Shown here in pieces: positions 1-64,000 of a DNA stretch of 64,000 nucleotides. The stretch's first letter is position 1. Every line of letters starts with the position of its first letter. The DNA lies in contig JAWOEX010000032.1 of the NCBI GenBank assembly GCA_046482545.1, positions 96,001 to 160,000 of the forward strand, given 5' to 3'. The position numbers and the translations under genes were made by a program. This DNA comes from Candidatus Thorarchaeota archaeon. Its GTDB lineage: Archaea; Asgardarchaeota; Thorarchaeia; Thorarchaeales; Thorarchaeaceae. The notes beneath the pieces are model-generated. The model was not told where the DNA came from, searched no databases, and saw only the letters and a list, made by a program, of their open reading frames with translations.

Positions 1-307
1 AGCCATTCATCACTGATTTGGCATCTGCTAGGTAAGTTTTCCTATGCGCACGTTTTCCAAAAACTGTTACAAGACCATCATCAACAAGTGACTTCAGCAC
101 CTTGTGAATCCACGCTTTTGAAGGTCGTGCGCCCGGTTCTTCCTTGAGGAGGGCCTCGTATGCCTCCGTGAAAGATATTGGCTTACGTTTTTCATCACAT
201 TTCTTTAGCATTGTTTGCAGAAGACTCAAGGAGCGTGAATCATAGTCAATTCCAGTACTGAACCCCAGCAAATCTAGCACTTCTGCAGCTTCTTCACTAA
301 TCGGCAT
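1..307 (-). CDS. winged-helix (wHTH) domain protein, 3'-partial (runs off window)
   Basis: Not in the ORF track. Manual translation from ATG at 307 is open to the window edge: MPISEEAAEVLDLLG...ISFTEAYEALLKEEPGARPSKAWIHKVLKSLVDDGLVTV. Pattern fits a wHTH; AT-rich promoter-like tract at ~325-350. Confidence 0.7.
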   Translation of the reverse strand, partial: MPISEEAAEVLDLLGFSTGIDYDSRSLSLLQTMLKKCDEKRKPISFTEAYEALLKEEPGARPSKAWIHKVLKSLVDDGLVTVFGKRAHRKTYLADAKSVMNG

Positions 308-560
308 ATTTACCCCAACTTTTCTATTAATATTTGATTAAATAAAGTATCATAAGGTTTTCAAGAGATACTTACTCAATTAATGTTGAATAGAACAATA
401 TTAAATATATGCCGTTTGTTGTTTCGCTTGGATTCGTGAGTTACGAATTCTAGGGCTAAGATAGGCGTTCTTCGCCAGACGAGGCAGGAGTAGGAGGGGA
501 GACCTTCTACTTTCTGAGGTGATTCCTCTTCTCCTCTTGTCTCTATTTCTCTGGCAGCCA

Positions 561-1790
561 CTATGGCCCAACAAGAGCCACACTCTTCAGGTAACCCTTG
601 CCAATTCTCATGATCATGGGCAGGAATTCGGTAAGCAGCGTCATGATTTCCCCGACCGAAACATGACCTTGGATTATAGAATTGAGCGTTCTCGCATCGA
701 GGGAATTAAGCACTATTTCTGCTGCTTCAAGAGGATCATTGAGCATTGCATATCGTGATACCGCCCACATACCATCGCCTGTATTTTGTATATTCCAGGC
801 TATCTTCGAGTTCCGATACTCCTTTTCGTACTGCCGGATGCTGCTTTTAGAGAAATCATTTTCAGAGACAGCCCGTGAAGCATGCTTTGCCAATAGAGTT
901 CCGGCGTGGAAACATGTCGTAACTCCTCCGCCTACGATTGATGATACTTGGCCAGCGGCATTTCCACAAAGAGCTACTCCTGCATCGGTGAATCTTGGGA
1001 TTATCCCGGCACATGGCACCACACCACCATTTACGGACGCAATAGTAGCATTCTTCGTTTCAGGGAACTTGTTCTTGTATTTCCTCAAAACATCAGTCAT
1101 CGGGGGCAGTCGTTCCCATTGTTCTTTGGAAGAGGGAACACGGCCAATCCCAAGATTTACTTCTGTTTCGCTTCTAGGATAGAACCAGAGATAACCCAGA
1201 CCCACATCACGACCGACATAGAAGTATGCGGTGGTAGGATCAATATCCTTACAGTTTTCGAGTTTCCACCGATAGCCATAACTCAGCAACCATTTTGGTC
1301 TCTTGAAGCCGGCAGTATCCGAGACTTTGCTGAATGATCCGTCTGCCCCTACAACTAGGTTTGCTTGTTCTTTCTCATTCTCGTTATATCTGACTCCATT
1401 CACCTTTCCATTTTTCTTGATGACGGAATTCACTCTGCTGGAGAATCTGAATTCAACACCGTTTGACTCAGCACGCTCTTTCATCAGTTGCTGGCATTTG
1501 TCCTCATCGAGCAGGTATGAGTTGCCCAGTAAACCTTCTCCCACCACTATATTTGAGCCAGTATCCAAGCTCTCTCCGATGATTTTCTCGTACTTGTTTC
1601 CAATATATTCAGAATCTGGGCTTACCTTGAGTAGCCTCAATGCCTTGTCCGTAACGAGTTCGCCCATAAGGGAGTCAGTGACACGCTCTCTCTTTTCCAG
1701 TACAAGTGTGTCAAATCCTTTCTCAGAAATCCTATCAGCTGTCATCAATCCTGCGGGGCCAGTTCCTGCTATTATCACGTCGAATGTCAT
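561..1790 (-). CDS. geranylgeranyl reductase family FAD-dependent oxidoreductase
   Basis: GTGPAG dinucleotide-binding start, VVGADG, GLGYLWFYP (GGR YxWxFP motif), GNAAG..GGG. Confidence 0.85.
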   Translation of the reverse strand: MTFDVIIAGTGPAGLMTADRISEKGFDTLVLEKRERVTDSLMGELVTDKALRLLKVSPDSEYIGNKYEKIIGESLDTGSNIVVGEGLLGNSYLLDEDKCQQLMKERAESNGVEFRFSSRVNSVIKKNGKVNGVRYNENEKEQANLVVGADGSFSKVSDTAGFKRPKWLLSYGYRWKLENCKDIDPTTAYFYVGRDVGLGYLWFYPRSETEVNLGIGRVPSSKEQWERLPPMTDVLRKYKNKFPETKNATIASVNGGVVPCAGIIPRFTDAGVALCGNAAGQVSSIVGGGVTTCFHAGTLLAKHASRAVSENDFSKSSIRQYEKEYRNSKIAWNIQNTGDGMWAVSRYAMLNDPLEAAEIVLNSLDARTLNSIIQGHVSVGEIMTLLTEFLPMIMRIGKGYLKSVALVGP

Positions 1791-1913
1791 TTATCAAATG
1801 TCTCCGCATGTTGCCTGTCTGATTTGGGCGACACGATGATGAAGCCTCTATATCTGTTTCCCTCATAGGAATATCTTCAAATTCAAGTACTTCTTCCCTA
1901 ATGGTAGCCCTAA

Positions 1914-2771
1914 ATGCGGAGAGCCCAGAGAGTGAAAATAAGGACCATACTTTACGGTACCTATCTTGTGTTATCCATTCTGATTAGCCTCACATTGGCC
2001 TCAGTTCCGGCAATTATGGTATTCGCTTGGGCGTATCATAATATAGATGCCTTCATGAACAACCTATTCTGGCCGATTTCAAGCATCCATCCATGGTTTA
2101 CGCAGACTTTTGCTGGTATGTTCCCTTCACTAATCTATGAGCGGTTTTGGTTCATCGTTCTTCTCGTTCCAATAGGACTAACATCATATTGCATATTCCT
2201 TGGCATTCTGCTGGCCCTCTTCCTGCTCTTTCGGAAAGGGATACCATATCTAGAAGATGGCTATTACAATTCAGAAAGTGAAAAGTGGTTGCTCTACGAA
2301 TTCTACGAGGTATACTATATCTTGCTACCATATTTCGCTGGTTTCTTCACGATATTCACGGATACTAGATTCCGTCATGTGTGGTTTGGTGCTGAAATCG
2401 GAAAGGGAACAGTAGTCGGAAATGGCAGACTATTCAATCCTGAAAGGACTGTTATTGGAGAGAATTGCTTCTTCGGATATGATGCCATACTTAGTGGCCA
2501 TGTCTACGAAGGAGACTCTCTTTATTTGAAAACAGTAAAGCTGGGTGACAATGTTACCGTAGGTGCAAATGCTGTTGTCTTGGCTGGAGCGGAGATTGGT
2601 GACAATGTCACTGTAGGTGCCGCCTCAGTGGTTCCTAAAGATACAGTAGTTCCGGATGATACGATTTGGGTGCGAGGTAAGGCTATCCCAAAGGATGAAT
2701 CCCTCCGAAAATCGAACATGGAATCAAAAAACGATGAGGAAGAATCACCTAGACCTGGAGAACATCTATAG
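1914..2771 (+). CDS. membrane-anchored left-handed beta-helix (hexapeptide repeat) acyltransferase-like protein
   Basis: N-terminal hydrophobic helices; hexapeptide repeats GAEIGKGTVVG, VKLGDNVTVGANAVV, IGDNVTVGAASVV. Confidence 0.75.
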   Translation: MRRAQRVKIRTILYGTYLVLSILISLTLASVPAIMVFAWAYHNIDAFMNNLFWPISSIHPWFTQTFAGMFPSLIYERFWFIVLLVPIGLTSYCIFLGILLALFLLFRKGIPYLEDGYYNSESEKWLLYEFYEVYYILLPYFAGFFTIFTDTRFRHVWFGAEIGKGTVVGNGRLFNPERTVIGENCFFGYDAILSGHVYEGDSLYLKTVKLGDNVTVGANAVVLAGAEIGDNVTVGAASVVPKDTVVPDDTIWVRGKAIPKDESLRKSNMESKNDEEESPRPGEHL

Positions 2772-2816
2772 ACCGGATTCTACTTCACGAAGATGTAGGT
2801 CCATTCAAAAGAGATA

Positions 2817-3836
2817 TCAGGAGGATGGCTTCTCATCCATTGAAGGATCCCATATTTCTGATTCACTAGGCTTTGGCAGCAGGAACACAGCAGCGGCTCC
2901 GATAATAAAGACAATTGGCAGGGGGCTCGATCTGAGAGTGAAAGGTGAACTCCAAAAAAGCGCCTGATAGAGTATATCAACCACGTAGTGCGACACCGGT
3001 CTCAGAATACCGATTAACAATACTTCCTCCCTAGTCCGTTTGCCTTTATAGTAGCCACATATCGTGTAGGCGAACAGAAGCCCAAGAAGGGTCACAATTT
3101 GTCCCATTACATCTCCGAAAAAGCCAAACATAACGGGTGGTATCGTATTCGGTTGATAAAGCCAGATTGGAGCGAGAATGTAAAACTGATTGGGTTCGAA
3201 TAAGTCTGGAAGGATCCAGAATTCATGGGGGCTTATGAACACAAAGAGGGTTATGGCACATGCAAGAATTCTTGGATCGGGCCATAGTTTCTGTCCTTGT
3301 TCGCGCTCTTGCGAATCTGCAAGAAGTATGCTTCTGTAGAATAGAATCCCCGAAAGGCCTGCTACCATTGGGATTAGAGTAGCAAGAACGAGGGGAGGAA
3401 CGATGTTATGTTCAATATCAATAGTTGTCGGCGGTACAGGTTCACCGGTTTGATTAATTGTGAGATTGAGAATCGTATCAACGTATCCTCTATTACTAAT
3501 CTGCAATTGATAGTTTGATGTGCGAGGTGTGTATGATGAGTTCCTCTGCAGCGAATCATGGAAAACCCTCATCGTCGTAGAACCTTTATCTGAGTTCAGC
3601 TCAATTACCAGTAGTGGTTCCTCCACTGTAGTATTGACTTCTCTCACATGATATTCTATTCTATGAGGGGCATAAGGTTCAAGGCTAACCGAATCAGTAT
3701 AGGTTTCATTCTTTGAAAGATGTAGGTCATTGACTTCCCAAACTACATCATTCATTTCTTGTGCCTGAGCAATTGGGGCATTCAGAAACGACACTGAGAA
3801 TAGCAGTAACAATGCGAGGGCATCTTTTATCTCCAT
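2817..3836 (-). CDS. hypothetical membrane protein (signal peptide, extracellular beta domain, multi-TM C-terminus)
   Basis: 339 aa ORF with signal peptide (ALALLLLFSVSFLNAPIAQA) and several hydrophobic segments. Confidence 0.65.
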   Translation of the reverse strand: MEIKDALALLLLFSVSFLNAPIAQAQEMNDVVWEVNDLHLSKNETYTDSVSLEPYAPHRIEYHVREVNTTVEEPLLVIELNSDKGSTTMRVFHDSLQRNSSYTPRTSNYQLQISNRGYVDTILNLTINQTGEPVPPTTIDIEHNIVPPLVLATLIPMVAGLSGILFYRSILLADSQEREQGQKLWPDPRILACAITLFVFISPHEFWILPDLFEPNQFYILAPIWLYQPNTIPPVMFGFFGDVMGQIVTLLGLLFAYTICGYYKGKRTREEVLLIGILRPVSHYVVDILYQALFWSSPFTLRSSPLPIVFIIGAAAVFLLPKPSESEIWDPSMDEKPSS

Positions 3837-3963
3837 TTTTCCATCTTAACTCCTAATCAACTTGAGATAGCCTTATCGCGAATTTCTTTGATTGAAACCT
3901 TTTGAGAATATGGGGAAACCCAATCTAAATCGGCATGGGTCATCTCTTAGAGTGCTTTCAATT

Positions 3964-4134
3964 TCAACCTTCATAGCCACTACTGTCTTTGAATTCCATA
4001 GCTTCATAATCAACTGGATTCCAGTCGCCCAAGTTTTCATCTGTATTATCATATGTATCGGTTGTACGTGTTGTAGCCCTAACCGGTATCAGCGCTGATG
4101 ACGATATGAGGGTCACAACTAATAGAACAAGCAT
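3964..4134 (-). CDS. small secreted peptide or truncated secreted-protein remnant (56 aa)
   Basis: MLVLLVVTLISSSALIPVRATTRTTDTYDNTDENLGDW...; GAGGGGTG directly upstream; below ORF-track cutoff. Confidence 0.35.
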   Translation of the reverse strand: MLVLLVVTLISSSALIPVRATTRTTDTYDNTDENLGDWNPVDYEAMEFKDSSGYEG

Positions 4135-4473
4135 CACCCCTCTTTCTAGTATTAATTTTAATCACCTTTTCTTTAAAGGGTTATTATATTTAAATTTTTC
4201 GGGCTGGTGACTTCTTCGAAAAGAGACTAAGAACATCTTCTAGAAGACAGTTTTCGCATAGCAAAGCCTTCAATATGGCTTTCTCATAACACTGCAATGA
4301 TCGGCTAAGTAGAAACCTCCTTAGATTGTCTAATTAACTAGTCAATGAAGAGAAGTTTGCAGATTTTTTGGGACTGAACACTTCGAGAGTGCATTTTGGT
4401 CAATTTATCATATCGACACCTTGCCTCAAGGGAGCTTTTATACCCACAACCGAGGTAGGTACTTGACGTAAAG

Positions 4474-5892
4474 ATGTCAACAACAAAGGCCAAGTACACT
4501 CCACGGGGCTATCAAGAGTACATCTTAGACCGAATTGAAGAGCTTGGGAATGAGAATGTACTCGTGGAGCTGGACTGCGGCTTGGGGAAACGGTTCTTGA
4601 CGCATCAACTCGTTGTAGAGACATTTCCCGAGAAACGCTTCATCATTGTGGTACATTCCACATCCTCTTTGGCTGAGACAGTAGACTACATGGAATCCGA
4701 ATATGGTGGGCTTTCAGAGAATCTTGGAGAGCTATCTTCTCGTGTCCGATCTGGAATGCGGGAATACATTCTACGGGAGAAACGCGTAATTGTTTCCACA
4801 CCGCAAGTCCTTGCCAATGTTTCCAAAAAACATCCCACCCTTTTGGATGACATCGATGTTGCAATTATCAACGAAGTTGATACATTGGTCAGAAGGACTC
4901 GTGGAAGGACTGCTTTGGTCTTTCCTTGGCCAACGCTTCTTACCTTCTTGAGAGAAAAGCGGATAATCGGCATGAGCGGGACATTGAGGGATGAACATGC
5001 TGTTTTTACAGAAGAGCAACTGGAAATTCGAAAGGAACTCAAGACCCTGTTGAAGCATATACCTGACGCAAACCTACTGACAATGGAAGACTTGTATGGT
5101 ACCGATATGGATGACTATATTGAGGAAACCGTAATTTCAGTTGTGCCGGTCTATAACAAGAGAATTCAGTCAATCTCTATCGTCATCGATGAGCTCATAA
5201 GAAATACCCGGATCGAGATTATCAACCAGCTCCAAGAGAGTGATAATCTTCACCTTGTGCAAGGAGATTCGCGCAGAATTCATCTCATGCTGGAGCGACT
5301 ACCGATTTCAGACGATCTGAAAGGGAGGTATTCAGGCCTGTTACTTCTTCGGAAGTACGTATATGCTATGCCACCAAAACAGTTCATCAGGATGTTTCAC
5401 AATGAGTATCTCAAACATTACTTCAACGTGAGTGAAATCCGCAAAGTTCTTCCCCATATTTCTCCAAAAGCAGCAAAGATTGTAGAATTAGCGAAACAGT
5501 ACGACAAAGTTGTAGTGCTATCCTCCTATCTGAGGATGGTTTCTCAGGTTCAGGACCTTCTCTCCAAAGCAGGAATGACCGTTCGCAAAATCACAGGAAA
5601 AACGCGGGACAAGGTTTCGGTTCTTAATTCGTTCAAGAAAGAGGCGGTTGATGCACTTGTCATGTCGCCTGTTGGAGAACGTGATTTGGATTTACCTGAA
5701 GCTGACGCGATGATTGTGGCTGATATCATCAATACCAGCAAAACCATGTATCAGAAATTCAAGCGAACCCGTGGTGGACAGGTGATTATTCTCGTATATG
5801 AAGGAACAAGTGAAGAGCGTAAGGTCGAAGGCTTGGTAAATCGAGTTCTCGACCGATATCCTTGGTCTACACGTACTGATGAATTCAGCTGA
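4474..5892 (+). CDS. SF2 helicase-like protein (Hef/FANCM/ERCC4-like helicase core) with degenerate motifs
   Basis: PRGYQ Q-motif, LDCGLGKR (I), STPQV (Ib), INEVD (II), GMSGT (III), SPVGERDLDLPEAD (V), QKFKRTRGG (VI). Confidence 0.8.
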   Translation: MSTTKAKYTPRGYQEYILDRIEELGNENVLVELDCGLGKRFLTHQLVVETFPEKRFIIVVHSTSSLAETVDYMESEYGGLSENLGELSSRVRSGMREYILREKRVIVSTPQVLANVSKKHPTLLDDIDVAIINEVDTLVRRTRGRTALVFPWPTLLTFLREKRIIGMSGTLRDEHAVFTEEQLEIRKELKTLLKHIPDANLLTMEDLYGTDMDDYIEETVISVVPVYNKRIQSISIVIDELIRNTRIEIINQLQESDNLHLVQGDSRRIHLMLERLPISDDLKGRYSGLLLLRKYVYAMPPKQFIRMFHNEYLKHYFNVSEIRKVLPHISPKAAKIVELAKQYDKVVVLSSYLRMVSQVQDLLSKAGMTVRKITGKTRDKVSVLNSFKKEAVDALVMSPVGERDLDLPEADAMIVADIINTSKTMYQKFKRTRGGQVIILVYEGTSEERKVEGLVNRVLDRYPWSTRTDEFS

Positions 5893-5948
5893 TGAGGGCC
5901 GGAGAGGGGTCCTCCCTATGTGGTATTGCCCCTCCTGGCTGATAACAC

Positions 5949-6857
5949 CTACTTGATGACCGGCAAGAAAGTGGAGGCGAGCACACCGAAAAGGGGTTCG
6001 AAATACTGAGGATCAATCTCACGATAGATATAGTTCGCAACTTCTATGAAATGATCGGTACGAGATGCTGCATCCTCACCCGCCCCCAGAACCTTTTCGG
6101 CCATTTTTGTAATCCGTTTCCGTGCCTTTTTGCCATGCTCATAGTTTTCAAGTACCGCCTTGGTGTCTTCTTCGATGCGTTGCACTCTGCTTTTCACACG
6201 TATATCTGAAACCTCATCTACTCCCATGGAATTAGCGGTTTTCATGAGTATATTCATGATTGCAGCTTCTAATCCTTCGACGAGCTCCTCTATCTCATAA
6301 GCTGTAAATTTCACAGAATCCTTTGCTAGGAGTTCCCACTTCAGGCTGCTAGTTCGTTTCAGTGTGATTTTCTGATTTCCAATGTTGATTACCTCGGTGT
6401 AATAATCGCCGTCCATGCTGCTTAGCAACGAAGTTCTTAACACAGCGGCTTTAGGCAGTGTGAGTCTCACCGAGTTTCCCTTGTTCTCTACGATAACAGA
6501 TTGTAGAGAATCGGCATTTTTGCTAACGAATCTAGATTCTTTATGGGTCTCAAGTGAAGGTAGGTTTCTGAGTGATTTAACAAGCTGAAGAATTTCGTCT
6601 TCAGAACAGCTGTATCTGTATCCATCACCAGAAATCAATATAGCGCCGTTCTCTTCACGATCAAACTCGATTACATTACCTCCCCCGACATTGGTGGTTT
6701 TCTTGTAGGTCTGATGAAACTCCTTTGGAGTTTGGGCCACCTTTTCGAGAGCTGCTGCAACCATGTGGGCTTCCCCGTAACCAATCGTTATCTCGGCTTC
6801 ACCCTTTGTTGCTCTGCCGAGTCCTACTGCACCATCGTTCCTTAGCTTGATATACAT
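5949..6857 (-). CDS. hypothetical protein with internal beta-strand/alpha-helix repeats
   Basis: 302 aa intact ORF convergent with the helicase-like gene; GAAGGT upstream of ATG. Confidence 0.75.
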   Translation of the reverse strand: MYIKLRNDGAVGLGRATKGEAEITIGYGEAHMVAAALEKVAQTPKEFHQTYKKTTNVGGGNVIEFDREENGAILISGDGYRYSCSEDEILQLVKSLRNLPSLETHKESRFVSKNADSLQSVIVENKGNSVRLTLPKAAVLRTSLLSSMDGDYYTEVINIGNQKITLKRTSSLKWELLAKDSVKFTAYEIEELVEGLEAAIMNILMKTANSMGVDEVSDIRVKSRVQRIEEDTKAVLENYEHGKKARKRITKMAEKVLGAGEDAASRTDHFIEVANYIYREIDPQYFEPLFGVLASTFLPVIK

Positions 6858-6970
6858 GTAAATACCTTCAACTCTTGGCTATCATGAAGGCACAAAACTG
6901 TTCTGCCGCCGGATTTCCATCAAGTTAGCCTTTAAGTAGTATGCTGCCATTATCTGTTCTTGTGGATGAA

Positions 6971-8530
6971 ATGTCCCGAAAGCTTTCATTCGTAGCCATT
7001 TTCTCATTACTTGTGATCTCAGCTGTAGCAATACCTCTTACAGGATGGAATACTGCCACAGTTGATAATCAACTTGAACCTAAGGCCATCGAGGCAGATG
7101 CAGTTTTTCCGCGGGGCCCCACTGTTCACATGGTGAATAAAACTGCAGCTATGATTTATTGGAAAACGAACACGAAGACAAATGCTACTGTGCGATTTGG
7201 AAATGCTTCGGACAACCTGGATTCAAGCGTAGAAAATTCGACTCTTGCCAAAGAGCATAGAGTTTGGATTGACAGCCTAAATGCTGGCACGACTGTATAT
7301 TATCAGGCAATTTCTGATGGCATAGATAGCCAGGTGTATCACTTTAAAACTGAACCGGAAGATGGTGAACCATTCAAGCTTATAGCGCTGGGAGACGCTC
7401 AGCCCACATCAGAAACTGCTCCAGGCCAATCCCAAATATTCAAGGATATCATACCGATGGTGCGCGATGAAGAGCCCCATCTTATCATAATCTTGGGTGA
7501 CTACGTGGATCAATTGTCAGATACCGACGAGAGCTATAATGAACTTTGCTGGAATAAGTATCTGAATGTCAGCGATAAAGCGGGTCACTACGCTCCAATC
7601 TACGGGGTAATCGGAAATCATGATACCATTTCAGGGGAACACTACGCAGATGGGTTCCTCGACACCTTGCAGCAATACGGTGGCGATTCCACCTATTTCT
7701 CATTCGACTATGCGGGTGTTCATTTCACGTTTCTCGATAGTGAAATGCCTGCTTTCCAAGGTAGAATAAGTGGAGACCAGTACGATTGGTTGGTAAATGA
7801 TTTGGAAAGCACGGATAAGGAAATCAAATATGTCATGGCTCATCAACCGATGTATCCGGTCAGCGCTAGGGGGAGCTCCTTGGACAGAAATCGGACAGAG
7901 CGCGACCGCCTGCAGAATCTGTTTGAAGAAGAGAATGTTACCGCGTTTCTCGCTGGACATGATCATGTTTTCCAGAGGTTGACTGTAAACGGAGTTCTGC
8001 ATGTCACTTCGGCAGGTGCTGGTCCAAAACTCTATAGTACTCCCTGGGGCGGTGATTTCAATCATTATACGCGATGGAACGTCTCGTCCCAGCGGATTGA
8101 GATGGAGACCATCAACATGGATGGAGAAATCGCCGAGAACTATACGCTCCCATACGAAGGTCATATTGAGATTGCTTTACGAAGAATCGCTAACATATCA
8201 GCCGGCCGGCCAGATCAGGCACCGTTGATTCTTTTCAGTGAAGTTCCGGATGAGAAGTATTTCTCTTGGGATGGTGGTGACAACAGTACAGAGCTAGGGA
8301 CTTTTCCTGACACCAACGGACTTCATAGCCTTGATGTCTATGCCAAAGGCTCAGATGGAGTATGGAATCACAAATACTATGAGTTCACTACAGTAGGCGG
8401 CGAAGAGACGGAAACGACCACAACCCCGCCACCCTCAGGTATCAACCCTCTCCTCATTGCAGGTGTGATTGGGGTTGCAGCTGTAATTGTGGTTATCGTA
8501 GTATATAGATTGAAAATGAGTACCACATGA
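6971..8530 (+). CDS. secreted, C-terminally anchored metallophosphoesterase (purple-acid-phosphatase-like, FN3-like N-domain), copy 1
   Basis: Signal peptide; GD, GDYVD, GNHD, AHQP, GHDH motifs; Thr/Pro linker and C-terminal TM. Start set at 6971 by alignment with the paralog. Confidence 0.88.
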   Translation: MSRKLSFVAIFSLLVISAVAIPLTGWNTATVDNQLEPKAIEADAVFPRGPTVHMVNKTAAMIYWKTNTKTNATVRFGNASDNLDSSVENSTLAKEHRVWIDSLNAGTTVYYQAISDGIDSQVYHFKTEPEDGEPFKLIALGDAQPTSETAPGQSQIFKDIIPMVRDEEPHLIIILGDYVDQLSDTDESYNELCWNKYLNVSDKAGHYAPIYGVIGNHDTISGEHYADGFLDTLQQYGGDSTYFSFDYAGVHFTFLDSEMPAFQGRISGDQYDWLVNDLESTDKEIKYVMAHQPMYPVSARGSSLDRNRTERDRLQNLFEEENVTAFLAGHDHVFQRLTVNGVLHVTSAGAGPKLYSTPWGGDFNHYTRWNVSSQRIEMETINMDGEIAENYTLPYEGHIEIALRRIANISAGRPDQAPLILFSEVPDEKYFSWDGGDNSTELGTFPDTNGLHSLDVYAKGSDGVWNHKYYEFTTVGGEETETTTTPPPSGINPLLIAGVIGVAAVIVVIVVYRLKMSTT

Positions 8531-10238
8531 TAGGGGCTGGAAATGCCCCTTCCCATCTAATGAGGGCAAGATGCTCGCTAATGATCGTGTCCGCAAGACT
8601 GTTGCACCCTATGGTTCGGAAACATCAGTTCTTAAGTAGTATTTTGTAAATAATGTCGTTGGCGAACGAAATGTCCCGAAGATTGCCCTTCCTAGCTATT
8701 TTCTCATTGCTTGTAATCTCAGTCGTCGGAGTGCCACTTGCACGATGGGACACTGCCGCGACTGATAATCAGCTTGAAAATCAAGTTGTAGATGCTGATG
8801 AAGTCTTTCCTAGAGGCCCTACCGTCCACATGGTGAATAAGACTGCAGCCATGATTTACTGGAAGACGGACACACAAACAACTGCTACAGTCAATTACGG
8901 AAATGCTTCGGACAACCTGGATTCAAGCGTAGAAAATTCGACTCTTGCTAAGGAGCACAGAGTCTGGATTGATGGTCTAACTGCGGACACGACTGTATAC
9001 TATGAGGCGGTTTCCGATGGTACCAGCAGCGAGGTATATCATTTCAAGACTGAGCCCGAAGATGGTGAACCGTTCAAGCTCATCATAATGGGTGACAACA
9101 GACCCAGTGGGTCACTCGACCCAGAGCAACCTGAGACGTTTAAAGATATGATGGATATGGTGCGCAATGAAGAGCCACATCTTGTGATAATGAGTGGAGA
9201 CTACGTATACAAGCTCTCGGATACCAACCCCAGTAGTAATGCGATTGCTTGGGGAAAATTCCTCAACGTCACCGACAAAGTTGGCCATTACACACCTATA
9301 TACGGCGCTATCGGAAATCATGATACTACTTCAGGGGACCACTACGCAGATGGATTCCTCGACGTCTTTCAGCAGTACGGTGGCGATTCTACCTATTTCT
9401 CCTTCGATTATGCCGGCGTTCACTTCACATTTATCGATACCGAAATACCTGGGTTCGAAGGTAGAATAACCGGGGACCAGTACGATTGGCTGGTAGATGA
9501 TCTCGAAAGTACGAATAAAATGGCAAAATATGTGATAGGTCATCAGCCGATGTACCCGCTCAGCCATTTAGGCAGCTCCATGGATGTAAATATAACAGAG
9601 CGAAATCGCTTGCAGGACTTGTTTGAAGAACAGAATGTTACTCTGTATGCATGTGGCCATGACCACCTCTTCGATAGATTGACAGTGAATGGTGTTGTAC
9701 ATATTATCTCGGGAGGCGCTGGAGCACCAGTATACTCCACTCCTTGGGGCGGGGCGTATAATCACTACCTGCGAGTTAACATCTCATATTCGGAGACAGC
9801 CTTCGAAGCCATAAGAATGAATGGAGCCGTGGCTGAAAACTACACTCTACCATATGAAGGTCATATTGAGATTGCTTTGCGAAGAATCGCTAACACCACA
9901 AGTGGCAGGCCCGATGAATCGCCAGCGATTTACTTCAGCGAGGTACCTGAAGAAGTATATTATTCTTGGGATGGTGGTGACAACAGCACTGAGCTGGGGA
10001 CATTACCTGAGACCAATGGAGTTCATTCTTTGGATGTGTTTGCCAAAGGCTCAGATGGAGTATGGAATCACAAATACTATGAGTTCACTACAGTAGGCGG
10101 CGAAGAGACGGAAACGACCACAACTCCACCTCCCTCAGGTATCAACCCTCTCCTCATTGCAGGTGTGATTGGGGTTGCAGCTGTAATTGTGGTTATCGTA
10201 GTATATAGATTGAAAATGAGTACCACATGATAGGGGCT
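8341..10238 (+). repeat. near-identical direct repeat pair 8341-8538 / 10041-10238 (3' ends of the tandem phosphatases)
   Basis: 198 bp with 3 mismatches by direct comparison; a second identical 50-bp tract at 7199-7248 / 8899-8948. Confidence 0.9.
8671..10230 (+). CDS. secreted, C-terminally anchored metallophosphoesterase (purple-acid-phosphatase-like), copy 2
   Basis: GDNR, GDYVY, GNHD, GHQP, GHDH; tandem paralog at 1700-bp offset. Confidence 0.88.
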   Translation: MSRRLPFLAIFSLLVISVVGVPLARWDTAATDNQLENQVVDADEVFPRGPTVHMVNKTAAMIYWKTDTQTTATVNYGNASDNLDSSVENSTLAKEHRVWIDGLTADTTVYYEAVSDGTSSEVYHFKTEPEDGEPFKLIIMGDNRPSGSLDPEQPETFKDMMDMVRNEEPHLVIMSGDYVYKLSDTNPSSNAIAWGKFLNVTDKVGHYTPIYGAIGNHDTTSGDHYADGFLDVFQQYGGDSTYFSFDYAGVHFTFIDTEIPGFEGRITGDQYDWLVDDLESTNKMAKYVIGHQPMYPLSHLGSSMDVNITERNRLQDLFEEQNVTLYACGHDHLFDRLTVNGVVHIISGGAGAPVYSTPWGGAYNHYLRVNISYSETAFEAIRMNGAVAENYTLPYEGHIEIALRRIANTTSGRPDESPAIYFSEVPEEVYYSWDGGDNSTELGTLPETNGVHSLDVFAKGSDGVWNHKYYEFTTVGGEETETTTTPPPSGINPLLIAGVIGVAAVIVVIVVYRLKMSTT

Positions 10239-10357
10239 AGAAACGCCCCATCCATCTAATTCATTCAGAAAATGTTGGCTGGCAGAATAACTAAATCACA
10301 TTCTGGCAAAGACTGTAGGTGCAGAGGGCCTTTCTGGCCTTCTTCACCCAGCATGTT

Positions 10358-10717
10358 TTATAGAGCGTCTTTGACATCGAATGCCAATTTACCGGCTTCT
10401 TTTGTTTGAAGCCCAATATCGATTTTGTGCTCTCCTTCGGCGAGCTGCTCACCCTTCACTTTAATGGCAATTTCAACCCCAACTTTGATTGGGATGGGGT
10501 TGTCCTCTGACACTTCTGAGCCCGTGACTTCAGCTTCTTCGGATTTGATGACCGTATCCTCTAGGGGATATTCTGTATCATCAATCTTGATGGGATCCAT
10601 AGCTGTTGCTGTGCCCGGGGATAATGAATTCTTGATTTTAAAGACGAATCCATCATCGACGTTCTCTAGGCTGCCTTTAATGTATAGTTTGCGAAGTAGA
10701 AATGCTGGAATCTGCAA
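10358..10717 (-). CDS. conserved archaeal-type hypothetical beta-sandwich protein
   Basis: LLRKLYIKGSLENVDDGFVFKIKN; TTG start after GGAGG. Confidence 0.7.
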   Translation of the reverse strand: MQIPAFLLRKLYIKGSLENVDDGFVFKIKNSLSPGTATAMDPIKIDDTEYPLEDTVIKSEEAEVTGSEVSEDNPIPIKVGVEIAIKVKGEQLAEGEHKIDIGLQTKEAGKLAFDVKDAL

Positions 10718-10881
10718 TTTCTTAGTTCCTCCTGAGAGTAGACAAATCATAAACATCGTTAGTAATCTTTTATAGATTGCGGCCTCCCTTATGGCTCCAA
10801 AAATCAGTGCTGGCTGGCAAATGTAATAAGGAGCTTTTTGGAAATTAGCTCAGACAAATCCCAAGAAGAGGAGAACTACTA

Positions 10882-11235
10882 TTGCAGTTTCCATTCTATC
10901 CCTTTGATTTCTTTTTCGGCTTTTTTGGAATGTTCGCTCTATTTCCCATAATCTTCATCATCATTTTCATAGCAGTGCTTGTGAAGATGTGTCGGGGAAT
11001 GAGCCAAGGAATCTCAGGCGTTACCGTTCAGCCTCCTGCTTTCGTAATTCCAGAGAAACGCCGCCGAGACTCGACTCGTTCTGATGGCTCTAGTATGCAA
11101 ACAGTACGGCTTCCAGAACGCTGTCCTAGTTGCGGGGCTTCATTATCTCATGAGACCATAGACTGGGTGGGCCCACTAGAAGCCAAGTGCAGCTATTGTG
11201 GTGGTACTGTGCGAGCATCATTTGAGGAGATATAA
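10882..11235 (+). CDS. membrane protein with C-terminal zinc ribbon
   Basis: N-terminal TM helix; CPSC...CSYC. Confidence 0.7.
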   Translation: MQFPFYPFDFFFGFFGMFALFPIIFIIIFIAVLVKMCRGMSQGISGVTVQPPAFVIPEKRRRDSTRSDGSSMQTVRLPERCPSCGASLSHETIDWVGPLEAKCSYCGGTVRASFEEI

Positions 11236-11268
11236 TTTTTGACAACTCAATAATGGGAGTTTACGCAT

Positions 11269-12309
11269 TTGAAGAGCTTGATGAAAACAGATAGTGGACC
11301 TGGCAATTTGGAATTGAGGGATATTCCAAAACCCGAGCCGAGTAAAGATGAGGCATTGGTGGAAGTAAGAGCAGCCGGCATCTGTGGTACTGATGTTCAC
11401 ATAAAGCACAATCAGGCCTTTCATACCCCACCGGTGGTGCTTGGGCACGAATACTCAGGAACAGTAGTCAGTGTCGGTTCAGATGTTTCCACAATCCAAG
11501 TTGGAGATGAGGTGGTCTCTCCGGCTACTGCATATTGCGGCCAGTGTCCTCAATGCAAGACCGGTCACGTCAATCGGTGTACTGATCCCAATAGACGTAT
11601 TCTAGGGGTTTCGAGGGCAAACGGAGCTTTTGCCCAGTATCTTACGGTTCCAGAGTACATCATACACAAGGTTCCGGAGAGTGTTCCTTTGGAAGAGGCG
11701 GCATTGGCTGAGCCTACTGCATGTGTTGTTCATGCTCTCATCGAGAAAACTCCCATTTGTCCTGGGGATGTTGTTGTTATTCAGGGTCCCGGCACAATGG
11801 GCCTATTGTCTTTGCAGGTCGCCAAGGCGATGGGGGCAGGAAAAGCGATTGTCACGGGTATGTCTTCGGACAGATGGCGGCTTGATATTGCAGAGAATAC
11901 TGGTGCCGACCGTGCAATCGACATAGAAGAAGAAGATCCGGTCGAGATAGTCAACGAAGAATCGCATGGGCTTGGTGCTGACGTAGTAATCGAAGCGTCT
12001 GGCTCATGCGCTGCTTGTGGTCAAGCACTACAATTTGTGAAAGTAGCTGGCCATGTAGCTCTTCTTGGAGTCCGAGGCCGCCCGGCAGAGATTGATCTCG
12101 ATCAAATGGTAATCAAGGAGCTAACAATGACAGGCACATGGGGCACCATCCCTTCATCATGGGTTACGACCTTGAAATTGATGGCTTCACACAAAATTGA
12201 TGTTGCGCCGCTTATCACTCACCGCTTATCCCTCGACGAATGGGAAATGGGATTTCAGCTGATGGAAGAGCAGAAGGCAATTAAAGTTCTCTTTGAACAT
12301 TTTTCATAG
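11269..12309 (+). CDS. zinc-dependent alcohol/polyol dehydrogenase (MDR family)
   Basis: GICGTD, GHEYSG, structural Zn CGQCPQC...C, EPTAC, GPGTMG. Confidence 0.92.
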   Translation: MKSLMKTDSGPGNLELRDIPKPEPSKDEALVEVRAAGICGTDVHIKHNQAFHTPPVVLGHEYSGTVVSVGSDVSTIQVGDEVVSPATAYCGQCPQCKTGHVNRCTDPNRRILGVSRANGAFAQYLTVPEYIIHKVPESVPLEEAALAEPTACVVHALIEKTPICPGDVVVIQGPGTMGLLSLQVAKAMGAGKAIVTGMSSDRWRLDIAENTGADRAIDIEEEDPVEIVNEESHGLGADVVIEASGSCAACGQALQFVKVAGHVALLGVRGRPAEIDLDQMVIKELTMTGTWGTIPSSWVTTLKLMASHKIDVAPLITHRLSLDEWEMGFQLMEEQKAIKVLFEHFS

Positions 12310-12324
12310 AGAGGCTATATTGAA

Positions 12325-12768
12325 GTGAACGCCATGAAAAAAATTGCCATCATAATTTGTCAACGGTATGGAGATTGTGCAGGCGGTAAGTGTTTTAGAT
12401 CGTTACATGAACGAGAGGGTGCCTTTAGTATCTATGACGAGGAGCTACAGCTTGTAGGCTATGCAACATGTGGGGGCTGTCCAGGAGGGAACATAGAGTA
12501 TGCAGTAGACGAAATGAAAGAAAACGGCGCAGAAGTCATCCATTTGGCCACTGGGTTCTTGGTTGGCTACCCTCCCTGTCCTTGGATCGATTACTTGAAG
12601 GATTTCATTGAAGAAAAATCTGACTTGGAGGTAATTCTGGGGACCCATCCCATCCCTCCGAGCTATCTCAAAACTCATCGTGCCCTTGAGACATGGGAGG
12701 CTCCAGAATGGGAAGAGCGTTTGAAGTATGTTATGACCGATGAAAAAACACGGGATAAGTACAGTTAA
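12325..12768 (+). CDS. CGGC domain protein
   Basis: CAGGKC, TCGGCPG, PPCP, GTH. Confidence 0.88.
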   Translation: MNAMKKIAIIICQRYGDCAGGKCFRSLHEREGAFSIYDEELQLVGYATCGGCPGGNIEYAVDEMKENGAEVIHLATGFLVGYPPCPWIDYLKDFIEEKSDLEVILGTHPIPPSYLKTHRALETWEAPEWEERLKYVMTDEKTRDKYS

Positions 12769-12853
12769 CATGCCGCACAACACATTGTCAACAATGAGGA
12801 TTGATGCCCAACAGGCAATCAAGGTTCTTTTCAAGCATTCTTAGAAAGTATAG

Positions 12854-13207
12854 ATGGATGTACCGGTTGTGTATTTGACAAAAGACTCTGATTTATCGGA
12901 TTATGAACAAGTGATTGACCATGGTGTTGTAGGTGTTTGGAAGAATCGATTACTCAATGCTGAAAATGGTTCGAGTCATTTCGCGATGAGGACATATCAA
13001 ATGGAATCTGGTGGTCATACTTCATTAGACCGACACAAGCATGACCATGGGGTGTATGTCCTTGAGGGAACCCCTACTGCAGTTGTTGAGGGCGATTCGA
13101 TTCTTCTAACTCCCGGTGATGTTTTGCACGTTGCTGGAGACGAGCAACATCAATTCTTCAACAAAGCTGACGATTTGGCCAAATTCATCTGTGTAAAGAA
13201 CTACTAG
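12854..13207 (+). CDS. cupin domain protein
   Basis: HTSLDRHKHDHGVYVLEG and PGDVLHVAGDEQHQF cupin motifs. Confidence 0.88.
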   Translation: MDVPVVYLTKDSDLSDYEQVIDHGVVGVWKNRLLNAENGSSHFAMRTYQMESGGHTSLDRHKHDHGVYVLEGTPTAVVEGDSILLTPGDVLHVAGDEQHQFFNKADDLAKFICVKNY

Positions 13208-13213
13208 TCGTTT

Positions 13214-13552
13214 CTATGCCCACTTATCCAGTGCATCTTGCACCGTTGCGATGTGAGCCACTGCAGGGCCGCCACCCATAACTATCGCAACAGAACACCC
13301 TTCCATTATCTCTTCCTTGGATGCTCCCGCCGAAAGAGCCTGTTTAGTGTGGTATACCATGCAGCTCTCACACGGCTCTAGAATGCTGGCCACAATACAG
13401 ATTATTTCTTTGAACTTGCGTGGCAACGCACCGTCCTTATCGACGATTTTGAGAAGATCTGTAAACGCATTTCTTGTTTCTGGGATATCTCTATTCAGTG
13501 CACCGAAGTGTTTCTGGAAATAGCGCAATGTTTCTCCAACATCATCTGTCAT
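13214..13552 (-). CDS. carboxymuconolactone decarboxylase / AhpD family protein
   Basis: GALPRKFKEII...CESCMVYH...GASKEEI...MGGGP. Confidence 0.88.
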   Translation of the reverse strand: MTDDVGETLRYFQKHFGALNRDIPETRNAFTDLLKIVDKDGALPRKFKEIICIVASILEPCESCMVYHTKQALSAGASKEEIMEGCSVAIVMGGGPAVAHIATVQDALDKWA

Positions 13553-13659
13553 TTTTCTTACTCCTTTTTTCAGCTAGTGTGTCTAGGCTCCATGGTGAAT
13601 TGTATTGTGTTAAAGTGTTTATGGAAATACAATTTCTCCTCCAAATCTCATGTCTTGCG

Positions 13660-14469
13660 TTACTTTTCGGGTCGTTCTTTGGTAAGTGTACCTAAATTCC
13701 ACGTAGTTTTGGCATATCGGGTATTATAAAGCGAGTCAGACATGGCCCTTTCTTGGTTTGTAAACTCGTCTTCGACAAGTTCCATTCCTATGAATGTCTC
13801 AATGGTGGCGATGATAGCTTTTTTGATTTCCTGCTCGGAAGGCGGTGAATCAACTTCTTGCGCAATTGTCGTAACGATGTCTCTTTTGCTTTCCTTGCAT
13901 CTTATGGATCTGCCATCTCTTAGATAGACTGGTTGGTTTGCAGGAGGAGTTAGTGCATTCTGCAGCATTTCAAGATTGGCCGTCAGAAGAAGCGTCCCAT
14001 GGAGAAACGAAACACCCTGCTTGAGCCATCCTGCAGTCCCGGTGATTTTCTTGCCTCCTACGCGAATACAACTTCTAGTGGAATCGTAAGTGGCGTTTAT
14101 GTCAATACTCCGTAACCCCTTGGCTACGGTCCCTATGAAGTTCCAGTAGAGCTCCCTAAGGGTTCTAGAGACGTAGCTCTCAGATTGGTCAAGGCAGAAA
14201 GAAATATTTAGATTTCCTCTGTCGTGGTAAACTGTTCCCCCGCCCGTAAACCTTCTTGCTATGTCAATATTGTTTTCCCTGCAAAATTCAATATCAACTT
14301 CTTCATGAACGCACTGGAATCTTCCTAGAACTACTGAAGGGTCTGATTTCCAAAAGCGGATTGTATTTGTTTTATTGCGTGTTCCTGCGTTTATTCTGGC
14401 TAGGCTTTCCTCTAGTGCCAAATTCTTGTATATGTCGAATTCTCCATCATTCAGTACTCGCCAAGTCAT
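13660..14469 (-). CDS. lplA: lipoate-protein ligase A family (catalytic domain only)
   Basis: RRFTGGGTVYHD, KKITGTA, HGTLL; lies downstream of the E2 gene. Confidence 0.85.
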   Translation of the reverse strand: MTWRVLNDGEFDIYKNLALEESLARINAGTRNKTNTIRFWKSDPSVVLGRFQCVHEEVDIEFCRENNIDIARRFTGGGTVYHDRGNLNISFCLDQSESYVSRTLRELYWNFIGTVAKGLRSIDINATYDSTRSCIRVGGKKITGTAGWLKQGVSFLHGTLLLTANLEMLQNALTPPANQPVYLRDGRSIRCKESKRDIVTTIAQEVDSPPSEQEIKKAIIATIETFIGMELVEDEFTNQERAMSDSLYNTRYAKTTWNLGTLTKERPEK

Positions 14470-14584
14470 AGCACAACACCCGCTGAATGGTATCCTTGCT
14501 TTTGGACCCCTCAAAAATAATACTATTTGATGTTAATCGCTATTGTCATAACAGACTAGTAGAATGGGGTTGCTAAATCAACAA

Positions 14585-14670
14585 GAGGTTGCCGGTGACG
14601 GGAGGATATTCGTCACCGGCCAGAGCAGATGTTGTTTCGAGGTTGGAACCGACCAGGAAGGTTCGGTTCA
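14585..14670 (-). ncRNA. candidate two-hairpin small RNA
   Basis: Perfect 10-bp stem 14591-14600/14611-14620 and a second stem 14646-14669, each followed on the minus strand by CAACCTC; TATA-like CTTAAAT at ~14692-14698. Confidence 0.3.
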
Positions 14671-14710
14671 TGCATCATTCTTTGTGCAGAGATTTAAGGT
14701 CATATCCCCC

Positions 14711-14845
14711 GTTTCTTACAGTTGAGTAAACTCAACCTGCTTGAAGACTTCGTGTCCCACTCTTCCCCCTGCCAGCATCACCGCTCCCAAGGTACTATTG
14801 AGTTGTAGAGGCTCTATCCACATTCGTCGACTTCGACACCGCGCT
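14711..14845 (-). mobile_element. degenerate second copy of the 3' end of the element at 57777-58320
   Basis: GTTTCTTACAGTT...CCACTCTTCCCC(C)TGCCAGC...TGAGT..G(T/C)AG(A/G)GGCT aligns by eye to the reverse complement of ~58140-58320, with one internal deletion of about 40 bp. Confidence 0.75.
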
Positions 14846-14996
14846 GGATGCACACACTGAAAGATGAAATTTCAATATGAAGACTGCATTGTATGTCGAA
14901 CAAGCAACATTCTATATTCGAATAAGGGGGTTGATTGGAGCTATTCCCGTGGTGGTTTCGGGGTACTTTTGAGGCATAGCTGAAAGCTGACGCCTG

Positions 14997-16214
14997 TCAA
15001 ATTTTGAGGAAATAAGGGTTTTCCAAGGACTCCTTAAGAGAATGCAGAAACTTTCCTGCGGGGGCACCATCGAGAATACGGTGATCAACAGCACAGGATG
15101 CCATCATCATATGTCGAATTCCAATCATGCCATCCATGGCCACAGGTTTCTCTTTGATTTGTCCAAGAGCGAGAATAGCGGCTTCAGGGGGATTGACTAG
15201 GGGAATGAAGAGGTCCACTTGAAATGGACCTAGATTGCTTACAGTAAATGTGCTGCCCGAAAGTTTCTCAGAGGTCAACTCACCTTCTTGTGCTCTGTCC
15301 TTCAACTCTTGGCTTTCTTGCGCTATTTCGGTAATTGATTTTTCATTGGCCGAGAAAACGGTTGGGACTATCAGCCCCTCATCTGTTGCCATGGCGATCC
15401 CTATATTGATGTCCTCGTACATTTTGATATTGTTACCCTCAAGTGTTGCATTGAACTTAGGGAATTTCTCCAGAGTATCTGCCACAGCCTTGACAATGAT
15501 ATCATTGAACGAAATTCTAAGGGCGTGAGTCTTCTCAGTTCTTGTGTTGATTTCTTTCCTGAGCTTGACGACCTCAGTCATATCAATCTCGGTTATCATG
15601 GTGATATGAGGACGCTTCGAGCTTTCTGTCATTCGCCGAGCGATGGTTCGCCGCAACGGACTCATCGGTTCTATCTCTTTGACCTCTCTGGAATCTACCT
15701 GTACCTTAGAGGCTTCTATAACATCCTCCTCCACGATTCGGCCACTAGGTCCAGTACCATGTACCTTCTTGATGTTTACACCAAGATCCTCTGCTTTCTT
15801 TCTCGCCCGTGGAGATGCTTTGACTCTGCCCCCTCTCAACGTGGAAATCTCTCTTGGCTCGGTTGTTTCAGCTTCTCTTACAACATCGACTGCTGTCTTG
15901 GTCTTTTCAGGGGGATGTTCAGCCTGCTCCTCCACCTCTCCGAGCTTCTGGGGCTTGATATCTGGTATTTCTTCGCCCTCTTCGCCTATGATTGCTATAG
16001 GCTCGCTGATTGGAATCTCGTCATCTACTTCGCATAGCTGTTTCAGGAGTACACCCTCGTACGGAGATTCCAGTTCGAACTCGTTTTTCTCGCCGAAGAT
16101 TTCGACAACTGGCTCGCCCTTCTCGATGTGCTCACCTTCTTCTTTCAACCATTTGAGAATCACGCCATATTCCATTGCCACACTCATACGCTGCATTATC
16201 ATGATTTCTGCCAT
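14997..16214 (-). CDS. dihydrolipoamide acyltransferase E2 of a 2-oxoacid/acetoin dehydrogenase complex
   Basis: Lipoyl domain (EIFGEKNEFELESP), E3-binding ASPRARKKA..GTGPSGRI, catalytic DHRILDG. Confidence 0.93.
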   Translation of the reverse strand: MAEIMIMQRMSVAMEYGVILKWLKEEGEHIEKGEPVVEIFGEKNEFELESPYEGVLLKQLCEVDDEIPISEPIAIIGEEGEEIPDIKPQKLGEVEEQAEHPPEKTKTAVDVVREAETTEPREISTLRGGRVKASPRARKKAEDLGVNIKKVHGTGPSGRIVEEDVIEASKVQVDSREVKEIEPMSPLRRTIARRMTESSKRPHITMITEIDMTEVVKLRKEINTRTEKTHALRISFNDIIVKAVADTLEKFPKFNATLEGNNIKMYEDINIGIAMATDEGLIVPTVFSANEKSITEIAQESQELKDRAQEGELTSEKLSGSTFTVSNLGPFQVDLFIPLVNPPEAAILALGQIKEKPVAMDGMIGIRHMMMASCAVDHRILDGAPAGKFLHSLKESLENPYFLKI

Positions 16215-16228
16215 TAGACCACCTCGCT

Positions 16229-17203
16229 TCACACAATACTCTTGATTGCATTCGAAATCTGCTTCTTGTCTGGGATGAAGTAGTCTTCTAGCGTTGGGCT
16301 AAATGGCACTGGTGTATCTGGTGCATTGACACGTCTTATTGGGGCATCCAACCAATCGAAGGCTTCTTCTTGTACTAGTGCGGATATTTCTGCTGTTGTT
16401 GCGCCTGTCTTGGTTTCCTCGGTAACCAGAACCAAGCGTCCTGTTTTTACGACCGAGTCAATGAGAGTTTTCTTATCAAGAGGTACAAGTGTCCTGGGGT
16501 CGATTACCTCTACACTGATTCCTTGCTTGCTAAGCTCATCAGCAACCTCTATCGCTTGGTGCATCATCCTGAAAGTCGCCCAGACCGTTACATCCTCTCC
16601 CTCACGTCGGATTTTCGCTTCACCGAATGGAATGAGGTATTCCTCGTCTGGGACTTCTTCCTTCTTGTCGTAAACGAGTTTGTGTTCGAAGAACATAACA
16701 GGGTCGGAATCACGGATTGCGGTTTTGATTAACCCCTTGACATCGGAAGCGAACGCTGGTACTGCAACTTTGAGTCCCGGTGTGTGCATGAACCAAGCTT
16801 GTAGGCTCTGTGAGTGGTGAGATGCTATGTTCTTACCACCGCCAAACACCGTTCGCAAGACCAGTGGGACCGATGTTTGCCCTCCAAACATATATCTCAT
16901 CTTAGCTGCTTGATTACATATCTGATCCATTGCTAGCGTGATGAGGTCTCCAAACATGATTTCAGCAACTGGGCGCATGCCAGTTATCGCTGCACCGACT
17001 CCAGCGCCTGCTATGGTATTTTCTGAAATGGGCGTATCTCTAATTCTTTCCTCACCAAATTCCTCGGCAAAGCCTTTTGTCACCTTGAATGCACCGCCCC
17101 AGTTTTTGCCAATGTCTTCGCCCATCATGAAGACGCGCTCATCTCGCTGAAGCTCTTCTCTAAGACCTTCACGAAGGGCCTGTCGATAGGTCATTTCCAC
17201 CAA
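16229..17203 (-). CDS. pyruvate/acetoin dehydrogenase E1 beta subunit
   Basis: GEDIG, DTPISE, PVAEIMF, HSQS, FFEHK. Confidence 0.93.
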   Translation of the reverse strand: MVEMTYRQALREGLREELQRDERVFMMGEDIGKNWGGAFKVTKGFAEEFGEERIRDTPISENTIAGAGVGAAITGMRPVAEIMFGDLITLAMDQICNQAAKMRYMFGGQTSVPLVLRTVFGGGKNIASHHSQSLQAWFMHTPGLKVAVPAFASDVKGLIKTAIRDSDPVMFFEHKLVYDKKEEVPDEEYLIPFGEAKIRREGEDVTVWATFRMMHQAIEVADELSKQGISVEVIDPRTLVPLDKKTLIDSVVKTGRLVLVTEETKTGATTAEISALVQEEAFDWLDAPIRRVNAPDTPVPFSPTLEDYFIPDKKQISNAIKSIV

Positions 17204-18172
17204 CTAGGCCACCTCCGCAAATACGTCTTCCAAAGCTTCCTCTGGTGCTGGATGTTCAGAATCAATGGCGAATTCTGCTGCTTCATCCACTTGCTCTTGC
17301 AGGCTCTTTCGGATATTCTCAGCTTTCTTCTTCGACAACGCCTTTTTTTCAATCGCAAGGTCCGTGATGATTTCAACAGGATCTCTACTCAGCCATTCTT
17401 CTTCCTCTTCTTCTGGCCGATAATCAGCAGGGTCAAAGCGAGAGTGCCCTTTCTTCCTGTATGTTCGGCACTCGATTAGCGATGGTCCTTCACCGTTTCG
17501 TGCTCTTTCGACAGCTTTTGCTGCAGCTTTGTACACCTTCAATGCATTGTTACCATCAACTACTTCGCTGGGAATACAGTAGGCTTCTCCCCTTCTTGCT
17601 ATGCTTTGACTCGGGCACATCTGCTTAATTGCTGTTCCCATTGCGTAGAAGTTATTTTCAACAACCCAGATTACAGGCAGCTTCCAGATTGCTGACATAT
17701 TGAGAGACTCGCAAAAGGTACCGTTGTTTGAAGCTCCGTCTCCGAAGAAACATGCTACTACCTCATCGGTTCCTCTCATCTTTGCGGAGAGGGCTGCACC
17801 AACAGCTATTGGAAGACCAGATGCTACAACGCCAGTGGCGCCAAGTATTCCTACATCAAATTGAGTAATGTGCATCGACCCCCCTTTACCTTTACACGAG
17901 CCAGTCTTTTTACCGAGCAGCTCAGCCATGGCTCGCTTCATATCTGCTCCTTTCGCCACCACGTGACCATGACCACGGTGTGTACTCTGAATCCAGTCTG
18001 ATTCTTCTAGGGCAGCAGTCACGCCTGCAGCCACTGCCTCCTCGCCAAGATAGAGGTGCAGTGTACCAGGTATGAGATTGCGTCCAAAGACGTCCCAGAC
18101 CTTCTCCTCAAATAGCCTAACTTTGAGAGTTCGCGTGTACAAATCCTCTAGGGTTTCTTTTATGATGTCCAT
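17204..18172 (-). CDS. pyruvate/acetoin dehydrogenase E1 alpha subunit (TPP-dependent)
   Basis: HRGHGH, GKGGSMH, GDGA...ENN TPP motif, GHS..D. Confidence 0.93.
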   Translation of the reverse strand: MDIIKETLEDLYTRTLKVRLFEEKVWDVFGRNLIPGTLHLYLGEEAVAAGVTAALEESDWIQSTHRGHGHVVAKGADMKRAMAELLGKKTGSCKGKGGSMHITQFDVGILGATGVVASGLPIAVGAALSAKMRGTDEVVACFFGDGASNNGTFCESLNMSAIWKLPVIWVVENNFYAMGTAIKQMCPSQSIARRGEAYCIPSEVVDGNNALKVYKAAAKAVERARNGEGPSLIECRTYRKKGHSRFDPADYRPEEEEEEWLSRDPVEIITDLAIEKKALSKKKAENIRKSLQEQVDEAAEFAIDSEHPAPEEALEDVFAEVA

Positions 18173-18813
18173 CGTCTAATCCGCCTGTATTGACCGGGTT
18201 TATGAGCCAGTCCAATAGCTGATAAAACCTTCGAACTGTCTGGATAGTTTCTCAGAAGCAACTGATATGCCATTGTACCCAAGAATCTGGGTCCTATTCA
18301 CACCTAGAATGTCGCGGGCCGTTGTTCGCAAGGTGTACTATTGATTGCTAAGGATATCTCGACCAATTCAGAATAGTCTCGTGGAATCCGATATAAAGGC
18401 ATCTCCGGATTAGGAGCATTCCGGAATCAAAAACGGTGATTCTTGTTGATTCCCATTTCATTCTTCTATTATGCTCAGAATCGTCGCTCTGATTTTTCTA
18501 CGCCACCATAGAATGATAGAGGTGAATATATTTTGATACCAGAAGTGCCAGAACTGCCATGGATCTACTAGCTACTTACGAATGAAACGGGGGACAATTG
18601 TATAGTCCCCTCTTCTCCAAAATGTTATAGATTCAGTAGTCATATTCTTCTCCTATTAGTAAGTAGACGAGACTCTTCTCTCTTTTCTCTTGTGTGGCAC
18701 GAGATTCACTACATTCGTTTGAAGAAGTCAGTATTTATGGCCTTTTTTGTGCATCATCTCGTTGACCTTGGAATACTGGAAATCCTTCAAATGCTTCGAA
18801 TACATTTATTCTG

Positions 18814-19582
18814 ATGGAGGAAATCAGTGTGCCGAATAATCATGAGTATGAAGGGGTAGCCGAATTCTATGACCTTTTCGCTGATAATAGTGATATTTCA
18901 TTCTATACTAGCTACGCACACGAAACAGGGTCCCCAGTGCTTGATTTAGCAGCTGGCACTTTGCGGGTTGCCGTCCCTCTTGCAAAGGAGGGTTTCCGCG
19001 TTTTTGCTCTTGAGAAGTCTCCATCTATGCTTTCTATTGCAAGAGAGAAGCTTGACCGTCTTTCAAAACCGGCTGAAAGCAGAATTACATTGATTGAAGG
19101 GGACATGACAGATTTCGGCTTTGACATAGCATTCTCCCTGGTTATCATTCCGGCTTCATTTGCCCACGCTCTGACTACGGAAGAACAACTACCAACGCTG
19201 GAGAGCATTTGTGCGATGAAGTCTTTTCATACTGGATTTGTTTCCGGGGGCGTTTCGTGACGAAGATGGTCAATGGGCGGATGAACCAGTGCAGCTCCCC
19301 AATGGGCGGGTTGTGGCTCGCAAGGGGAAGATTCAAGCGGATAAGGTTCAGCAGCGAAAAGACCTGGAAATAGAGTATACGGTTTCAGGCGTTGAAGATG
19401 ACATTAATGAAACCATGGAAGTTGAATCTTCCGTGGCGATTATTTACAACCGCGAGGCTAACTTACTGGTTAAGACGGCCGGGTTCGAACTCATCGAGGA
19501 GTTTGGTGATTTCGATAAACAACTCTACACACCAGAGTGCACCAGAAGAATACTCGTTCTACGGAAAGATGCAGGAGAGTAG
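18814..19582 (+). pseudogene. class I SAM-dependent methyltransferase, frameshifted near 19205-19225
   Basis: VLDLAAGT, EKSPSML, GDMTDF in the first frame; LFILDLFPG...GFELIEEFGDFD continues in a second frame. Confidence 0.75.
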
Positions 19583-19860
19583 TGCTTGTTGACCCGGTGT
19601 AAATAGGAAGATAGCGGTGTCTTCAATTTGGCCCATGTTAGTCCATTAGCCGTACATGATTCGCCTCTTTTCAAAATCGTTAACATAATACTTCAGAATC
19701 CCGAAAATTTCATAAATTCTAAATCAATATATGACAACAAGTCTTGGCCAAATTCTTGTTGGCCCTTGGATATAGTTGGACGGGGTCTAGTACTCTGTCT
19801 ATTAGGATATGGCTTTAGAGAAAATGAGCTAGACATGATACTGCACGGGAGAGTGATCTA

Positions 19861-20010
19861 GTGTCTAAGAAGAAAGATGTTACTCCTAATATTCCGATAA
19901 CAGAATGGTATGAGCTTGAGCGCAATATGGAGATTATCGCAAGAATGAGCACGGAACCAACTCGTGAGGTTCTAACCTCAGGCGTTCATCAGAAAAGGGA
20001 ATCTTTGTGA
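19861..20010 (+). CDS. putative small protein (49 aa)
   Basis: GTG start after GGAGAGTG; MSKKKDVTPNIPITEWYELERNMEIIARM...; followed by a 9-bp stem 20060-20068/20089-20097. Confidence 0.35.
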   Translation: MSKKKDVTPNIPITEWYELERNMEIIARMSTEPTREVLTSGVHQKRESL

Positions 20011-20139
20011 TTACATTCAACCCCCTTCAATACTCTGTTGACGAAAAAAGATTTGGTTTGGGGTGCCTAGAGCCATTCAATATGAATAAGGCACCCCGTC
20101 CTTTTCATTATCTTCCAACTAGCAGCCTACTGAGAATTT

Positions 20140-21372
20140 TCAAAAATCAGTCAGATCCTCCGGGAGAGGAAGCTCATCGACTTGTTTCGCTTCTTTTCTG
20201 ATGGTTACGTCGTTTTCAGTTTCGAGACTGTCTGTGTACAGTACTTCTCCTTCCACTATTGCATCCCTTTCAATGTAGACATCCTTACCGTAGACGTTTG
20301 CAACTCTGGCCCTTTCTTCAATCCGAATGTCCTCACCATATAGGGAATCAGTCCTTGCACGTTCACGAATCAGAATCTCTCGGGATTCGACAAATCCCCG
20401 GACTTCACCTTTTCTACCAATTCTGAATCCGTCTTCAGCGAAAATGTACTCAGCTTCTATACGACCACCTGCGAGAATCCGGTAGGTGTCGATTCTACCA
20501 CCCACGGAGACGGTTCCCCCAACTTTGATTTTCCTGCTGGCCTTGAGGTTGTTTCTAACAGACAGCTTGCCTCCCACCTCTACGTACTCTAATTCTAGAG
20601 ATCCCTCCACCTTCACAGCCCCGCCAACATCGATTTCTTTTCCTTTGGCATCACCGCTAATCTTGACACTACCGCCAACATCAATTTCTCCGAATTCGAA
20701 ATTCTCAGCTGCTTTGAATGACCCGCCTACATCTACGGATTCCACTTTCGAATCTGGACCTACCTTGGCAGAACCACCAACGTCAATCTCATCGATTTCA
20801 ACTGTGCCTTTGGCCTTGAAGCTGCCACCTATATTCACTTTGCCGATTTTGCCGTGACTGCATTTACCGCTTCCACCAACGTGTAGCTCATCGCTCTCGA
20901 TTCGACCACCTACCTTTATCGAGCCGCCCCCTCTCAATCTATCAACAACCGCGTCGCCATTGATACTTACAGAACCACCAGCCCCCATCCTTTGGGCTCT
21001 CGCATTGCCTCTCACATTGATGGAACCACCACCTTTTGCCCCTCCACAAATCAAGTCCTCTCCAATACTAAGTGCCCCCCCGGCTTCAAAGATCCGCCCC
21101 TTTGCTGAACCCGTAACTTCTATGCTTCCTTTTTTCGCTGTAGCTGAGCCCTCAACCTCCAAGTCACCATCGATTGTCACTTTATCCTTTGACACAACTT
21201 CTAGATTTTCTGCCTTTACATTGCCTCTGAAAAGGGTTTCACCGCGAATTCTCAGGTTTCCTTCTATGATGATTTGTGAGCCATCCTCAGGGACTATATC
21301 TCTGCAATCCTTAAGCTCCAGATTCTCTCGAATCGGACCCAGAACAAGTTCCTGCTCATCCTTGAATTTCAT
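20140..21372 (-). CDS. bactofilin-like / polymer-forming beta-helix repeat protein
   Basis: Many ~17-aa repeats of (I/V)D(V/I)GGS(V/F)K(V/A/I)xG; ATG at 21372 after AAGGAG. Confidence 0.7.
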   Translation of the reverse strand: MKFKDEQELVLGPIRENLELKDCRDIVPEDGSQIIIEGNLRIRGETLFRGNVKAENLEVVSKDKVTIDGDLEVEGSATAKKGSIEVTGSAKGRIFEAGGALSIGEDLICGGAKGGGSINVRGNARAQRMGAGGSVSINGDAVVDRLRGGGSIKVGGRIESDELHVGGSGKCSHGKIGKVNIGGSFKAKGTVEIDEIDVGGSAKVGPDSKVESVDVGGSFKAAENFEFGEIDVGGSVKISGDAKGKEIDVGGAVKVEGSLELEYVEVGGKLSVRNNLKASRKIKVGGTVSVGGRIDTYRILAGGRIEAEYIFAEDGFRIGRKGEVRGFVESREILIRERARTDSLYGEDIRIEERARVANVYGKDVYIERDAIVEGEVLYTDSLETENDVTIRKEAKQVDELPLPEDLTDF

Positions 21373-21616
21373 GGTCTTCGTTGACTCCTTGTCTTTTCTA
21401 CATTGAAAGTATGGGTTATGCCTATATAAAGCGAAGTCACAATGAGTAGTCACATATTGTGACTATCAGCTAATGCTCATTTTCGCAATCTAGAGAACTA
21501 TTCTGAACCTTCCCCTGCTATGACACAGAATACACAGAGCATGCGTTTCTTGTTGCTTCCTTTGCGGATATACCAATATATATCGTCACACACACGCGTT
21601 TCTATGGTGAAATAAG

Positions 21617-22795
21617 ATGGTTGTCGAGGAGATTACTAGCGATATTCTGTATCTAGGTGTGCGTGATTGGAATCGGAGACTATTTGACGAGCTCATACCC
21701 CTTCCAGACGGTACGAGTTACAATTCCTTTCTGATTAGAGGAACTGAGAAAACAGCTCTCATTGATACTGTAGATCAGGGAAAAACGGATGAATTTTTGA
21801 GGAAACTAGATGAAGCCGAAATCAACCGGTTAGACTACGTTATATCCAATCATGCTGAGCAGGACCATTCGGGATCGCTACCCGCCATCTTAGAGAAATT
21901 TTCCGGTGCGAAAATTGTTACCATGGACAAGTGCAAAGATCTACTTATGGACAAAATGCACATTGACGAAGGCAGCTTCCATGTAGTTGAGGATGGTGAA
22001 ACCCTTTCTTTGGGAAACAAGACGCTAGAATTCATCAAAGCCCCGTGGGTTCACTGGCCAGAGACATTACTTACATATCTTCAAGAAGATAAAATTCTGT
22101 TTCCATGTGACTTTTTTGGTTCTCACTGGGCAAGTAGTAGTCTGTACGTCCCTGAGGGCGAAGAAGAGAAGCTGTTAGAAGCCGCAAAGAGATACTATGC
22201 CGAAATTATGATGCCATTCCGTCAAATCATTAAGCGGCACTTGAAAAAGATTGAAGGTTACGATATAGAGATCGTAGCACCAAGTCATGGCCCGATTCAC
22301 AATAATCCTGCGTTGATAATAGATGCCTATAAGGAATGGACTGCCGATGAGACTGAGAACGAAATCGTCATCGCATATGAATCCATGTATGGTTCTACAC
22401 AACAGATGATTGACTATCTGATTGAAGGGTTCATTAAACTCGGTATCACAGTGAAACCTTTCAAATTGAACCAAACTGATATTGGTGAACTTGCAAAAGC
22501 ATTGGTGAATGCAAGAACAATCATCTTAGGTTCCCCCACCGTGCTCACCGGAGCCCATCCTACGGTCGTTTATGCTGCTGTATTGGCAAACGCACTGAGA
22601 CCCAAAGCGAAGTATGCGACCATAGTAGGCTCTTATGGATGGCAGACGAATATAATCGAATCTCTAACTGGTCTATTGGGTCGATTGAAACTTGAACTGT
22701 TTGAGCCTGTCATTATCAAGGGAGAGCCAGTGGAAGAGGACTTCGCGAAACTTGATAGACTTGTCCAAGAAATCCACCAGAAACACCAGGACTGA
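21617..22795 (+). CDS. fprA: flavodiiron protein (A-type flavoprotein)
   Basis: GTSYNS, HAEQDHSG, HWPE, CDFFG, PSHG, C-terminal flavodoxin SMYGST..GSPT..GSYGW. Confidence 0.93.
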   Translation: MVVEEITSDILYLGVRDWNRRLFDELIPLPDGTSYNSFLIRGTEKTALIDTVDQGKTDEFLRKLDEAEINRLDYVISNHAEQDHSGSLPAILEKFSGAKIVTMDKCKDLLMDKMHIDEGSFHVVEDGETLSLGNKTLEFIKAPWVHWPETLLTYLQEDKILFPCDFFGSHWASSSLYVPEGEEEKLLEAAKRYYAEIMMPFRQIIKRHLKKIEGYDIEIVAPSHGPIHNNPALIIDAYKEWTADETENEIVIAYESMYGSTQQMIDYLIEGFIKLGITVKPFKLNQTDIGELAKALVNARTIILGSPTVLTGAHPTVVYAAVLANALRPKAKYATIVGSYGWQTNIIESLTGLLGRLKLELFEPVIIKGEPVEEDFAKLDRLVQEIHQKHQD

Positions 22796-23014
22796 GGGGC
22801 GAATTTTCGAGGACATCATTGCTCTCACTGTTATAGCAGAATTCACTTGAGAATGTCCATCCATATTCTCCCGAAGGCTATATTCGGAAAACATGTTCAT
22901 GAGAGAGAATTGTGGAGATTCCATTTGAAATAGATATTATCCCAATGACGCTCGGCGTATTCCCTATGGTAGTATCCATCTAGTTTATGATACTTGCTAT
23001 GGGCTTTAATCCTG

Positions 23015-23317
23015 CTACATACCCATTATTGGATCAGGAATAGGCATCCCTACCAGCTTTGCCATCCGCTTATACAGCTCTAGGTACTGATGCCCGCGGA
23101 CAGTTACCGTGTAGAGGATTTGTCCTTCGTCATCTTCTCTTTCTAGTAAACCTCTGTTACAGAGCATGTTGATGCTATCTTTCGCACGATCTACAGGCAT
23201 GTTCGTCGAGCGCGCGGCCCGAGTGAGTGGACAGTGACCGTAGATGTAAATCACTCGAATAAGCTCAGCATATATATCGTACCTTGTTCTGCGTGGACGC
23301 TCTTTTCGCCGTGGCAC
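23015..23317 (-). CDS. small wHTH transcriptional regulator
   Basis: RRTRYDIYAELI...LTRAARSTN...GLL...YTVTVRGHQYL; likely GTG start at 23317. Confidence 0.8.
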   Translation of the reverse strand: MPRRKERPRRTRYDIYAELIRVIYIYGHCPLTRAARSTNMPVDRAKDSINMLCNRGLLEREDDEGQILYTVTVRGHQYLELYKRMAKLVGMPIPDPIMGM

Positions 23318-23438
23318 ATCAACACACCGATTTTGAGTGTTCCTGTATCCATAAAAAAGGTGCGACGGATACAAGATGGCTATCTACAAACAACCCTTAA
23401 GAAACCCAATTCTACCCTAGGAAGTAAGGGGAGCAAAG

Positions 23439-24182
23439 GTGAAACTCGCGAGCGTCTATGTTATCCGAAATAATGGAGAACTTGCATATTCTCGTGTGTT
23501 GAGCGATGAACGTAATAATCTCCACTTTTCCCTTCCTACTTGCGTCAAAACAGGCGTTACTCTTCTGAGCTCTGCAGCTTCTGTATCGGAAGAAAGAACC
23601 TACTTCCTACAAGATAACGGAAATTTCTGGGTCTATGCGCTATTCAACGAATTTGCGGTTGTGGCTGTCACGAGTGAAACAGAGAACAAGGCACAGCTGA
23701 AACAGAGACTGGTATCATTGGGTAAGGCTATCCGGAAATCGTACGGCAACATGATTGATACATGGGCTGGCGAAATCCCACAAATGGCCGATTTGGACAA
23801 CCTTGTAGACAGATACCTACTTGTAAAACCCGAACCATTGCAAGAGAGGGTTGTTGATTGCGCCAGACAGGTGGCGGACAAAGCTCTTGAGGCCTATAAA
23901 ATCGCCTATGTTGGTGTATTTGATGCTGAGGGCAACATGGTTTATGGCAATGTCCCAGAATCCCACACTCAGAGAATACAAGAAGAAATTTCCAAAACTG
24001 GTTTCAAACCAACCCCTGACATGGTGCCTAGTTCTCTCAAGGTCAACAAATACGATGTACAATTTTTCAAGGGGCGATCATATAGTGTGGTTGCGGCTTC
24101 TTACAGAGGAGGACGTAAGATGGAAGCGGTCCACGCAGTTGATGAAATCATGCAGGCGTTAAGAGATGTTAGCGCATCTTGA
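23439..24182 (+). CDS. longin-like N-terminal domain plus roadblock/profilin-like C-terminal domain protein
   Basis: SVYVIRNNGELAYSR resembles longin beta1-beta2; IAYVGVFDAEGNMVYG...SVVAA plus a C-terminal helix resembles roadblock/profilin. Fold call is by pattern only. Confidence 0.55.
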   Translation: MKLASVYVIRNNGELAYSRVLSDERNNLHFSLPTCVKTGVTLLSSAASVSEERTYFLQDNGNFWVYALFNEFAVVAVTSETENKAQLKQRLVSLGKAIRKSYGNMIDTWAGEIPQMADLDNLVDRYLLVKPEPLQERVVDCARQVADKALEAYKIAYVGVFDAEGNMVYGNVPESHTQRIQEEISKTGFKPTPDMVPSSLKVNKYDVQFFKGRSYSVVAASYRGGRKMEAVHAVDEIMQALRDVSAS

Positions 24183-24236
24183 AAAGAGGAAAGGGCTAAA
24201 TGCAGCGCTCCATTTTGAATCTCAAGTGAGTAGACG

Positions 24237-24866
24237 ATGCTTATTGCTGGTATTTGTGGCTCCCCAAAAACCGAGAAATCACACACAGAATTCTTGTTAA
24301 GCAAGGCGTTGGAGGCTGCATCTTCTGAACTTTCAAATGGTTCTAAGAAGGAATCAACCACAGTGCTCTTGAACATAAGCGACTACGAAATCCGGCCCTG
24401 CACTGGGTGCGATGCCTGTGTTCGCCGCAAACCTTGTCCTGAGAGCGAGCATGACGATATACCCAAAATCGAAGAATGGCTGAAGAAAGCTGATGGGATT
24501 ATCATTTCCGCCCCCTCGTATTTTACTGCGGTTCCAGGTGTTTTGAAGAATCTGATTGATAGATCAAGACCCATGAAAATGAACGGAAACGAATTGAAGA
24601 ATAAAGTATTCGGAGCAATCTCGTATGCGGGGCTGAGATATGGTGGACAGGAACATATTATTGACTATCTGAATCGATTCGCTCTTGGACACGGAATGAT
24701 TGTGGTTGGTGCTGTGGGAAATCCTGTTAAAGACGGATTTTTTGGCGCAGGAAGCTTACAAACAGACAATGGTAAGTGGCGGTCTGCAAGGGATGATGAG
24801 CTGGCAATCAGAGGCAGTATTCAGCTAGGAAGACGGATAGCAGAACTCGTGAACAAGATGCAATAA
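24237..24866 (+). CDS. iron-sulfur flavoprotein / multimeric flavodoxin WrbA family
   Basis: GICGSP, CTGCDAC-x5-C, APSYF, LKNLIDR, GGQE. Confidence 0.9.
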   Translation: MLIAGICGSPKTEKSHTEFLLSKALEAASSELSNGSKKESTTVLLNISDYEIRPCTGCDACVRRKPCPESEHDDIPKIEEWLKKADGIIISAPSYFTAVPGVLKNLIDRSRPMKMNGNELKNKVFGAISYAGLRYGGQEHIIDYLNRFALGHGMIVVGAVGNPVKDGFFGAGSLQTDNGKWRSARDDELAIRGSIQLGRRIAELVNKMQ

Positions 24867-25444
24867 TGGGTGAGAATCTGTTGGCCGATGAACCCCAACC
24901 TGGTTTCATACAGGTCTACACTGGGAATGGCAAAGGGAAAACTACAGCCGCACTTGGAGCTGGTATACGAGCAGCAGGCCACGGTCTAGGTGTAATGATG
25001 ATTTCGTTCATGAAGGCTAAAGTGGCCATGCGTGGCAATAAAGAAGATACCAACTACGGTGAGTTTGCCTCTGTTGAAAAGATTCCGAACTTCACAATTA
25101 TCCCCGTTGGAAGAGCGACTTTCGTTGACAAAGAGAACCCAGATCCTATCGATATTGAACTTGCGCAGAAGGGCCTTCGTATGGCTCAAGAAGCGATTGC
25201 TCATCACACGTGTGATGTTCTGATATTGGATGAAATCAACGTCGCAGTGGAGTGGAATCTTTTTAGCCTTGAAGATCAGCTGGACCTCATACAGACTAAA
25301 CCTGAAGACATGGAACTAATAATGACCGGTCGCTATGCACGTGATGAAGTCATTGAAGCAGCTGACTTGGTTACTGAAATGAACGAGGTAAAGCACTACT
25401 TCAATGATGAAGGCGTTAAGGCAAGAAAGGGCTTCGAATTCTGA
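24866..25444 (+). CDS. cobO: cob(I)yrinic acid a,c-diamide adenosyltransferase
   Basis: [39 protein letters not shown]. Confidence 0.92.
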
Positions 25445-25523
25445 GCTCTGCAGCGGATGGGAATCGAATAAGTTAAAATCATCCATTGGAAGAGCTTTCA
25501 TACTGTATTCAGGAGAACTGGAC

Positions 25524-27239
25524 ATGGGTGCCGATAAAGCTGAATCCACAAAGGAATATTCTGCTAGTAAACCAGAGCAGAATCGGATAGCCAAGGCGAA
25601 AGAAAAGTGGGAACAAGAAGTTCTTGAACCTCATTTGAACAAGTACCCCGAAATCAAAGAGGAATTCGTAACCACTTCCAGCAAGCCTGTTAAGAGGCTC
25701 TACACCCCCTTGGATACGAATGACCTCAACTACCTTGAGGACTTGGGATTTCCAAGCGAGTATCCCTTCACGCGAGGGGTCCAGCCTACGATGTATCGCG
25801 GCAGGCTGTGGACGATGCGGCAGTTTGCAGGCATGGGTACTGCAGAAGAAACCAATGAACGGTTCAAATACCTCTTGGAGCAGGGACAGACGGGTCTCAG
25901 TGTCGCCTTCCACTTACCAACGATTTACGGACGCGATTCCGACCACCCTGAATCACATGGAGAAGTTGGTAAGCTCGGGGTCGCGGTTGACACGTTAAGA
26001 GACATGGAAATTCTATTCGACGGTATTCCACTGGACGATGTCACCACGAGCATGACAATCAATGCGCCAGCTTCTATTCTGCTTGCGATGTACATGGTCG
26101 TGGCTGAGAAACAGGGTGTTCCTCCTGATCAGATTGGCGGGACTATTCAAAATGACATTTTGAAAGAATATCAGGCCCAGAAATCCTTTATCCTTGCCCC
26201 CAAACCAAGCATGAGAATAATTGTCGATATCATCGAGTACTGTACCGAACACATACCACGATGGAACACTGTTTCAATTAGCGGTTATCACATACGGGAG
26301 GCGGGTTCAACGGCCGCCCAGGAATTGGCATTCACCCTACGAAATGGGCTGGAATATGTTGAACATTGTGTTGAAAGAGGACTTGACGTGGATGATTTTG
26401 CACCACGTTTGTCTTTCTTCTTCAATGCTCACAATGATATTTTCGAAGAAGCAGCCAAGTATCGCGCCGCACGAAGAATTTGGGCTCGCGAGATGAAGAA
26501 ACGCTTCAATCCGAAAAAAGACCGATCTCTCTGGATGAGATTCCATACACAGACGGCGGGTTGTTCGTTAACGGCACACCAACCCATGGTGAATATCGTT
26601 CGGACGGCCTATCAGGCATTGGCTGCGGTTCTCGGTGGAACTCAGTCTCTCCACACCAACAGCATGGATGAGGCTCTATGTCTACCGACAGAAGACGCCG
26701 TTAGAGTTGCTTTGAGAACCCAACAGGTTCTTGCGCATGAAAGTGGAGCAGCAAACACAATAGATCCGCTAGCTGGTTCTTACTACGTCGAATCACTAAC
26801 AGACGAACTTGAAGAAAGGGCGCAGGAGTATTTTGATAAAATCGATGCAATGGGTGGTGTAATCCCTGCTATTCAGAGGGGATTCTTCCAGCGAGAGATT
26901 TCCAAGGCGTCCTACCGGTATCAGCGGGAAATCGATGCAGAAGAACGCATCGTGGTTGGTGTCAACAAATTCAAGGCAGAAGAAGAACCTGAAATCCCTG
27001 TCCTCAAGATTGATCCTGAAGTTGAGAAGAAACAGATTGAGCGTCTCAACGAGGTTCGAGAAATGAGGGACCAAGAAGAAGTCGAAGACGCATTGGCAGC
27101 CCTTCGAGAGGCCTGTGAGGGCGACGAGAACATCATGCCCCATGTTGTCAGAGCAGTACGTGCGTATGCATCAGTTGGAGAAATCGTTGATGTTTGGCGT
27201 GATTTATGGGGCGAGTGGGACGAACCCAAAATCTTCTAG
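25524..27239 (+). CDS. B12-dependent acyl-CoA mutase large subunit, isobutyryl-CoA-mutase type
   Basis: [42 protein letters not shown]; no B12-binding domain; ATG at 25524 after AGGAG. Confidence 0.9.
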
Positions 27240-27384
27240 GACTCATCTTTGAATAATGTCTCCTCTACAAGTTCCTTCCGAACTCTATCAGCGAGCTGGG
27301 GATGGTCCATTCTAAAGGACTACCACAGAAGCATTGTGCTAACTACTTACCATACTGAACCGAAACGTAACGCATGTATTTTAT

Positions 27385-27738
27385 TTATTCTGCGTTTATC
27401 AATTCCTCCAATTTCGCTACCCACTCATCCACGTCGCCCACTTGAAAAATGGCGTCTTCATAACTACCGTTTTCTTCAAAGCTGACTTGTAGCTGTTTTC
27501 TAACCATACCTTTTGTGCTAACTTTCCTAATTTGGTCAAGATGTATGTCTACTGCAGGAATAGTCTTTTTGGCGAAAAAGAACAGAATAGAGGTCTCTCG
27601 CCCAAAGAGGAATCTTTGGTTGGTTAAGATAAGTCGGCCTCCCTGCTTAACGTTTCCTCCATGCAATACATGCTTTGCCGAGTCTTCTTTGATTATTTCT
27701 TCATTGGTCCCTAAATTTGGAAATTCATTTTTTGCCAT
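27385..27738 (-). CDS. stand-alone PH-like/GRAM domain protein
   Basis: GGRLILTNQRFLF, IHLDQIRKV, C-terminal helix DEWVAKLEE. Confidence 0.75.
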   Translation of the reverse strand: MAKNEFPNLGTNEEIIKEDSAKHVLHGGNVKQGGRLILTNQRFLFGRETSILFFFAKKTIPAVDIHLDQIRKVSTKGMVRKQLQVSFEENGSYEDAIFQVGDVDEWVAKLEELINAE

Positions 27739-28879
27739 TTCCTATATTTCTCCTTGCTTTTCAACTGAATTGATATTCCCGTGAGGGTAACAGCTTTGCA
27801 ACTTCGCATGCTGTTCCCCTGTAAGATACGGTCATTGATTAGCTTTCATATCAATCATTAAATATGTGATTGTGCTATTATATATGAATATATAGTGTTT
27901 CAATATTCCTCAAGCGGATATTGTTGTTTTACAATCGAGATTATACTGGGTCTTGGTTGGTTTTGTCACATCTTTTAGCAGAGTCAGTACTAACCAGATA
28001 CAGGAGAAATCTCTCAGGATGTAAGTCCACGGAGACGGCAAAACTTGGTGCTGCTATTGAATATAGAGATACAGCCGTCTGGTATCGAAGATTGATTTTG
28101 CGATGGAACAAACACCTGATAGAATCGTGTCTGAATCAGATTTTCCCGTCAATCAGACACAGGTCTTGATAGATCTTCCGGCATCATGATTCCGTTCGCC
28201 ACAGTGCAACTTTTCTCAGAGGAAATGTCAGATATTAAGAAGTGGGTACCTGTGATTATCTTTGGACTGCAATCTTATGGTCTTGGTGTCATCCTAGTTT
28301 GCATCTCTCCCACATTACCGTTTTTCACATCAAAATCCTTACTGGTAGGATTTGGATTCAAAAGCAACGAAAATCCTATGGACTCGTAATTAATCTAGGT
28401 ATTGACGTGAAAGATTTCACACACCAAACTGCTCAGAAGAAATGGAATAAACCGTTCCAATAGGTTTTATGTTATCCTTAGTAGAGAAGCGCTCACCTGG
28501 GTTAAGAGGTAAGAGATTTTGGAAGTCCGAACGGATTCTCCCAGTGTTCAGTTTTGGCCTAATCTAATGCAAAGCCAATCTCGTAGGAATACCTTACTGT
28601 GATATTCATATTTGGTGCGTTCTTTGTAACCGTTGCCTAATTGCATACCCCCTCTTATATTTGCACTAATGGGTCTCATACGGTAGAAAAGACCGTCATC
28701 GTCCCGGGAATTTGCCGATCATATACGTTAATCTAGTGATGGTTTCAACAACTATGTGTTTACTATATCGATATAATCATATAGGTGAAGTAATGCGAAC
28801 GCGCAAAGGATATATCAGCAGCAAGTCCGTGACCGTTGATATCTGACATACCTAAGCTGTTGATGTTGGAGACGCTAAA

Positions 28880-31663
28880 ATGGAGAAGAATCATTGGTAT
28901 AGTAAAGATGTTGAATCCGTTATCGATGAACTTGACACCTCCCATGAAGGGCTGACTTCCGAAGAGGCAGAAAAAAGAGTTCAGAAATATGGCTACAATG
29001 AGCTCGTAGAAACTGAAAAAATATCTCCACTACAAATGTTTCTAGGCCAATTCGCAGACCCCATGGTCATAATTCTGCTCATAGCAATTGCAATATCCCT
29101 TGTGGTTGCTCTGGCCCCGGGTTCTCATGAAGAGGGAGGACTTGTTGATGCGATTATGATTTCAATTATTGTCATCTTCAATTCGATTTTTGGTTTCGCT
29201 CAGGAGTATCGGTCAGAAAAGGCTCTTGAAGCTCTCAAAGATATGGCTGCGCCACACGCCATGGTCCTTCGTGAAGGCCTTTGGAAAGAGATAGACTCTC
29301 GTGAAGTTGTCCCTGGAGATATTATTAGTTTGGATCCTGGTGACATAGTCCCCGCTGACGCCCGTGTCAGTAATGCTGTTGGACTATCTGTGGATGAAGC
29401 TGTCCTTACCGGTGAATCAGTACCGGTCAGGAAGGTAAGTGAACCACTTGATTTGGAGAATCCGGCGGTTGGGGATATTACCAATTCAGTCTTTCAAGGT
29501 ACTACTATCGCTGGAGGGAAAGGTAGAGCGATCGTCACTGAAACCGGAATGGATACACGATTCGGAGAGATTGCCGGGCTCGTCCAAGAAAGTGAGAAAG
29601 AAATGACTCCACTCCAGCATGACCTAGATGATCTTGGTAAGAAACTGGGCGCTGTCATTACTATTCTTTGTGTCGTTATCTTTGTTGCAGAAGTGTTTCA
29701 AGGTATGGAGAATATTATGGAAGCGCTATTCGCCGCCATTGCTTTGGCCGTATCTGCGATTCCAGAAGGTCTTCCAGCAGTTGTTACCATTACATTAGCA
29801 ATTGGTGTGCAACGAATGGTAGATAAGAATGCAATTGTACGGAGACTACCCTCAGTTGAGACCCTGGGTTCGACTACAGTAATCTGCTCTGATAAGACTG
29901 GTACCATTACCAAGAACGAAATGACGGTTCAGCATCTTTACACAAATGGTTCTCGAATAAGAGTAACAGGGGTCGGGTATGATGACGAAGGAGACTTCTA
30001 TCGGGATGACCAAAAAATAGACCCCCTCAATAATCCCCATCTAAGGAAATTGCTGCTTATTGGTCAGCTCTGCTCGAATGCAGTTCTGCAGCCTGATCCA
30101 TCCGGAGCTGCCAAGTGGTCTGTTGTTGGAGACCCTACTGAGGGTGCTTTGCTTGTTGCGGCTGAAAAGGCCGGATTGAAATATGACGAAACGTGGGAGA
30201 AGTATGATGAGATAACTGAGATATCCTTCAATTCTGCACGAAAAAGAATGACCGCTGTATTCAGAGATGAGAACGGCGATGTAGCAGCATATACAAAGGG
30301 TGCAGCAGAAATCGTCCTATCTTTTTGCACACATATTTTGGAGGATGGTGAAGTTAAACCACTCAGTGATGCAAAGCGTGATGAGTTACTCGCGGTAAAC
30401 GCCGATCTTGCCAGTAAAGCTCTCCGTGTGCTAGGTATGGCATATCGCCCTATTGAGGAGGAGATTCCAGATTGGGAAGCAGAAAACGTCGAGAAGAATG
30501 CAATATTTGTTGGATTGTCTGCAATGATTGATCCTCCCCGCGATGAAGTGACTGATGCCATCAACCTGTGTAAATCTGCCGGTATCCGACCCATCATGAT
30601 TACCGGGGACCATGAGTTAACTGCTCGTGCAATTGCTATGGATGTGGGCTTAATCTCAGGTGAAGCCAACGTTGTAACAGGTTCAGAAATTGAAGAGATG
30701 ACAGAGAAGGAGTTCTCCGAATGCGTTCGTAATACGAATGTATTTGCGAGAGTTTCTCCCGGGCACAAGCTCAGTATTGTTAAGGCACTAAAGAACCAAG
30801 ACCAAGTTGTTGCTATGACGGGCGACGGTGTAAACGATGCTCCAGCTGTTAAGGCGGCGGATGTAGGAGTATCTATGGGTATTCGTGGTGCGGATGTCAC
30901 CCGTGAATCGTCCGATGTCATTCTCACAGATGATAATTTTGCTACAATAGTTACTGCAGTAGAGAAGGGGCGTGAAATCTATGCGAATATCCGAAAGTTC
31001 GTAAGATTCTTACTGGTAGCCAACTTCAGCGAGATTTATCTTGTGTTCACCATGATTATGATTGGGCTCCCCCTCCCAATCACTGCAATACAAATCCTCT
31101 GGATTAACCTTGCTACTGATGGTTTTCCTGCCCTAGCACTAGGAGTTGATCCTCCCGAAGGCGATTTGATGGAACGCGAACCGCGTAAACCGGGCTCAAA
31201 GATGATGGACAAGGGACTAGCAGTATTCGTGTTGATCGGAGGATTTATTCAATTCCTAGCATCTTCAATGGTGTTTATGTGGCTGTTGACTGTCTATGGG
31301 GGATGGATTCCAGGCGTAACGGGTCCGTTGGTTAACTGGGCTGCTGCTCCTTGGGATTATGCTCTTTCACATGCACGCACTGCAGTATTTGCAGGTATTG
31401 TTACATACGAGCTGCTACTTGTTTGGAATTGCAGAACCGAACACCACCCAGTGTGGGAGACCGATATCACTAACTCAAAAGCATTGATTGCTGCTGTGCT
31501 GCTTTCGGTTGTCCTAACTCTGGTTACACTCTATGTGCCTGTCATGAATGACTTGTTTGAGACAGTACCACTCACTCCATTTGAATGGCTAGTGGTTATC
31601 CTATCATGTCTGCCAGCTCTGCTGCTTCCTCCCCACAAGATATTTGGATATTTCAGGGACTAG
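28880..31663 (+). CDS. P-type (P2A, Ca2+-type) cation-transporting ATPase
   Basis: LTGES, IPEGLP, CSDKTGT, KGAAE, MITGD, TGDGVNDAP, QILWINLATDG. Confidence 0.95.
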   Translation: MEKNHWYSKDVESVIDELDTSHEGLTSEEAEKRVQKYGYNELVETEKISPLQMFLGQFADPMVIILLIAIAISLVVALAPGSHEEGGLVDAIMISIIVIFNSIFGFAQEYRSEKALEALKDMAAPHAMVLREGLWKEIDSREVVPGDIISLDPGDIVPADARVSNAVGLSVDEAVLTGESVPVRKVSEPLDLENPAVGDITNSVFQGTTIAGGKGRAIVTETGMDTRFGEIAGLVQESEKEMTPLQHDLDDLGKKLGAVITILCVVIFVAEVFQGMENIMEALFAAIALAVSAIPEGLPAVVTITLAIGVQRMVDKNAIVRRLPSVETLGSTTVICSDKTGTITKNEMTVQHLYTNGSRIRVTGVGYDDEGDFYRDDQKIDPLNNPHLRKLLLIGQLCSNAVLQPDPSGAAKWSVVGDPTEGALLVAAEKAGLKYDETWEKYDEITEISFNSARKRMTAVFRDENGDVAAYTKGAAEIVLSFCTHILEDGEVKPLSDAKRDELLAVNADLASKALRVLGMAYRPIEEEIPDWEAENVEKNAIFVGLSAMIDPPRDEVTDAINLCKSAGIRPIMITGDHELTARAIAMDVGLISGEANVVTGSEIEEMTEKEFSECVRNTNVFARVSPGHKLSIVKALKNQDQVVAMTGDGVNDAPAVKAADVGVSMGIRGADVTRESSDVILTDDNFATIVTAVEKGREIYANIRKFVRFLLVANFSEIYLVFTMIMIGLPLPITAIQILWINLATDGFPALALGVDPPEGDLMEREPRKPGSKMMDKGLAVFVLIGGFIQFLASSMVFMWLLTVYGGWIPGVTGPLVNWAAAPWDYALSHARTAVFAGIVTYELLLVWNCRTEHHPVWETDITNSKALIAAVLLSVVLTLVTLYVPVMNDLFETVPLTPFEWLVVILSCLPALLLPPHKIFGYFRD

Positions 31664-31670
31664 AGTCAGA

Positions 31671-31703
31671 GGACTAGGTTGGAAATTTTTCCAACCTAGT
31701 TCC
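31671..31703 (+). terminator. inverted repeat after the P-type ATPase (putative terminator/stability hairpin)
   Basis: ACTAGGTTGGAAA-TT-TTTCCAACCTAGT, a perfect 13-bp inverted repeat ~10 nt after the stop. Confidence 0.6.
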
Positions 31704-32116
31704 ATTCTATTTTGAAAAGCCCTGCTTAGGAAAATATCCACGTTGTCGGAAAAGTACTTGAAGAAAGGATAGAGAATGATTCTTTGTCTTCACGAGAGAG
31801 CTACAATTCCGGTACAAAGAACGGGAGTCTCTAGCTTGTACCTCTAAACTAGATATGGAAATAGTTGCTGCAAATTTGATTTTACAAATTGTGCTAAGGA
31901 CCTAGAAGATTGTATAACTTACAAAATCACAAATGAATCAGCATGGCAAAGCCAAAACTTCTGTGAGACTTCGCAGTAACTCCTAGGTACAGACTAAGCA
32001 GCTTAGATGAACCAAAAATTTCCTTGAATAAGTAAGGCTCGCAGAATAAAAAAAGTGAGATATTGGTGGCAGTCCACAAGGAGCCACCAGCTATCCTCTA
32101 TGACTTGCTATTGCTG

Positions 32117-33472
32117 CTACCTCTCCTTAGCCACTTCTTCTAGTGACTCCTCTACTATATTGAAACCCTTAGTTAGCAATTCTTCACGGATATTCAACGC
32201 AGGTAGAAAACGTAACACGTTCTTGTGACTTCCTGCACTGATAACCATGGCACCTTTCTTGTGACATGTTTGAATCACATTGTCTCGTATTTCCTTGGAC
32301 GGTTCTTTTGTTTCTCTGTCCTCAACGAATTCAATTGCACGCATCATTCCGAGTCCTCGCACATCACCGATGAATGAAAATTGTTCATACCATTCATCCA
32401 TTCTCTTTCGCATCAGTTCTCCCATTTCTTGTGCGTGACTAAGGTTCTCTTCAATGATATCTATGGTTTCTAGACCGGCGACACAACTCACCGGGTTTCC
32501 GCCAAATGTAGTCCCCAGAGCGCCAGCGTGCAACGAATCAGCAATTTCGTCCTTCATAATAACCGCAGAAAGCGGCAAACCGCCGCCTAGTGACTTTGCA
32601 ACCGTAATTATGTCTGGTACAACGTCATGATGCTCCATTCCAAACATCTTTCCGGTTCTGCCTAGACCGGCCTGGATTTCATCATCGATAAACAGGAAGC
32701 CATACTCATCGCATATTCGTTTAAGCCCCTGAACAAATTCAGTCGGCGGCACGATGAAGCCACCTTCCCCCTGTACGGGTTCGAGAATCATCGCTGCGAT
32801 TTCGTCAGGATCTTCGTGCAGACCTAGGTTGTGTTCCAGATAATCTAGGCATTTCAAGCCGCATTCGGGGTATTCTTCATCGCCAAATGGACAACGGTAG
32901 CAATAGGCGGTCGGCACTCTATAGATATTCCAGCTGTTCCTACCCAGTCCTTTCCTGTATGGATTGACACTACCTGTTAGACCAACTGCCATTCGGGTTC
33001 GTCCATGAAAAGCGTATTCGAAAGCAATCAACCGTGCTCTCTGGGTGTACCATATTGCGATCTTCACAGCATTCTCGACGGCTTCAGCTCCGCTGTTGGC
33101 AAGAAAGACCTTCTTGTGGAAATCTCCTGGGGCTATCTCTGCTAGCTTCTCCGCCATGTCTACATATGGGGCATAGCGATTCGTATGCCAGCAGACATGC
33201 ATGTATTTATCCAGCTGCTTTTGGATTTCCTTCATCACACGTGGATGCCGATGGCCAGTGTTAAGCGATGAAATACCTGTAGCGAGGTCTACATACTTGT
33301 TACCATCAACATCCGTCAGTACTGCTCCTTCCCCCTTGGCGATAAAAATGGGAGTTAGGGAGTACAGGGCTTCAGGAACATATTTGTTCGATTTTTCAAG
33401 CAGGTTGGAGGATTTCTTACCGGGTACATCTGAAACTATTTTCGGGGCATCTTCTTCAGACAAAAGGAACAC
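32117..33472 (-). CDS. class III PLP aminotransferase (4-aminobutyrate aminotransferase-like)
   Basis: NSGAEAVENA, FHGRT, EPVQGEGG, DEIQAGLGRTG, AKSLGGG, TFGGNP. Confidence 0.92.
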   Translation of the reverse strand: MFLLSEEDAPKIVSDVPGKKSSNLLEKSNKYVPEALYSLTPIFIAKGEGAVLTDVDGNKYVDLATGISSLNTGHRHPRVMKEIQKQLDKYMHVCWHTNRYAPYVDMAEKLAEIAPGDFHKKVFLANSGAEAVENAVKIAIWYTQRARLIAFEYAFHGRTRMAVGLTGSVNPYRKGLGRNSWNIYRVPTAYCYRCPFGDEEYPECGLKCLDYLEHNLGLHEDPDEIAAMILEPVQGEGGFIVPPTEFVQGLKRICDEYGFLFIDDEIQAGLGRTGKMFGMEHHDVVPDIITVAKSLGGGLPLSAVIMKDEIADSLHAGALGTTFGGNPVSCVAGLETIDIIEENLSHAQEMGELMRKRMDEWYEQFSFIGDVRGLGMMRAIEFVEDRETKEPSKEIRDNVIQTCHKKGAMVISAGSHKNVLRFLPALNIREELLTKGFNIVEESLEEVAKER

Positions 33473-33691
33473 CTTACAACCTACATATTATTGGGTGGGA
33501 ATTAAGGCTCTCGGTTGAGGAGCTTTTCGGGTTTCAGGTAATAATCTTCACTTTCTCTTTAGGTGCTTTAACCATCAGATTGTGGGTACCAAACCTGTAA
33601 ATGTGCGGCTTGAGTCGATGCCTATTTATTGCGGCCCTTCCTTCTCCTGTCATACTATCGACAAATCCGTGGCGATGGAGACTCTGAACAG

Positions 33692-35209
33692 ATGACTGAA
33701 TACAACAAAATAACTGATGCCGAGGTTAAGAAGCTGGAATCCATATGCGGCGAGGAGTACGTTACCGATAGCGAACCTTTACGTTATAGCTACATGGCTA
33801 AGGGAATCATGGGCTTAGAGGCAGAACTGCCCGAAGTGATTGTTCGGCCAGCCAATGTCGAAGAAGTTGCTGGGGTTCTGCAAGTAGCCAATGATAACCT
33901 GAGTCCGGTAACTCCCGCAGCAGGAGGTTTGAGCGGTGGTTTCGCACTTCCCGCAATAGAACCTGGTGGAATATTGATGGACCTGGCTCGCATGAACCGT
34001 CTGGAAGTAGACACAGAAAACCGGGTGATGGTTGTCGAACCAGGCGTCAAATGTGGTGATGCATGGCGGATCTTCAAGAAGAAATGGCCCGAATGGGCAC
34101 CACCTATTCCGGATGGAGCTCCACCTGGAGCAACTATCCTAGGTGATGCAATTGAACGTGGTTTCTCTCTTGTAACTGCAAGATATGGTCCACAAGCAGA
34201 CATGATTATGGGTCTTGAAGTTGTGCTACCTGATGGTCAGATTTTCCGTACTGGATCTTGGGCGCTTGATGGCGCAAAGGCATATTACAGGTGGGGCATT
34301 GGCCCGAATCCTGATGGCCTATTTCTCGGTTCTCAAGGTTCAATGGGTATAGTGACAAAAGCTGCAGTGAAGATAGTTCCTCATCCTCATCATAAGACCA
34401 TTGTCGCTTATGGTGGAGACAGCTGGGATCACATTGTTGAGCCCGTATGGGAGATAGCCAAACACGAGATGGGCATCTCGGACAATACCGTTATGGTTCA
34501 GGGAGGTAACTGGCCTCTGGTCATGACGAGATGGCCAAAGGGGAACATTCCGGACAATTACAAATTCTATGATAAGATAGGAATTGACGAGTACTGGATG
34601 AACACTGAAATTTGGGCTCATTCCGAGGAAGAGCTCAACTTCACCTTGGAGCGAATTGATGAAATCTACAAGGATTATGAGCTTAGAGAAAACACCAAAT
34701 GTCCGAAGCAGGACCTACATCCAAAGCAAATTGCCTCACGATTGAAGAAACCGAATCTGATAGCCGTTCCTTACGGTCTGTATCAGGCGGGATTCCTGTT
34801 TATCACTTGGTATGTCCCGTGGCTGGAAGCACCTCGGATGATGGAGCAGTACTGTGCAAAGATGGAGGAATACGGCTTCCCGCCAACTATGTGGGTAGCT
34901 TCAATTGATCACGCTAGGCAGGCAATTGTCATGCCTATTCTATGCTTTGACAGCACTGAGGAAGGCATCTACGATAAAATACGGCAATTCAATCTTGAGA
35001 CGACCAAGAGCTTTCTGAAACAGGGGTGGATCAACTACAGACCCGACCCATTTGTTCATGCCCCTGAGACTTTCAGTAAAGCCAAGGATTACTACAAGAT
35101 GCTGGTGAAGTTCCGCAAGGTTCTTGATCCAAACATGATTTTACACCCGGGTCGATTGGCAATCCCATGGGGAACTGTAACTGACTTGCCAAACCCTTTG
35201 GAGGAATGA
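33692..35209 (+). CDS. FAD-binding oxidoreductase (GlcD/VAO-type FAD_binding_4)
   Basis: VRPANVEEV, VVEPGV, GLEVVLPDG, GSQGSMGIVTK, C-terminal LDPNMILHPG. Confidence 0.88.
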   Translation: MTEYNKITDAEVKKLESICGEEYVTDSEPLRYSYMAKGIMGLEAELPEVIVRPANVEEVAGVLQVANDNLSPVTPAAGGLSGGFALPAIEPGGILMDLARMNRLEVDTENRVMVVEPGVKCGDAWRIFKKKWPEWAPPIPDGAPPGATILGDAIERGFSLVTARYGPQADMIMGLEVVLPDGQIFRTGSWALDGAKAYYRWGIGPNPDGLFLGSQGSMGIVTKAAVKIVPHPHHKTIVAYGGDSWDHIVEPVWEIAKHEMGISDNTVMVQGGNWPLVMTRWPKGNIPDNYKFYDKIGIDEYWMNTEIWAHSEEELNFTLERIDEIYKDYELRENTKCPKQDLHPKQIASRLKKPNLIAVPYGLYQAGFLFITWYVPWLEAPRMMEQYCAKMEEYGFPPTMWVASIDHARQAIVMPILCFDSTEEGIYDKIRQFNLETTKSFLKQGWINYRPDPFVHAPETFSKAKDYYKMLVKFRKVLDPNMILHPGRLAIPWGTVTDLPNPLEE

Positions 35210-35265
35210 AATCATGACGGAACATAAGTTTCAAAAAGTAACTAGAGAAAGGAGAACGAATATCC

Positions 35266-36573
35266 ATGACTAGCCTAGAGGAACTACGCGGTATCAATGC
35301 GAGATGCATTCACTGTCGTGCCTGTCAGTATGCTTACGCAGATGAGCCTGATAGAGAAGGCGAAACAGAAGAATACACGGGAATGATGCTATCATGTCCT
35401 GGCGGAAACTTGTATGGCTGGGAAGGCTACTACAACAGTGGTAAAATGTGGATGGCCCGCGCTTATCTCGAAGGCGACTTGGAGCCTAGCCAAGAGATGC
35501 TGGAGGTCATGGAAGCTTGCACTACCTGTGGTCTTTGTGGAGAACAGTGTGAGAACTACATCGACACAGTGGACATCATTGAGGAGCTTAGAGCTGCGAT
35601 TATCGAGGATGGTGTTGAACCGCTTAAGAGGCACAAAGTAATCAATGACAGAGTGCTTGAAGAAGATAAAAGAAATCCTTACAACGAAGCCAGAGATGAG
35701 CGCATCGCGTGGTATGATGGTGAAGTAGATCTCAAAGATGCCAGCGTTGCATATTATGTTGGCTGTACTGGCGCCTACAGGCAGCAAGATATCGCCAAGC
35801 ATACTGCAAATATCTTGAAGAAACTTGATGTCGATTTTACAGTCCTCTCTGATGAGGTTTGTTGCGGTTCGCCTATTTTGCGTACAGGCCAGAAAGACAC
35901 CTTCAAGAAGGTCATGAACGAGAACCTAGGGATGTTCAAGGATTTCGATCTTGTGGTCTTCTCGTGTGCAGGTTGTTATCGGACTTTTCGTGTAGACTAT
36001 CCCAAGCAAAGCGGAGAACCCCTGCCTTTCAAGGTTGCACATACCCTTGACATCGTACATGATATGATTCAGGATGGGGAGCTAGAAATTGAAACTCCGT
36101 ATAATAAGAAAGTCACTTGGCATGACCCCTGCCACACTATACGGCATATCGGCTTGGACATAGAAAAACGGATCCTCGATGAATCTGATAATTGGCTCAT
36201 AGACAGCAGGAAAGCGGCGAAAGCCAAAGAGGCTTGGTACGAGCGACCAAGAGAGGTTATTCGTGCTATTCCGGGGGTCGATTTCAGAGAGATGTACAGG
36301 ATTAAGGGTGACAGCTTCTGCTGCGGTGCTGGAGGCGGGGTGAAGACACAGTTCCCCGATATGGCACTTGCTACAGCCAAGGAACGCGTCAAAGAGGCAG
36401 CTTCGACCGGCGCTGAGGTATTAATGACATCATGCCCCTTTTGTATAACAAATTTTCAGGACGCGATCGCCGCCCTGAAAGAAGAAGAGGAAGAGACCGG
36501 AAAAGATCTGTCAGCTATTGGGTCAAAACTGGAAGTTGTAGAACTACTAGAACTGATGGATCGACTCATCTGA
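35266..36573 (+). CDS. Fe-S oxidoreductase with CCG domains (HdrD/GlpC/GlcF family)
   Basis: CIHCRAC, CTTCGLCGEQC, CCGSP, HDPCH, CCGAGGG, SCPFC. Confidence 0.9.
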   Translation: MTSLEELRGINARCIHCRACQYAYADEPDREGETEEYTGMMLSCPGGNLYGWEGYYNSGKMWMARAYLEGDLEPSQEMLEVMEACTTCGLCGEQCENYIDTVDIIEELRAAIIEDGVEPLKRHKVINDRVLEEDKRNPYNEARDERIAWYDGEVDLKDASVAYYVGCTGAYRQQDIAKHTANILKKLDVDFTVLSDEVCCGSPILRTGQKDTFKKVMNENLGMFKDFDLVVFSCAGCYRTFRVDYPKQSGEPLPFKVAHTLDIVHDMIQDGELEIETPYNKKVTWHDPCHTIRHIGLDIEKRILDESDNWLIDSRKAAKAKEAWYERPREVIRAIPGVDFREMYRIKGDSFCCGAGGGVKTQFPDMALATAKERVKEAASTGAEVLMTSCPFCITNFQDAIAALKEEEEETGKDLSAIGSKLEVVELLELMDRLI

Positions 36574-36642
36574 AATAACAAGAAAAAAAAAGTAAGCGTT
36601 CGTACCGTAGCTCTACGCTACTGGTATGAACGCGCATATTAT

Positions 36643-36981
36643 CTACAATAGCATCAAGATAGCGCCGATAATGACGAGAATTCCGGGCAAACCAGCTCCG
36701 AAAACGTAGAGAAGGATTCCCAGGATTATCATGATTATCCAGTTTTGCCCCATCTTCAGCATGGGGATATTTACTACTCCACTTGTCGCCAATATGACAA
36801 GAGAGATTATAATAACTATGATTCCTATTATTACCGAGCCAAGAATACTTCCTAGACCTAGACCTAAACCAGGAAGTATGCCAAATCCCCAACCCAGGAC
36901 ATCCAGAATTCCGTATAATAGCCCAAGGAGGCCTCCAAGGATAGCCAGAATTTCGCCAAGTCTATTAGTTTGTTTTGTCAT
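36643..36981 (-). CDS. small Gly/Leu/Ile-rich integral membrane protein
   Basis: About four hydrophobic helices. Confidence 0.7.
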   Translation of the reverse strand: MTKQTNRLGEILAILGGLLGLLYGILDVLGWGFGILPGLGLGLGSILGSVIIGIIVIIISLVILATSGVVNIPMLKMGQNWIIMIILGILLYVFGAGLPGILVIIGAILMLL

Positions 36982-37083
36982 GTTGTTTCTCTCCAATTAA
37001 TTAATTATTAATTGTAATCCGTAATAAAAATCATTCCACTCTAACAGGTGAAGACTTCGACATTTGCCGGTTCCAACTCAAAG

Positions 37084-37713
37084 TCAGTTACTCTTTTCAA
37101 ATTCTGACAATGCGCCAGATATGTGTAGCCAGTTTACCCCCCAAATCCACAGTATGGCAGATAGTGCCGTCACGATTTCGGGTATAGCCACTCCATCCCA
37201 CGTTTGAGTCCACAAATATACGGAGAGGAATGGCAATAGAAGCGAAATAATAGCAAAGACCCTTGTCGGAGGGAAGCGTAACCAGCCAATTCCGACCGCC
37301 CACATTGCAAACGGGAAGGTAAGGAAGAATCCGACAGAGACAATAAAATGAGTTGGACTAAAATTCTCAGAGAACACACCAATTGCGGTCAAGAAGATAC
37401 ACGAAACAGAGAATATGGCCAGAGCGATTTTCGTTGCCGGTTCTGCTATCTGTTGTAACAAATGTGTTGTGAAGTACAGCATGAGCAAGCCAGTTACTGC
37501 GAGGCCAACATTGAAAATGATAGCCACTTGGAATTGCGATGGCCCAAGGTCAGTTCTAGTATAGTGTCCTAGATCGCTCAATGCATTGCCCATCCATGTG
37601 AATTCCGGAGATAGCAGGATAGCCAAGCCAATACAAGATAGGGAGATGATAGGTGCTACGAATCCTATCTTGTTTGGTACATCTGCATTTCTTATCTGGT
37701 TGACTAGCGACAT
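37084..37713 (-). CDS. DUF998 family membrane protein
   Basis: FTWMGNALSDLG, FNVGL, IGVFSE, HFIVS, AIPE. Confidence 0.8.
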   Translation of the reverse strand: MSLVNQIRNADVPNKIGFVAPIISLSCIGLAILLSPEFTWMGNALSDLGHYTRTDLGPSQFQVAIIFNVGLAVTGLLMLYFTTHLLQQIAEPATKIALAIFSVSCIFLTAIGVFSENFSPTHFIVSVGFFLTFPFAMWAVGIGWLRFPPTRVFAIISLLLPFLSVYLWTQTWDGVAIPEIVTALSAILWIWGVNWLHISGALSEFEKSN

Positions 37714-37883
37714 GTCAGCTGTTTACTACATCCGGGTATATAGAGTTTCTACGCGGGTCATCCACATAACTGGACGGCTAGGAGGACACCTCCGGATGCA
37801 AATTGGGATAGTTGAAATCGAAATTAGAGTCAGAGATAAAAGGCGTGCTTCGTAATCTGAAAAGGTATCCATTGATATACTAA

Positions 37884-38810
37884 TTGGGTGAAATGATGAC
37901 AGAACCTGAGATTGAAGATAAGAGACTGACACTGGAAGAAGCTGCTCAGAAGGTTCCCAACGGTTCGGATATGTTTTGGGGGGGTTTTGGTTATCAACGC
38001 CCACCTATTGCTTTTGCGTACGAGCTAGTGCGGCAACAGAAACGCAACATCACAATCCATACATGCGGTTCAGAGGTTGACCTAGAGGTCATGGCTGGTG
38101 CCGGTGTGGCGAACAGATTCGAAATCGCATTCGAGGCGATTGAGGCTCTTGGATTGGGGTACAATATGCGAAGGCGAGTGGCCGAGGGTGCAGTAGAGGT
38201 TGAGGATTACAGTAATCTGGCCATGGCATTACGTTTCTATGGTGGTGCACTCAACGTTCCTTTCATGCCCATCCGGAGTCTCATGGGAACAGACATGGCA
38301 CGTCTCTCTCGCTATCGCGGCGATAAGAAGCTGGCAGTTATTGATTGTCCGTTCACAGGCGAGAAGATTTGCCTTGTTCCTTCTTTACAGCCTGATTTCA
38401 GTATCGTCCACGTTCAACGAGTGGATCGGACTGGTAACGCACAAATTGACGGTATTGTGGGAGAGGATATAGAAGGTTCCAGATGTGGTAAGAAGTTGAT
38501 TGTTCTAGCTGAAGAACTGATAGATGAGTCCGAGGTTAGGGCGACCCCAGATCGGACGAGCATTCCAGCGATGTATGTTGATTACATAGTGATTCTTCCA
38601 TTTGCTGCCCATCCTATGCAATGTCATAATTACTACGATTATGATTTATCGTTCCTGCAGATGTTCCATACGATGAGCAAGACTGAAGAAGGATGGCAGG
38701 ACTACCTAGAGAAATACATACTGGGTGTGGATAATCACATGGAGTATCTGAATCTTGTCGGCTGGGACAGCCTGATGGATCTCAAAGCAAAGAAACCTTG
38801 GGGGTATTAG
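37884..38810 (+). CDS. family I CoA-transferase subunit A (glutaconate CoA-transferase-like)
   Basis: GGFGYQRPP, LNVPFMP, GTDM, HVQRVDRTGN, PFAAHP, YYDYD. Confidence 0.88.
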   Translation: MGEMMTEPEIEDKRLTLEEAAQKVPNGSDMFWGGFGYQRPPIAFAYELVRQQKRNITIHTCGSEVDLEVMAGAGVANRFEIAFEAIEALGLGYNMRRRVAEGAVEVEDYSNLAMALRFYGGALNVPFMPIRSLMGTDMARLSRYRGDKKLAVIDCPFTGEKICLVPSLQPDFSIVHVQRVDRTGNAQIDGIVGEDIEGSRCGKKLIVLAEELIDESEVRATPDRTSIPAMYVDYIVILPFAAHPMQCHNYYDYDLSFLQMFHTMSKTEEGWQDYLEKYILGVDNHMEYLNLVGWDSLMDLKAKKPWGY

Positions 38811-38811
38811 A

Positions 38812-39585
38812 ATGGTAGAATATAGCAAAATAGAGTTTCTAACAGCATGTGCTTCGCGTCACGTTCGAGATGGAGAATTCGTTTTTGGTGGTACTGGATT
38901 ACCACTTCTTGCTGCCCTTTTGGCAAAAGAGACGCATGCCCCTGATTCCAAGCTCATATCTGAAGCTGGTTTCATTGATGCGAGACCGCGAAATGTCCCC
39001 CTCTCAGTTGCTGATTCTCGGTATCACTACGGAAGCTCTGCATCGATTGGTCTCATTGAGACTCTCGGTTTTATTCTACAGGCTGGAAAAGTCGATGTCG
39101 GTTTTCTGGGTGCTGCCCAGATAGATGAATATGGAAATCTGAATACGAGCTACATTGGTGATTACGATAAGCCCAAGGTGAAGTTGCCGGGTAGTGGAGG
39201 AGGGAATGACATTGCTTCTTCAGCGAAGCGGCTGATAATCATGATGACCCATGACAAACGCAAATTTGTCAAAAAACTGGATTATATGACGAGTCCTGGC
39301 CATCTCCAGGGTCCAGGCTCACGGGAGAAATGGTCATTGGTGGGCGGAGGTCCCGAGGTCGTTATTACTGACATGTGCCAGATGGATTTCGACCCTGATA
39401 GTCTGAAAATCCGTTTGAAATCCGTTCATCCTGGGTACGAGATAGAGGATGTTCTTGAGAATGTGATGTTCGACTTGATAGTGCCTGATGATGTTCCCGT
39501 GACCCAAGAACCTACTCAGGAGCAGATAGATATCATGCATCGCCTTGACCCTAATGGTATCTACTTAGGTAAAGGTGCACGCTGA
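38812..39585 (+). CDS. family I CoA-transferase subunit B (glutaconate CoA-transferase-like)
   Basis: GTGLP, ISEAG (catalytic Glu position), GAAQIDEYGNLN, LPGSGGGNDIAS. Confidence 0.9.
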   Translation: MVEYSKIEFLTACASRHVRDGEFVFGGTGLPLLAALLAKETHAPDSKLISEAGFIDARPRNVPLSVADSRYHYGSSASIGLIETLGFILQAGKVDVGFLGAAQIDEYGNLNTSYIGDYDKPKVKLPGSGGGNDIASSAKRLIIMMTHDKRKFVKKLDYMTSPGHLQGPGSREKWSLVGGGPEVVITDMCQMDFDPDSLKIRLKSVHPGYEIEDVLENVMFDLIVPDDVPVTQEPTQEQIDIMHRLDPNGIYLGKGAR

Positions 39586-39596
39586 TACAATCACAT

Positions 39597-40352
39597 TTGG
39601 AGATTGATCTGTGGTTGCCAGATTTCACACTTGGACAATTCAATGTTGTGTTGTTTGACCTCGACTCTACCATCCTAGATACTGGGAACTACGCATCTCG
39701 CGCAAGCGAGTGGATATTGTGCCAGTCTACCGAACACTGGTCTTCCATTCTTGAGGATTTCATGATGACACTTGTCACGATGTATCATCACGAGATTGCG
39801 GAAATAGCACAGGGCGGACAATTCAAACGTCCCAGCGAGTGTGTAAGAAGTGCTCTAATTTCTGCACTTGCGAAATTTGATATTGAACCCGTTGATCAAA
39901 TTCTTAGAGAAGGTATTGATATGTTCAGAAGGCTCCACATCGAGTATGCCCGCCCTACAGACGGTCTTGTAGACGTACTAGAGTGTCTGCAGAATAACGG
40001 CACAAAGATGGCCGTCATCACAAATACGTTTCAAGGAAATGCAAGAGCCATTCTCAAGAACCTGGACATAGAACACTACTTCTCTGTCATTGCTGATAGC
40101 AGTGATTACAATGCCTTCAAACCTATGCCTGAACCATTTGAATTTGCGATGATGAAGCTCGACGTAACCAAAGAGAATGCTCTTTATGTAGGGGACGAAT
40201 TCTACGCAGATGTTGTCGGGGCAGCTCGAGCTGGGCTTTCCGTTGTTTGGATAAATAACCGGGAAGATTCGTTGAAGGAAAATCTAGAGAAGTATGGTGT
40301 TCGACCAACATTTATTATCAACTCTTTTAGCGAGCTTAAGGAATTAATCTAG
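39597..40352 (+). CDS. HAD-superfamily hydrolase
   Basis: FDLDSTI, ITN, KP, VGDEFYADVVGA. Confidence 0.9.
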   Translation: MEIDLWLPDFTLGQFNVVLFDLDSTILDTGNYASRASEWILCQSTEHWSSILEDFMMTLVTMYHHEIAEIAQGGQFKRPSECVRSALISALAKFDIEPVDQILREGIDMFRRLHIEYARPTDGLVDVLECLQNNGTKMAVITNTFQGNARAILKNLDIEHYFSVIADSSDYNAFKPMPEPFEFAMMKLDVTKENALYVGDEFYADVVGAARAGLSVVWINNREDSLKENLEKYGVRPTFIINSFSELKELI

Positions 40353-40467
40353 TAGAATGATTTCTGAATCTGTCCATCTAAATATCCCAATCCTTATTGC
40401 TAAACGAACGAACAAACAATAAATAGTAACCCACTTAACACTACATGGCTAACAAAACAGTAAGGGA

Positions 40468-40926
40468 GTGGTTGTGCTGACCAAGGAAAACGGATTTAGT
40501 GGTCCCATGAAGGCCCGGGCTGATCTAGTAGAGATGCTAATGTGCGACCCTGAAGTCACTGAAGCATTGGTGACTATAATCAAGAGCGAATTGAAAGAGA
40601 TGCAGGAAAGCGATGCCGTTTCTCAAATATCAGGTGCCTTGCATGATGCAGCAACGAGAACAGAAATTGAGAATACCAACCAAAAGAATATCCTCTACTG
40701 GCTCACTCAAACGGGATCGGATGTGAGACAGATGATTTTGGTCCAGACAATCAAATCATTGCTTGAGTATCCGGAGTGTCGGCAACCCACACTCGATGCT
40801 TTGGAGAAGATATCCTCCCGTGAAAATGTGAGTATGGTTATGGAGTGGGTAAACCGGAATATACTGACTCTGGAACAGGCCGTCTATGTGCTTCTATATC
40901 CAGAGGCTTCCTCTGCTCTGCAGTAG
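40468..40926 (+). CDS. hypothetical all-alpha protein
   Basis: 152 aa ORF with AAGGGAG upstream; no recognisable motif. Confidence 0.65.
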   Translation: MVVLTKENGFSGPMKARADLVEMLMCDPEVTEALVTIIKSELKEMQESDAVSQISGALHDAATRTEIENTNQKNILYWLTQTGSDVRQMILVQTIKSLLEYPECRQPTLDALEKISSRENVSMVMEWVNRNILTLEQAVYVLLYPEASSALQ

Positions 40927-40930
40927 GCTA

Positions 40931-41203
40931 TCAGGCGCTCACATCTGGTAGAAACTTTTTGACATGCTTCTCCCAATCTGGTTCAATCTCTAACGCCTTT
41001 TTTGCGCACTCGATTGCTTGTTTCTCTTGTCCAAGCTTGTGATGCAATTTGGCTTTGTAGTACCATGCCTTAGCGAACTCCGGGTCCATCTTGATGGCGT
41101 TTTGATATGCTTCAAGAGCTTCCTCCTCCTCCCCTTTGTTCTCTAGAACCTTTGCCTTGCCAAACCAGTCGTATTCAGTAAAATCTTCCTTCCTAGCAGC
41201 CAT
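40931..41203 (-). CDS. small TPR protein
   Basis: WFGKAKVL..EEALEAYQNAIKMDP; AWYYKAKL..AIECAKKALEIEP. Confidence 0.85.
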   Translation of the reverse strand: MAARKEDFTEYDWFGKAKVLENKGEEEEALEAYQNAIKMDPEFAKAWYYKAKLHHKLGQEKQAIECAKKALEIEPDWEKHVKKFLPDVSA

Positions 41204-41405
41204 GGGTGTTCACTCTGTTTATTACGAATTGAACCTTAATAACTGTGAAGGCAAATGAGATTATCAATTGATTTACCAAAAAGAGTCCTAAAAGCCATAA
41301 TTATCTTTTATGAGAATCTCGGGTGTTAGATAGAAACACGCGGGTTGAGATAGCCTCAAGTAGCGTTTCTTCGAGGTAGAAGTGTCTTCTCGCGTTTGAT
41401 AAACC

Positions 41406-43004
41406 TCAGTAATTGAGAGCATTATATGTAATCTTCCCCCCGAGAACAGTTAACAGGGTCTTGACATTCTTTAGATTCTCTCGGGGTATTTCCAAGGGAT
41501 TCCTATCGAGTACAACTAAATCGGCTAATTTTCCTTTTTCGATTGTTCCTTTCTTTCCCTCTTCCCATCCTGCATAAGCTCCTAGCTTCGTGTAGGCCTC
41601 AATGCCTTCTAGTGGACTGATAGCCTGTTCAGCATGTAGAACCTGTCCGCTATCCGTTTTCCGGGTGACAATCCCGTATATGCCGAGCCACGGGTTTGGC
41701 GAACAGATGGGGCAATCACTGTGACCCGGGGCTGGAATTCCCATCTCTATCAGTATTCGATGGGGCCACATCCATTGCATAGCACTTTTTCCTCTGTTCG
41801 CTTGGTAAGCATCACCCAAGTCATGAATAAAACCGGTTGCAGAAGCATCGATTACACCGAGGTTCTCGAGTCGAGATAGTATAGCAGGTGTAGCATAGCA
41901 ACAATGCTCGATTCTATGGCGATGATCTTCTCTTGGGTTCTCTTGTAGTGCTGCTTCAATTGCATCTAACGCTCTATCAATGCCCCTGTCACCAATCCCA
42001 TCGAGTCCAACTCTAAGACCAGCATCATGTGCCTTCCTTACTCTCTCGGTTATGTCATCTTGGTCGTAGAGAAGAATACCTGTGTTATCTGGCTCACCAA
42101 CATATGGCTCATAGTACGCCGCGGTACGGCCGCTGGTGCTTGTATCGAAAATCCATTCTATTTCTGTAATTTTGAGCCAGTCATCACCAAAGGGAGTTTG
42201 AATTCCCGCATCAATCAGAGCCTCCAGCATTCCCTTAGTATCCCCGGACATGTGGATACAGACTCGCAACCGGAGCCTGCCCTCCCTCCGTAGTTCTTGG
42301 AACGCTCTGAACTCCTTGGCTGTTGTCATTGAGGCATGTATTGTGGTAATCCCAAGAGTCAAGAACTCCTCCATCACCAACTCAAGCCCCTCTTTGTACT
42401 CCTCAAGAGTTGGCTCAGGGGTCTTCTCGTAAACCAGATCCTTTGCCGATTCACGCAAGACTCCAGTAGGTTGACCTTCTGCATCCCTATCGATTTTTCC
42501 ATGCGGAGGATCGGAAGTGTTTTCATCAATCATTGCGGCTTCTAATGCTAGGCTGTTGACTATGCCTATGTGGGCATCTCGCCGCTCGATGTATAATGGA
42601 TTATCGGGTGATGCTCTGTCAAGTTCTTCTAGTGTTGGATATCGGCCAAGCTTCACATCGTCCAAACGGAAACCAAGTACCCATTCGCCTGATGCTGTTT
42701 CGCTAGCTCTTTCCTTTACCCTCTTAAGGAGTTCAGACATAGACGGGGTGTCACAATCTATTCCTGTTTTAGCTATACCATACATACCCGGGTGCATGTG
42801 TGAGTCGATTAGTCCCGGAATCACTGTACGTTGCTGAAGGTCTATGATTCTAGTTTCATCCCCCACTAGCTTTACAATCTCATCATTCGAGCCAACAGCC
42901 TGTATCCTGTCGTCTTTAACGGCGATAGCTTCTGCACTAGGATTGGCTTGAGCAACTGTGACTATGTGACCGTTCGTTAGGCAAAGATCAGCGAAAAAAG
43001 GCAT
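41406..43004 (-). CDS. amidohydrolase (YtcJ-like, Amidohydro_3)
   Basis: PGLIDSHMH, GIGD, RIEH, GHSDCP, KGTIEKGKLADLVVL. Confidence 0.9.
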   Translation of the reverse strand: MPFFADLCLTNGHIVTVAQANPSAEAIAVKDDRIQAVGSNDEIVKLVGDETRIIDLQQRTVIPGLIDSHMHPGMYGIAKTGIDCDTPSMSELLKRVKERASETASGEWVLGFRLDDVKLGRYPTLEELDRASPDNPLYIERRDAHIGIVNSLALEAAMIDENTSDPPHGKIDRDAEGQPTGVLRESAKDLVYEKTPEPTLEEYKEGLELVMEEFLTLGITTIHASMTTAKEFRAFQELRREGRLRLRVCIHMSGDTKGMLEALIDAGIQTPFGDDWLKITEIEWIFDTSTSGRTAAYYEPYVGEPDNTGILLYDQDDITERVRKAHDAGLRVGLDGIGDRGIDRALDAIEAALQENPREDHRHRIEHCCYATPAILSRLENLGVIDASATGFIHDLGDAYQANRGKSAMQWMWPHRILIEMGIPAPGHSDCPICSPNPWLGIYGIVTRKTDSGQVLHAEQAISPLEGIEAYTKLGAYAGWEEGKKGTIEKGKLADLVVLDRNPLEIPRENLKNVKTLLTVLGGKITYNALNY

Positions 43005-43282
43005 ACATTTCAGATACCCATTTGGAGTTTAACTCTTGCCTTTCTTGTGGCCCTGTGCAAAAAGTCATACCAACATATCGGAGTGACTCATCTTATTGTT
43101 CCTGATTGTTAGGATTCGTGCATTTGAATAGCGAATTGACTACTTATTTTGTCTTCTCACACTGATTCCGGCGACTTTTTACACAGAGCCCTTTCTTGTA
43201 CTGATTCTGACCAATTCCATTGAAAGCCTTTATATCCAACTTACATTGAACTGACGTCTGAGATTGAACCGAGGTCGATTCT

Positions 43283-43675
43283 TTGAATTCACGAAAGATT
43301 CGCGTGCTCATAGCTAAGCCGGGTCTAGATGGCCACGACCGGGGCGCCAAAGTAGTTGCAAGAGCTTTGCGGGATGCTGGCATGGAGGTAATTTATACTG
43401 GCCTGCGACAGACACCAGAGATGATTGTAGAGTCCGCTCTGCAAGAAGACGTTGATTGCATAGGACTAAGTATTCTGAGTGGCGCGCACAATGCTCTCTT
43501 CCCTAAGGTGACCAAGCTTCTGAAAGAGAAAGATGCGGATGATATACTGGTCATTGGTGGGGGTATCATACCTGAGGATGACATCCCTGGTTTGAAGGAT
43601 GCAGGGATTGCTGAGATATTCGGACCCGGTACTCCCTTGGTAGAGATTGCTGAGTACATCAGGTCCCATGTATAG
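43283..43675 (+). CDS. acyl-CoA mutase small (cobalamin-binding) subunit
   Basis: [11 protein letters not shown] (DxHxxG), SILSGAH, GGGIIP. Confidence 0.95.
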
Positions 43676-43704
43676 TACAGTATCTTATTGATGAGGTAGG
43701 CTAG

Positions 43705-44664
43705 TTGTCTGCTACTAAGTTGGTTAAAGGAGTCCTGAATGGCGAGCAAAGGGCATTGGCACGCTTGATTACCTTGATTGAAAATGAGGAGCCAATTGCC
43801 CAAGACGCCCTTAGTCAGCTGTATGGGCATACAGGTGAAGCTCATATTGTTGGTGTTACTGGGCCTCCTGGGTCAGGTAAGAGTACACTTGTCAACAAAC
43901 TAACAACTGTTTATCGAGACCGGGGCAAAACGCTTGGGATTATCTGTGTGGATCCTTCAAGTCCGTTCTCTGGTGGCGCGCTCCTTGGCGACCGAATTAG
44001 AATGCAGAAGCATACACTAGACGACAAAGTCTTCGTCCGGAGTATGGGAACACGAGGGCACCTAGGAGGGCTCTCAAGGGCAACATCAGATGCTGTTCGT
44101 GCGTTGGACGCTTTCGGAAAAGAAATTGTCATCGTCGAGACAGTTGGTGCTGGGCAGTCTGAGGTAGAAGTCATCGAGATAGCTCATACAGTCGTTGTTA
44201 CGGATGTTCCTGGAAGTGGGGACGACATTCAAGCAATCAAGGCTGGAATAATGGAGATTGCTGACATCTTTGTTGTTAACAAGTCTGACTTGCCAGGTGC
44301 CGATAAGAAGGTAGTTGAGCTCAATGCCATGCTAGACATTGCTCCCGAGGATGAGGAATGGAGACCCCCTGTGTTGAAGACTAACTCGCGAACGGGAGAG
44401 GGGGTTGAACAGCTAGTTGAAAAAATCGGTGAGCATATGCGATATCTGAAGGCAACTGGCCTTCTTGAAGAGAAAGGGCTTGAACGGAGCCGAGAAGAGT
44501 TGGAAGATATCATGGAATACAAGCTAACTCAAGAGCTTCTCGGGAAACTGCGTGGTAGCGCTGAGTACGAGGAAGCCATCACGAAAATTGCGAAACGTGA
44601 TAACGACCCTTACACTATAGCGGAGAAATTGATTGTGAAGTTTCTTGCACAACAGGAGAAATAG
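43705..44664 (+). CDS. meaB: methylmalonyl-CoA mutase-associated GTPase (MeaB/ArgK)
   Basis: GPPGSGKST, DPSSPFSGGALLGDRIRM, ETVGAGQSE, NKSD. Confidence 0.93.
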   Translation: MSATKLVKGVLNGEQRALARLITLIENEEPIAQDALSQLYGHTGEAHIVGVTGPPGSGKSTLVNKLTTVYRDRGKTLGIICVDPSSPFSGGALLGDRIRMQKHTLDDKVFVRSMGTRGHLGGLSRATSDAVRALDAFGKEIVIVETVGAGQSEVEVIEIAHTVVVTDVPGSGDDIQAIKAGIMEIADIFVVNKSDLPGADKKVVELNAMLDIAPEDEEWRPPVLKTNSRTGEGVEQLVEKIGEHMRYLKATGLLEEKGLERSREELEDIMEYKLTQELLGKLRGSAEYEEAITKIAKRDNDPYTIAEKLIVKFLAQQEK

Positions 44665-46344
44665 GTGGTATCATTGGAGGATGATGAAATAAACCAGCAA
44701 TACAAGGAGTGGCAGGAAGGTCCCGTCAAGAAGACAGTCAATCGGTTTCCTGAGCGGAAGGAGAATTTTTCTACAGACTCAGACATACCCATTAACCGCC
44801 TCTACACACCCATGGACATCAAAGACATTGATTACTCGGAAGACTTGGGGTTTCCAGGACAGTTTCCGTATACGCGAGGGGTCTACACAACCATGTACCG
44901 GGGCAGACTCTGGACCATGCGACAATACAGTGGGTTCGGAACAGCCCAAGAAACCAATCAAAGATTCAAGTTCCTGCTTGAGCAGGGACAGACTGGATTA
45001 TCTGTAGCTTTTGACTTACCAACACAGGTCGGCTATGATTCTGATCATCCTCTTGCAGAGGGCGAAGTCGGTAAGGTTGGTGTGGCAATCGACTCCTTGG
45101 CCGATATGGAAATTCTGTTCGCTGGCATCCCATTAGATGAAGTTAGTACCTCCATGACTATCAATGCTCCTGCAGCCATACTCTTGGCTATGTATGTGGC
45201 ACTGGCAGAGAAACAGGATGTTGCAATGGAGAATCTAAGGGGAACCATACAGAACGACATTCTCAAGGAGTATGTGGCAAGAGGGACATACATCTTCCCA
45301 CCAGAACCGTCAATGCGGTTGATTACCGATGTTTTCGAATATTGTTCAGAACACATGCCCCTCTGGAACACCATTTCAATCAGCGGCTATCATATTCGAG
45401 AAGCAGGCTCAACATCTGTTCAAGAAATAGCCTTCACGCTTGCTAATGGCATTGCCTATGTAGAGGCTGCTCTGGATGCGGGTCTTGATGTTGATAGATT
45501 TGCTTCTCGCCTTTCGTTTTTCTTTGGTTCTCATAGTCGCTTTTTTGAGGAAATAGCCAAGTTCCGTGCTGCGCGTCGTCTTTGGGCTCGCATAATGAAA
45601 GATAGATTTGGTGCCAAGGACGACAAATCATGTAGGTTACGATTTCACACGCAGACAGCTGGTTGTACCCTTACAGCTCAACAACCAGATAATAACATTG
45701 TCCGGGTAACTCTTCAGGCACTCCAAGGTGTGCTGGGCGGAACGCAATCTCTCCACACAAACTCGAGAGATGAAGCCTTGTCACTACCAACTGAAGAATC
45801 TGTCCAGATTGCTCTGAGAACTCAGCAGATTATAGCACATGAAACTGGTGTAGCTGATACAATTGATCCACTGGCAGGGTCTTACTTCGTTGAAACCTTG
45901 ACGAACTGCATAGAAGAAAACGCACGGGAATACCTGCGTCAAATCGATGATATGGGTGGGTCACCAGCAGCAATACAGAAAGGCTTCATTCAGCGAGAAA
46001 TTAGTGAAAGTGCATACAAACATCAACAAGAAGTCGATCACGGCGAGTGTATAGTTGTTGGTGTGAATGAGTTCACCGTAGATGAGGAACAAAAATTCGA
46101 CTACCTGCGTGTTGATCCAGAAGTGGAGCAACAACAGGTACGGCGACTGAAAAAGCTACGTAACAACCGTGATGAAAGAACCGTCAGAGATGCGCTTGAC
46201 AGTCTCCGGAATGCAGCTCGGGGTGATGATAATCTAATGCCTCCAATACTTAGTGCTGTCAGAAGATACGCTACCCTTGGAGAAATCTGTTCTGTTCTTC
46301 GTGATGAGTTTGGCGAATACCAAAGTCCAGAAACAATGAGGTAA
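44665..46344 (+). CDS. methylmalonyl-CoA mutase large subunit
   Basis: [37 protein letters not shown]. Confidence 0.93.
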
Positions 46345-46350
46345 CAGAAG

Positions 46351-46758
46351 ATGAAACCAGAAATGATAGACCACATTGGAATTGCTGTAGAACGCATAGA
46401 GAAGTGGATTCCTTACTATCGGGACACACTCGGAATGAATTATCTTGGTTCAGAGGAGGTTTCGGGCCAAAAGGTGCGTGTCGCCTTTTTTGAGATTGGT
46501 GAGAGTCGAATAGAACTTTTAGAACCCACATCGAAAAAAAGCCCTATTGCACGATTCCTTTCGAAAAGGGGATCAGGCATGCATCACATTGCAGTACGCG
46601 TTGATGATATCGATAACGCCATCGAAGATTTGGTTGTAGATGAAACGAGAATGATTGACAGTAAGGCACGCTCGGGTGCACACGGCATGAAGATAGCTTT
46701 CGTTCATCCAAAATCAACCGGCGGTGTCCTTCTAGAGCTCTGTGAGCATACAGAATAG
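46351..46758 (+). CDS. mce: methylmalonyl-CoA epimerase
   Basis: DHIGIAV, IELLEP, HHIA, FVHPKSTGGVLLEL. Confidence 0.93.
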   Translation: MKPEMIDHIGIAVERIEKWIPYYRDTLGMNYLGSEEVSGQKVRVAFFEIGESRIELLEPTSKKSPIARFLSKRGSGMHHIAVRVDDIDNAIEDLVVDETRMIDSKARSGAHGMKIAFVHPKSTGGVLLELCEHTE

Positions 46759-46769
46759 ACATGCATGGT

Positions 46770-47807
46770 CTAGCTCAGGACTGCTTTGATTACGTCAGCT
46801 GTTTTGATGATGCCGTCTCTGCTTACCATCCTGTTGGTAACGAATCGTACTCGTGCTCCATATCCGCCGTAGACAAGTACACCCTCCTTTTCTAATGCTT
46901 TAGAGAATTCCATCGAGTTCATATCGTAGGCGCTGAGGTCTACGAAGATGATGTTGGTATCGGGCTCGGTAACAGCCAAATCGGGAATTTCTGACAAGCG
47001 ATCATAGAGCAGTCTTGCGTTCTCATGATCTTTCTTGAGTCTATCAACCATCTTCTCGATAGCAATCAATCCAGGAGCCGCTATGATGCCCGCTTGTCTC
47101 ATACCTCCTCCCAAACGCTTCCTAATCCTGATTGCCTCATGTATGAATTCTTCTGTGCCTGCTATGATTGAGCCAACAGGTGCTGATAGCCCTTTGCTCA
47201 AACAGATTTGAACACTATCAACGGAATCAACAAGTTTTCTTGCGGGCACTCCAAGGGCAACTGCCGCATTGAACAACCGTGCTCCATCGCAATGAACCTT
47301 CAAACCATGTTCACGGGCAACCTTAGCAAGGGCTTCCACTTGCTGAGGTGTTACAACCACACCCCCTGCATAGTTGTGCGTATTTTCAACGACAACTAGC
47401 TGCGACTCGGGATAGTGTGGGTCATCCGCTCTAATTGCTCCCTCCAGAGTTTCTGGTTCGATGTAGCCTTTGTTACCTTCAACCGGTTTCGGGAATAGAC
47501 CACCAAGCGAGGACATTGCTCCTGCCTCGAAGAGGAAGGTATGACTATTCTCCTCAACTACTACCTCACCTCCGCGGGTCGTTTGTCCAAGAAGCGAAAT
47601 TACGTTACCTTGCGTACCTGATGTAACAAGCAAGGCGTCTTCCTTCCCAAGGGTTTTCGCGGCCTTTTCCTGCAGTTCATTTACCACTTCATCCTCGCCT
47701 ATGACATCATCTCCAAACTTCCCAGCTTCATGGGCTTGGACGACTGCATCAATCATCTCATCTGTCGGTTTCGTGATTGTATCGCTTCGAAGATCTATCT
47801 GCAACAT
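46770..47807 (-). CDS. ltaE: low-specificity L-threonine aldolase
   Basis: DLRSDT, SGTQGN, ENTHN, HCDGARLFNA, CLSKGL, GGGMRQ. Confidence 0.92.
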   Translation of the reverse strand: MLQIDLRSDTITKPTDEMIDAVVQAHEAGKFGDDVIGEDEVVNELQEKAAKTLGKEDALLVTSGTQGNVISLLGQTTRGGEVVVEENSHTFLFEAGAMSSLGGLFPKPVEGNKGYIEPETLEGAIRADDPHYPESQLVVVENTHNYAGGVVVTPQQVEALAKVAREHGLKVHCDGARLFNAAVALGVPARKLVDSVDSVQICLSKGLSAPVGSIIAGTEEFIHEAIRIRKRLGGGMRQAGIIAAPGLIAIEKMVDRLKKDHENARLLYDRLSEIPDLAVTEPDTNIIFVDLSAYDMNSMEFSKALEKEGVLVYGGYGARVRFVTNRMVSRDGIIKTADVIKAVLS

Positions 47808-47923
47808 GTTCGTTGGAAGGATGAAACCGAGATATAGGTCTGTGGTTTTGCTGTTTTGATAATGCATAAAGGTTATACGCCTTTTTGTGCACAAGCGCGA
47901 TTTTGCAGGGTGGTGCCTAGGAC

Positions 47924-49210
47924 TTGACGGTTGATGATGAACTTGGATACTTGGAAAAAATCAAGCTGTTTCAAAAAGATGCTAAGCTCTACATCTTTTC
48001 GAGAGTTGCAGGCACTCTCGGCTATGGAATCAGCAATGTAATCTTCAATCTGTATATGATAGAAGCAGGTTTTGGAGAAGATTTCCTCGGATTCTTCCTT
48101 TCAATTTCGATGTTTGCAACGGCCGGTATCGCGATTGCTGCTGGCATGATTACTGATCGAAGAAGTAGAAAGCGTACTCTATTGGTCGCGAGCTTTGTAT
48201 CTTTTCTTTCAATAACAATACAATACACCGCACTTCAACCGTATATTCTTCTCTCTTCTCAGGTTCTATTGGGGTTCTCGCAGGCCTTCAGCCAAGTTGC
48301 AATGTCGCCTTACGTTAGTGACATATCTACAGAAAGAGAAAGAGCACATCTATTTGGTTTCAGTGGCGGAATGTCGCTACTTGCGGTACTTGGAGGGAAT
48401 ATATTCGGTGGGTTTATTCCGGGGATGCTGAGAGACTTGGGCCTTGCAGTGAATATTTTCTGGTCCTATCGCTTCACTCTGTGGTTTAGCCTTATTCCCA
48501 TCGGCATTTCGGTTATCGCCCTCATACCGATGACCCCCGATCAACCACAGGAATCTGAACAGAGACTTGGTTTTGAAAACGTAAGGAACTGGGACTTCAT
48601 TGGGAAGTATACCATCGCCACAAGCACAATAGGGCTTGGTGCCGGCGTAATTGTGATGTACTTCAATTTGTATTTCAAGCAGGTATTCCAAGCTGACGAG
48701 GCAACAATCGGTCTGATTTTCGCTATTAATACCATTTTGCTCTCTGCAGGACAATTCTCTGCTCCTGCTCTCGCAGACCGAATAGGCAAAGTAAAGGCAG
48801 TGATTCTTACCGAAGCTCTCTCTATACCCTTCCTACTGATGCTTGGATGGGCACCAATTCTATACATTGGTGTTATAGCGTATGTATCTCGTACAGTTTT
48901 GATGAATATGGCGGGTCCCGTAAGCAACGCTTTCTTCATGGAGGGATTGACTAAAAAAGAACGAGCTACTGCTGTTGGTGTGACGCGCACAGGAGATTCC
49001 TTTGTTCGGGGAGTGGCTGCGATAATTGGTGGATGGCTACTGGCGAAAGGTCTTTACAGGATACCTTATGTACTGGTTTCTGTTCTATACATGCTTGGCG
49101 TTATATTGTTCTATAACTTCTTCAGAGGAAAAGAAGATGAACTGAAGACCATGCGTAAGGCAAAAATACAGCGGGACGAGAAAGCCCCGAAGACTCCTGA
49201 TGTCACATAA
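47924..49210 (+). CDS. MFS transporter
   Basis: About 12 TM helices; GMITDRRSRK and ALADRIGK motif A copies. Confidence 0.9.
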   Translation: MTVDDELGYLEKIKLFQKDAKLYIFSRVAGTLGYGISNVIFNLYMIEAGFGEDFLGFFLSISMFATAGIAIAAGMITDRRSRKRTLLVASFVSFLSITIQYTALQPYILLSSQVLLGFSQAFSQVAMSPYVSDISTERERAHLFGFSGGMSLLAVLGGNIFGGFIPGMLRDLGLAVNIFWSYRFTLWFSLIPIGISVIALIPMTPDQPQESEQRLGFENVRNWDFIGKYTIATSTIGLGAGVIVMYFNLYFKQVFQADEATIGLIFAINTILLSAGQFSAPALADRIGKVKAVILTEALSIPFLLMLGWAPILYIGVIAYVSRTVLMNMAGPVSNAFFMEGLTKKERATAVGVTRTGDSFVRGVAAIIGGWLLAKGLYRIPYVLVSVLYMLGVILFYNFFRGKEDELKTMRKAKIQRDEKAPKTPDVT

Positions 49211-49286
49211 CCGTCCCCTATAGCTGAATATGAGTTATAACCGGATTTGATGTATCTATTGAAGTCCAGTGTGGGGAATATGTCCA

Positions 49287-50642
49287 ATGCCAGAGGAATC
49301 TGACTTGCTTATGTGTGCACTACAGAATCTTACTGTAGGTGTGGCAGTTCTTGATGGCAAAGGTCGAGTTATTTTTGCCAATGAGATGCTGGCTTCCATG
49401 TTAGATATAGCGCACGATGAACTCAAGGGTTCCACTTTCCCCCACATTGAGGCTTTGGAAAAAACAGCACCCACACAATTCAGGGCTGTAAACCGAGATG
49501 GCGATGAAAGAACACTCATGGCATCCGTATCGCCTATGGAGAGGGACAAGCACGACGTTTCGCCTCTCTTGGTTACCGTTAATGATGTAACAGAACAAAA
49601 GAAGAAAGAATACTCCCTACAACAGATGGTTCATGAGATTGTTTGCTTCCGAAATGTTGCCCAACTCTTTTCGCAAACAGATACACCTCTCGAACATGTT
49701 CTGAATACATTTGTACACATGATTCCAGAGGGGTGGGAGTACCCTAGCATTACTGCTGCTAGCGTTAAGCTTGGAGAAACAGTAGTTAGTTCTGCGAATT
49801 ACGTCGATACCGAATGGAAGCAGACTTCCAAGTTCTCCTATGGAGATGGACTAAACGGCACACTAGAAGTATGTTACCTTGAGAAACAACCTACAGTTGA
49901 TGAAGGCCCATTCAGCAATGAGCAACGGATGCTGATTGAAACCCTTGCGAATGAACTTGAGCGCTATATCCAACGGAAACGAAACGAGGATATCAGGCGC
50001 CAACAGCACCGTGAGCTAGAAACATACTCGAAGTTACTACGTCATGATTTGAGAAATGACCTTTCAGTGATTATTGGGAATCATGAAATCCTTGAAATGC
50101 TCCTCACCTCCCCAGACGAAATGCTGAAGGAAGTGCTGTCTTCTTCGGAAGCTGTATTCGAACGTATGATGAGTCTGCTCAAGGCCTTTGGAAGATCTGC
50201 AGAATCTATCGAACGACATGTTGCCACACTATTACGTGATGTTGCTTCTCAAGCAGAGAGAGCCCATTCGAACATATGTATTGATTTCAACATTGATAAA
50301 GAGGCCAAAGACCTTAGAATTGCTGGAAGTCGGCTTCTTCCGATGGTCTTTGAGAATCTGTTCAGAAACTCGGCTGTGCATGCCGGTGAAAATCCCCACA
50401 TTGATGTAATGTTATCCCGGGAAGGAAACAATGCAAAGATTGTTTTCACTGATGATGGACCTGGAATATCGGAAGAAATACAAGATAGGCTTTTCGAGAA
50501 GGGAGTCTCAACCCGGGGTGGGGGGCTTGGTCTTTATCTTTCAAAGCAAGTTATCGAAGCAACTGATGGCTCCATTGAATTAATGGACTCTAGAGAAGAC
50601 TCAGGGGCTTCTTTTAGAATTCTCGTTCCTATATCAGTATAG
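49287..50642 (+). CDS. PAS-domain sensor histidine kinase
   Basis: PAS (VAVLDGKGRVIFAN), H-box RHDLRN, N-box ENLFRNS, DDGPG, GGLGL. Confidence 0.9.
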   Translation: MPEESDLLMCALQNLTVGVAVLDGKGRVIFANEMLASMLDIAHDELKGSTFPHIEALEKTAPTQFRAVNRDGDERTLMASVSPMERDKHDVSPLLVTVNDVTEQKKKEYSLQQMVHEIVCFRNVAQLFSQTDTPLEHVLNTFVHMIPEGWEYPSITAASVKLGETVVSSANYVDTEWKQTSKFSYGDGLNGTLEVCYLEKQPTVDEGPFSNEQRMLIETLANELERYIQRKRNEDIRRQQHRELETYSKLLRHDLRNDLSVIIGNHEILEMLLTSPDEMLKEVLSSSEAVFERMMSLLKAFGRSAESIERHVATLLRDVASQAERAHSNICIDFNIDKEAKDLRIAGSRLLPMVFENLFRNSAVHAGENPHIDVMLSREGNNAKIVFTDDGPGISEEIQDRLFEKGVSTRGGGLGLYLSKQVIEATDGSIELMDSREDSGASFRILVPISV

Positions 50643-50695
50643 CCGCACTGACTGTTGGTATGGTACGGGCATTATTAACAGTAGAAATAACCAAA

Positions 50696-51058
50696 TCATT
50701 CAGATACATACTTCTCAATGGCTTCAAAGAGCTGAGCACTACGAATCGGTTTGGTCAGAAAACCCACTGCGCCAGCTTCCATGGCTGCTGGTCTGATCGA
50801 TTCATCAGCGCTAACGAATAGAACTTTGGTGTTGTTATCCCTCTCTAGGATTTCGCGAGTAGCAGCAGCACCTCTCATCACTGGCATACGTTCGTCCATC
50901 AGAATGATATCTGGCTTCTCTTCCAATGCAACAAACTTCTCTACTGCTTCTGCTCCGTTATGAGCATGACCAACGACTTCGTGTCCCCTGAGCTCTATAA
51001 TACGTTCGAGCACTTTGTGAATGAATTTGTCATCATCTACAATCAAAACGCTTACCAT
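50696..51058 (-). CDS. stand-alone response regulator receiver
   Basis: VDDD, LMDERMP, VSA, KP. Confidence 0.93.
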   Translation of the reverse strand: MVSVLIVDDDKFIHKVLERIIELRGHEVVGHAHNGAEAVEKFVALEEKPDIILMDERMPVMRGAAATREILERDNNTKVLFVSADESIRPAAMEAGAVGFLTKPIRSAQLFEAIEKYVSE

Positions 51059-51059
51059 A

Positions 51060-52154
51060 TCAGGAATCCCCCGAATCTAAATCACTATCTTGTTCACTAC
51101 GGAGCAGGATAACGAAACTTGCTCCCTTAGTATGATCCCCTTCAACTCGGTCTTCGACTCGGATTTGTCCCCCATAATTTTCCAAAATCTTTTTGACCAA
51201 GGTCAGTCCCAACCCCAGTCCGAGAATACCTTGTCTTTTTCCTCGGATTTCCGCAAAAATTTCATCTTTCTCCTCATCGGGAATACCCGGTCCGCGATCC
51301 TTGATATATATTCGCAAGAAGGGGGTATGAGCGATTTTCTCTATTTCAATGTCTATCTCAACTTCTTCTCTCTGATCAAATTTCATTGAGTTATGTAATA
51401 GTGCAAAGAAAACGTCATCAAGAAATTCATCGGCCATGATGAAGTATTCGTTTTCATTGATGGTTGTATTGAGTTTCATCTCTTTCGTTGGAAAAGTAGA
51501 ATCGACTTCAGCGGCTGTTTCAAGTATGACCTTGCCCAAGTCTCTTACTTGCATGGAATGCCTTTCTTCTTCTATGACCGAAATCTTGCGAACATTCGAA
51601 ACGAGTTTTGAGGCTCTTTCAACCTCTTCGAGTCCCTCGTCTACAATTTCTCTGATATCACTTGACAAATCTGGACGGTGTATAATTAGCTCAAGTGTTG
51701 ACATAATCTCTTGATGAATGTTGGTAAGATCATGTATCATAAGATCCAGCATAAACTCTACCTTTTTCCTCTCATCTTCTACTCTTCTTTCTGCATCTCT
51801 TTTGTCCGAAACATCTCGATAATATCCCTGAGCAGCAACGATTTTAGATCCTGCAAAACGGGGGATGATATTTCCCTCCACAAAAACAAGTTCGCCGTCC
51901 TTAGTGACAAAAATGGAATCGAACCCTGTTACCTTCTCTCCATTCAAAACGGAATCCAGCATTTGCTTGTGTTTTTCTATTACTTCAGGAAAGATTATAC
52001 GATCAATAGTTAAATCGTCGATTTCTTCCTGCGTGTAACCGAGAGTATCTTTCCAAGTTTGATTAACGAATTCAAACGACCCATCAGGTTTTATACTGTG
52101 AATAAGACTAACTGAATCTTCAAGGATGTTCCTATATAGTTGTTCACTATCCAT
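51060..52154 (-). CDS. PAS-domain sensor histidine kinase
   Basis: PAS (FVNQTWKDTLGY), IHDLTN, LLHNSMKF, DRGPG, GLGLGL, EDRVEGDHTKGASF. Confidence 0.9.
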   Translation of the reverse strand: MDSEQLYRNILEDSVSLIHSIKPDGSFEFVNQTWKDTLGYTQEEIDDLTIDRIIFPEVIEKHKQMLDSVLNGEKVTGFDSIFVTKDGELVFVEGNIIPRFAGSKIVAAQGYYRDVSDKRDAERRVEDERKKVEFMLDLMIHDLTNIHQEIMSTLELIIHRPDLSSDIREIVDEGLEEVERASKLVSNVRKISVIEEERHSMQVRDLGKVILETAAEVDSTFPTKEMKLNTTINENEYFIMADEFLDDVFFALLHNSMKFDQREEVEIDIEIEKIAHTPFLRIYIKDRGPGIPDEEKDEIFAEIRGKRQGILGLGLGLTLVKKILENYGGQIRVEDRVEGDHTKGASFVILLRSEQDSDLDSGDS

Positions 52155-52373
52155 TTTATTTCCAGACTCCTTACGCAGGACGAAAGATTCAATTCTGTTG
52201 AACAAAAATGAGAGTTGAATCTTCCTATTGAATGTTTTTCGTTTACCCTACGTTATATCTACTCATAAAGCGCTCGTTCACACGATAGAAACCGAGTTGA
52301 GTTGGTTCTTACCAACCCCAATTTGGTGGTCATTGTCGGTAACCATGACACTTGCAATATGCAACCTCATTAC

Positions 52374-53204
52374 TTACTTAAAGTACATTGTTCTAGCTCG
52401 CTCCATGATTTGCTCATCAGCTGGAAACACGAGAGGAATTGATGTGAACTCAGTTTCGCAGGGCCTGTTCTTCGCAACATGGAAAACAACTCTGGGGCGC
52501 TTGACATCTTTCGTATGGTCAACTTCGATAACATAACTCCTTCTTGTCTCGGGGCTCTTCCCGTTTGGACTGTGTGCACAGATGCTTCCCTCACGAGGGG
52601 CAGCTCCATGGTCTTTGAGCATGTAGAAGACATCATTAACATCAGCTACATCTTTTACAAGCTCATATCCTCTGTAGAGTCGTTGTACTGAGCTTTCATG
52701 TGTATATGCCTCGGATTTGGATAGTGCTTGCTTGAGAGTGTCTTCAGTATCCAGCATGACATGATGACCTGTTCGAAGGGCCTTTCTTTCAGAGCGTTCT
52801 AAGGAATGGTCACTACCAGCTATCTCGATGACGAGTATGCTGTTGTGGTCTGCCAGTATGAGGTTACCCCACTGATATTTGCGCCCCCCATTCAAGTGGT
52901 TTCTAGTCATCTTCAAACCATCTTCTGCATCCTTGGCAAACATGATTATCTGCTCGGTGAGAAGATCGTAGTTTGGGTCCACTGTCTTGTGGACATGTGT
53001 GCTTGCAGCAGTAAGTCCGTGCCTGTTCACCCCCACAGTTAGACCCGATTGTTTTCCTGTTGCTCTATCCACCCCCCGAATTCCAAAACAGTCGACATCA
53101 TAGAAGAGCGTGTCAGTATGTTCAGCAGTAAGCAAATCCCTGTTCTTGAAAAGCAGCGTCTTCTTCTGATCTGCTAGGACTACGGCACCTGCTAGACTGG
53201 TCAT
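52374..53204 (-). CDS. Ntn-hydrolase-like protein (C45/AAT or choloylglycine-hydrolase-like fold)
   Basis: LLFKNRD, GVNRHGL, NLILAD, late SIC-H; typical of Ntn C45-like proteins. Confidence 0.65.
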   Translation of the reverse strand: MTSLAGAVVLADQKKTLLFKNRDLLTAEHTDTLFYDVDCFGIRGVDRATGKQSGLTVGVNRHGLTAASTHVHKTVDPNYDLLTEQIIMFAKDAEDGLKMTRNHLNGGRKYQWGNLILADHNSILVIEIAGSDHSLERSERKALRTGHHVMLDTEDTLKQALSKSEAYTHESSVQRLYRGYELVKDVADVNDVFYMLKDHGAAPREGSICAHSPNGKSPETRRSYVIEVDHTKDVKRPRVVFHVAKNRPCETEFTSIPLVFPADEQIMERARTMYFK

Positions 53205-53321
53205 CTGGAACCCCACAGCCTAGTAATTCGATACATGCAAATATAGCTTCTTAGGGTGAAACCGTGCTGAATTCTTGACGAAAATTCTATTTGGAAACAG
53301 ATTGTAGGATTCAGGAGAAAA

Positions 53322-54110
53322 ATGTTTGATTCCCGTGCCATTGTAGATGGCTTAGAAACCAAATACATCAAGCCCAGGTTTCATCATTTCGAAGAAGTGG
53401 ACTCAACGAATGAGACAGCCAAGAATAAAGCCCTGAGCGGCGCAGATTACGGTCTATTCATTGTTGCAGACGAACAGGTAGCTGGAAAAGGCAGGATGAA
53501 CCGAACTTGGGTTTCACCTCCTGGAGGGCTATACTTCTCCGTCTATCTTCAAGCTCCACTTAATGGAACTCCCTCGCCTATACTGGGAATGCTTGTAGCT
53601 TGTGCTACTACTGAGGCTATCCGCCAGGTGACCGGTGTAGATTCAACGATAAAATGGCCCAATGATCTTATGATTGGCGAAAGGAAGGTTGGCGGAATAC
53701 TCTGTGAAGCTATCTCAAGAGACGGCAAAGTCATCGGAGTTGTAGTTGGAGTCGGCATTAATCTGAATACCCGTGTGAGTGGATTATCTGCTAAATTCAG
53801 ATATCCCCCAACTAGTCTAATTGAAGAGACTGGAAAGACCATCTCAAGGGAGGAATTGATGCGAAGCATCCTTATGTCTATTGACAAGCGAATCGGAATA
53901 GTGAAGGATAGACGTTCCTACAACGATACTCTTGAGGAATTGAAATGGCTGAACAGGATTCTCGGTTATCCAGTGGTAGTTCATACGAGAGATGAAACAG
54001 TGGAAGGAACTGCCGTGGATATTCGAGATGATGGCGCATTAGTCGTTGAGACAGCATCCGGAACTCGAAAACCCATAACTATTGGGGATGTTACGAGGGT
54101 GATTCTTTAG
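53322..54110 (+). CDS. birA: biotin--protein ligase (no N-terminal HTH)
   Basis: DSTN, QVAGKGRMNRTW, KWPND, KVGGIL, GVGIN. Confidence 0.93.
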   Translation: MFDSRAIVDGLETKYIKPRFHHFEEVDSTNETAKNKALSGADYGLFIVADEQVAGKGRMNRTWVSPPGGLYFSVYLQAPLNGTPSPILGMLVACATTEAIRQVTGVDSTIKWPNDLMIGERKVGGILCEAISRDGKVIGVVVGVGINLNTRVSGLSAKFRYPPTSLIEETGKTISREELMRSILMSIDKRIGIVKDRRSYNDTLEELKWLNRILGYPVVVHTRDETVEGTAVDIRDDGALVVETASGTRKPITIGDVTRVIL

Positions 54111-54276
54111 CCTGCTGAGTGGGGTTACTTGCTCTGTGTCATGTTATTCGTCTCCGCTTTGGCATTTGCATTTCTCGTTCATCTGGGCATTTTGGTTTTA
54201 TCTAGGTTCTCTCGCTTCTTTCATGAGCACATCTAAATATACAGAGATATCTGATTACTTGAGGAGGTAATCTCAG

Positions 54277-55137
54277 TTGGAAGAGTCGACTGTCCTCATT
54301 CCACCCGACAAGCTCATGGAGATGCGAGACCTAATTCTTACAGATGAGCCAGCTTCACAATTGGATACCCGAAGCAAGTATGAAGAATTCAGAATAGCAT
54401 ACTCAGGGGGTACTATCGTAGGGTATAGGACGGGAAAAGTAGTCTCAAATACTCCCAAATGCGCTGCGATGATTTATCGAACGATTCAGAAGATGGAGTT
54501 CGAAGATGCAGCTTATACCCTTACCATTGGCTCCGATGAGGCTGGCAAGGGCGAATGGCTAGGCCCACTTACTGTTGCTGCTGTGGCACTCACTCCGAAT
54601 CAAGCCAAGCATCTCAGAGCCCTCGGAGTATTAGACAGCAAGAAACTTACTCGTCATAAGATTGCACGGAAAGCCCAAGACATCGTAAGTCATTGTCAAG
54701 CGAAACACGTACTTGTTATTTCCCCTCGAAAATTCAATACAATGTTTGCTGATTTCAAGGAGGAGGGCAAGAACCTGAATGATATCTTGGCGTGGGCGCA
54801 CTCAAAGGTAATATCCGAGGTCTACAAATCAACCAGAAACGAATTTGATGATACGAGTATTCGGGTAGTGGTAGACGAATTTGCTCGTGTGAAAACAAGA
54901 TTGCGTCTGGAACAACTCATTGACTTGGATCGAGTAACTCTTGTTCAGAAGCATGGTGCTGAGGACATAATGGCGGTTGCAGCTGCTAGTATTCTTGCCC
55001 GTGATGCGTATGAACTCTGGATTGCGCGGAATTCTGACAAGCTCAAGCTCAATCTTCGCAGTCTGAGTAAGAAAGAAGCGGCGGCTGGGGAAAAAACTGA
55101 CGAATTGGCAAAGTTACATTACATGGATAAGCAATGA
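54277..55137 (+). CDS. rnhC: ribonuclease HIII
   Basis: N-terminal TBP-like segment (GTIVGYRTGKVV), GSDEAGKGEWLGPL, DSKKL, VDEF, VAAASILAR. Confidence 0.8.
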   Translation: MEESTVLIPPDKLMEMRDLILTDEPASQLDTRSKYEEFRIAYSGGTIVGYRTGKVVSNTPKCAAMIYRTIQKMEFEDAAYTLTIGSDEAGKGEWLGPLTVAAVALTPNQAKHLRALGVLDSKKLTRHKIARKAQDIVSHCQAKHVLVISPRKFNTMFADFKEEGKNLNDILAWAHSKVISEVYKSTRNEFDDTSIRVVVDEFARVKTRLRLEQLIDLDRVTLVQKHGAEDIMAVAAASILARDAYELWIARNSDKLKLNLRSLSKKEAAAGEKTDELAKLHYMDKQ

Positions 55138-55174
55138 CTAGGTAGGTAAATCAGTAAATGTGCAATAGCGACCG

Positions 55175-55480
55175 CTATTTGCGAGTTGACTTCACTGTTT
55201 CTCTAATATGCTGAAGCAGATCTGCAATCTCCTCACTGGCGATGGAGTACATTTTCTTCTTCCCATCCCGTCTTGATTTGAGTATACCTGCATCGACAAG
55301 CTGTGTTAGATATGCCGAAACTGTAGACTGTGATAACCCTATCCGAGGGAATATTTCGCATTGACATTCTTCACCTTCAAGCAAATCTTCTACAATTCGC
55401 AATCTGACTGGATTGCTCAATGCCTTGTGAAATTCCACCCGCCGATTTATGAGTCGCTCATCTGATATCAATACTTCCAC
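55175..55480 (-). CDS. ArsR/SmtB family transcriptional regulator
   Basis: KALSNPVRLRI, ECQCEI metal site, SQSTVS, GIL..RRDG. Confidence 0.9.
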   Translation of the reverse strand: MEVLISDERLINRRVEFHKALSNPVRLRIVEDLLEGEECQCEIFPRIGLSQSTVSAYLTQLVDAGILKSRRDGKKKMYSIASEEIADLLQHIRETVKSTRK

Positions 55481-55490
55481 TCTACGCTAT

Positions 55491-56555
55491 CTATTTGGTA
55501 TCGTCCCTTTTTGTTGTTTCTAAAGGTTGTCTCCAAAATCCTTTCTTCCGCAGGTACTTGGCAAGATAGACTAGTCCGAGCATGACAGGAACCTCCCAGA
55601 ATAGTCCCATTGTTGTTCCCAATGCAGCGATTGATCCGACACCATAGATAGACACAGCTATAGCAATTGCGATTTCAAAGTGACTCGAAGAACCGATGAT
55701 GACTGTTATGACTCCTTCTGGATATGCAAGACCTATCTGCCGAGTAATGAGGAGATTATATGTAAGAACAATGCCGAATCCTGCTAACAGAGGAACAGAC
55801 ACCAGAAATAGCAAATCTGGATGTTCGAGCATCACATTACCATTTAGTGAAAATAACACTATGAGAGTAGTCAATAGGGCCACTAGGGCCAAGTTTCCTA
55901 CAGCTGGCCTGTAGGTGTTCTCAAACCATTTTCTTCCTTTCCGTTCGACTAGTAACTTCCGACTGACAACCCCAAGCAGAAGCGGTAATCCTATGAACAA
56001 GAAGGATGAGACTAACAGCAACCATCGATCTATTGGTATATTTGAGAGCCCAGTGAAAAGGGCAACCAGCGGTGCGTAGAATAGAATGATAGTAACGGTA
56101 TTTAGGCTGGTGGTGATTACGTTCTGTTCTTGGTTTCCCTTTGCGAGATATCCCCATACCAATACCATTGCAGTACAAGGACTTGATGTCAACAAGATAA
56201 CCGCCACTATGAGCTGTTCTTGTCCTGGAAGGAGAGCTGTTGCTAGTCCAAATCCCACTAATGGAGCTACAATCCAGTTTGAGAGTAGGGTCAAAATGAT
56301 TGGCTGGGGATTTTTTCCCAATTTCCTTAGTTCAGCAACTTCGAAATTCAACATTGCAGGATACATCATAAGAAACAAACAGATGCCTATTGGGACTGAG
56401 ATATCGCCAATTTGCCATGCGCCAATAGCAACACTGATTCCGGGGAATGCTCGTGAAAGGGCAATTCCTACAATCATACATATAGCGACCCAGATTGGCA
56501 AGTACTTCTCAAAAATTGTGAGTTCCTGCTTTGTTCCTGGTACATCGAGTTCCAT
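55491..56555 (-). CDS. acr3: ACR3 family arsenite efflux permease
   Basis: EKYLPIWV, MMYP, NWIVAP, PCTAMVLVW, SSHFEIAIA, EVPVML. Confidence 0.92.
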   Translation of the reverse strand: MELDVPGTKQELTIFEKYLPIWVAICMIVGIALSRAFPGISVAIGAWQIGDISVPIGICLFLMMYPAMLNFEVAELRKLGKNPQPIILTLLSNWIVAPLVGFGLATALLPGQEQLIVAVILLTSSPCTAMVLVWGYLAKGNQEQNVITTSLNTVTIILFYAPLVALFTGLSNIPIDRWLLLVSSFLFIGLPLLLGVVSRKLLVERKGRKWFENTYRPAVGNLALVALLTTLIVLFSLNGNVMLEHPDLLFLVSVPLLAGFGIVLTYNLLITRQIGLAYPEGVITVIIGSSSHFEIAIAIAVSIYGVGSIAALGTTMGLFWEVPVMLGLVYLAKYLRKKGFWRQPLETTKRDDTK

Positions 56556-56874
56556 GGTCTTTCCTCTTCTTGATGATTTGCGGTGTTTTTACATCGAAAA
56601 ATAGCGATTAGTCAATATATTAAGCTTCCCTTGTAAACCCCTTTAGAAGTAAACAATTGGATATCCAAACCAACTACTGGGCAGTTCTGACGATTTGGTT
56701 CCTTCCCTCTAGGATAGCGTATGCTGCAACACTACCCCCGCAGATTGTATATATAGAGGCAAACTCCCTTTTGCCAGCTCTATAGTTACTGTTCCAATCG
56801 GATTAGTATCGGACTGGGGTGATGTAGACTTACTCATTTTTTCCTCCTCAGCAGTTCTCGCATCAACACTCATC

Positions 56875-58449
56875 ATGGATAGACTCGTTGACAGAATTGG
56901 TTTCGAGTTGATAGCAGGTGTGATGGTGGTTCTCATCATTTTGCTCTTTGTCTACACTGACACACCTTACGAAGTCTCTCACGGAAGAACTCTCCTTATC
57001 TTTGCAGTGCCAATTGTGATGGCGGCTTTTCTCATTAGACCGTGGACTTCGGCATTGATTGCCATTCTCAGTTCTGTTATGTCACTGTTTGCAGGCTATG
57101 CTTTGCCAAATATACCCGCTATAGTGACATTTCACATTCTTGCGCTTCTCGTTTGGAATCTCTCTTCCCACCTTGAAGATACGATTGAGCAGCTAGCCAG
57201 CTCGCAAGAACGACTTGAAAACCAGAAGAAGCAGGCAATTCTGTATCTTGACGTTTTTGGACATGATTTTGCTAATAACCTCTAAGCTATCCTATTGGCG
57301 TTGGAATTCATAAAAGCACATTCTACAAGTGAAGAGATTAGACCAGTTATTAATAATGCAATCGACACATTGCATGACAGCAATAGTCTGATTAGAGAAG
57401 CGAAGAAGTTTGAATCCATCAATCAAGGTGAATTGAAGCCTTTTGAGATCTGCAAAACATTGGCGATATGTGTGGACGTTTTCAAGAATGAATATCCTGA
57501 TATTGCTATTGAATCCGAGGGGAACGTATCGGAAGCAGTAGTCAAAGCAGATACGTATGTTGCAGACTTATTCTCAATCCTGCTTGAAAATGCGGTACAG
57601 CATAACCCAAAGCAAAGAAGAACGTCTGGGTGCAAATACAGGAGGAGTGTGGCGGCTATGTAGTATCTATTGCAGATAATGGACCAGGAATACCCGATTT
57701 ACGAAAATCAACTCTATTTGATTTATCACATAGATATGGAGGACTTGGTTTACATCTGGCCAAGCTAATAGTTGACAATTACAGAGAAGGCAAGTTTTAC
57801 AAAAATCCTAAAAAATTCGGGTACAAAAGTGTAAGATTTCCTGCAACTCCTCTCCTGACCACAAGGGGAGTTTATTAGGCTCAGTACGGGGCCCCGGTTC
57901 AGTAGGACGAGGCAAGTGGGCTAGTGTTATACACGAGGCACGCGGCCGAAGGCTGTGAGGTGGACTCGTTCCACTAAGCACAAGTTCCCACTCTCCACTA
58001 AAGGAACTCCATCAGGTTCCGGAGTGTCCGCGGCTGTTCACCTTGTCCGTAATGGACCTCCTCAGTTACGGCGACAATGCTGAGGTGGGTGATCATGACC
58101 ACGCCGTGGCAAGAACTGTGGAAGACCTCGCTGTCGCCGGAGTGATGTGGCGGAGTTCGACAGGAGACGATAGCAATGACCGCGGAAGGAATCCCATTCC
58201 TGTGAACGCGGACAAAGCCCCTGCTGACTCACGGGCCTACGGGTACACAGAGGGCGGCAACGCTGGCAGGGGAAGAGTGGAACACAGAAGTTTCAGGCAG
58301 TTGCCAAAACTGTAAGAAACAGGTTATGCAAAGGTACTATTGCGGTCGAGAATCGGGTTTATGGAGAACCTGGAAAGGGAACCAAATTCCGGGTATGGTT
58401 ACCGGCTCTTGATTCGGGGAAAGACCGGCTTCATGGAACAGCGAGTTAG
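56875..58449 (+). pseudogene. membrane sensor histidine kinase pseudogene (nonsense, frameshift and 544-bp insertion)
   Basis: TM region, then H-box GHDFANNL*AILL (TAA 57283-57285), ENAVQHN, frameshift ~57612-57617, DNGPG, GGLGLHLAKLIVD. The frame resumes at 58321 as RLCKGTIAVENRVYGEPGKGTKFRVWLP, stop 58447-58449. Confidence 0.88.
57777..58320 (+). mobile_element. non-autonomous insertion element (IS607- or IS200/IS605-derived, MITE/PATE-like) with eroded tnpB tail and omegaRNA-like end
   Basis: Excision gives GTTGAC|AGGTTA and restores the kinase frame (junction ambiguous within shared ACA). A-rich TACAAAA-like motifs at the left end; subterminal hairpin CAGTT-GCCAA-AACTG at the right end; related copy at 14711. 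Family assignment is inference. Confidence 0.8.
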
Positions 58450-58503
58450 AAATACTATAAATACTAGAATTCCGATGGATTATGGGGAGATTGCGTTTTA
58501 CAG

Positions 58504-59262
58504 TTGAAAGGATTTGATGATATTGCACTTGCCTATGACCATTCCATAGATTGGGAAACCAGAATTCGTAGAGAGGTTCCGTTCATAGTCGAAATGGCCG
58601 AAGGTGTCAAGGGAAAACGTATACTTGACCTTGCGTGTGGGACAGGGAGACACACAATCGAACTTGACAAACGGGGTGCTAGAGTTACAGGCATTGACAA
58701 CAGCCCGGCTATGATAGACACAGCGAGGGAGATTGCCAAGGAGCAAGGCAGTAACGCTGAATTCGTGGTGGCTGACATGTCGGACATGAAACAGGTGGTA
58801 TCAGACAAATTCGATCTAGTGCTTTGTTTGGGTAATTCCCTTGCATTACTCTCCGATTTCGGAACCATTGAGCAAGTTATGTCAGATGTTCATGACAGAC
58901 TTGTGCCAGAAGGAACATTCTTGTATCAGATACTGAATTTTGAAGAGATTCTGCGTTCGCAGTTCCGATTCATGCAACCCAAGGCCAGGCAATCTAGAGA
59001 CGGCAGTAACGTGGTCTTTTTTCGCTTCTTTACTCATCCTGAAGAGTCTCGATATTCTACTTTGGTGCTTAGTGCCTTTGAAAATGGGGATGATTGGGAC
59101 GTAAGGATGCACACACTCAACGTTTTGCGAATGGATTATTCCATTGTTCGCGTTGTGATGAATCAAGCGGGATTTGAGGTCATCAAGACGTTTTCGTCGT
59201 ACGACGGCTCTCCCTTTGATAGAAGGAATAACAGGAATCTCATTGTCGTTACAAAGAAATAA
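58504..59262 (+). CDS. class I SAM-dependent methyltransferase
   Basis: ILDLACGTG, GIDNSPAM, ADM, FDLVLCLGNS. Confidence 0.9.
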   Translation: MKGFDDIALAYDHSIDWETRIRREVPFIVEMAEGVKGKRILDLACGTGRHTIELDKRGARVTGIDNSPAMIDTAREIAKEQGSNAEFVVADMSDMKQVVSDKFDLVLCLGNSLALLSDFGTIEQVMSDVHDRLVPEGTFLYQILNFEEILRSQFRFMQPKARQSRDGSNVVFFRFFTHPEESRYSTLVLSAFENGDDWDVRMHTLNVLRMDYSIVRVVMNQAGFEVIKTFSSYDGSPFDRRNNRNLIVVTKK

Positions 59263-59359
59263 CCGTATATGCGGCAAGTGTTTCGGATGATACTCCCAGA
59301 AGGAAAATAAGCGAGTGGGGGCATAATGAGCGAAACTCTTTCAGTATTGAAGGAAAGGA

Positions 59360-60142
59360 ATGGAGACCACTGTAATGGCGAAGTATGATCTAAAGGGACA
59401 AGCAGCGATTGTAACTGGAGCTTCCGGAGGACTTGGCGAGCAGTTTTGTATTGGACTAGCTGCTTCTGGCGCGGACATAGTTCTTGCTGCCCGTCGAGAG
59501 GAACGACTGAAGCAAATTGCAGAGGACATATCGAGTGAACATCATATTACCGCTCTACCTCTGAAAACTGATGTGACTAAAGAGAGTGATGTCATTCGCA
59601 TGGTTAAATATACTGCTGAGGAACTTGGTACGGTTGACATCTTGATCAATAACGCAGGGGTTTATGTCTTTAAACCTCTCACTGAGCAGACGGTAGAAGA
59701 CTGGCACAAAGTCATTGATGTGAATCTGACATCGACATTTCTGGGGTGTCGCGAAGCAGCTAAGATAATGATTCCCAAAAAAACAGGTTGCATTATTAAT
59801 ATCAGCTCAACTTTTGGCCTTGGAGGGACAGAGTTCCCTGAGGTGGGCTACTATGCTGCAAAGGGTGGAGTTATTGCATTAACCAAAGCTTTGGCGGTGG
59901 AGCTTGGAAAACACAATATCCGAGTTAATTCCATCGCACCAGGGTTCTTCCCAACTGAAATGTCGATTGAAGCAATTACCAATAAAGAAATCCGGGAACG
60001 AGTCATTGAGCCTCGTACTGCCCTACCAATGCTTGCGGAGAATGAGTGGATTAGGGGTGCTGCCTGTTTTCTAGCTAGTGAAGACGCAAAATACGTTACT
60101 GGACACACGCTTGCAGTTGATGGTGGGTGGCTTGCCTTTTAG
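59360..60142 (+). CDS. short-chain dehydrogenase/reductase (SDR)
   Basis: TGASGGLG, NNAG, NISS, YYAAK, APGFFPT. Confidence 0.93.
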   Translation: METTVMAKYDLKGQAAIVTGASGGLGEQFCIGLAASGADIVLAARREERLKQIAEDISSEHHITALPLKTDVTKESDVIRMVKYTAEELGTVDILINNAGVYVFKPLTEQTVEDWHKVIDVNLTSTFLGCREAAKIMIPKKTGCIINISSTFGLGGTEFPEVGYYAAKGGVIALTKALAVELGKHNIRVNSIAPGFFPTEMSIEAITNKEIRERVIEPRTALPMLAENEWIRGAACFLASEDAKYVTGHTLAVDGGWLAF

Positions 60143-60543
60143 CCGTGAATAAATCGAGTGAATCGCCCTTCTCACATCTCTGTAACTTGATATCATCAGC
60201 GAGTAGCTGCATCAGTTGCATCGACATGCCATTATTCTGCACATAGACTGCGATTCATCATTCTCACTTTCAAGATATACCCGCTCTTGGGATTTGGTCT
60301 TGGATGATATTATTTCTGAACACATTTCTGTTGAATTTAGTTGGCAAACTGGGGAATTCAATTAATAGTGCTACATAGCCAAATAACCTCTCGTGAAGAA
60401 GGTTAATCCATGTATCGGGTTGGTTTCTCTTAAGGTTCTAATAAGACACGATACATCCTTGGCTCATGGCTTTAGGCTTAGAGTGAATGTTGCAAGTGGG
60501 ACCGCATATCTTGGATTAGGTCACTCACGGAGATAACCGAGCT

Positions 60544-61905
60544 CTATCCCTTGGCTATTACTCCTACATCACCAAACAGAATTGGCGCTCCAATCAGCCT
60601 TTGAAGCACTATCTGTTCACTTGCAATCTGTCGGGCATTCTTAAGCAAATCATAGACATTACCGGATAATGCGAGGCCATGCACTGCTCCCTTCATCTCT
60701 CCATCTTCTATGAGTATTGCTGGGTTTCCAACAACGCTGAAGTCACCAGATTCTGGATTGGAGCTGTGAGCTCCCTGTAAACCTTTGACGAGATACCCAA
60801 ATTCTACTTCGTTGAGAATCTCCTCATAGGTACGGGATCCTGACTCAACTACAACATTGGAAGGCGCAATTTCAACAAGGCCTTGGCGTCGATTTCTACT
60901 GGCATTACCTGTACTTTCGACGCCTCTTCTGTTTGCCCAGTAAGTGTCCCATATGAACGATTGCAGGAACCCGTCTTCGAGAATCGGAGTCTTTTGTCGT
61001 GGTACCCCTTCGTCATCAGCTATTGATGCTCGGATTCCACGAGGATTCGTACCATCATCATACACATTCAGATTCTCTGCCGCGATTTTCTCTCCCAGCT
61101 TGTCGCCAATCTTTGACTTCCCCCTTGTTACATTATCTCCACGAATTGATGGTACAAGTGTGAACTGCAGGAGTTGTCCATAGGCAGATGGATGCATTAA
61201 GACATCATGCTTTCCACTTTTCCCGTTCTCAGTCTTCTTCATTGCTCGAATAGTAGACGTGACATCCTCTACAACGTAGTCCAAATCAAGATCGGGAGAA
61301 CGCTTCATATCAACACAGAATGTCCTCGGCGTCATTCCATTCTCAATCTTGGCGACCGCCGCTAGGAAGGCATAAGCAAGAGAGCCCTTCTCTGAATGTT
61401 CAATCCCGTTTGAATTGGCATACCCAGAATGATAAGCTGAGGTTCCTCCACCAGCTGATGCTGGAATCAACCCCTCTTCTTCTGCACTGCTTCTCGCAAT
61501 CAATTCATTGACATTGTTTACAATTTCTGATGGATTCATGTTCACAATTTCCGAGTTCCACAATCCTTCCACTGAAGGGTACTCCGCTGGAGTGGGTAGA
61601 CTTTCCCATTGTTCGTCAATCGTAGATGCCTTTGCGGCAGCAATCGCCAGTTTTATAGATTCTTCGACAGAATCTTTCGTGGCAATACTTGTGAAGGCTG
61701 CCCCCATCTTCTTCCCTATGTAGATTCTGACGGCAATTTGACTGCCAATGGTTTGGTTAACACTACTCACCTGTCCCATTTCGGCTTCGGCTTCCAATTC
61801 GGATTCATAGTGGGCTTGGATTTCAGCTGCGTCGGCTCCTTTCTTTTCGGCTGTGTTTACTGCATATCTGCACAGTTCTAGAAGCTCTTCTTCATTCATT
61901 TTCAT
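60544..61905 (-). CDS. TldE/PmbA family protein
   Basis: DDEGVP, STGNA, NPESGDFSV; no HExxxH; downstream of TldD. Confidence 0.88.
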   Translation of the reverse strand: MKMNEEELLELCRYAVNTAEKKGADAAEIQAHYESELEAEAEMGQVSSVNQTIGSQIAVRIYIGKKMGAAFTSIATKDSVEESIKLAIAAAKASTIDEQWESLPTPAEYPSVEGLWNSEIVNMNPSEIVNNVNELIARSSAEEEGLIPASAGGGTSAYHSGYANSNGIEHSEKGSLAYAFLAAVAKIENGMTPRTFCVDMKRSPDLDLDYVVEDVTSTIRAMKKTENGKSGKHDVLMHPSAYGQLLQFTLVPSIRGDNVTRGKSKIGDKLGEKIAAENLNVYDDGTNPRGIRASIADDEGVPRQKTPILEDGFLQSFIWDTYWANRRGVESTGNASRNRRQGLVEIAPSNVVVESGSRTYEEILNEVEFGYLVKGLQGAHSSNPESGDFSVVGNPAILIEDGEMKGAVHGLALSGNVYDLLKNARQIASEQIVLQRLIGAPILFGDVGVIAKG

Positions 61906-61912
61906 CACCTTC

Positions 61913-63301
61913 TTACTCCTGTCCTCCAAAGGTTATTCCGCCCTCTGAAAAACGGATTTTTGGCCCCCCTGATGCTACATAGGCTGTCTGGCCTTTCCCA
62001 CATCTGCCTAGCTCGTACGGGAAGTCCTCATTTGCAACGCCTTCGATTTTGAAAAGCGAATCAGTAGCGATTCCTGAAATCGAGAGATCTTTGATCGGCT
62101 TCCCCAGTTCTCCATCGACAATCTCATAGGCTTCCTGAATACCAACTTGAAAGCTAGCATTCATCTGGGCTTGCCCCCCTCGGAAATCTGCGCAGTAATA
62201 CCCGAAATCAATTCCTTCAAAAATCTCGTCTGGCGCATAATTGCCTTTCTCGAAGTATGTATTTCTCATCCTGATTATTGGTGGATACAAGTAGCTTTCT
62301 GCACGTGCGTTTCCGGTACATCGCTGCCCGGTTTTGGCAGCATATTCACGGTTCGTCATGAGTTCGTTGAGTACTGAATCCTTGATTATCTCCACTTTGC
62401 TTGGAGGAACTCCTTCCTCGTCATAGGCTTCGGTACCCAGATTATTTGCATCCGTGCCATCATCAATCATATTAACTCCCTCCGCAGCAACAACTTCCCC
62501 AACTTTGCCTGCAAAGGCACTATTGACTGTGAGGTCTGCTTCTGCTAGGTGCCCGAGCGCCTCGTGGGCGAGCACTCCAATTACTCTGGGACCTAGTACG
62601 CAGGGAAAGTAACCTGCCTTGCTCTTCACTCCGTCTAACTGTAGCACGACACGTTTTGCGGCTTCTTCTGCAATCATTTCGGGGGTGGCAGTATTTTCCA
62701 TGAATTCCCATCCCTCATGGGTTGATGCCTCTTCATATCTGGCAGCCGTCAGCTGTGTTCCTTCCTTTCCGCTAATCCATGGATATACCCAGACCAAGAG
62801 TTTTGGCTTCTTGATGCGTGAGCCTTCAGATGTGACAATGAAGGTTTCTCCAGAAATGCTTCTCAGCTTTCCAGTTACCGCGCTGATTCTTTCATCGTAG
62901 TTTCTAGCAGCAGTAGTCAGATCCTTAAGATACTGAATTTTCTCTTCAATCGGAACGTTTTGCGGGTCTCGTTCTATATCCGCTTCAACAGAATCTTCGT
63001 ATGTATCCACTTCAGCAAGCTCGATAGGGTCCCTGCGAGTCATTGCTGCTGCTTTCGCCATAGAGATTGCATCCTCTATGGCTTCATCAAGTTCATCCAA
63101 CTGGCCGGTTGTGACAAAACCCCACGCACCATTAACAAGCACTCTCAGAGCAACACCCTGTTCAATGCGGCGAGTGAGTGCATTGACTCTGCCGTCATCC
63201 ATTTGAATATACTCTACGAAGCTGTTCTCACCGCGCGCTTCAACATACGAAGCGCCCATGCTGGTCCCTTTCTCTATAATCCCATCAAAATGCTCAAACA
63301 A
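61913..63301 (-). CDS. tldD: TldD family metalloprotease
   Basis: HEALGHLAEAD, YDEEG, RMRNT, CGKGQ, GGP. Confidence 0.9.
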   Translation of the reverse strand: MFEHFDGIIEKGTSMGASYVEARGENSFVEYIQMDDGRVNALTRRIEQGVALRVLVNGAWGFVTTGQLDELDEAIEDAISMAKAAAMTRRDPIELAEVDTYEDSVEADIERDPQNVPIEEKIQYLKDLTTAARNYDERISAVTGKLRSISGETFIVTSEGSRIKKPKLLVWVYPWISGKEGTQLTAARYEEASTHEGWEFMENTATPEMIAEEAAKRVVLQLDGVKSKAGYFPCVLGPRVIGVLAHEALGHLAEADLTVNSAFAGKVGEVVAAEGVNMIDDGTDANNLGTEAYDEEGVPPSKVEIIKDSVLNELMTNREYAAKTGQRCTGNARAESYLYPPIIRMRNTYFEKGNYAPDEIFEGIDFGYYCADFRGGQAQMNASFQVGIQEAYEIVDGELGKPIKDLSISGIATDSLFKIEGVANEDFPYELGRCGKGQTAYVASGGPKIRFSEGGITFGGQE

Positions 63302-63482
63302 ATCAGTCTACTCCACTTCTTACTGGACGGATTTAGCCGGATTACTCATGATAAACGGTTGGTTTAGCGCCGCTTCCATAAGGATGGTCGAGCGCCCATA
63401 AACCATTGAGTATTCATCGCCAATGCATTGGGTTCTCCGCATGGGATGTTGTGCGTTCAATTAATCGAGATTTAGCCCCGAT

Positions 63483-63902
63483 CTAAGGAACCAATATGAA
63501 TGCGACGAGAGCTATGAATAGTATTCCAAGAAGCATCAGGCTGCATCTGTAGCATGATTCATCACCATATTTCTCCTGTTGTAGTCCCGCATAGTATCCT
63601 ATCACCAGGCCAATCCAACAGCTAACCATGATTGCCACACCTGGACCCGTGGGAACAGGAAATGAGGCTTGGGGATAGTCTCTTACAGTAAAAAAGGGCA
63701 AGAGAGCGAACCAAACTACATTGAGAAGAATCGGGATGGCAACCCCCGCGATAGCGGCTCCAAGTAGTAGGTTGGTCATTCTGCTTATACTTATGTACAT
63801 GATACTCAGAGAGATTATCATTCCAATTACCGAAAGAAAAAACGTCATAGCTATTTCCGTTAATCGCATTGGACACGAAACACCCCTAACATAATCTCCC
63901 AC
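63483..63902 (-). CDS. hypothetical integral membrane protein
   Basis: About four hydrophobic segments; start uncertain. Confidence 0.55.
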   Translation of the reverse strand: MGDYVRGVSCPMRLTEIAMTFFLSVIGMIISLSIMYISISRMTNLLLGAAIAGVAIPILLNVVWFALLPFFTVRDYPQASFPVPTGPGVAIMVSCWIGLVIGYYAGLQQEKYGDESCYRCSLMLLGILFIALVAFILVP

Positions 63903-64000
63903 ACAGTACGTAAATGTTATAGAAATCGTACTTTTTCAACCTTTCGTGATTTCTCATTACTGCCTCACGCTCCCATAACGCGATTTTCCAGGTGACTAGG

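Follow-up and report, generated by a model that had tools for sequence, protein, structure and literature searches.

The 64,000-nucleotide stretch of Thorarchaeota DNA analysed here (the window) carries a GC-rich insertion within the C-terminal part of a membrane histidine kinase gene, which it interrupts, and this raises the question of what the insertion derives from and which enzyme moved it. The first-pass annotation had read it as an internally deleted tnpB transposon of IS607 or IS605 type, moving in trans. We set its ends by the junctions of the family copies. Conservation from copy to copy stops abruptly at 58326 on the right and, on the left, at a hexamer ending at 57785, which gives an element of 541 bp (57786-58326) in place of the ends first proposed at 57777 and 58320. 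The GC content is 0.54, compared to 0.42 and 0.45 for the flanks, and there are no long terminal inverted repeats, both as initially described. The flanking hexamers are TACAGA on the left and TGCAAA on the right, the family consensus being TCNNGA. The features of the locus, all on the plus strand, are the following.

56794..57779, plus strand: 5' part of the host membrane histidine kinase gene, which had previously acquired a stop near 57283-57285 and a frameshift near 57605-57645, both unrelated to the insertion
57780..57785, plus strand: left junction hexamer TACAGA, common to the sister copy at C28:101299
57786..57903, plus strand: left end, which over its first ~55 bp matches that of the 8.3-kb parent at 94%
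57795-57803, 57806-57814 and 57829-57837, plus strand: phased 9-bp left-end motifs, one of the usual inner pair missing in the window copy
57904..58157, plus strand: 3' tail of tnpB, frameshifted and lying past RuvC-III (codons ~461-544), with DHDHAVART at 58091-58117
58158..58289, plus strand: structured sequence that follows the tnpB stop and is conserved, a probable omega-RNA scaffold (z -1.98 for 58150-58326)
58290..58326, plus strand: right end, with a terminal hairpin at 58290-58320 that holds the end motif CTGTAAGAA (58310-58318), then AGGTTA
58327..58332, plus strand: right junction hexamer, TGCAAA, which matches the left hexamer at 4/6 positions
58333..58446, plus strand: C-terminus of the host histidine kinase, in frame once the element and one hexamer are removed

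When the element and one hexamer are taken out, the kinase reads D-N-Y-R-G across the site, which aligns without a gap to the orthologous kinases of two genomes of the same genus (D-K-Y-D-G) and keeps the conserved Tyr, whereas excision at the originally claimed ends gives D-R-L-C-K-G, one residue longer. Because the hexamer-based excision fits the orthologues without a gap, the ACA seen earlier at both junctions is shared by chance, and the true junction repeat is the hexamer. The same removal at five other sites brings back reading frames that are open for 75-196 aa to either side, so that one hexamer copy is gained on insertion. The TTGAC reported immediately 5' of the insertion is present but not conserved, being found upstream of only 2/53 left ends. 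Spaced A-rich motifs do occur at the left end, as noted, but one of them, TTACAGAG, consists of the left hexamer plus flanking bases and is no end motif. Elsewhere in the window, at 55175-56555 on the minus strand, a pair encoding an ArsR-like regulator and an Acr3-like arsenite exporter was recognised by eye.

The source of the insertion was found within the genome of the window (G000, a draft of 45 contigs, 98.9% complete). Positions 119-509 of the mini element match, at 81%, the 3' part of an 8296-bp element on contig C28, that is, the last ~85 codons of tnpB and most of the 177 bp of downstream sequence. Two complete parents of 8.2-8.3 kb are present in this genome, at C28:133391-141686 (8296 bp; hexamer TCAGGA) and C20:228523-236748 (TCTGGA), and a third in G001; both parents in G000 have identical hexamers on the two flanks and the same ends as the minis. 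Their only large genes are tnpB and a giant open reading frame. The C28 and C20 parents contain no serine or Y1 TnpA, no DDE gene and no reverse transcriptase, and no match to PolB was obtained among the parent ORFs scanned. The tnpB-linked homologue of these ends is thereby found in both, while the autonomous parent that had been expected, carrying a serine recombinase or Y1 TnpA, is replaced by one that pairs tnpB with a giant protein of Cas1 fold. DHDHAVART lies where it was first placed and does come from tnpB; it agrees residue for residue, however, with the C-terminal tail (about 521-529) of the parent TnpB and is not a decayed zinc finger and RuvC-III, both of which (RuvC-III being NADRNG, 436-441) are deleted from the mini.

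The parent TnpB proteins (544-559 aa) have the RuvC-I Asp, a Gly replacing the RuvC-II Glu, an invariant alternative Glu and the RuvC-III Asp. This rearranged RuvC-II is described in PMC10691335 and occurs in many TnpB branches. The giant ORF of the intact parents is divergent and encodes 1410-1655 aa (given also as 1400-1700 aa). It has no Pfam match, and no similarity to Cas1 was detected by sequence (Pfam, PF01867, NCBIfam and PDB sequences); fold comparison alone revealed it. A model of the first 340 residues (pLDDT 84) was searched against 48,161 chains, and the top 12 were all Cas1 or casposase with Z scores of 9.2-13.3, the next match being at 6.9. The casposase 6opm aligned over 182 residues with Z 10.7 and an rmsd of 3.7. 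Foldseek also ranked Cas1 first, weakly, with E-values of 0.006 or weaker, and the ESM Atlas hits noted beside these searches, below 0.8, serve as a lead only. E68, H163, D170 and D173 are invariant across giant-protein sequences that are 27-38% identical. Only the helical Cas1 domain aligns, and it is fused to further domains. Further along the protein, a domain folds like RecA/KaiC (Z 10.7) and has a Walker A that looks degenerate. Motifs in the residues between the two parts (about 340-600) point to a putative PD-(D/E)xK nuclease domain. The tnpB of this clade stands head to head with the giant gene, hereafter aCas1, in 16/25 loci.

Loci that pair aCas1 with TnpB were reportedly described computationally by Makarova et al. 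in CRISPR J in 2020. Such loci of Asgard archaea (Cas1H-Asgard-1/-2) are described, likewise computationally, in the main text of Altae-Tran et al. 2023 (PMC10691335), where aCas1 is called only the 'likely' transposase. The elements reported there agree with ours in the Asgard host, in the Cas1-fold giant protein beside tnpB, in GTTCACTCA downstream of the parent tnpB and in the flanking repeats. This GTTCACTCA motif is found in both parents and in many copies; it is deleted in the subfamily of the window copy. The window mini, unlike full elements, is without both genes and without the GTTCACTCA loop. The insertion almost certainly arose by deletion from the Thorarchaeota aCas1-TnpB transposon, as a non-autonomous element of 541 bp that sits at a TCNNGA-like hexamer present on both flanks; the family to which it belongs had already been predicted in the literature. 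It retains the left end, the tnpB tail, the probable omega-RNA and the right end, and the view of an internally deleted tnpB element that has to move in trans holds. End sequences, a target hexamer and mini derivatives of aCas1-TnpB are all absent from the main text of PMC10691335, and the 'hypervariable region' that it proposes as a possible guide corresponds here to the 5' arm of the terminal hairpin. Exact ends, minis and an inherited hexamer core of aCas1-TnpB were not found in the literature searched, outside of which lay the 2020 paper and the 2023 supplement.

The element family is abundant, the window copy being one of dozens of minis that contain no gene. BLAST of the insertion in G000 gave more than 100 partial or full matches, mostly 70-85% identical, and profile scans detected 54 left ends and about 73 right ends; even between the closest minis, identity is only 95%. 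Two other genera also have minis, of 546-570 bp, whose flanking hexamers are identical. Element DNA occurs in 16/24 genomes of the host family, 15 of these 16 having aCas1, and all 13 genomes with the TCNNGA-type right-end pattern have aCas1 while 2/13 have an IS607 tnpA above the family cut-off, the genomes in both counts being kin and hence not independent. Overall, aCas1 is found in 37/60 host-family genomes. In G000, two minis lie head to head at C20:181322-182439 with one hexamer common between their left ends, a nested left end is found at C9:359467-359595, a 1658-bp composite occupies C22:202871-204528, and at C34:112400-114400 a full tnpB is preceded by an AbiE-type toxin-antitoxin-like gene pair (named by eye) and not by aCas1. 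Apparent 5' truncations suggested a retroelement, an idea that was rejected: many of them are BLAST breaks between end types, and the parents have no reverse transcriptase.

The region downstream of the tnpB stop forms conserved hairpins with a few two-sided changes, and the arms of the terminal hairpin vary together across genera. By analogy with other TnpB systems, it is a probable omega-RNA; Rfam gave no match for the RNA region of the element. In one RNA run, the depth was of hundreds to ~1900 over the tnpB tail and right end and of 0-4 in the flanks, a value which sums all copies, may hold DNA and so is not taken as expression. The reads of four runs contained no empty allele and no circle junction.

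The junction hexamer carries most of what can be said on the mode of insertion. It is identical on both flanks in 21/46 candidate pairings, and its central two bases agree between loci at 0.10; ten different central dinucleotides occur within TCNNGA, none of them GG. Among left ends, 26/51 have the same central bases as their nearest relative, compared to 7.3 in shuffles; among right ends, the figures are 18/53 and 7.9. The shuffles leave relatedness uncorrected, as it is the signal under test. The sister of the window copy has the same unusual left hexamer, TACAGA. The orientation is fixed: AA:TT stands at 14:4 and 16:3, compared with 1:1 in the genome. More left hexamers than right ones agree with the consensus (40/54 versus 36/72, p 0.01), and in mismatched pairs the right hexamer is the odd one in 9 cases versus 2, both comparisons carrying some ascertainment bias. 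Lineage-specific outer bases are common to both flanks (TACAGA/TACAGA), which suggests more than 2 bp of homology. Being inherited by lineage and fixed in orientation, the hexamer behaves like a donor-borne recombination core and not like a random target duplication. Two further ideas on the target were dropped. A duplication of 8-12 bp as a rule was not retained, identity beyond the hexamer being near background (57 versus 48.7 matches, p 0.055); it extends at least three bases past the hexamer in 5/26 copies (p 0.03). Guidance of target choice by the right flank of the donor was set aside on inspection, sister copies having only the hexamer in common.

For the mobiliser, we lean slightly towards aCas1, which according to the structural model is the only integrase fold encoded by the element; the full reading, identity as an aCas1-TnpB derivative together with aCas1 as the mobiliser, is on balance just probable. 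In this reading, the intact 8-kb parents would supply the giant protein, and its Cas1-fold domain would act in trans on the mini, the ends of which are probably joined around one hexamer in an excised, circular intermediate. This intermediate would insert preferentially at a matching hexamer in a fixed orientation, with the consequence that the hexamer is inherited along a lineage and switches only sometimes. By analogy with IS605 and IS607 elements, TnpB and the omega-RNA probably protect the element from being lost, through cleavage of empty sites. Against aCas1 counts the inherited core itself, because this is not known behaviour of Cas1-type integrases: the casposases act on TIR ends and leave simple target duplications of 14-15 bp (PMC6977970). 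Casposons resemble these elements in having a Cas1-fold enzyme with conserved E/H/D as candidate transposase, with some related loci beside tRNA 3' ends; they differ in that here there is no PolB, there are no true TIRs and the duplication is of 6 bp and not 14-15 bp, longer only in a few copies. The inherited hexamer is a hint that insertion may follow a chemistry so far undescribed among Cas1-type enzymes. In its strongest form, with aCas1 a Cas1-fold transposase that excises and reinserts elements by way of a donor-borne 6-bp core and whose targets are chosen by homology to that core in fixed orientation, the proposal is possible but doubtful; if true, a Cas1 active site would be behaving like a recombinase that can be reprogrammed through a change of six bases, with the 550-bp minis as natural minimal substrates. 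As an observation apart, aCas1-TnpB loci without the TCNNGA right end (L004:16161-16270; L167:4121 and 10833; L213:9865) lie directly beside apparent tRNA 3' ends (by eye), recalling casposon targeting.

aCas1-TnpB elements are predicted to be transposons, and no experimental test was found in the literature searched. The minis offer exact ends, a target consensus and a natural donor of 550 bp, a size conserved across three genera or more, and they yield the prediction that the donor hexamer dictates the target. Were aCas1 the mobiliser, the range of Cas1 chemistry would be wider, which bears on the transposon origin of CRISPR adaptation.

The same element may instead have been moved by an IS607-type serine recombinase that is now lost or unassembled, with aCas1 as cargo or accessory and the central two bases of TCNNGA as a 2-bp crossover. 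This account, the closest to the first reading, we regard as conceivable though rather improbable. IS607 elements have direct-repeat end motifs, no true TIRs and an invariant GG core (PMC6188088). With members of that family (IS607, IS1535, ISC1926, CboIStron) the window element has in common tnpB at the right end, phased direct-repeat motifs, an imperfect subterminal inverted repeat and a short core present at both junctions. The end motif occurs as phased direct repeats on the left and in direct orientation on the right, and it switches together at both ends between genera, from TGTAAGA to TGTCAGA. The inheritance of the central bases fits this account, and the better consensus fit of the left hexamer is what retention of the donor core at the left junction by IS607 TnpA (bioRxiv 2023.11.20.567912) would give, the left junction apparently keeping the donor core here also. 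However, the core is a variable 6-bp TCNNGA and not GG, and the outer bases common to both flanks speak for a homology longer than a 2-bp crossover. No linked serine TnpA was found for window-type ends: an IS607 tnpA was not found in G000, G001, G002, G003 or G018, all carriers of TCNNGA-type elements, and a custom profile from Thorarchaeota IS607 tnpAs gave nothing in G000 (best E 4.5). The genome of the window also had no match for PF00239, NF033518, PF00589, PF07508 or PF02371 and no resolvase was found in it; large serine, tyrosine and IS110 recombinases were not found in G000-G003.

In other genera, at least nine aCas1 loci do have an adjacent IS607 tnpA, and aCas1 may, given this company, be a passenger; but their left ends are of a GG type unrelated to the TCNNGA-type ends (no nhmmer match) and their TnpB belongs to a different clade:

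L156-L164 (G010, G052, G055, G050, G021, G005, G022, G051): aCas1 genes within elements that also hold an IS607 tnpA, their left ends being of GG type and their TnpB of another clade

aCas1 seems to move between two kinds of ends. The mobiliser could also have been lost since the last movement, the closest minis being 95% identical and the genome a draft. A serine recombinase as mobiliser would make the family an IS607 offshoot with a relaxed core, of modest interest. At its ends the window element works like IS607, and it stands outside that family by its TnpA and its core, so that the IS607 assignment survives for the layout of the ends, with their phased repeats and short inherited core, and falls for the serine TnpA and the GG. 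It is not IS605. With IS200/IS605 solo-tnpB/omega-RNA remnants it has in common a subterminal hairpin and, at the right end, a tnpB tail and a putative structured RNA; it differs by the lack of a conserved 4-5-nt motif at the 5' side only, TTGAC not being conserved, by a hexamer duplicated on both flanks, and by having no linked Y1 TnpA. The single Y1 TnpA gene of G000 (C24:6161-6457) is truncated, has no second copy and lies outside any element.

A tyrosine recombinase that escaped detection, either host XerA-like or element-borne, could act on two 16-17-bp inverted arms around a 6-7-bp spacer. The arms formed by the joined ends are indeed inverted, if imperfectly, and each has TTACA at 11-12 bp from the hexamer; tyrosine recombinases require spacer homology, which would explain both the inheritance and the fixed orientation of the hexamer. 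We consider it quite unlikely, as the whole genomes G000, G001, G002 and G003 gave no match to PF00589 at E 0.05 and none by motif pattern, with no obvious XerA.

If the insertion were an ordinary MITE, mobilised by a DDE transposase that prefers TCNNGA and duplicates 6 bp of its target, this would account for the hexamer gained on insertion, and G000 does hold a multicopy IS5-like gene, but such an origin is very improbable given that there are no true TIRs, that the parents have no DDE gene and that random duplication of a symmetric target would be neither inherited nor fixed in orientation. This IS5-like transposase (named by eye) is found at C29:202, C18:7635, C4:40692, C9:315403 and C2:4903, and is apparently unrelated to the element ends.
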